Shown: positions 1 through 63,626, counted from the first letter of the whole stretch. The stretch is DNA of 63,626 bases, filler included, from Bigelowiella natans CCMP2755 (GCA_000320545.1; 10 parts of 10 records of this genome joined end to end with filler, not necessarily neighbours in it), one strand, 5' to 3'. A program made the numbers and translations. Notes: generated by a model not told the origin, from the sequence alone.

Positions 1-1413
1 GCTACTACCTCGTCGTTCTTATGCACGCCTAAAATCGGTTTGCCAGTGACCTGTAACACACAACAGTTTTGGAGACTGGCGACTATCGATCCTCGCTTCG
101 AACAGCGCCAGCCACTCGTTTGTTGCCTCCTTCCCCCTCACCCCGTCCCTTACAGAATGTCATCTCTCAAATCCCCATCGGATCTTCGGCTTCCTGGACC
201 GTCCTCCTCTCCTCGCTTTTGCACTACTGCTGCTGCTGCTGCTGCTGCTACTACGATTACTTCACGTAGGAAATAATGATGATACCCAAAATGCGCATAA
301 ATTTCTTCCCACAACACTACAGTACTCCGCATATGAACGGTGGATTAGTCACTCTTCTTCCAGGGAGCAGCCAAGCACCTACTACGTCCCCCCCCCCACC
401 CCCCTTCCGCGTCCTACCGCTTCCAGAAGCATGCAGAGCTCATTCCCGGAGGCAAGCCGAAGGCACAAAGGCGGAGAAACTTCGGGAAAATATACGATTA
501 GAATATAGAGCGCAAACGGCTGGCGAAGGCGTATTACTCGTTCTAGAAAGACAACTAGGCAAGAGGACAGAATATATACGAGCAACGTCGATGCATTCTC
601 AAGCCCTGGTGACGCGAGCTGTGTCGTAGGAACAGGGCATTGGAGGTACGTTCGAGGCACATTTCACATGATATTCTTCCTATCACCATCAATACTGCGT
701 AGGCCGACAAGGAATAGGTGCAACATGTGCATACGCGTCACCATCGTCATCATCGTCATCATCGTCATCACCGTCGTCGTAGTACCTCGGAAATCAAGCA
801 CGGACGATATCCACTTCGACAGCCCTTCCTGGCAAGTTGATAAATAGTTGGATTCATATGTGTACGTGTGTGTGTGTTTGTGTGTGCGCGCAATCGCGAA
901 GAGATGTAGAAAAACGATGATTGCTTCTGGTTGGCCCTGCGCGCGGGGAAAATCACATAGCTGATATGATATCCAATTCGAAAAAATCGACCGAACACGC
1001 ATCACAAGCTTTCACAGTCATAGTATGTCTGCTGGCCTGCTCTTACAAGGAAAAGGGGGAAACAACTTCCACCTCAACTTCCTTCAAGTTTTCCTCCCGA
1101 GCGTTCCTTACTACACGATCGATGTCGTTCCTGTCTATATTAGCACACAGCGTTTGCATACCTGCGCGCTTGTGATTCTTACTGTGCGCGTCGCGCATCA
1201 TCACCGAACGTATTCCAAACTCGAACAGCCTTACGTCCCTTTTTATAGGGGTACATAACTGCCAGATCCTAGGTATCGAAAGAAGATGCCAGTTAACAGT
1301 ACATAAACTACCCAAATTTCGGGGCTATCTATTTTACTCCTGCTTATCATACACAACCACCGTAGGATTTACGCTCCCAGCTAGCTCTTGGTCTATAACG
1401 GCAGAACTCTTCA

Positions 1414-1910
1414 CCTGAAAGGAAGGCCCGTTGTCCAGCAGAATCGTATCGCTGGTGATGAAAATAGTATCAGTGGCATAAAAACAGCGTCGACGATCAC
1501 CCCAGAATATCCATCACAGCCTTCTAAATCGGTCATGTTTAATCGTCGCAGTGCTACCCTTCGTTGACGCCGCAGTTGTACAGCGCAGCACTATCATCTC
1601 TAAGCCAGACGCCCTGTACGAAGGCGTTGGGATATACATGAAAACATCGGTGAATAATTCGCTCTCGACGGTTCTTTACCTTAAACTTCAGCTTGATCTG
1701 ATCCATGCATATATTACAGCTGTCCCTTACTTTTTCTTTCACCGCCAAAACTTTCTCATCGCCTCCCCTCACCTGAGATTTGACACAATAGTGTGATGAT
1801 TGATTCCGTAAAAGGGAGCTAGGTTTCGACATATCTGAAGAGTGGAACGGAATTAGACGGACCTTGAGAGATAATATTTGGTCTTGTCGATCAGTTACTA
1901 CAATCTCCAT
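1414..1910 (-). CDS. N-terminal ubiquitin-like domain of a multi-exon gene that probably continues toward position 1
   Basis: Splicing three GT-AG introns gives MEIVVTDRQDQILSLK|VRGGDEKVLAVKEKVRDSCNICMDQIKLKFK|GVWLRDDSAALYNCGVNEG|DTILLDNGPSFQ. This follows the ubiquitin pattern (MQIFV..., VKAKI, QRLIFAGKQLED, NIQKESTLHL) with no C-terminal GG. Further minus-strand exon-like segments at about 1070-1130, 785-830 and 418-480 could not be joined reliably. Confidence 0.65.
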
Positions 1911-1996
1911 TGTATGTTGTATGCTGATGAAACGCCGTCAAACGTCATGCCAAAGAGTATTCAGGACATAGCACAAAGCCTCGCATTCTTTTCTCG

Positions 1997-2063
<67 letters not shown>

Positions 2064-2875
2064 ATTCACTCTCTCACTGCCACTTCCCAGAAAGGAAAAA
2101 GGCTTCAGGGGATTCTGAAGCAAAACAGACACGCTGTGGTTGGCTGCCGAACGATCGAGCGAATTTCACGTTTTTCCAGATCTTCTAGAGCATTATGAAG
2201 GGAAGAGTATGACGAACGGCATCCTTTATTCGCTTATTATTGGAAATATCCATGTCGCAGACGGAAATCGGATTCGACCACGTCGGCAAATGCTTTTAGC
2301 GCAAGGATTCCCATTCCTCAGATACCCATCCTTGTTCCCGTATTTTTAATAAATGAAATCAAAACTCTGATCGCGACAATATAAAGAGGAGGATTTCATT
2401 AATTTCTCTTCGCTCAGCCGTCCTCACAGATTAACTGCCTTCTTAATTCATTTGGTCCCTCATCATTGTCGTTTCACTAAAACTAAGGGCAATTCTTTCA
2501 CATCTCATTTTCCAAATGAATATAAATCTCGTGGATTTGCACACTGCGACAACAAGAGGGGCACATGTCGACATGTCGACGTATTAATTTGCGTACAATG
2601 TCTTAACGGATATAATTATGAGAGGATTTCCTCTTAATTTTAGATATGCGACAATGTTTCCACAGAATTCTCAGAGAATAAGCGCTCTGCCTTTCCGAGC
2701 TCACGACCCGAATATGGCGGTTACGACCGTTTCGAGTGGCCGAGAGGCACTGGAATAAATTTATAAGACGAGACATTAGTAGCTGGGAGACGTTTGAAAT
2801 TCAATGAGGGGGATGGATGAGCACATAGCCCCCGACCACCATCCCCTTCGCTGAGGAGATAAACTTTGGTGATAG

Positions 2876-3476
2876 TTCCTCGAACATACGTTGAACATTC
2901 TTTTGAAGCGAAAGAGCGAGAGCCTTTGTCCTGGCCTTTGAATACGGCAACCTTCAAAGTGTCTTCCTCTTCAGTTCAGCGAGTCCTCCCAACTTGCGAG
3001 GGAGTCGTTACTCGTAGGGAGAGGCACGACTCGGAGGACACAACAAACACCGAATCCAGTATTAGAACAACCGTAACAGGCCGCAAAATGATAGTTAGAC
3101 AACCAGCAAAGGATCAAGACACGTCCACAGACGGCACGATAACGCCGCGCTCGGCGTTGTCAGAAGGAAAAGAGGTATTTTTTTTAAAAAAAAACGGGGA
3201 GATAGCATATATGAATCGTAATCTAGGCCTTCTAATTATCTGTCTATGACATGTCTGCTTTTAATTCGTGTAGAATTGTCACACCATAGAGAAATTTGAC
3301 CATAAATCTCTGTGGAAGTAACAAACTCTTCTTTGGATTGACACATCTTCTTATTGCTCTTCTTCAACAACACCAGTCCATAATAAACTTTCGAAGACGC
3401 CTTGTAGCTGCAAAAACCTCGAGAAAGAAATTGCCATGGTAGTGTGCTATGATTATACACATACACCCTACACACA

Positions 3477-3508
<32 letters not shown>

Positions 3509-3521
3509 CACACATAATTTA

Positions 3522-3591
<70 letters not shown>

Positions 3592-3957
3592 GTGCGTAAC
3601 TTTGTAGATATATTTCAAAGATTTTTGATATCTTTGCATTGTGCGCGTGTACATAAAAGATGAAAGCATAAGATAACGGTTTGTTAATGGCCTTCTCAGG
3701 CTTCCAAAGGATTCAGATTGGCGAAAGTTCCTCTTCCGCATCTTCGATGACGCCGGCTCGTCATGGGTAGATATGAAGGATCAATATTGATAAAAACCGC
3801 TTCCTTTACCGAGAACATCGACGGCTTTTGTAGCTAAACCAACCATTTTTTTTAATCGCGAGCACCGTAAACAACCGCGGGACGCCGCACTGCCTTTATA
3901 TGTTCTGATACGTTATAGCAGCAACATCGTTCAGATGGAGAGATCGCCGCAGCGTCG

Positions 3958-4004
<47 letters not shown>

Positions 4005-4652
4005 CCTGTATGATTCTGATCTAGTCCACGCACAGGTGTCAATAGTATTCTCTCTCATATCGGCGGGCTCGTGTGCCTATCGTGTGCAGCGATGGTACGT
4101 ATTGACACATTGTGCAGAATCAAATCCTTTCTATTGATTGAGATGTGACGGTTTGCGCTGTATGCATACATCGGACCGATCGTCCATTGGCATGCCCTTT
4201 CATGTTTTCGAGCCACAATGACGAGCCTCGCGCCTTCTTTCCCCCTCTCCTCCCCCTTGGACAGATTGTAAGCTCCATGCCGAAATTTCGATACCCGAAC
4301 TATGGGGATGAAGAAAACGACACATCGAGCACATTTGACCACGTATGTGTTGCTCCATGCAGCATCTGTCTATGCCGTTGTATTTTAGAGTAAGAGACGG
4401 GAACTCACCTTTCAGAGAAAATTTTTAAATAAGAAGATGACTTGGGAAAGAGGAAGTCCTCTGGCCTCCTCTTTCCTCTTGACCATTTCTCCCTAATCAT
4501 CCGGATACGATTACAACGCAATATATGCATGGATGAGCCACCGTCTACGAGCTTTGTCTTGTAGAAGAAAAGCTACGTGTTCTGTTTCCTCTCGGGTTAC
4601 AGTATTCTCAGTGCAGTGGAAATGAAATCCGACAACGCTGATGTATATATAA

Positions 4653-4695
<43 letters not shown>

Positions 4696-5102
4696 ATGTG
4701 TGTATTGTCGTTCTTCAGATCGAAACAGCCAGTGTAATGTTCTTCACGATCGAGTATATCGTTCGCGTGGCGTGCTGCAGTGCAATGTCGGAGGTGTACA
4801 TAACGGGAAGCCCTTTCCTGTTTACCCAGGTGCGTTATTTCGAGCTTTTGATGAATCGAACGTCTCCTCCTCCTCCTCCTTCTCCTCCTCCTCCTTCGCC
4901 TCCTCCTCCTCCTCCTCCTCCCCCTTGTTTTTGATTCCCGGCTCGCTATGCGCTGCGGGGTGCAGTTTCGAATAAGTTTCTGCAAATAGCAGATATTATA
5001 TTATTCTTCACATATGGCACCATGTCTCAGGAAATACCATGGTCTTGCTTCACCGAGTCGCAGTGGGTTCATTTAAGGAAAATTTGGTGTGTTTGTCCCC
5101 CT

Positions 5103-5147
<45 letters not shown>

Positions 5148-6578
5148 GTGTGTGGGTGTGTGTGCGTGTGTGTGTTTGGTGAGTGAACCGATACGTCTAC
5201 TTTATGGACCCGACACATACCCTGTCTGGCCACGGATATCATCTATGTTCTGAAGGATCATTAATATTTGAGGGATGAGTGAGGGGGGGGGGGGGAGAGC
5301 AGCAGCAGCTGTTTTCTGCCAACGAATTGATGTTATATAAATATAAATATATCTTTTTATATATATTGTAATATATCGTATAAATGACACTCCTCCCTCC
5401 CTAAATCCCACCCAGCTACTTCGTCTCCAAGCCCATGAACATAATCGACGTGATAGCGATTCTCCCGTGGTATCTCGAGGTAATAATAGGATGCAGAGAA
5501 TAACCTTCTAAAAAAGATCCATGTGAATACAGCTCGGATAGTGGGAAGTGGGGGGGGGGAGAATGAGCGTTCCACTAAATTCGAGTGGCCTTGATTCTGT
5601 AAAATGAACTTTCCAAACGCCGCGTGTGCTCATTAGTTTGGCGAAGGGCTCGGAGTCAATCTCACTATCTTCAGAGTAGCAAGGTGACCGAGCTGCAAAT
5701 ACACGACGACGACGATGCTATACATCCTACTCGTAGTCCAGGCCAACCACCTCTTTAAAACACCTTATCTCAACCTTCCCCTCCCTATCCCTTCCCCCCC
5801 CCCTCTCCCCTGAAAATCGGAAAAATGCCACAGGCTGCTCAGGCTGGTGAAGCTATTTAAAGGTATTAGAAGCATGCACATGCTGATATTTTCCCGCTAT
5901 ATTCATTCGAACCACAAAACAAGAATCTGGTCATCGAGCTACCACCACCACTACCACTACCACGTCTGTGTGCTGACCTTCCTGTTTCGTTTTACAAAGG
6001 CAACACGATGATCCCGTTAGTGATGACAGTAGCGGGAAGAGCTGCATACCTTATCATCCAGGTGCGTTCGCGTAAGCTGGAATTGAGGGGAAAGAGTCCT
6101 CTTTTCTCAATTCCATATCCTTGCAAAATGCGGAACTGCAGAGTCTTCAACAAAGATGATACGCCGCGTAGAGCACCGCCACCACCACCACCACACCGCT
6201 CACACCTCATCTACTACATCAGGTGGCAGCGATTCTTGCTCTCTTTATGGTCTTCATGGCCTGCGTCATCTTCTTGTGCGAGCAAGGTCGGTGGTGGCCC
6301 CGGAGCATAAAACTGATTAGAAGGGATGATAATAACCTGAAGGAGAATGTGCCATAGACGTCGCGCACAATTACTTCCTTTTTTACTTACCGTCCTGCTT
6401 GCTTGCTTCTAGGCGATTACAATGAAGAGACCGGCAAATTCGAGCGAGACAACATGTTTGGTGAGAAGGAGGAGACGCCCTTCACATCGATTTTCATCTC
6501 GTTTTGGTGGGTTGTCGTGACCTTCACAACAGTAGGGTAATACGAGTGTCCTCGGCACACTGTTATACAAACATGATA

Positions 6579-6632
<54 letters not shown>

Positions 6633-8963
6633 CGTGTGCGTGTGCGTGTGCGTGTCTTAAATTGTGCGAGCACGTGCATGTGAGCGGGCAAGTGTGTATG
6701 TGTGGGTGTGGGGGGCCATATGTCTTCGTGTGCAGCATCTACACTCCATGGATCTCTCATTGCCGATTATCCCCTCCCCCATCATCCTCCTAACCTGTAG
6801 ATATGGTGACTTGGTTCCAACCACTGTCGCTGGCCGCATCGCGGGGTCCTGCGGAATTATGCTGAATCTGGTGCTGTTCGCTGTGCCGATCACGATTGTG
6901 ACGACGATTTTCATGGACGAATACAACCGACAAACCCTCGACGGCAAGTATAACGATCTGTATCGTGCCGTCGTCAAGTACGAGGGCGAGAAGCTCTCAA
7001 GACTGGTGGGGCCCATCCCCGCACCTTTATGCCATTGATGATAGTGTGCGGTAGATGTCTCGATGCGCTTGCTGCATTCGCAGCACGCGTGCGCGGGCGC
7101 GTGTTTAGTTTGGTGATAAGCGATGGAGAGTAATCGCATTGTTTCCATTCGTCCCTTCCTCCCCTCTCCTCTTCCCTCCTTCTCTCCCTCGAATAAACAC
7201 CCTCTCATCGCGCTCGCACCTCCTCCAGGTCCGGAAGGAGGCCAACGAGACGTTCGCGTTCCAGGAAACCCGCACGAATTTCTTTCCAAACAGGGGCAAC
7301 TTTTTTGCCCGGCTTTTTTACTTATTCGAGGACTTCAAGAGCGCGACCTTGTCCAGGATCGTGCAGACGATAGTCAACATCATGATCATTCTCTCCGCTC
7401 TCTCGCTGATGATAGAGTCGCTGCCAAAGTAAGAACGGGGGAGGAAAAGGAGGAGGGAGGAGGGGGGGGGGGGGGGGGGGGCGTACTAACGCTTTCGTTG
7501 CGAGATGGCAGATCGACCTTCAAACAAATGGAAAGGGGAAAGTTTTTTTCTCTCTCTTTCTCTCTCTCTTTTCTGTCTTACTCTCACACACGAGCGAGCG
7601 TGCGTGGTTTGACCAAATGATGTACACCCACTGCGCGTAGGTACCGCTACCCGGAATACGGAGAGAAAGAGGTACAAGCATGCTGTGTGTTTTGTTGATG
7701 GAGAATGCCCACTACCGAAGAACAATGGGGTTTCTTAAAATCATCAGAGTAATTATGTCGAGAGGAGCCACTCCCTTTGGATGTCTGACTCGAAATGCGC
7801 CTGCTTTGAAATCCAACCATCGTCATTATCACCATCCTCCTCCTCATAATTGTGTGCAAACCATTCTTTCAGGGTGACAGCGCGCCCGAATTCCAAAAGA
7901 TCGAGGTCGTCTGCGTGATCTGCTTCAGCGTGGAGCTTTTCACACGCATGTTGACCGTGTGGTTCGTCCCTGCGGCAGGGCTGCGCCGATGCGGATACAG
8001 GTCGCCAACCCACTTGATTGTTGAGCTTACCCGAGCAATTTTTGACATTCCTCTTCTTCCTCGGTCTGTGTTTCTTCCATCTTTTTCCAGCAATATGAAG
8101 GATAGTGACAAAAGCTGGCTAAACGGCCTCAAGTGGCTAGTGAACAAGCACACGCTCATCGATATCTGCTCGACCTTACCGCTCTACATCCAGGTTGTTG
8201 TCCAAATACTCATTTGACACGACGAGGGAGGGAGGAGGAATGTGCCTATACTACCGAATCGTCGTTGGAAAGGATGCCATGCTAATCCCCCCCTCCCCTT
8301 TCTAGTCCGGACGGATGTTGTTCTTTGTTTCTCACAATTTCCTCCTGCTGCTCTTTGCCTCCATAGTCTTTTGTAGCGCTGCCCTCTCTTGGCTTTCTCC
8401 GTGTGCTCCGGTTGCTTCGGATGGTGCGGGTGCTGCGACTGGCTAAGAGCGCGAAGGGGGTCATCATCCTCTCAGACGCCATCTCAAGAAGTAAGAAATC
8501 CGTGTGAAATGTGGAATTATGAGCGAGCTCAGTTGGAGACAGGGCCTCTAGCGACAGCAAGACAGCCCTGGACATAAAAAAGAAAGCGTAGAGGAAGAGA
8601 GAGACAATGGAGGGTGGAGGGGGGGGGGGGGGGCGGAGGAGAGCCACTGCATCCGCTCACTTACCACGCGCTGACTCGTCACGCTATTTTTAGGCATGGA
8701 AGCGCTGATGTCGCTCTCGGTCTTGTTCATTGCTTGGATCGTATTCGCGTCGTCCATTATGTTTTACTGCGAGCAAGGGAAATGGAACCCCTCCGACGGC
8801 AGGTTGAGTGCCTTCTCCACTCAGACAGTGCAGCTATCACAGGGACGGGCGGCGAAGCAAATGAATTGCCAACCCCCCCTTCCCCCACCCCAGTTTTCCA
8901 TCCTACACACCTCAAATATAGCCGTGAGGCAGCATTCTGTGAATAGAATAGATGCACGAAATA

Positions 8964-9001
<38 letters not shown>

Positions 9002-10870
9002 TTTTTTTAATATTATATTTATAATGTGCGTGAATGCATGAAACAATATTACAACATACTTTGTGACATCTCCTCACCTTTACTCATTGCAGATATGAGA
9101 GAGGGGTACTGTACGGGGCCACCGAGGAGACTCCTTTCCAGTCGATCCCGAGCACACTCTGGTGGATGATTGTCACTCTCACGACCGTCGGCTACGGCGA
9201 CATGTAATTTTCCCCAATCCCCTCCCCTCCCCTCCCCTGTGAGAAAGCGTTTTAATATTTTATGCCATCGTCTATCACAGGTATCCAACCACCCTTGCTG
9301 GAAGAAGCACGGGTGTCTTCATCCTGTTCTTCTCCGTCATCTCGCTCGCCGTCCCTATCGCTGTCGTCGGTGTGAATCTGGAGAAGGCGAACAAAGAGTA
9401 CGTCTTCTTGCACCGTGAAGACGGCCGTGCCCGCGTGTATGTTCGTGGTCTCTCGTTCCACTCGCGCATTGCGTTCGTTCGTTGGTGTGCGCTCACAAGA
9501 TGCCACCCTCCCCCAATTTTTCCCCCCATGAAAATAGGTATCAGCAGCGAGCGAAGAAGCACTCCGCCATCATGGAGGGGAAGGTGTCTCGATCACACCT
9601 GAGCCAGGGGAACCCCTCCGTCGAGTTCTTTGACGACATTGCCCGGAGGACCGGGAACATCGAGGACAACCTCGGGGAGATTCAGAAGCTGATTCGGTAG
9701 CGAATAGCGCGTAGAAAGATCTAAAAACAACCGACCTCAAGAGGGATGTCCGCCTAGCTGCATATGTTCTCTATAAAATTATGACCACATTTAGTCCGTA
9801 GATAGGGCAGTAGCCATTGGTGTCTTCCAGCGACTCGATAAAAGAGAAGAGAGATAAAAGGACAATCGCGAAATAAACCTTTCTACCGCCCGCCCCTACC
9901 CCCCCATCCCCCGCCAGGTACCACTCCAACTTCTTGCGCAAATCGGATTCCGTGTTGAGGAAGCAAGTCAAGAGCGCAAACCTCACGCTGGTGCCGTCCT
10001 GCATCACGGACTCAAAGAAACGCTTCGAGCGCATCGCAGAGAAGCTGGACATCACCCTAGAGCAGTTCAAGTACATGCAAAACTACCACGCCAAGATCTG
10101 GAACAACTACTGCCAGTCACAGCGGCACCGCGGCTTCTTCAACAAGGCGCTCCGCACGGAGATCTCAAAACGGACCTGCTTCGTCTTCTGGCTGCAGCAT
10201 GTGCAGAGCATGCGAAAGAAAAATTCCCAGAAGGCGAACGACTTCATCGACTACAAGCACACCGCCAACAGAGACGTGACTGTCTCGGAAAAAGACCGCG
10301 CGAGCAGCCAGCAAAAAAATAGGCGAAGGAGGGAAGCGCAGTCCAACGGCACACAGAAAAGGGAACGAAGACGGTGGGTGAGAACGGAGAGGGGGGGGGG
10401 AGAAAAAGGCGGGGGAGGCACAACAACAAACGGATTACAATTGAAACATGCACATCCGCACATTGCACGCACATGTCGCTGACCGCCTCCATCTTCTCCT
10501 GCGCACCCCCCTCCTTTTAGGAGCAGCTTCTTTGGGAGCTTGATCGGTTTTCGAAACAAGGAGCACGGTGGCAGTGGGACGACGGGATCAGAACTCGAGC
10601 TGACCTTCCCAATGACGCCGCAGCAATACACCCGGAGGCATCTAAAAGGCACCCCAAGTTCTAAGCATTTGCAGAATCCCCAGACTGAATCAATCGTGGG
10701 TCTTATGGACAGTCGCGGAGATTTGGTGAGGAAACAATAGAGGAGAAGGGAGGAAGGGGGGGGGGGGGGCAAAAAGGGGCTAGAGATGGAGAGCATGGGT
10801 AGCTTAGGATATCGGGCTCACTCATGATACCATTTGTATGTCGTCAAGTGAAATTTCAAACCTTCCCCCT

Positions 10871-10917
<47 letters not shown>

Positions 10918-11153
10918 CCCCTCACACACATACACAACACGCGCTCTAAATCTCTGGGCCGAATAACCATCAGGTGTCTGCGCAGCCGGGGGAGAAGAAA
11001 GAGCTTCGGCAACACAACCATACCGATGAAGAAGACGACACCGCCAGTGATCTACGGGCCCGGGAAGAGAAATCCGGCGAGCGATTAGAGCCAGCGGCGA
11101 GGGTTGCTGATAGTAAATGTGATAGGGAGGATGATGGTGTAGATATGCGGTGA
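2876..11153 (+). CDS. Tandem two-repeat (2 x 6TM) voltage-gated potassium channel, Kv-like, more than 20 exons; true start uncertain (upstream of 2876)
   Basis: Repeat 1: LPKDSDWRKFLFRIFDDAGSSW (3699-3766), S2 IETASVMFFTIEYIVRV, S3 PMNIIDVIAILPWYLE, S4 FRVARLLRLVKLFK, S5 VAAILALFMVFMACVIFLCE, pore FTSIFISFWWVVVTFTTVG|YGDLVP (6536/6801), S6 ...FAVPITIV. In-frame link through intron 7006-7228 to repeat 2: RLFYLFEDFKSATLSRIV, IEVVCVICFSVELFTR, LIDICSTLPLYI, FLRVLRLLRMVRVLRLAK, FQSIPSTLWWMIVTLTTVGYGDM|YP (9181-9203), LAVPIAVV. A long C-tail follows, with TGA at 11151-11153. One 1-nt frame break near 4065. Confidence 0.92.
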
Positions 11154-11838
11154 GACCTACTTCTCTTGTCGATTGGCATAGAAAAGACTGTGCCGACGCA
11201 ATTTTACTGGTAGTTCACGGCGGCAGAAATCATTTCGGTATATTGTTTCAATGTAAAACTATTCGATGGACCAAATACTAAATGTACATTACGGAAAGTA
11301 CCTTACGCTACACAAATGCACATTGTAGATTATGACAGACGATTTCAAAACTTTACGGAAGGAAAGGGAAGCAAGTGTCGTATGCATGTTGACCGCTATG
11401 TCGAATGCTATTCAAGGCACAACCACAAAACACGATGGACTTTCATGCATCGCATTAAACGCTGCAAAATAAGGAGTCGAAATGATCACATCGAGGGTGT
11501 GGGTGTTTTGATTATGTGGAGGAGAAATGGCTTTCTTCCTACCGCACTAACTAGCTAAACCCACCCGTAAGCTAGTTCAGGATCTCAGGATGCTATATGT
11601 GTGTAGCCAGAGCACAGCAGGGTTCCTCCGCCGCAACAGCTTACGCACTGCAAAATGCACGCCATCCCAGCAGCTAGATCCAGAGATGCTTATTCATCAT
11701 GGCCTGGATTGTGATTGATGTGGTGGCGCCGCCGTTGCTATTGTCACACGTACACACGCGTAAGCAGCGCAGCTTCAATAATGAGACTTTAGCTAGCGCG
11801 CACGCATGGCTGTGGCCACAGCACTCATGTGTTCTGAT

Positions 11839-12028
11839 ACTGGTGTATATACACCAGTAATTATTGCATCGCTTTTCGAGTTGACAAAAAACTTATTTGC
11901 ATGGTCTTAACCAATTCTAGAATTGATACACAATAACCACGTTTTACATTCTTTTACGTATATATATTATATGCTAGAATTTTAGCCGCGTTTAGCGACG
12001 TAATAATTACTGGTGTATATACACCAGT
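11839..12028. mobile_element. 190-bp MITE-like element, 27-bp terminal inverted repeats, 5-bp direct flanking repeat CTGAT
   Basis: 11839-11865 ACTGGTGTATATACACCAGTAATTATT is the exact reverse complement of 12002-12028. CTGAT lies at both 11834-11838 and 12029-12033. The interior is AT-rich and non-coding. Confidence 0.75.
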
Positions 12029-12286
12029 CTGATGTTTGCTTGTTTCTGCTGTATGTGCGAGGTCGGGCTACAGAGTTCGGCTGTCGCAAAACAATGCTAG
12101 AATGCATGGAATCACAGCACGGCCGGGAGTGAGCAACAGTGTCTACATCACGACATCGACGACAGCTGTGCATGCATTATTGTTGTCATGCACAGAACTA
12201 TGTTTCTGGGCCACAACTGCGCGCCGCCGCTAGCTTGTCATTGTCGTGCTATGTAGCGCCGAGAAAAGGGGCCGCATTATGTGGAT

Positions 12287-12362
<76 letters not shown>

Positions 12363-12471
12363 TATATGGCAGATGACATCTAACCCCGACAAGATGTTGC
12401 TACAGCTACGATGGTTCGAGTCGCCCGCCGTTCAAATGTCGCCTATATGTATATCTAATATAGCTTAGTTT

Positions 12472-12616
12472 CTAGTTATGATGCACCGATTTGTGGTGGG
12501 GGTCTCCATTCGTCATAAATAGCGTTCCAGCGACAGTGATGAAAATGGCCATCACGAACATCAACGCGCAGCTGAGGAGTAAGGGAGAGGGAAAGGGTAC
12601 AAGGGAGGAGGGGAGG

Positions 12617-12663
<47 letters not shown>

Positions 12664-37227: not shown

Positions 37228-40145
37228 TGATTGATATAAATAATAACATTCGGCAAACGTAAAAAATTAACATACTCATCATTCTTGCAACAATCGTTTC
37301 ATGTCGTATGCGACGCACTGCGCTGATGAAATGCTGGCGGGCATGCATCATCATCGCCGATATATACTGATGATTGCGTACGAGAGCAATCGTATCAGAT
37401 TCGATATCTTGCCTATTGCGAACCCACACACCATGCGCCGCAGCTAGAAAGAAGCGCCACCTAGATGTACGTGACGTTCCACAACCGAACTGGCGGCAGT
37501 CGGCATAACGTTACGAAAGTGTGCGCGTTGTTCGTCATAACTTTTCCGGTTTGACAATCGTATAGTGGCAGGTGTACTGCGCTACTTGCTGCCTTTCCCC
37601 CGCCCCCTCGACGGCGAAAAGGGTGATCTATTCATTAGGGGCCAACAAACTCAGTTAATTTGCAATCTGCTATGAAAAGAGATCAGATGCGCGCTCGCGC
37701 ATAAACAAGTGGGCAAAAAAGGCTGTTCCAAATCCATTCGCGTTTTTTATATCGTGTCTTCTTATCTAGACCACGCCCTCCTCCCTTCCTCGCTCTCTTT
37801 TCATATCGCCGCAGCACTCATGACGACCACCTCAGTCTTCAGGTACACGGCGGTGGCTTGTTTCTTCCCATTTCCGATGTCGCTTTGAGCTGTGAGAACA
37901 GCCTTCTGCTCATCGTCTGCAAGGAGGCAATGCAATCACCAACGAATCGAGAAGCAATGTCAAGCCAGCGCCACACACTACACACCACACACCACAGGCC
38001 CGCACGCAAGTATGTAGAGTACAAATTCATGCGCGGTTGAACGTTTTGGGGAGGGGGGGGGTGGGGGGGGAGGGATTTTGGCAATTCATTTGTTGGCATT
38101 GCTCTTTCTCTCCTCTCACCACCGTCGCTGCTGCCGTCACGATGATGATATAATAGTCATCATCCTTAATAGCATCATCATCATGGCGTCAAGCTTCCAT
38201 TTTTTATGTTGAATTCGCATGCTCTCAGGGCTGAGCTTTGCAGTGTAATGGAAGATCCCCTATTTCTTCGCAATATATTCCGCACCAAAACGACCTTTGC
38301 CTTGGAGGTTTTCGGCGATAACTTGCTCCTCCTCCGTTCCTGAAGAGTATAGTCATTTTTCACACTGAAATGACACGCACTGATAACCATCATCACTTTG
38401 CTTTTTGAATAAAAACTTCAAAGACTCGTGCCGCTCACTATTCTTTCATGCTGCCTAAACGTCGCGCCACTACCAGAGTGCCACCAGTCCAAACGACCTA
38501 ATCGCCACTACGAGAAAATATCGAGTCGAAATCGTCAGCTTTCAGGACGAAGGAGAAGCGGGTAACTGCTGCTTACTACAGCACGTCATGTTGCACAGAA
38601 CTCGACTACCATCTTTTCAGTGAGGGTTATATATATCATAAGATGAAGAGAAGAGGAAAACAATGTTTACTCCTCGAAGGAGGAAGGGACTGGTAGAAAA
38701 GCAGTGAATTACGTATGTCTTTGCGACTTCGACCAGCTTCGTGGCATCCTTTGCGATCTTAAAGCTGAAATGCAATATCGATTAGCATTGTTTCCAGTCT
38801 ATACACCTTAAAGAATGCCATCGTCGCTTGATACTCTATAGATGACCCGCCCTCCAAGAAAACGGCAAATAAAATGCATGTCATCATTTTGTGGGGGGGG
38901 GGGACAGTGCCAATGCCACCCCTCAGCGGTTTGGCACCGGCCTCCAAGTGTCGGTAGTTAATGATTCAAAAATGAGGCGGATTTCATGAGGCGATGCGTT
39001 GAGTTCCACCCACTGAATCGTTTTTTGCTGAGACCACCCCAGCGGTATTTTCCGCCCGACTGTGAGCTCCTTTCCCACCTGAGAGACGGAAAATATACAC
39101 ATTCAATCGAATCGACCACTTAATGGGTCGCGGTGCACGTGAGGGCGCTACTACCTCCGGATACTTGTTTGCTACGAATTCCTAGAGAAAAACCAAGGGC
39201 CATGTAAGCATAAGATTAAATGAAAATAGACGTCGCGCTTATTTCAACAGGTGCAGAGGCGGGGGAGCCAACTTAGATTCCAATTGCGCTTCTTCCCATC
39301 ACCTTTCCTTTGCCCTCCGCCTCGTAGTAGCGTACATCGGCACTGAGCACAAAATGGTACAACATGAGCTGGCAAAACCACTACCCACCATTTGCTCCTC
39401 GATAAGATCACCAGCCTTCTCAAAGATACAACAAACCCTGCATCCCTCTCCTCCCCCCCCCCTCCCCCCCCCCTTAGAACCTGATGAGCTGGAAGCCGAA
39501 GGTCGCAGAGCCCTCCTGCTCAGACATTCTGATTTCTGATGATGTTTCCGTTTCAGATCCACGGGCGGTTTTTGCATTCGTAGGAAAAGCCGAATAACAG
39601 CGATCCTACACTAATATACGCCAAATTAGTATGAAATTGCATGTGTTACATAGTACGTCGGACTGTAGGATGTCGCACGTAAATTTCAGGTTTCTTTTCT
39701 GGCAGATGAAACCGGAGTCGGAGGAAAATGGACTTCATTTTCGACAAATGATTCTGGCAAATATTCATCGAGAGAACTTCGTAGAATAGGGGGGAGGGAA
39801 TAAAAGGAGGCAATTTCGACGAAGGCAGGGCGCCATTCTTCGGTAGTCCCCCGGTCCCCCGTCCAGACTGAAGAGCCCGAGCGAGCAAAGTGGGAGGGGG
39901 GAAGATGCCGTCGTCGGCCGCCTCGGAGCAAAAGGAGCTGAAGAGGAAAATTAAGGATCTCATTACCAAAAGGTGGGTTGGTGTTTTATTGGGCTTTATA
40001 GAACGTGGCGCGGGCAGCCATGTGTCCTTACTTGCTCTCCCCCATTTATTCGCAGGAACGCCCAGCAGAGGGACTTTGATGAGCTCCAAAAGTTCTGCGA
40101 AAGTTTGAACCTTACACTTTCACCACACACATGCACACACAAACT

Positions 40146-40186
<41 letters not shown>

Positions 40187-40415
40187 TCTAAAACACACAC
40201 ACACAGAGAGAGAGAGACACACGCACACACCAACACCATACGCCGCCATTCACATCAATTCATACACTTCTATGCAACGTTTGTTCCAAATGGGAAGTAA
40301 TCGGTGGTTTCTCGCTCCCATTTACCACACAAAATCCGAACTCCTCTGCGACGCCTCCAATGATCCTACACTAATCCTGCCAATTAACATCCATGTCCCA
40401 CCCCCCCCCCCCCGC

Positions 40416-40459
<44 letters not shown>

Positions 40460-40708
40460 GACAACGACAATGACAACCTTCCCAATGCCCGGACCCTAAA
40501 AAAGAAGACATTTCCGCCCCTCTCAGATAGAGATCGTGATGATGATGATTTGGTTGTTGGATGAGTAGCATTAGAAAAGGGAACAATTGTTTTGTATCTG
40601 TCACTACTACGATTGATGACGACGTTGATGACGATGCTAATAAAGGCCGGGTTCCGCATCCTAGGGGTTCCCCATGGGCTCTGCGATTTTGTGGAGTGTG
40701 TGGGTTTG

Positions 40709-40808
40709 NNNNNNNNNNNNNNNNNNNNNNNNNNNNNNNNNNNNNNNNNNNNTTAATTAATTAANNNNNNNNNNNNNNNNNNNNNNNNNNNNNNNNNNNN
40801 NNNNNNNN
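40709..40808. other. Artificial contig spacer
   Basis: N44-TTAATTAATTAA-N44. Confidence 0.98.
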
Positions 40809-41099
40809 ACGCTCCTGAAGCTGTGGGCGCAACACTATGTAACCAGTTATGCTGATTAAGAAAAATTCTGCAAGGGTGCAAGGACCCTCTCCCCGAACAA
40901 CCCCATACGAGTAGAAACCCTTACACCCCCCCCCCCCCCCCCCCCCCCAAGTTCCCCCCCCCCCAAAACCAAACCCCCCCAAAAAAAAGCCGGGGGGCTC
41001 TTGGCCCCCCCCCCCCCCCCCGCCCTTTTTGGATTACTTTAAAGGGAAATTAGCCATTTCCCCCCCCCCCCCCCCCCCTTTTCCTATCCTCCTAACTAG

Positions 41100-41907
41100 A
41101 TTCCGGAAGTTCCTAGAGGAGAAGCGCAAAACGGTGCTATTCTTGAAACAGAAGCAGCAGTAGCAATAGCAGTAGTAAATAGCAACCGCCACTGTATGGA
41201 CGCATTTGTGCATGCTACGGAGGACAGAGAGGGAAGTATATACGAGCAGTCTTGGGGGGGGGGGAGAGAAAATGCTGACTTCGTCTTTATGTTAACCTCA
41301 CACATCAGGGAGGAAGCGGCGAGTCCTTGAGCTCCCTGCTCATTATTCAGGTCGTATCGTATATCAGGCGTGGGAACTATGGTGTGGGGGGGGGAGGGGG
41401 GGTTGCGAGGGTATACTCAACTAAAGTGATGATCTCCGTGATGGCCGAAATCGCATGACTGACTAAGGCCCTGTCTTTTCAGATTACTCGGCCACTCAAG
41501 TACGAGCTTCTATTGAAAGAGGTAGGTGTAATGCCATTGTCAAAGGGGCAGAGATTACTTCAAAGTAACCCCCTACTGCAGTTGTGCGAGAAAGGCATCT
41601 AACGCACGCTCCGCTTCTTCAACTCCTCCTCCTTCTCCTCCTCTGAACATCCCTATTCCCTTAGCTAATCAAACACGCCCCGAAGGATAAGATTCATTTG
41701 CGTGAGGAGCTTATCGAAACGCAAAATAGAGTACGTACCTAACCAACAGCCCCCCCCCCCCCTCTTCCATTCATCTTAATTCATCACCATACATGCTACG
41801 CGCCAACCTCATTTTGAGTGCTCGCTCGCTTTTATGGTGCCATCTTCGCGCAGATCCGGGCATTCAGCAAGGAAGTGAATGCGGTAAAGAACAGCTCTTT
41901 GGAGAGA

Positions 41908-41943
<36 letters not shown>

Positions 41944-42190
41944 AGATCAAAAGATAGTGCGGGAGGACTGCTCTCATACTGACAGAGACGCCAGTCCCCT
42001 GATGCGTCTTGTCGTCTACCCATCCCCGTGATATGCACACCAGCACAGAATATGCGAGCGTGAAAGGAGAGCATCTTCCTCGCTCGGTTTTCCTTTGAAT
42101 AACAATACGCACCTTCTCTTGCAGCACGTTGATGTGGAACGAGCAGATAAGGTCGGCAAATGCAGAGGCTACCAACTTCTCCTCGATCAG
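41100..42190 (+). CDS. RhoGEF (Dbl-homology) domain fragment
   Basis: FRKFLGEKRKT|GGSGESLSSLLIIQ|ITRPLKYELLLKE|LIKHAPKDKIHLREELIETQNR|IRAFSKEVNA matches the DH CR3/alpha6 pattern L.SLLI.PVQR..KY.LLLKELLKHTP...VN. Confidence 0.78.
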
Positions 42191-42246
42191 GTGATGGCCG
42201 CGCCCCAACACACACACACACACACACATACACACACACACACACA

Positions 42247-42288
<42 letters not shown>

Positions 42289-42610
42289 CATACGCAGCTG
42301 TCCGCATCGGTTGCTCATACTCGACGATGAAGCTTTCCTCTCCCCCCCCCTGTTGATTTTTCCCCAAACGTCTTCAGTACAACGGGAGGTCGAGGCTGTT
42401 GGAGCCTCTAGGGCCTAACTTTCGGCTTTATGATGGAAAGCGGTAGCTGTAATATATAATCATGTCAAGTTGTGCGCTCGCGCGCGCGTGTATGTGTATG
42501 TCTGTGCGTGCGTGTGTGTGCGTGTGTGTGTCTGCGTGTCCACTTATCTCCATACCAAAAGTTCTCCTTGAGCAACTTTGACCGTTTGCCGCCCTTTCCT
42601 CCCCCTCCCC

Positions 42611-42710
42611 NNNNNNNNNNNNNNNNNNNNNNNNNNNNNNNNNNNNNNNNNNNNTTAATTAATTAANNNNNNNNNNNNNNNNNNNNNNNNNNNNNNNNNN
42701 NNNNNNNNNN
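42611..42710. other. Artificial contig spacer
   Basis: N44-TTAATTAATTAA-N44. Confidence 0.98.
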
Positions 42711-43018
42711 GAGGGAGAGAGAGAGAGAGAGACCCCCTTCTACTCCCCAACGTAATGAAAATTCCCTTTTTCCCCGAGGCCTTATGGCACCCCCCCGGAG
42801 AGGACTTGGGCCAAAGACGTCCTCAAAGATGTATAATTAGTAGTGTCCTCAGGAGGTAGGTGAGTGAGTAGTAGTAAGCAGAAAAGTAGGGGGGGGAGGA
42901 CGTGGTGGAGGAGGAGGAGGAGGAGGAGTGGCCATGCAGCCATAGAACAGTGGGTTATTTGAATTGTCCGTTCCGCCCCCCGCCTCTCCCCCCCAACAAT
43001 TAATTTTCGTTATTGCAG

Positions 43019-43164
43019 AAGGACGAACGCAGTTATGTCGATTGGAAGAAAAACACGGTTGTAAATCAAACACCAGTCAGTAATGTGCGATATGCATAAC
43101 ATGGGGGGCGAGGATAAAACCAACCCCGCGTCCCTGTATATGCGTGTATCCACACGTTTAACAT

Positions 43165-43205
<41 letters not shown>

Positions 43206-43916
43206 ATGTCCTACATGCCAATTCAATAATGTGTCTGCATGATGCGTGTGCTCATGATATACGACTGCGAAATTACAAAAGCCGTGTAAAATGGAAATAA
43301 TGTGTGGAATTCTCATCATCATTGATCGATCGTCGTTGTCGTGTGATAGATCCATCTGGCGTGGCGAAACTTCACGGATTCGAGTGGAAAGACTGTCCCA
43401 GAGTACGTCATGTTTTCTCCTCCTCCCCCTCCTCCTCCTCCTCCATCATCCACTGCTCACCTACTACTCTGATTTCGACTATTACTACTACTACAACTGC
43501 TGTTGCTGCTGCTACTACTACTACTACTACTACTACTACTATGCCTGCTTCACCTTCGTCTCATATGTCATCTTTCTCTTCTTTTCCTTCTTTTCCCTTT
43601 TTCTCTCTCTCTCTCTCTCCCTCCTCTGCTTTGTGCCAATGTGTGCTTTTGCCTCAAGTGCTGCTGCTAATGAGCTATGTGTGATGTGTCTTCTTCTTCT
43701 TCGGCGTCTTGTGCAATGAACATAGGTATGAGCCGGATGGACTACACGTCAGTGAGCGCTACTATGATGGATACAGTAGAGGGAGGGGGGGGGTAGAAAA
43801 GAAGAAGGGTTTAACCGAGCGTTGAGTAGCAGCTATGAATCAATCGTTGTTGCGCACACCATAATACTACATCAGGGATGGCAAGCTCCCCTAGTTGCGA
43901 AGATAATGAAGCTATG
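43019..43916 (+). CDS. Internal exons of an unidentified gene
   Basis: Phase-compatible exons KDERSYVDWKKNTV|IHLAWRNFTDSSGKTVPE|YEPDGLH|GWQAPLVAKIMKLW; no family recognised. Confidence 0.45.
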
Positions 43917-43964
43917 GTACGATACATGTGCACACCTTGGCAATGTGCTTGTCCCCAGAAATGA

Positions 43965-43998
<34 letters not shown>

Positions 43999-44141
43999 GT
44001 TTTTGTAGTTCTGGTAATTTGTAGTGGTAATAACAGGGAGAGCGATAAACATCCGATCAACATCGGCTAGTTCTTGCCAGAGGAGATGAACACGAAATCA
44101 ACGATGTGTGTGTGTGTATGTGTGCGTGTGTGTAATGGGTT

Positions 44142-44241
44142 NNNNNNNNNNNNNNNNNNNNNNNNNNNNNNNNNNNNNNNNNNNNTTAATTAATTAANNN
44201 NNNNNNNNNNNNNNNNNNNNNNNNNNNNNNNNNNNNNNNNN
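44142..44241. other. Artificial contig spacer
   Basis: N44-TTAATTAATTAA-N44. Confidence 0.98.
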
Positions 44242-44338
44242 GGGGGGGGGAGGCGGTAGTAGCGTAGAAAGTGAGGTGTGGATTTGAAAACGATTTTAGT
44301 AGAGCAGCCCTCTGAGAATGATCTCTCTCCAACGAATA

Positions 44339-44500
44339 CCTTCTTTCAAGGCACAGCCCGATCCAGTAGCGTGGGAGAAGAAGGCAAATAGCGGCCGTGA
44401 GAAATTCAGGTCATTGGACACCGATGAGGTCAGCTGGATGCAAAAGCAAACGAAAGGGGGGAGGAAGGGGAGGGGGGGGTAGAAAACAACGCGGATAAGG

Positions 44501-44538
<38 letters not shown>

Positions 44539-45409
44539 CATTATAGGAATGCTCCATACTTCACTCTATGCTCATCTTCCCTCCCCCCTCCCCACCGCAT
44601 GCAAGAAATCCAATGTGCTGCTCCCCCCGTTCGGTTGAACTCGTTTTGAGGGCAAGAGTAGTTGATGATGACGATGATGATGACGATGACGATGACGATG
44701 ATGATGATGATGATGATGGAGATCTACCGAAATAGGGTCACATGAAGCAATTCTCCGGGATGTATGGCCTTTTCGTCGCTTTTGCGCTGACGAACCCCAG
44801 GCCGGTGAGACACAGTGCGGAGTGCGTGCTGGCGAGACGTTCCATTTCGCAGTGATGATTCCAATGCTGAGAAGACATGTTTGCCGCCACCTGGCTGCTA
44901 GCTGGTGGCGTCGCTGCTGCCGCTGATTTGGTTGTGTTTTCTTGCTGAAAAAACGGTAGGATGAGCTGATGGAACTTCCTCGAAACTCGAGTATGCACGC
45001 TCCTTCGAAATCCATTCTTTTGCGGCTGTAGTAGTAGTGGTGCCAGTCGTTGTTGTGAGGGTGGACCTTCTTCCTCCTTCTTCTTTTCCTTCTTCTCCTT
45101 CTTCTTCTTCTTCTTTTTCTTGTGGAGACCTCGATGAAGTGTGTGCGTAATGTCGGTGTATTGTCCGGAGCACGCTGGACCGTTACCAATGATGCTGTGC
45201 CTTCAGCATTCAGATAGCCCGGCGTCTTCTACTCCTTGCGTGTCCTCGCGACGATGATGATGATGATGGTGATGGTGATACTGAGATGCACACGTGCGAC
45301 ATGCGTACATTTAGGAGAATTCTATGGCAGAATTGTCTTTGGCCAGATGGTTGTAATTGGTGCGTATATTCACACACGCATTTATACACACAAACACACA
45401 CACACACAC

Positions 45410-45457
<48 letters not shown>

Positions 45458-45505
45458 TGATATTGATATGTACAGCAATATTGAGATATATAAACTCAGG
45501 CGCAT

Positions 45506-45539
<34 letters not shown>

Positions 45540-45586
45540 TCAACTAGCAATAAGTTATGATATTATATATACATCTTTATATATAC

Positions 45587-45625
<39 letters not shown>

Positions 45626-46018
45626 GTGTGTGTGTGTGTGTGTGTGTATATTCATTTATTCGCCATATTAAAAGAAAGAGATGTCACTCACATAGTAATG
45701 GTAAATCTAGGAGTCTTTCTTGGCATTGCCTCAATTTCGCCGAAGACGCCACCGCTAATGATGCACGTATTTCGCAGCATTCAATACGCGTAAGTCCTCC
45801 TTCGTAATAGTTGACGATGATGCAACGACGAGGGGCATTGTATTCACCCAGCTGGCCAGTTTCGAATGCTTGCAAAGAGAGAAGAGATATTGAACGATTG
45901 GTTGTTGCTTGACGTCGTAGCCCTCCCACTCCCCCCCGCCCTCGCACTCCTTCAACAAGTAATCGTCGTTTTTGTTTAGGTCCGTCCCTATAGTGACATA
46001 TTTCCTCTCCCCTCCCAT
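44339..46018 (-). CDS. Multi-exon gene of unknown function (not fully resolved)
   Basis: Exon-like segments between microsatellite introns (GGERKYVTIGTDLNKNDDYLLKE; LTSSVSNDLNFSRPLFAFFSHATGSGCALKE); no domain recognised. Confidence 0.35.
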
Positions 46019-46081
46019 TTTTAAGAGGTAGCAATATTGTGGTAGTAGTTGTAGTAATAGTAGCGGCGAACAGACGAATTC

Positions 46082-46135
<54 letters not shown>

Positions 46136-47097
46136 GTTTATCTCATGTGTATATATTGCGAAATTGCGCTTATTGTTACCTTCGAAATGTGATCAATGCA
46201 ATATTTGGATAATAGTTTGGGGCTGCTATCAGAGGAAGCTACGATGCACATAGAATAGTAGCAGCAGTAGCAGCACAAGGTGATTACATACAAACATTTG
46301 TGTACTCAATTTCTGTCACCTCCCACGAGCAGCGAAAGCAAAAAGCAAGAAATTTCAACACAAGGGCTTAAAACTTCAGAATGAGTGTGAAAAAGGAAAT
46401 TTTGGTGCATGCGACTCGAGGTGTCCTCATGTCGAATGGTTAGGTCACAATCGCGTGAGAGTTCTGTTGCATGCGCTGCGTTTTTGTGTCATTTGTTTGA
46501 CATGCAGCTGCATGTCATTCCATTTGTTGAACGTTCATGTCAACATGGCACACTGTGAGCCATCTGATGTGTGTTTTGCGTCTGTGTCTTGCGCGCACGT
46601 GGCGTTCATCGTTCATTTGTGAACATGAACCATTGATGTGAAGCATGTGATCACATCTGCCACCATGTGTGGACGCATGGCGCACACAGCTGCATCTTGA
46701 GAATCCGCCAATGATCCGCCAATGGAGCTGCGCAGTTGTTGTGACGCACGAGGTATAGTGCCGATGCCATTAGCACCAACAAAGTGACGCCTCAGACTCC
46801 ACTAGTTTAACTCAAGCTGGCAAGCGTGTGTGATGTGCATGCAATGAGTGTGACGTTTGTTCGATTGACGTTTGTTGCTGTGCACGTGCACACGTTGCTA
46901 GCTAGCTAGATTCGTTGTGCAGATCTTGCACAGAAGACTTCAAGAGACCGAAGCACTTCTTCAGTTCCTGGACCATTCGGCTGTTCTCTTTCGCCTCGTC
47001 CAAGACAGAGCACATCTAATCGCAGGTCTCCAAGATTTCGCCCACTGACCACATGCTGCTATGCTCGTGAGGAGATCCCATTTTCTTGAACCTTTAG

Positions 47098-48269
47098 ACT
47101 GACTTATTTAAACTTAGATCCGAAATTTCGATGTCGCATCGTGCAAATGGCAGTGCATTTCTGAACAATGTATTCAGGTTGTCGCACCATGTGAATGGCA
47201 TTCGATTTCTGAAAGATGTGTTCCGGAGCGGGAAAGTTCTTGGAACACCTCCACACTGGCCCCCGTCATGGCGAGTACGCGAGATGTTGCCAACGACGAT
47301 GACGACGGCGAAGAGAAGGCTGCAGCTCCAAGCGAGAAGAAAGTAAACTCTAGCGTGCGATGGCGACCTACGCAAATCATGTTGCTAAAATCAGGTGAAA
47401 CCCGTGAGGATCTGTAAGAAAAGGAAACTAAAGTCTTATGAACCCTTGGATTTACCGAAGCTCGATGCTGTGCTTAGCGAGCTCAAACTACAGCGGTGAC
47501 TTGCTTCGACGGATCTATGTGAACGTGAAAACTGACGATTATTCTGCTTAAAAACTAGTTATAACGAAGTGTTCGAGAAGCACAATCTGAGCGTCACTTC
47601 TCTAATGGAGATGCTTGCAACGGAGGAGGTGTGGCTTTTGCTAGTTTGGCCAAAACTCTCGTCAAGTCCTGTTTAGTCATGATGATTCAACATAACACAT
47701 TCCACTTTTTTTTGGTAGGAATGGACCGCTCAAATTTTGGGCCTTGGAGTGAAGAAAGGTCACGCTGTGCGATTACGGAGAGAGATCCGAAAATACGAGC
47801 TGTGTTGGAGAAAGGATGCTGAAGTCCAAAAGAGATTTGTACTTGGGAGGCGCGCACTCGTGCGAACATCGGGATATGAAGGTTATGAATGTTGGCATGA
47901 AGGGCGCCTGGTGGAGGTCAAACGAGTAGACAATGCAGATGGAGAGTCTACGTGGGAGCTGGGAATACAGCACCCTCTCTGCGTCTCCAACCCAGCAATG
48001 TGAGTGTGCCTTGACATCAACTTCGAGCACTGAACAGCCATTCTTACTCCACAAATATGCTATATTTATATTTTTGTGGTATATCCCTAGCATTAAGTTT
48101 CTATTGGAAGATGAAGGCGAGAAATTCTCGCTGCCCGCGGAGCCCCTTGAACTAGGGATGGCCAAGGGCGCTAGGGTTATCAGCTGTTTTTCAGACGAAT
48201 CAGTCTCCGGCGGATGGGCTTGGTAGCCTTTTTCTTTAGTAGCCCCTATCTCTCTGGATCGTTTTAGAA

Positions 48270-48301
<32 letters not shown>

Positions 48302-48695
48302 GTCTCTCTATCTCGCGTGCATGTGCGTCAGGTACGAGGGCGATGTGCTAGAGTGGGACGGCAAAACAGCTAGAGTGCGCTACACGGACGGCATCGAATG
48401 GGAGCACCCGTATCCGCTACAGCTGGAGATGTTGGATATAGAGAAAAGCGAGGAAGTGTTGAGTACAAAAATCGTGACTGACCTGGGGAATGAGGAAGCG
48501 AGCATCCTTCCACTCTTAGTCATACAGTCTCCTTTGCTGGCCTCCTCAAAGGGGAGCAATCAGGGAGAAATAAAGTAGTAGGCTTTGGAGGAGAAGCTAT
48601 TGACGACGGGTGATTCGATCAGAAGTGAGAGTTCTTCGAGCGGTAGATCTACTACTGGCGGGTCGCCAACCAATCAATCGATTGAAAGTTCCTAA
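47098..48695 (+). CDS. SAM-domain plus Tudor/Agenet-like domain protein; 5' end unresolved
   Basis: LDAVLSELKLQR|YNEVFEKHNLSVTSLMEMLATEE|EWTAQILGLGVKKGHAVRLRREI is SAM-like (L..L.L..Y...F, LG+..GH..R+). Two beta-barrel-like segments follow: GRRALVR...WHEGRLVEV and GARVISCF...W|YEGDVLEWDGKTARVRYTDGIEWE. Confidence 0.68.
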
Positions 48696-49444
48696 AGCGC
48701 CGAATGGAGTCGACAAAAGAGAGGGTCCAATTTGGACTTCTCAACTCCCTTAGATATATCGATTTCCGCGGAGCGCTTACCGTAGCAGTGGATTAATTGG
48801 TGCTAGTTATCGAATCATCTTGGTTTATTTCTTCCAAAATCTGCAATAGTCCCTTTACTGCGGCAGAGAGATCTAGAGATGGATGGCGTTGGTGGTATGG
48901 TATAGCTGTCCGTGTGCAGTAGGCACTACACTTGTCAATTTGCTGATGCTGAGCCCATGTTGTGTTTCTTCATATCTACTAGTCTATATGTGAGGCATCA
49001 TTAGACGCATGTGCAAGTATATGCGTGCAAACAACATGTAGCCGTCGGAAGTGTTAGACCTTAGAGCCGGTTGACACGTGCATGCACTACGACGTACATG
49101 TTAGCATGCTACAAAGGAATGTGCATGCGCTTGCTGCAACTTGTATATACGTAAACAAATTGCTGGCACTTTAGCTTTCCCAAGCTAAGCACTCTTGTTG
49201 TCGTCGTTGTCACAAGTCATTTCCATGCGCGTATGTGGCGTCACATGTATGTGTGCGTAGGCCAAATGTAAAGCCGTGCGTGAGATGGCGAGCGAGCGAT
49301 GATGTACTCACAACATATTTCACAATAATGGCAGCAACGTCTAGACGTGGCCGATATGCAAAGCGGTGTACATGCAAAGCAAGCAAGACGCAACTCTAGA
49401 ACTCTGCTTTTGCAACTGGATGCAATGGTAAATTCAGAGTATAT

Positions 49445-49738
49445 CTACTTCTGCTTAGCTACATATTTGACTTTCGCCAGGAGTTTCTCCATGTCGTCGT
49501 CGGCAATCCTGTAATATGACAGTCATAGGGTCAATGAATTCAGGCATGAGTAATATGCGCCATCGTGAGAAAGAAAACTCCGGATGAATGACGATAATCG
49601 GTAACGTACGTCCATTTCGTGAAAAGGCCGCAAAACTGCTCGAAGGTAATAGTATCTCCTCCAAGCTCATCGATCATCATTGCGACCTGGTAGTAGTATT
49701 TTTCACGATTTGCGCGTTAGAAATATTCTGTTTGCACA

Positions 49739-49783
<45 letters not shown>

Positions 49784-49813
49784 TTATAATATACATATGT
49801 ATATATGTGTGTA

Positions 49814-49851
<38 letters not shown>

Positions 49852-51036
49852 TATAATATGTAGATATTCGTATTATTTGTAAAATTTTCAATGAGACGAG
49901 TACCTCTTCCAGTCCCCCTTCTACAATGACCTATATATTCATTTCAAGGCAAGTCAAAAAAATACTTGGCGCGCTGCCGGGGTTTATAGCCAAAGACGGC
50001 AGCAATAAATCCGCCATTTCTACTTTCACGAGCACCGACCTGCCCATGATTACGTGCATGGGCAGCAACGCGCACTAGACGACCGCCAGCCTCACAATTG
50101 CTCACAGCTCTGCGTAGTTATCCCACGCACACGATGCATGTGGGAGATAGAGTTGCAAAAAGGTTTGTTTCATCCGCAACCGCGCTCTCATTCGTACGCA
50201 CCTGGTTGTAGTACTCGATCCTGAACATTTTAAAAAAAGGGGGGGTGAGGGGAGGAGGAGGAGGAGGGTAAACACAGGCTGCTAACGCTATGATTGATCC
50301 TGTGTGCCATACCGATGCGTTTGTATGTGAGCACAAAGAGAGGGAAAGGGAGGGGATAAAAGGGAGAGGAGACGTACGCGTCCTTCTTCTTTGCCACGCC
50401 CTTGGAATCGCCCCCCATCTTCTCAAAAGTCGCCTGGCAGAACATTTGCAGCAGGGGACAGCGAGCGCTATTGAGATTAAAAAACACAAACGCTGTTGGT
50501 GGGTGGTAACAGTGCCTCTGCTACCTCTAAAGATGAGAGACTGTTTGTACTCAGCTGCCGTTTGAGTTGCGGCTTGGTCTTCGGGATTTCCTTTATCAAG
50601 CGGAAGGAAGGTGAGGGGGGGGAGGGGGGAGGTTAGAGTGGAGATTTAATCGGGCGACGGCAATGAATTCACTGCGAATACGAATGCTGCCAGCTCGGCT
50701 GTTACGTATACTCGCGTGCAAAAATCTATCGAAGAGAAAGAGAGGGGGGGGGGAGAGAAAGAGCATTAGAAGCTGCAGCGGCACCTCATTATTCTCCGCC
50801 ATTCTTGTAGAAAGAAAAACCTTCTTTCTTTTATTCCTCTCTTCTGGTCTGCTGCTTCTCCCTCTTCTTCCTGGCCTGGTGATAAGGGCCGTGTGGGGTG
50901 GTTGGGGGCGGGCGGTGCTCGGAACGGTAAGGGTTCGTGATATTTCCTCACCCGTTTGTCCTCAAAACGGCCTTTTCGTGTTCAAAATTTTCATAAACCG
51001 AGGCGGTTTGAGCGTTTATTGAAATAATCACGGGTA
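49445..51036 (-). CDS. Protein with degenerate EF-hand-like C-terminus; 5' exons unresolved
   Basis: Spliced SLE|ATFEKMGGDSKGVAKK...VFGYKPRQRAK|RGLEE|VAMMIDELGGDTITFEQFCGLFTKWT|IADDDMEKLL...K*. EV..MI.E..G.ITF..F resembles calmodulin/myosin-light-chain EF2. Confidence 0.5.
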
Positions 51037-51306
51037 CTGTCGGAACGATGCGTCTCACAGAAGAAGAAGCTAAGTGAATCGGGAAGGAGGAGAAGAAGTC
51101 GGTGAGGATGATGCTGTGGAAGAAGGCGTTGAGCTTTTAGAGTGGGCCTTGCACGCCGGCGGCGTCCCTGTAAGAGAGGACAGCCATGTCGAGGAGCTGC
51201 GCGGCAGGTTCCCTTCTCTTTTCCTTTTGTGCTTTTTACCATCTGTAAAAGATTCATCGGAAGTGGCTTTTGACTATCACTTTCTCCTCCCCCGTTTCTC
51301 TGTCTG

Positions 51307-51430
<124 letters not shown>

Positions 51431-51785
51431 CGAAATCAAAGGCGGGAGCGATTTTCGATCTACGGGGATAGCTGGTGCCGTTCTGGTAAAGCGCGCACAC
51501 TTTGACACTTCGTCGCCTCCACATGGCGGTAATGAATGGCTGCTTGTTGTTGCTGATAATCGATTTGTCCGGAAACAGTTCAGCGCTGTCTTCTTCGTCG
51601 CTTTGTACGGCTTCGGTCGGATAACGTGCGTGCAAGGTATTCCCTTCGTGTCGTTCGTTGGAGCCCCGCAGATTGTGTTATCACTCGCATTGATTATCTT
51701 CTATCTTCCTCATTGTGTTGTGTTTTCTGAAGTGAAGCGCTAGCCACATACTGTTGCCGTCTGTTTTAATTTAAGTCAGCAAAAC

Positions 51786-51863
<78 letters not shown>

Positions 51864-52489
51864 GGGGATTCGCGAAAATGTTGTTGGGCGATGGTTGTTC
51901 CGATTTACCAGGCGGCGCTGATTGCGACCCCTTCTACTGCCTCTTCTCATTTTCCCCTCTCGGTCACCGGCAATACGGTTCGTCAATTTCCTTCATGCGC
52001 GTCATCGTCGTCATCTTCTTCAGAACGGCCCTGTTTGTTGCAAATCAGGGGGTCAAGATGAACTAGAAAGCGCCTCTGCTTTGCAGTGGCTTCCGACTCC
52101 GAAGCAGGTGAGTGATGACGGCTGTAGCTTATCGTCCAATGCCGCAAAACAACAACGCATGATAAGCCAGTGACATAACGCGCGTCTTCCCAATCCCCAA
52201 TGCCCGATTAGAAGTGTAAATCTTCTCGCACACTTGATGGCTTTTGCTTTGCGTAGACGTATTTCCTCTTAATCGCACTGATGTGCGCTCTCGAGCTCCC
52301 AAGGTGCTGAAAATGGCAATAGTAAATACATAGCGCGTACTACTACATCTGCTGTCTTCGTGGTTTTTAGATGGCAATAGTTTTTGAAAGTATAGGCCTC
52401 TGCTGCTGCTGCTGCGAGATTTGTTCTTCCATTGATTGACCTTCATACGGCTCTCTTGTGTGTATGGCTGCTACAACTGCTACTATTAT

Positions 52490-52520
<31 letters not shown>

Positions 52521-52750
52521 GCTTAACGACCGCAATGAAGATACTGCATTATGGCTCTCGAAGATGAATACAAGTGCTCTGCGAAGACATGGATTTACTG
52601 TAAGTGAGGGAGTTCTGCCAGATTCTTCATACATTTTCCCCATTTTCTCTTGTTTTCAAATGTTCGGATGCTCCTTCTCCCCCCTCCCCCCCCCCCCTTT
52701 TCCCCTCCTCATCTCTTCCCAACTCATTCTGCCTGTACAGCAGTCGAGGT

Positions 52751-52850
52751 NNNNNNNNNNNNNNNNNNNNNNNNNNNNNNNNNNNNNNNNNNNNTTAATT
52801 AATTAANNNNNNNNNNNNNNNNNNNNNNNNNNNNNNNNNNNNNNNNNNNN
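52751..52850. other. Artificial contig spacer
   Basis: N44-TTAATTAATTAA-N44. Confidence 0.98.
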
Positions 52851-53353
52851 AGAGATTAGAAACACGCATCGTCATCACTACTCCGTGAAAATTCGGAGAG
52901 GCCATAAAGGCACAGCGGCCTTGCAGCACACACACGCGTAGAAAATAGACAGAATTGTATATCACACACACACACAGAGAGAGAGAGACACACACACACA
53001 CGCGCGCGCGCGCGCGCACGCACGCACTCAGTTATCAGCTGCATACGTATGCACGTATATGTCAAGGTATTTGTTGGGATAAAGACCAAGAATGGGCTTC
53101 GATCCGCGACGCACATATTTGAGCATCTTGGTCTTTATCCCAACAAATACCTTAGTGGCCAGTGAGTGTGTCTCTCTCTATTTCTCTCTATTTCTCTCTC
53201 TCTCTCTCTCTCTGTGTCTCTCTCTCTCTGTGTGTGTGTGTGATATACAATTCTGTCTATTTTCTACGCGTGTGTGTGCTGCAAGGCCGCTGTGCCTTTA
53301 TGGCCTCTCCGAATTTTCACGGAGTAGTGATGACGATGCGTGTTTCTAATCTC
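52851..53353. repeat. Nested inverted repeat (fold-back) at contig start
   Basis: 52851 to about 52992 is the reverse complement of about 53212-53353. An inner pair AAGGTATTTGTTGGGATAAAGACCAAGA (53064-53091) / TCTTGGTCTTTATCCCAACAAATACCTT (53126-53153) is also present. Confidence 0.92.
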
Positions 53354-53360
53354 TTGTTCA

Positions 53361-54024
53361 GGCGATGTGGGAGCGAAGACGCTGTCTCAACTCGCATTGT
53401 CAACTGCTTTCGAGCACGTTGCGGAGCGACTCGCCACATCCAATTCTGCTGCTGCTGCTGCTGCTGGTGCTGGTGGTGCTGCAAGGAAGCTTCAGTCGCC
53501 ACCCGCCCCCATCACCCTCTCGTGCTCGCTGAAGGACATTGTCTTCGATATCAACAGGTACGTGTGCGTGTGCGTGTGCGTGTGCGTGTGCGTGTGCGTG
53601 ACGGGCAGCCATGAGGGTAGCAAGAAGCTCGATTTTCGCCGAAGTTTTCGATACGACGCGTTACCTTGCATAATCACGGTATAGATTGATGGTGGAAGCT
53701 GGCGGGCCCTCCGCCGCAGCGACGGGAGAAACCGGGGGAGGAAAGAGTAGTGAAAAGAAGGACAACGGAGCTGCTTCTTGTTATCGATATGCTTGGCAAT
53801 CGTGTCCTCTAGGTGGAGGCAGGTCGTTATCCGGATCAGAGACGTCTGCACACGTCGTCTCTCCTATAGATCATCATTACAGCTCCTGCTCGGCCGGTTT
53901 GAAGCACCTGTATGAATCTGCCGTTCAGCTCTTGAAGGAGGTCGCGCACGCCGCCATGTGCTCACAGCGAGGCGAGGATCTCCTTCATTTCTGCGAGGAT
54001 TGGCTTCCCCCGGGATTCGTCTAG
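53361..54024 (+). CDS. 3' exons of an unidentified gene
   Basis: Phase-compatible exons GDVGAKTLSQLALSTAFEHVAERL...DIVFDINR|LMVEAGG...WQSCPL|DHHYSSC...DWLPPGFV*. Confidence 0.55.
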
Positions 54025-54118
54025 TTTCAGCTTCCTTCCTGTGTAGCGCATCATTGCCTAGGTGATGACTTCGCAGCCAGCAGGGATAAAAGCACGGATG
54101 TGTGATGTGTGATGTGCG

Positions 54119-54155
<37 letters not shown>

Positions 54156-55229
54156 CGTGCATGTGTGACACTGCTCTTCATCTAAAATATTCATTAAACA
54201 TTGAACAGCACAGCATGCGCATGCGCATGTACGTGAACAATGCAACTCTAGAACTGATCATCTACACGTTACGTTGTGATACACGTTGTACTCTAATAAC
54301 TATAATAAGTCAAGACGGCAGCTTGCAGCTATTTATTTTGTCATTGTTGCGCCATGACATCTGTAGACAAGCCGAGTCAGTGTGCGTTGTCATTATCCAT
54401 GGCAGCCTTAACATTGTCGCGATTTGCAAAGTCCTAAGCTAGTAAGCTGGGTAGCTAGGTAGCTGGTGGCTGATTTCATGCTTGCATCAATTGCGTATGT
54501 ACGTTGCATGCATGTGCAAATCTAGAAATGCTAGAATGTCTAGATGTGTACCTAATCAAAAATGCACATACAATAGCGAGGCTAGCACCTCATAAATCTG
54601 CTGCGTGTTTTAGTGTTAGCGTGTGACCCATCGCCAACAACATCTGAGCGAGAAAAATAATAAAAGCTGCGTCAGTGCATGCTAGCATGCTACGATTCAA
54701 CGAGCTGATCCCGCTTTTTCAGTCAATTGTTACACGTACATAAAACAGATGCCTGTTGTCGATTTTGTGGTCAGTCTAGCAAGCTGATCACAGTTTATCT
54801 GATCTCTAGATCACATGTACTTATGGCAAAAGCATGTAAGCTAGTACAATCTACTACACGAATCTAATGCGAGCCGAGGGACTATCATCACACGTCGCAT
54901 GCAAGATACCTGGCGTTGCACATTAGTTTCGGTAAAAAATAGTTATATTGGCTAATTAAATTGTACAGACGGAGCTACAAAGCAAGGTCCTGCATGTGCT
55001 CATAGTCGCCGTATGCGTGTGACAATAATCTCAACGGCAAGTTTGCTCTTAATAATGCCGGGGCCGATGGCAGATGCGGGCCAACGCACGCTACAAACGA
55101 ATGGCGCTATAATCATCATTCGTCACTGTCCTCGTCGGCATCGTCATCCTGTAGTGAATATACATCCATTAGCGGGGAGGGGGGAGTGCGCGGCGAAGTT
55201 GGAATAATAGGGATTATTCAAAAAATCAG

Positions 55230-55297
55230 CTATCGTTCTAACGACCGAACCAGCGTGCTGTCAGTGTCGTCATCCTCGTCCTCTTCTTCATCTCTGC

Positions 55298-55331
<34 letters not shown>

Positions 55332-57539
55332 GTCGTCGTCCTCGTCGTCATCATCATCGTCTTCGTCGTCGAGCTCCGAGGAGTCATAGTAATCGCTGGT
55401 GTAGTAGTAGCTCTGCTGATACTCCTCGTCATCCTCTTGGGAGAGATCTGCTCGATATAGCAGCGTGGACGCGTCACCCATCAGAGTAAAATCGTAATGA
55501 CAACGATGCTCAAGAGGAGAAACTCCGCAGGAGGAGCTAGAAACGAATATGCTCGGATAGGATACAGTGAGAATTCGCAAGGGGATAAGGGAGGGGGCTT
55601 CACCATCATCAACCCAGTCATTCCCATCATTACCTGCAGCTGCAGCTTCCTCCTTCCTCTCCCCCTCGTTGACTTTCCTGGCTTCGTCGGAGAGCCTGAT
55701 GTTCTCCATGGCCTCTGCAAGCTGCACGCGACCAAACCAAACAGCAGATCGGCTCAATAAATAAACTCGGCGATTTAGCAAGAAATTCGCGAGCATCAAC
55801 AAAAACCATCTACCCCCCTCCCCCCCAACACCTATTACTACTATTACTACCTCCAGTTCAGTTGGATTCCGTCCATACTGGGCTTGATATTGCCGCTCGA
55901 TTTTCCTCTGCACGAGGCCCATCCTCCTCCTCCCACGAGCAGCGCGGAGCATTGTATTATCTCCCATATCGTCGTCGTATCCGTTGTCACAGCCGAGCGA
56001 GTAGTCGTCATGGATTATGTCCTCGATTCCATCGTCATCGTCGTCATCGTCATCATCATCGTCGTCGTTGCCGGTGCTGTAATACCTTTGTTATAACAGC
56101 GGGCGCAATATATGTGTCAGGTCGTATGGCGGGGGCGACAACGCAGCGCATTCGTTTTTGCTTCCTACTCTTCGAGCTCCATCCCGTCGTTTCTCCCATC
56201 TTGGCTGTCCTGCTGATCTTTGGTTTGCTTACTCATTTGCTCTTTCAACGCCAAATGCTACATAGCGTTGTCGAGGGGGGGGGGGATGCAAGTGATGAGA
56301 AAAGGCCGCACGGTTGTGGTGTACGAAAAGATGATGATCATTGGGGACCTCTGATATCGTGTAATTCAAGGGCTCTATCTTTTGGGAATTCGGCTCATCG
56401 CGCATCATTCTGACACAGAGGATAGGGCCTCGCACCCCCCCCTGCTTCATGGACCCTGGCTGCGAGAGAATTATGGAGAGATAAATTTGCATTTGCAAGG
56501 GGTATTCACCAGTCATCAGAATCTTTTCCCCGCCCAAGTACACATATGTACAGGTATTGCATATATTTGATGCAGTGTATACATGTATATGCACGTGTAT
56601 ATTACGAAAGGCCAATGCGTATTGTGCTCCCCGGTAGGATGCTCGAGAGCCAGCAAGATCACGCTTGCAGTGTCAATCTATTGTCGCACCAACGCCACCA
56701 TCACCATCAGTACCGCACTAATGCATTGTTTGCTGCTGGATGAATCAGAATTGGAATATTAGCCAATGCCACCTGTCCTACAATTGTCGCCTGCGGGGAT
56801 CCCAACAGCCTTGCATACCTGTATTTATATTAGATAGCAGTCACGAGGACTTTCCTGAGAACGCGGGGTTCATTTTGCATACTCTTTTGTCACGATCGTC
56901 GGGGTTGAGTCGAATGCCTCCTCAGAGGCGGTTCCGTTTGGGTGCAAGAGCACGCAGGAGACAACAGGGCCGCTTAGCGGCCTCTCAGCAGCAGGCGTTT
57001 CCTCCCTGAAGCTGTTCGGTTTCTGTGATGATCGAGGTTCAGAAAGAGCACATAGTGTATGGGAGCTACGGTCAACCTAGCCTACCGTGTTGTTATTTAT
57101 AGCTTCTACATCGCCAAGTGTTGGTTTCGCTTCATCCACCGCGATGTCTTTGGCGGCGGCCGCCGCCTCCTTTTTCTTCTTCTTATTGGTGGATTTTCCC
57201 TTTCGTGGAGCCCCCCCCCTTAATCTTCCCTTGGTGAGGATCAGTGACCACAGTCTGGATCGTCTGATGTAATCACATGACAGAGAAAATAGAATGAGGG
57301 AGCTGTCTATCAATGGAGGTTAGACAGCCTGCCCACCCCTGCGTCTCGCGTGATGCTCTATTCGATTTCCGCAGCAAACAGCCTCGCGAGGACGGGGATT
57401 TCCCCGCCGCGAGTAAGGAAAGCCCCAACAGGATCGCCAGAGTTACTCGCGCAGCTGATTTATTCCTCGAAATCATCGTCGACTGCCTCGTGGCAGGAGA
57501 TGGGGGCCCTCTGCCAGCCCACGTTCGCACTCGCAACAT
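55230..57539 (-). CDS. Signal peptide + transit-like leader ending RLRGG + conserved unknown domain (DUF5880-like, from memory) + Asp/Glu-rich tail
   Basis: Spliced ...MISRNKSAARVTLAILLGLSLLAAG...RETQG|RSRLWSLILTKGRLRGGAPRKGK...|...GPVVSCVLLHPNGTASEEAFDSTPTIVTKE|YARLLGSPQATIVGQ|IDTASVILLAL...HNTHWPF|PG...VRGPILCVRM...EPLNYTISE|...poly-Asp...LER*. All junctions are GT-AG and in phase. The start may be 57539 or 57476. Confidence 0.72.
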
Positions 57540-58536
57540 TGCCCGCGTTGATCCCTCCTCAGTTCTCCATTTTTCTCTTCGAGCGCACCTGAAATTCGGC
57601 ATTTTTTGGGCGATTTCGCCTGGTTTACACCCCTTTCTTCTTGAGACACTCTCGGGATCCCCGCTCCAATCCCCGATTGAATTTCTAAATTTAAGACTTT
57701 CAACAAGACGGAATTCCGGTGTTCGCTACTTCTACACTTTTGGGATGGGATGGCGGCGGTTAAAAGTTAAAAGGTATGCCCAGATCTACGTAACGACAGC
57801 CCCTCCGGCTCGAAAGCAGGAATATCATGCCGTTATCACCTTTAATTTGCAAGAAACAATTGACGCAGAACAAAAATAGAATATAATCTACCCTAAGCCC
57901 ATCCCTGTTTTACACCGTTTGCTCGCCTGACTAGTCTGAAAAACGAAAATAGATCTTGGAAGAAAAGGCGACGGGCACGAAGGCCGAAGACTTGGTGCGA
58001 CATGTAGAGGATGCAGCAGCGAGATATGTTTCTTGGCCGTTTGCAGGGGATTTATGCACTGATTTGCGCAAAATAATCGTTTTTGGGAATAAAATGACCT
58101 GAGAAAACCAAACACACACACTTGCAGGGGGATCTGCTGTTCGTTCGTCGTATGGAGCCTCCGTGTGAGCATGCCTCTGCCCCTCTCTAGGTAGGAGACA
58201 CTCGGTCTACGGCCGGAGGCGAGAGGGGAGATGATGGATGTGTGCCCGGTGCTATCGCTCCGTTTCGTTGATGTTGTTGGTGGTGTTGATATTATGTTTC
58301 AAAGATCGGAACTCTAGGAAGGCAAAGGCAGAATAATCATGGCCGAGGTTGCGTATTTTTTGCACTCGCCCCCCCCCCCCCCCTCGTTTTGTTGGCTGTT
58401 TTAGACGTGCAATTCTGCATCGAGGCCGCGTATTCTAGATGTGTTATGAGCGACAAATGAGATAGATGCCCCTAGGTCCAAAACATGCGTTAATAAGATG
58501 TTGGCCATTGAGCTCCTCGCCCTCATAAATCTTTAG

Positions 58537-58797
58537 ACCTCCAACGGCTCCGTCTCGGCGTCCGAGAGCAGTGACAGGGTGAGTGCGATATACGTGGCAG
58601 GATTCACGTGCACGACGATATGCATACGGACGTGACTGATGCTGATAACTAAATAGATCACTTTTGAGACTGAGGATGGCAGAGTTTGGAACATTAAAAT
58701 CACTGGCTACACCGCGATCAAAGACGGGAAGATCGGAATTATTAAAGTTAAGAAGCATGGCAAGCAAGGAAGGTAGCAATAATAGTATATTAATATA

Positions 58798-58880
<83 letters not shown>

Positions 58881-59399
58881 ATGTGTTTGGTGACAGATAT
58901 GTACACGGGGCATAATAACGAAAACAAGGATGACTGCTACTACCACTACTACTACCACTACTACTACTACTACTATTCCCACGAATGCTCTCACACACAT
59001 ATTCCACCACCTCGACGTACGTCGCAGGCCACACGTTAGGCTTCTTTGCGTCGATTACCAGTACCAGTGCTTGTATTGGCTGAAAAGCGATGATAAGTTA
59101 AGCAGGATAACATACAACGAAAACAAGACAGTGGAGGCAATGACGCGTAGTCTGAAAAATCTCAATAACCCCGGTAAGCTTAGACAGCACACGCACGCAC
59201 GCACATACACGCACTCACTCACTCACTCCTTGCGCAAAATAGTAATGCTGAATGCGGTTATCGTGCCGACTGAATTTTGCCTGTTTTGAAGTCGAAGACG
59301 AAAGTCCCCACGTATCGAAGCAACTGTCGCGCCCCAATTCTCTAATCAAGAACTTCATCATGCTGTGTAAGTAACACACACATACACACACACACACAC

Positions 59400-59442
<43 letters not shown>

Positions 59443-60226
59443 GCAGCGCCTTCGCCTCTCATATATTTTTGGCTTTTTGAAGATGATATCATCGACATTG
59501 TGGACGGGAAGAAAACCAAGATATTGCAACGGTCGGTGTTACGAGTAAAAGAAGGCCCCAGCTGCGAACAAATATGTTAATACACATGCTGTTCACTACG
59601 AATCGATCGATGCCAATGATGTGGAACCGCGGGGAAGAAATTATGACTGATTCGATAGAAAGCCGCCCCCTTCCCCACCTCTCTTGGGCACTTATGTTGT
59701 GTACAATTACTTAAGGTATACGGGGAGGAAAGCGGAGGAAAAGTGCTGTTTTTCCATCATTTGCCTCAAGCGTACATTGGATCTAGAGGTCTGGTTTGAC
59801 ACAGCAGCGCTGTTATTTCTTCTCCTGCTGATTGATGTTATGAGAACTAATCAGCTCTTCCTCTTTCTCTTATCAACCCCCCCCCCCCCAACCGCATCTC
59901 ATCACTTCCTCTAGGCACAAAACGAGGAGGCAGCGAGGGAGCTTAAATCACAGCTCAGAGATTTCTACCAACAGGTGCCACTGCTGCTGCTGCTGCGGCT
60001 GCTGCGAAAAAGTGACAAATCAAGAAGCTTGCTCTATCATCAAATCATCACTACGGCCCTGACGTCTTTTGCATCCCCTCGCCCCCCACCCCCCCAACAT
60101 CAGTACATGAATCAACCGCTGATTTCCAGAAAACAGGACAAGACGCTGGATTATGACGCACAGGTATCGTGTGCCCCCCCCCCCACTCCCTGTACACACG
60201 TAGTAGAGCAAGGAGAATAGAACTAC

Positions 60227-60261
<35 letters not shown>

Positions 60262-60787
60262 CCCCCCCCCCCCCTCGCCCTTCACCGTCGTGCTCGAAAA
60301 CCATCAACGAACAAAGCACAAACACACACACACACACCGCAGGACTACGCAACGTTGGCAGATACTCTTCATGATAAGATCACGCAAATGTACAAAGGTG
60401 GTAGTAATAGTAGCAGTAGTAGTAGTAGCAGCAGTAGTAGAAGCAGTAGTAGTAGCGATGATGACGATGGTGTTGGCAGACAATCAAGCTCGATGGATTG
60501 GATACATGGATACCGGAGCAGCAGAGAAGATTGTTAAGGACTACCCCCGGCTTGCCAAAAACATACGCATTTGGGAGAATCTGGGGCCTGAAGAAGAGGA
60601 CGGTGCCTCCGCCCCCGGCAAGGGGAAGGGGGGGGGAGACCGTAAGGAGGAGGCCGATGATGGCGGGGTCTCTCGGTCAACGAGCACAACGCAAGAAGGC
60701 CTCCGAAGAATACGAATCGACGACGAGAGGAAAACAGGATGGGGGAACTCCGTTCTAGCAGGTATTATTAGGGTTTTTCTGGTTGGA

Positions 60788-60827
<40 letters not shown>

Positions 60828-60884
60828 CGTGGGAGGGGAGGAGGAGGAGGAGGAGGATACTCAATGTGTCGCAGTGTTATTTAT

Positions 60885-60931
<47 letters not shown>

Positions 60932-62097
60932 CAGCTACTTTCTCTGAAAACTAGCAAGCTCGAATGAAAAAATGCATATTAGAAGAAGAAGAAGAAGATA
61001 TCTTATGAATCGATGGTCTCTTCTTCCCCTTCTCGCCTCCCCCCCCCCCTCCCTCATCTCGCCCCTCCCCTCAGTAATGGCCGCGTTGGCATCTAAACTT
61101 GTCGATAAGAAACGTGCAGAGGAGCTCGTCAGGAACCTCAAAAAGGCTGTGGACGCGGTACGTTTGTGCGCGCACAAGCTCATAAGGAGGAAAAGAGGGG
61201 GTGGGAGAGTAAGCGCTGGGTGTGTTTGATGTGCGTACAGGTGACAGGGAAGCAAAAGGACCGGGAGATTACCCTTTCGAAATTCTTCAATAACACTTTC
61301 ACGAAGAAGGTCTATTGAGTGGCGCGTGCGTGCATGCGTGCGTGCATGCGTGCGTTGTGTAACGGTGTGTGCATGTGCGTGTGTATGCGCGTGTGTGTCT
61401 TGTATGCATCTATATCCAATGCAGTATAAATTCGAATACACAATGCGCCAAACACCACCACCACCACCATCGCCCAGGGAGGGAAGAAGGACGCTTTGGG
61501 TTTCACGGACTTTCTGAGCCAGCAGATCGACGACGAGGAGAAAAGCCCTCGGTATGAGGATATGTATCTCGACTACGAGCTCCTGAGCATATTGAAGGTG
61601 GGATTTCGGCTACATCATTGAAGACACACGAAACAAATGCCACGGGGAGAGAGGGGGGGGGGGGGGGGGAGGGGAGATCTTGCTCATATATGATTCGCTA
61701 AGTACTCACATCGAATGTGCGTTGTGTCGCATATATGAGCAGGTTTGCAACCAATTCGTCTTAATACCGTGCTCCGAGATTATAAAGAGAGACTGCCTAG
61801 CCCCGTAAGAAGAGAGCAAGAAAGAAGAAGAAGAAGAGGAAGGAGAGGAGGAGGAGAGGAATAGTGATGATGATGATGATGATGATATGCCGATTGCGTT
61901 TATTCTATTTAAAAAAAAAAAAAACAAGAGGAGATGGAAATAAAGAGGAGGAGGCTGCTGTATAACTGCGTCGTTCTCTCATCATCATCATCGTCATCGT
62001 AGTAGAGTTATTCAATGCCCTTAAATCTACCCACAGATACAGGACCAAGGATTACAAGCCTAACGGCTGGTTTATTGACATCGATTTCTACCAGGTA

Positions 62098-62141
<44 letters not shown>

Positions 62142-62455
62142 ATTTGCCTGGGCAGAGAGATCTGATGACATCTCATCGCTTCTCAACCCAAAAAAGCCAT
62201 TATCGGCGCAGTTGTCATTTCTTCCCTTCCTCACCCAGCGCCAATCTTGAGAGATTGTTTGCCTGCTGTTTGCTGCTGCTGTTACACGGCGTTGTGCAGG
62301 ATAAGGTCAGTGTTTCGCAGCTTAAGAGGGACATCGACACCGAAGAGCGCTTTAGTTTCACGTACGTCTTGTAGGAGGAGAAGTAGTGAATGGTGGTGCG
62401 CATTGTACACATACACACACACATATTTATCACATATATATTTATTTCATGTTTA

Positions 62456-62497
<42 letters not shown>

Positions 62498-62500
62498 CAA

Positions 62501-62546
<46 letters not shown>

Positions 62547-63097
62547 GTGTGACACGACTTTGCAATTATCACGTTGTCCTCCTCGCCTCCCCCACCCACG
62601 CACTGGATCTTAAATCGTCATCATCATCATCATCGTCGTCGTCATCAGATATCGGTTGGCCTTCACGTTCTTGAGGCCTCGCTTTACTCTCGAAAGCATA
62701 GAGCTAACAGTCGATTATGTCGATTTCACCCCCACTTGCCCGCTTAAGGTAATGTGTGATACTCTCTTTGTCCCCCCCCTGAGAGAATACCTCTCAGTTT
62801 CATGAGACGGAAAGAGATATTGGCTACATTGCCTGCTGCTGCTGGTGCTGCTGCTACTTTTTCTTCTCCATCTTCTTCTTACTCTTCCCCCCCCCCCTCC
62901 CCTCTTTCCCGTTCTCTCTCTCTCTCTCTCTCTCTCCCTCCCTCCCTCTTCTCTTTGCTCTTGCCGTTGGCCCTCCCTACCTACCTACCATGTAGATCCA
63001 GCACGATGTCCGCACACGCCTCGCCCTTGTGAACAGAGTCAAGAAGGTGAAAGAAGAAGAAGAAGAAGAAGAAGAAGAAGAAGACCATAATACCTGA
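58537..63097 (+). CDS. PLC-type PH-domain protein with a conserved C-terminal domain (resembles Dictyostelium GflB C-terminal domain, from memory); ends approximate
   Basis: IIKVKKHGKQGR|PHVRLLCVDYQYQCLYW...YDIIDIVDGKKTKILQR|YTGRKAEEKCCFSIICLKRTLDLE|AQNEEAARE is a PLC-like PH domain. C-terminal part: ELLSILK|VCNQFVLIP...TKDYKPNGWFIDIDFYQ|DKVSVSQLKR...FSFT|YRLAFTF...LESIELTVDYVDF. Confidence 0.78.
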
Positions 63098-63626
63098 CCA
63101 AACCATATATCTTGGGATGATGAAACACCAACGAACACCCCTCCTCCCCCCCCACCGCCTCGGATGTAGTTAAGTTAAGGGCTCGGGATGCCGTGTAGTT
63201 TAAACAAGAAACTTTTTATGGGAACAAGAGATATTTCCTAATACACCTTGTTTTCTTCTCTTCCTTCTTCTTCTTTTTCTTGCAATCGCCATGAATCAGG
63301 CTATTTTGAGCCTTGCATGCTAGGCAGCCATAAGCTACTCCCATGAAGCCTAATTCACGAGTCTTTGTGTATTTGTTTATCGGGGGGGTGGGTGGTGTCT
63401 AATAGTTCGACGATTCTGTGTTTTTTTCACCGTGTGCCTACTTTGAAGAGGCGTACTTTACGAGATTCGCAGATGCTTTAATACATTGGCGACAAGCACG
63501 AACAGCAACGCTAAACTATCAGAATTCGTCGTGCAGGAGTCATTTAATAATTACCACGCTTAATTCTTGATTTCGGGTTTTGGCCAAGGCACGGTCTCTG
63601 TGTATTAAATTTGCAATGGCCGATTG

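What the first reader, a model, noticed from the sequence alone, without database searches (positions are those of the whole stretch)
2876..11153. Single-chain two-repeat Kv channel with two intact TTVGYGD filters
Seen: two complete S1-S6 units are joined in frame by a linker of about 50-60 aa across a phase-0 GT-AG intron (7006-7228), with no stop or new start between them. No T1 domain or cyclic-nucleotide-binding domain is evident. Established: Kv channels are tetramers of one-repeat subunits; 2x6TM chains are typical of TPCs, which lack GYGD; CNGK is a four-repeat K+ channel. Inference: a dimeric pseudo-tetrameric K+ channel, a rare architecture that parallels the intermediate step toward four-domain channels. 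Tandem K+ channels may already be reported in some protists, so novelty needs a search.
Basis: partly seen in the sequence, partly recalled or inferred. Interest (0 to 1): 0.8.

Follow-up and report, generated by a model that had tools for sequence, protein, structure and literature searches.

The report
Two-repeat Kv-like potassium channel gene
This Bigelowiella natans gene really does encode one protein chain carrying two complete voltage-gated potassium-channel units. The same "tandem Kv-like" design was already described in 2020 in a sister alga, dinoflagellates and oomycetes, so this is a well-supported new member of a known but still uncharacterised kind.

Summary
Spliced transcript contigs from two studies remove intron 7006-7228 (GT..AG, phase 0). 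They join repeat 1 (S1-S6, TTVG|YGD) to repeat 2 (S1-S6, TTVGYGD) in one open frame. A paralog in the same genome carries the repeat-1 S6, the linker and the whole of repeat 2 in one uninterrupted ORF.

The organism is Bigelowiella natans, and the public model is Bigna1 82352 (971 aa). That model is imperfect. A 1-nt difference between genome and transcripts at 4068 made it start inside S1, and it keeps two stretches that the transcripts splice out.

Both repeats are Shaker-type by sequence and by fold. They have 5 and 7 S4 charges, a charge-transfer Phe and an AVP gate motif. There is no T1 domain and no CNBD. The nearest solved relatives are Kv1-Kv4, not TPC.

An AlphaFold model of the Lotharella ortholog places the two repeats like neighbouring Nav domains. 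That fits a dimer forming a pseudo-tetrameric K+ pore, but the dimer is inferred, not shown.

Pozdnyakov et al. [quoted passage not shown] This is therefore a new member of a known kind, with no functional data anywhere yet. Interest is moderate to low.

The parts
3088..3217 (+). Candidate first coding exon (ATG at 3088, MIVRQPAKDQ...). Inferred only.
   Evidence: It holds the only in-frame ATG upstream. Donor 3218 is phase 1, which fits the acceptor before 3408. The X2 contig extends about 481 nt upstream of 3700 (arithmetic). This region is not covered by laid reads.
3408..3438 (+). Short exon (..AKTSRKKLP, W split). Its 3' end is joined to 3700 in the transcripts.
   Evidence: The loose-end consensus before 3699 in X1 and X2 equals window 3408-3437. 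The W-[IL]-P..W+K motif is conserved in the L. globosa protein. The 5' boundary is inferred.
3700..3766 (+). Repeat 1 pre-S1 helix (WRKFLFRIFDDAGSSW).
   Evidence: Joint 3765/4035; AG/GT boundaries.
4036..4094 (+). Repeat 1 S1. The genome lacks one G behind 4068 relative to the transcripts.
   Evidence: table 4: 'put in behind 4068: G' in X1 (depth 38.3) and X2 (52.8). With the G the frame is continuous.
4265..4342 (+). Repeat 1 end of S1 and S1-S2 loop. The public model's Met start lies here.
   Evidence: Joints 4093/4264 and 4342/4719. P0001 begins MIVSSMPKF.
4719..4829 (+). Repeat 1 S2 (IETASVMFFTIEYIVR: two Glu and the charge-transfer Phe).
5031..5086 (+). Repeat 1 S2-S3 loop.
   Evidence: Joint 4826/5028. 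The donor at 5087 was chosen by frame and depth. The sequence is identical to P0001.
5416..5479 (+). Repeat 1 S3 (NIIDVIAILPWYLE).
   Evidence: Pfam Ion_trans 61-84; joint 5477/5635.
5637..5683 (+). Repeat 1 S3-S4 loop and start of S4.
   Evidence: Joints.
5834..5862 (+). Repeat 1 S4 core (RVARLLRLVKLFK, 5 positive charges spaced by three).
6000..6061 (+). Repeat 1 S4-S5 linker.
   Evidence: Joint 5858/5996; depth arithmetic; same sequence as P0001.
6223..6286 (+). Repeat 1 S5.
   Evidence: AG/GT boundaries, frame and depth.
6413..6536 (+). Repeat 1 turret, pore helix and first half of the filter (TTVG).
   Evidence: Contig pieces 6411-6535 (table 8); Pfam Ion_trans 162-189.
6801..7005 (+). 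Repeat 1 filter second half (YGD), S6 (AVPITIV) and first part of the inter-repeat linker.
   Evidence: Contig pieces 6800-7004; Pfam Ion_trans_2 E 1.2e-5.
7006..7228 (+). Phase-0 GT..AG intron between the two repeats. Unspliced, the frame would stop at 7036-7038.
   Evidence: It is removed in X2 record 5 (record 1449->1450) and in X1 record 3 (depth arithmetic), with no intron depth. Boundaries.
7229..7428 (+). Linker, pre-S1 helix and S1 of repeat 2.
   Evidence: Contig pieces 7228-7428.
7641..7671 (+). Repeat 2 S1-S2 loop (YRYPEYGEKE).
   Evidence: Joints 7428/7641 and 7669/7871.
7873..8000 (+). Repeat 2 S2 (IEVVCVICFSVELFTR).
   Evidence: The public model wrongly reads on through 8001-8090.
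8091..8193 (+). Repeat 2 S2-S3 loop and S3 (LIDICSTLPLYIQ).
8367..8490 (+). Repeat 2 S4 (LRVLRLLRMVRVLRLAKSAK, 7 positive charges) and S4-S5 linker.
   Evidence: Pfam Ion_trans 90-127, E 5.9e-5.
8694..8802 (+). Repeat 2 S5.
9093..9203 (+). Repeat 2 turret, pore helix and filter (TTVGYGDM).
   Evidence: Pfam Ion_trans_2 E 3.5e-7.
9281..9397 (+). Repeat 2 S6 (AVPIAVV).
   Evidence: The public model retains 9398-9537, which the transcripts splice out.
9538..9696 (+). Start of the cytoplasmic C-terminal region.
   Evidence: Joint 9397/9538. The donor at 9697 is inferred. The reads laid ended at 9599.
9918..10221 (+). Conserved, family-specific, all-helical C-terminal domain (invariant F..W motif).
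   Evidence: 51% identity to L. globosa P0002 745-845, E 1e-30. Conserved in 10 relatives. AF2 pLDDT 80, all helices. No Pfam, PDB or Atlas match.
10222..11153 (+). Low-complexity C-terminal tail and stop codon, as in the public model (further introns predicted). Unverified.
   Evidence: P0001 913-971 maps to 10974-11150. There is no read evidence and no conservation.

Best explanation
The region 3088?-11153 (+) is one intron-rich gene of the chlorarachniophyte alga Bigelowiella natans (public model Bigna1 82352).

Its single mRNA encodes a roughly 1020-aa chain. The chain holds two diverged Shaker-type units (29% identical), each with a voltage sensor S1-S4 and a pore S5-P-S6 carrying TTVGYGD. 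The units are joined by a cytoplasmic linker of about 67 aa and followed by a family-specific helical C-terminal domain.

Shown here: the one-transcript, one-ORF architecture; the Kv-type sequence and fold of both repeats; membership of the published 'two-repeat tandem Kv-like channel' family, with a Lotharella globosa ortholog and at least three paralogs in the same genome.

Inferred: two chains (homo-dimers, or hetero-dimers with paralogs) assemble so that pore domains 1 and 2 alternate around one K+-selective pore. The pore would be gated by two non-equivalent pairs of voltage sensors (5 and 7 S4 charges). This would be a K+-selective analogue of the TPC half-channel design.

The tandem in this lineage most likely arose by internal duplication of one Kv-like gene, separately from the dinoflagellate tandems.
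For: Architecture:
- Transcript contigs from two studies join both repeats across 7006-7228. All 16 joints checked are GT..AG.
- The frame is open for 785 codons.
- Paralog Bigna1 83110 has S6 of repeat 1, the linker and all of repeat 2 in one 464-aa ORF, with Ion_trans E 4e-40.
- P0001 is 100% identical and named jgi/Bigna1/82352.

Kv-type features:
- Two Ion_trans stretches in P0001 and 5 relatives, with no BTB_2 or cNMP_binding hit.
- S2 Glu/Phe/Glu, S3 Asp, S4 charges every third residue, TTVGYGD and an AVP gate motif in both repeats.
- Best solved relatives by sequence are Kv1.3, Kv3.1, Kv2.1 and Kv1.2, with both repeats matched.

Fold:
- AF2 of the L. globosa ortholog gives pLDDT 85 and pTM 0.80.
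- Each repeat superposes on Kv1.3/Kv2.1 at 2.1-2.6 A over about 235 residues.
- The whole model superposes on Nav1.7 over 472 residues, Z 17.5.

Family and history:
- About 70 of the fetched relatives have two filters 260-470 residues apart.
- In the tree, the repeat-1 clade has support 99, the repeat-2 clade 99, and the two are sisters at 98. The window pairs with L. globosa in both halves, at 96 and 97.
- The AU test rejects one clade for all first repeats, p 0.008.
- The family was described in PMC7576140.
Against: - There is no protein-level, electrophysiological or oligomer evidence for this or any tandem Kv-like channel.
- K+ selectivity and voltage gating are read from motifs only.
- The genome sequence itself has a 1-nt frame break in S1 of repeat 1. 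It is taken to be an assembly error or strain difference because two transcript sets carry the extra G. No DNA run covered that site.
- The N-terminus and the exons beyond 9599 are not verified by reads.
- The runs are labelled 'RNA?' by guess, although the exact GT..AG removals show they are cDNA.
- The fold model is of the ortholog (about 50% identical), not of this protein.
- The tree is a 'quick' search, and the AU group was named after the tree had been seen.
Confidence: 0.8

Rival explanations
1. These are two adjacent single-repeat Kv genes. Repeat 1 ends at the stop at 7036-7038 and repeat 2 has its own start. The fusion would then be a gene-model artefact.
For: Unspliced, the frame stops at 7036-7038. 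The public model is an ab initio fgenesh call with other errors.
Against: - The spliced contigs of two studies cross 7004/7228 with no intron depth.
- There is no ATG-initiated frame for repeat 2 upstream of its pre-S1 helix.
- The paralog has the junction inside one ORF.
- Transcript-derived proteins of Lotharella and Gymnochlora have the same architecture.
Confidence: 0.02
2. It is a decaying pseudogene. The 1-nt frame break at 4068 destroys S1 of repeat 1, so at best a truncated protein is made.
For: The genome sequence as given shifts frame at 4068. The public model starts after the break.
Against: - Both transcript contigs (depth 38 and 53, from studies of 2016 and 2019) carry the extra G and restore the frame.
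- Other 1-nt differences between the reference and run X20 in introns suggest reference indel errors or strain variation (table 4).
- Every conserved functional residue is intact, and the branch in the tree is short (0.30-0.38).
Confidence: 0.03
3. It is a real tandem channel but does not work as a plasma-membrane delayed-rectifier homodimer. It could be an obligate heterodimer with one of the other B. natans tandem paralogs. It could be an organellar channel (endomembrane or periplastid) in the manner of TPC. One of the two voltage sensors could be silent.
For: - At least four tandem paralogs exist in the genome.
- The repeats differ in S4 charge number, and repeat 1 has a 3-residue gap at the S4 end.
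- PMC7576140 notes unequal R/K content as a family trait.
- From established knowledge, only one VSD of TPC1 senses voltage.
Against: Nothing speaks against it here. No targeting signal could be assessed because the N-terminus is unresolved. Both VSDs keep the charge-transfer residues.
Confidence: 0.3
4. It is a member of the two-pore channel (TPC) family that has converged on a GYGD filter.
For: It shares the 2 x 6TM architecture.
Against: - The best sequence matches among solved structures are Kv1-Kv4 and KCNQ, with no TPC among the 60 shown.
- The fold matches are Kv and Nav.
- In the tree the repeats sit among single-repeat Kv-like channels, and repeats 1 and 2 are each other's sisters.
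- The linker has no EF-hands.
Confidence: 0.02

Closest known systems
[quoted passage not shown]
   Same: - A 12TM/2P single chain with TVGY/FG in both repeats and no CNBD.
- Repeats about 30% identical, with unequal S4 charge content and long S4-S5 linkers.
- First and second repeats form separate clades.
- 46% identity over 88% of the public model. The window pairs with L. globosa in both halves.
   Different: - B. natans is not in that paper or its supplements.
- Here the evidence is genomic: at least 22 exons, the junction intron, and a splice-free paralog.
- At least four paralogs are seen.
- A conserved helical C-terminal domain and a shared phase-0 intron position in S3 of both repeats are noted.
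Shaker-type Kv channels (Kv1-Kv4)
   Same: - Each repeat has S1-S6, the charge-transfer centre, a charged S4, TVGYGD and an xVP gate.
- Identity to Kv1.5 is about 30%.
- Each repeat superposes at 2.1-2.6 A on Kv1.3/Kv2.1.
   Different: - Two repeats per chain.
- No T1 (BTB_2) domain.
- An extra 14-20 residues in the turret, and longer S2-S3 loops.
- A dimer rather than a tetramer is expected.
Two-pore channels (TPC1-3)
   Same: 2 x 6TM per chain, with a dimer expected to form a pseudo-tetramer. The two repeats are non-equivalent.
   Different: - TPC filters lack GYG and are Na+/Ca2+-permeable.
- There is no sequence or fold affinity to TPC here.
- The duplication is independent.
CNGK / tetraKCNG four-repeat K+ channels
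   Same: Covalently linked 6TM repeats with GYG filters.
   Different: CNGK has four repeats, each with a CNBD. Here there are two repeats and no CNBD.
K2P (4TM/2P) and fungal TOK (8TM/2P)
   Same: Two pore loops per chain, with a dimer forming the pore.
   Different: Neither has two voltage-sensor domains. Here both repeats are complete 6TM units.

Membership tests
[quoted passage not shown] | Two 6TM repeats in one polypeptide | tested here: met
   The transcript contigs join the repeats. The frame is open for 785 codons. P0001 has two Ion_trans stretches.
[quoted passage not shown] | TVGY/FG-type selectivity filter in both repeats | tested here: met
   TTVGYGD occurs twice.
[quoted passage not shown] | No C-linker or CNBD (this separates them from tandem CNBD channels) | tested here: met
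   No cNMP_binding hit in P0001, P0002, P0004-6, P0010, P0076 or P0208.
[quoted passage not shown] | [quoted passage not shown] | tested here: met
   Repeat-1 clade support 99 and repeat-2 clade 99. The window pairs with L. globosa at 96 and 97 (quick tree, SH-aLRT only).
[quoted passage not shown] | Low identity between the repeats and unequal S4 R/K content | tested here: met
   29% identity between the repeats; 5 versus 7 S4 charges.
Shaker-type Kv (Kv1-Kv4) | N-terminal T1 (BTB_2, PF02214) tetramerisation domain | tested here: not met
   No PF02214 hit in complete relatives. The window's own N-terminus is unresolved, but its upstream exons show no such similarity.
Shaker-type Kv (Kv1-Kv4) | One 6TM repeat per subunit, tetrameric assembly | tested here: not met
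   Two repeats per chain.
Shaker-type Kv (Kv1-Kv4) | Voltage-sensor signature (S2 E/F/E, S3 D, S4 R/K every third residue) and domain-swapped fold | tested here: met
   Alignment. Each whole repeat superposes on Kv chains at 2.1-2.6 A in the model of the ortholog.
Two-pore channels (TPC) | Filter without GYG; sequence affinity to TPC domains I and II | tested here: not met
   GYGD is present in both repeats. No TPC appears among the best 60 PDB sequence hits or the best 50 fold hits.
CNGK / tetraKCNG | Four repeats, each followed by a CNBD | tested here: not met
   Two repeats and no CNBD.
Functional voltage-gated K+ channel (any) | K+-selective, voltage-dependent current; dimeric stoichiometry | not testable with these tools
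   This needs electrophysiology and biochemistry. The one complex prediction gave no verdict (see Tried and rejected).

The most novel reading that the evidence does not exclude
The chlorarachniophyte tandem Kv family, including this gene, arose by its own internal duplication, independent of the dinoflagellate and oomycete tandems. It has since evolved into a truly asymmetric K+ channel. In this reading, two different voltage-sensor types (5 and 7 charges, with a shortened S4 end in repeat 1) divide the gating work as in TPC1. A lineage-specific helical C-terminal domain with an invariant F..W motif replaces T1 as the assembly or regulatory module. That would make it a natural, K+-selective model for the one- to two- to four-domain transition.
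Probability: 0.3. Interest if true: 0.5.

Novelty: new member of a known kind. Interest (0 to 1): 0.3.

Why it matters
Four-domain Nav and Cav channels are thought to derive from one-domain channels through a two-domain stage. Natural two-domain K+ channels with canonical Kv sensors are living examples of that stage, and none has yet been recorded or solved.

This locus adds the first intron-level genomic proof for a chlorarachniophyte member. It also corrects the public gene model, which lacks S1 and the N-terminus and retains two introns. It shows a small paralog family in a sequenced, culturable alga, and it supports an independent origin of the tandem in this lineage. That gives a clean construct for expression and cryo-EM.

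It does not reveal a new kind of channel.

Tried and rejected
- **Complex prediction**. Pore domain 1 x2 plus pore domain 2 x2 scored 0.32 against a mark of 0.34. That is no verdict and is not used for or against assembly.
- **Raw RNA run X21**. Only 10 reads were laid, too few for starts, ends or strand.
- **C-terminal domain.** Pfam, the ESM Atlas and Foldseek against the PDB gave nothing meaningful. By recollection only, the R..F..W+ motif resembles Sfi1-type centrin-binding repeats. No Pfam Sfi1 hit was seen, so this is only a lead.
- **Rfam on the whole piece**. No family was found.
- **Flanking ORFs.** 12896-14005 (+), 15130-15945 (+), 14150-14605 (-) and 15105-15743 (-) gave no Pfam hit, so the flanks remain unannotated.
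- **First literature searches.** Generic terms returned only K2P and TPC papers.
- **P0003** is a false positive, a bacterial Ig/cadherin repeat protein.
- **Handling of the joined model.** Exons were searched singly by reference. The public model P0001 and the L. globosa ortholog stood in for it. The joined translation, with the transcripts' own G at 4068, existed only inside scripts, for frame checks, the repeat alignment and the tree.

Full report
**What is in the sequence.**

The piece (17,514 bases) is a whole contig, C706, of a 91.4-Mb assembly. It is eukaryotic and rich in introns and microsatellites. On the + strand, stop-free stretches between about 3700 and 9400 contain, in order, two sets of S1-S6 pieces. 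Scanned exon by exon, these pieces hit Pfam Ion_trans and Ion_trans_2 collinearly in both sets.

**Transcript evidence.**

About twenty runs of 'organism A' hold roughly a quarter of the sampled words of 4600-9700, which is about what exon-only cDNA contigs would hold. I laid four runs on 3600-9599.

- The table listed 15 joints, all GT..AG. With the 7004/7228 junction that makes 16, and I checked all 16 for boundaries.
- A single 3697-nt contig (X2 record 5, depth 52.8) runs 6411-6535 | 6800-7004 | 7228-7428 | 7871-7997 | 8088-8191 | 8365-8490 | 9089-9203 | 9281-9397 with consecutive record coordinates.
- In X1, from a different study, record 3 must cover 7228-7341. The depth in bin 7000-7199 (0.96) equals 5 exon bases. 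The depth in bin 7200-7399 (42.6) equals 114 nt at 38.3 plus 88 nt at 47.3.

So intron 7006-7228 (GT..AG, phase 0) is removed, and both repeats sit on one mRNA.

**Gene model.**

From the joints, GT/AG boundaries, frame and depth I derived these exons: 3700-3766, 4036-4094, 4265-4342, 4719-4829, 5031-5086, 5416-5479, 5637-5683, 5834-5862, 6000-6061, 6223-6286, 6413-6536, 6801-7005, 7229-7428, 7641-7671, 7873-8000, 8091-8193, 8367-8490, 8694-8802, 9093-9203, 9281-9397 and 9538-9696. With 9918-10221 added, the frame is open for 785 codons.

Three points differ from the genome text or from the public model.

- Both transcript contigs have an extra G behind 4068 (table 4). Without it, S1 of repeat 1 is out of frame.
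- The transcripts splice out 8001-8090 and 9398-9537. The public model reads through both.
- The start is unresolved. The transcripts continue upstream of 3700 into 3408-3438 (loose ends). The only compatible in-frame ATG is at 3088. Position 2876 is not a start codon.

The 9696/9918 junction is not covered by reads. The L. globosa transcript-derived protein is collinear across it, and 9919-10221 is 51% identical to that protein (E 1e-30).

**Identity.**

I ran HMMER with the 68-aa S6 exon against 1.84 billion representatives. It found 75 proteins, most of them with two matched stretches and lengths of 600-1100 residues. The top hit, P0001 (971 aa), is the public model jgi/Bigna1/82352 of Bigelowiella natans, at 100% identity.

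Relatives with the same architecture include:

- B. natans 82898, 83110 and 147169;
- Lotharella globosa A0A7S3Z380 (46% identity, 88% coverage);
- Gymnochlora sp. CCMP2014;
- unnamed metagenome and Logan proteins;
- more distantly, Effrenium voratum and other MMETSP/EukProt proteins.

**Splice-free confirmation.**

In the same genome, contig C534 (the Bigna1 83110 locus) has one uninterrupted 464-aa ORF. It runs from S6 of repeat 1, through the linker, and across all of repeat 2 including TTVGYGD. Its Ion_trans E-value is 4e-40.

**What the repeats are.**

- P0001 and five relatives each give two Ion_trans stretches, with no BTB_2 (T1) or cNMP_binding hit.
- Aligned with Kv1.5, Shab and a choanoflagellate Kv, both repeats keep the key residues. 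These are the S2 Glu, Phe and Glu; the S3 Asp; S4 charges at every third position (5 in repeat 1, 7 in repeat 2); TTVGYGD; and an AVP gate motif.
- The two repeats are 29% identical to each other and about 30% identical to Kv1.5.
- Among solved structures the best sequence matches are Kv1.3, Kv3.1, Kv2.1, Kv1.2 and Kv4.2, for both repeats. No TPC is among the 60 shown.

**Fold.**

I therefore folded the complete L. globosa ortholog (P0190:50-720) with a 37-row family alignment. The model has pLDDT 85.2 and pTM 0.80.

- By Foldseek the top hits are Kv1.2, Kv4.2 and Kv2.1.
- By VIA-align each repeat superposes as a whole on Kv1.3, Kv2.1 and Shaker at 2.1-2.6 A over about 230-245 residues (Z about 15-16).
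- The whole two-repeat model superposes on Nav1.7 over 472 residues (Z 17.5, rmsd 5.8 A). The repeats are therefore placed like neighbouring domains of a pseudo-tetrameric channel.

This supports the half-channel reading but does not prove it. Dimerisation itself remains an inference.

**History of the tandem.**

I built a tree of 83 single repeats (quick search, SH-aLRT support).

- The ten chlorarachniophyte-type first repeats form one clade (99).
- The ten second repeats form another (99), and the two clades are sisters (98).
- The window pairs with L. globosa in both halves (96 and 97).
- The dinoflagellate-type tandems form their own first-repeat and second-repeat clades elsewhere in the tree.
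- Forcing all first repeats into one clade costs 52.8 log-likelihood units, AU p = 0.008. One caveat applies: the group was named after the tree had been seen.

The phase-0 introns after WYLE (repeat 1) and LYIQ (repeat 2) fall at the same aligned position. That fits a duplication at the DNA level.

**C-terminus.**

About 160 residues after S6 of repeat 2 are conserved across the ten chlorarachniophyte-type proteins, with an invariant F..W. They are predicted to be all-helical (pLDDT 80). They have no match in Pfam, the PDB or the Atlas.

**Novelty.**

[quoted passage not shown] They described the same traits: separate repeat clades, repeats no more than 30% identical, unequal S4 charge, and TVGYG filters. 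B. natans is not in their text or supplements. No later paper in the library uses their terms.

The gene is therefore a new, genomically documented member of a known kind. No tandem Kv-like channel has been recorded or solved.

**Verdict.**

- Novelty: new member of a known kind.
- Interest: 0.3.

Noticed in passing
window 4068: The genome sequence lacks one G that both transcript contig sets carry. This shifts the frame inside S1 of repeat 1. It explains why public model Bigna1 82352 starts at an internal Met and lacks the N-terminus and S1. It is likely an assembly indel or a strain difference.
   Followed up: partly
window 8001-8090 and 9398-9537: The public model (P0001) reads through two stretches that the transcripts splice out. 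This adds 22 aa to the S2-S3 loop of repeat 2 and 28 aa after S6 of repeat 2.
   Followed up: yes
window 5479/5637 and 8193/8367: Phase-0 introns fall at the same aligned position at the end of S3 in both repeats (WYLE| and LYIQ|). This may be an intron older than the internal duplication. The other intron positions do not coincide.
   Followed up: partly
window 9918-10221 (P0001:640-800): A conserved all-helical C-terminal domain with an invariant F..W (R..F..W+), found only in the chlorarachniophyte-type tandem channels. It has no match in Pfam, the PDB or the Atlas. By recollection only, the motif resembles Sfi1-type centrin-binding repeats.
   Followed up: partly
P0008, P0013, P0007, P0009, P0060, P0214, P0216 (relatives, not in the window): Kv-like proteins with three or four GYGD filters and three or four Ion_trans stretches but no CNBD. 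P0008 is 1748 aa. P0013 is 1493 aa with four near-identical repeats. Diphylleia rotans transcripts reach 1169 aa. These are not CNGK-type, and they may be four-repeat K+ channels that have not been described.
   Followed up: partly
G000:C534 (L002, L005, L007), C3583, C1151, C2867: Further Kv-like loci in the same genome. C534 is Bigna1 83110, whose second half is intron-free. This contrasts with the 8 introns inside or bordering repeat 2 of the window's gene.
   Followed up: partly
window 15444-15692: Two copies of a 123-bp direct repeat (92% match) lie inside long ORFs on both strands. The flank 11200-17514 has no Pfam or Rfam hit and was not covered by the reads laid.
   Followed up: no
window 5509 and 8873: Run X20 holds intron sequence, so it is DNA. 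It differs from the reference by single-base indels in introns, which suggests a different strain or homopolymer errors in the reference.
   Followed up: no
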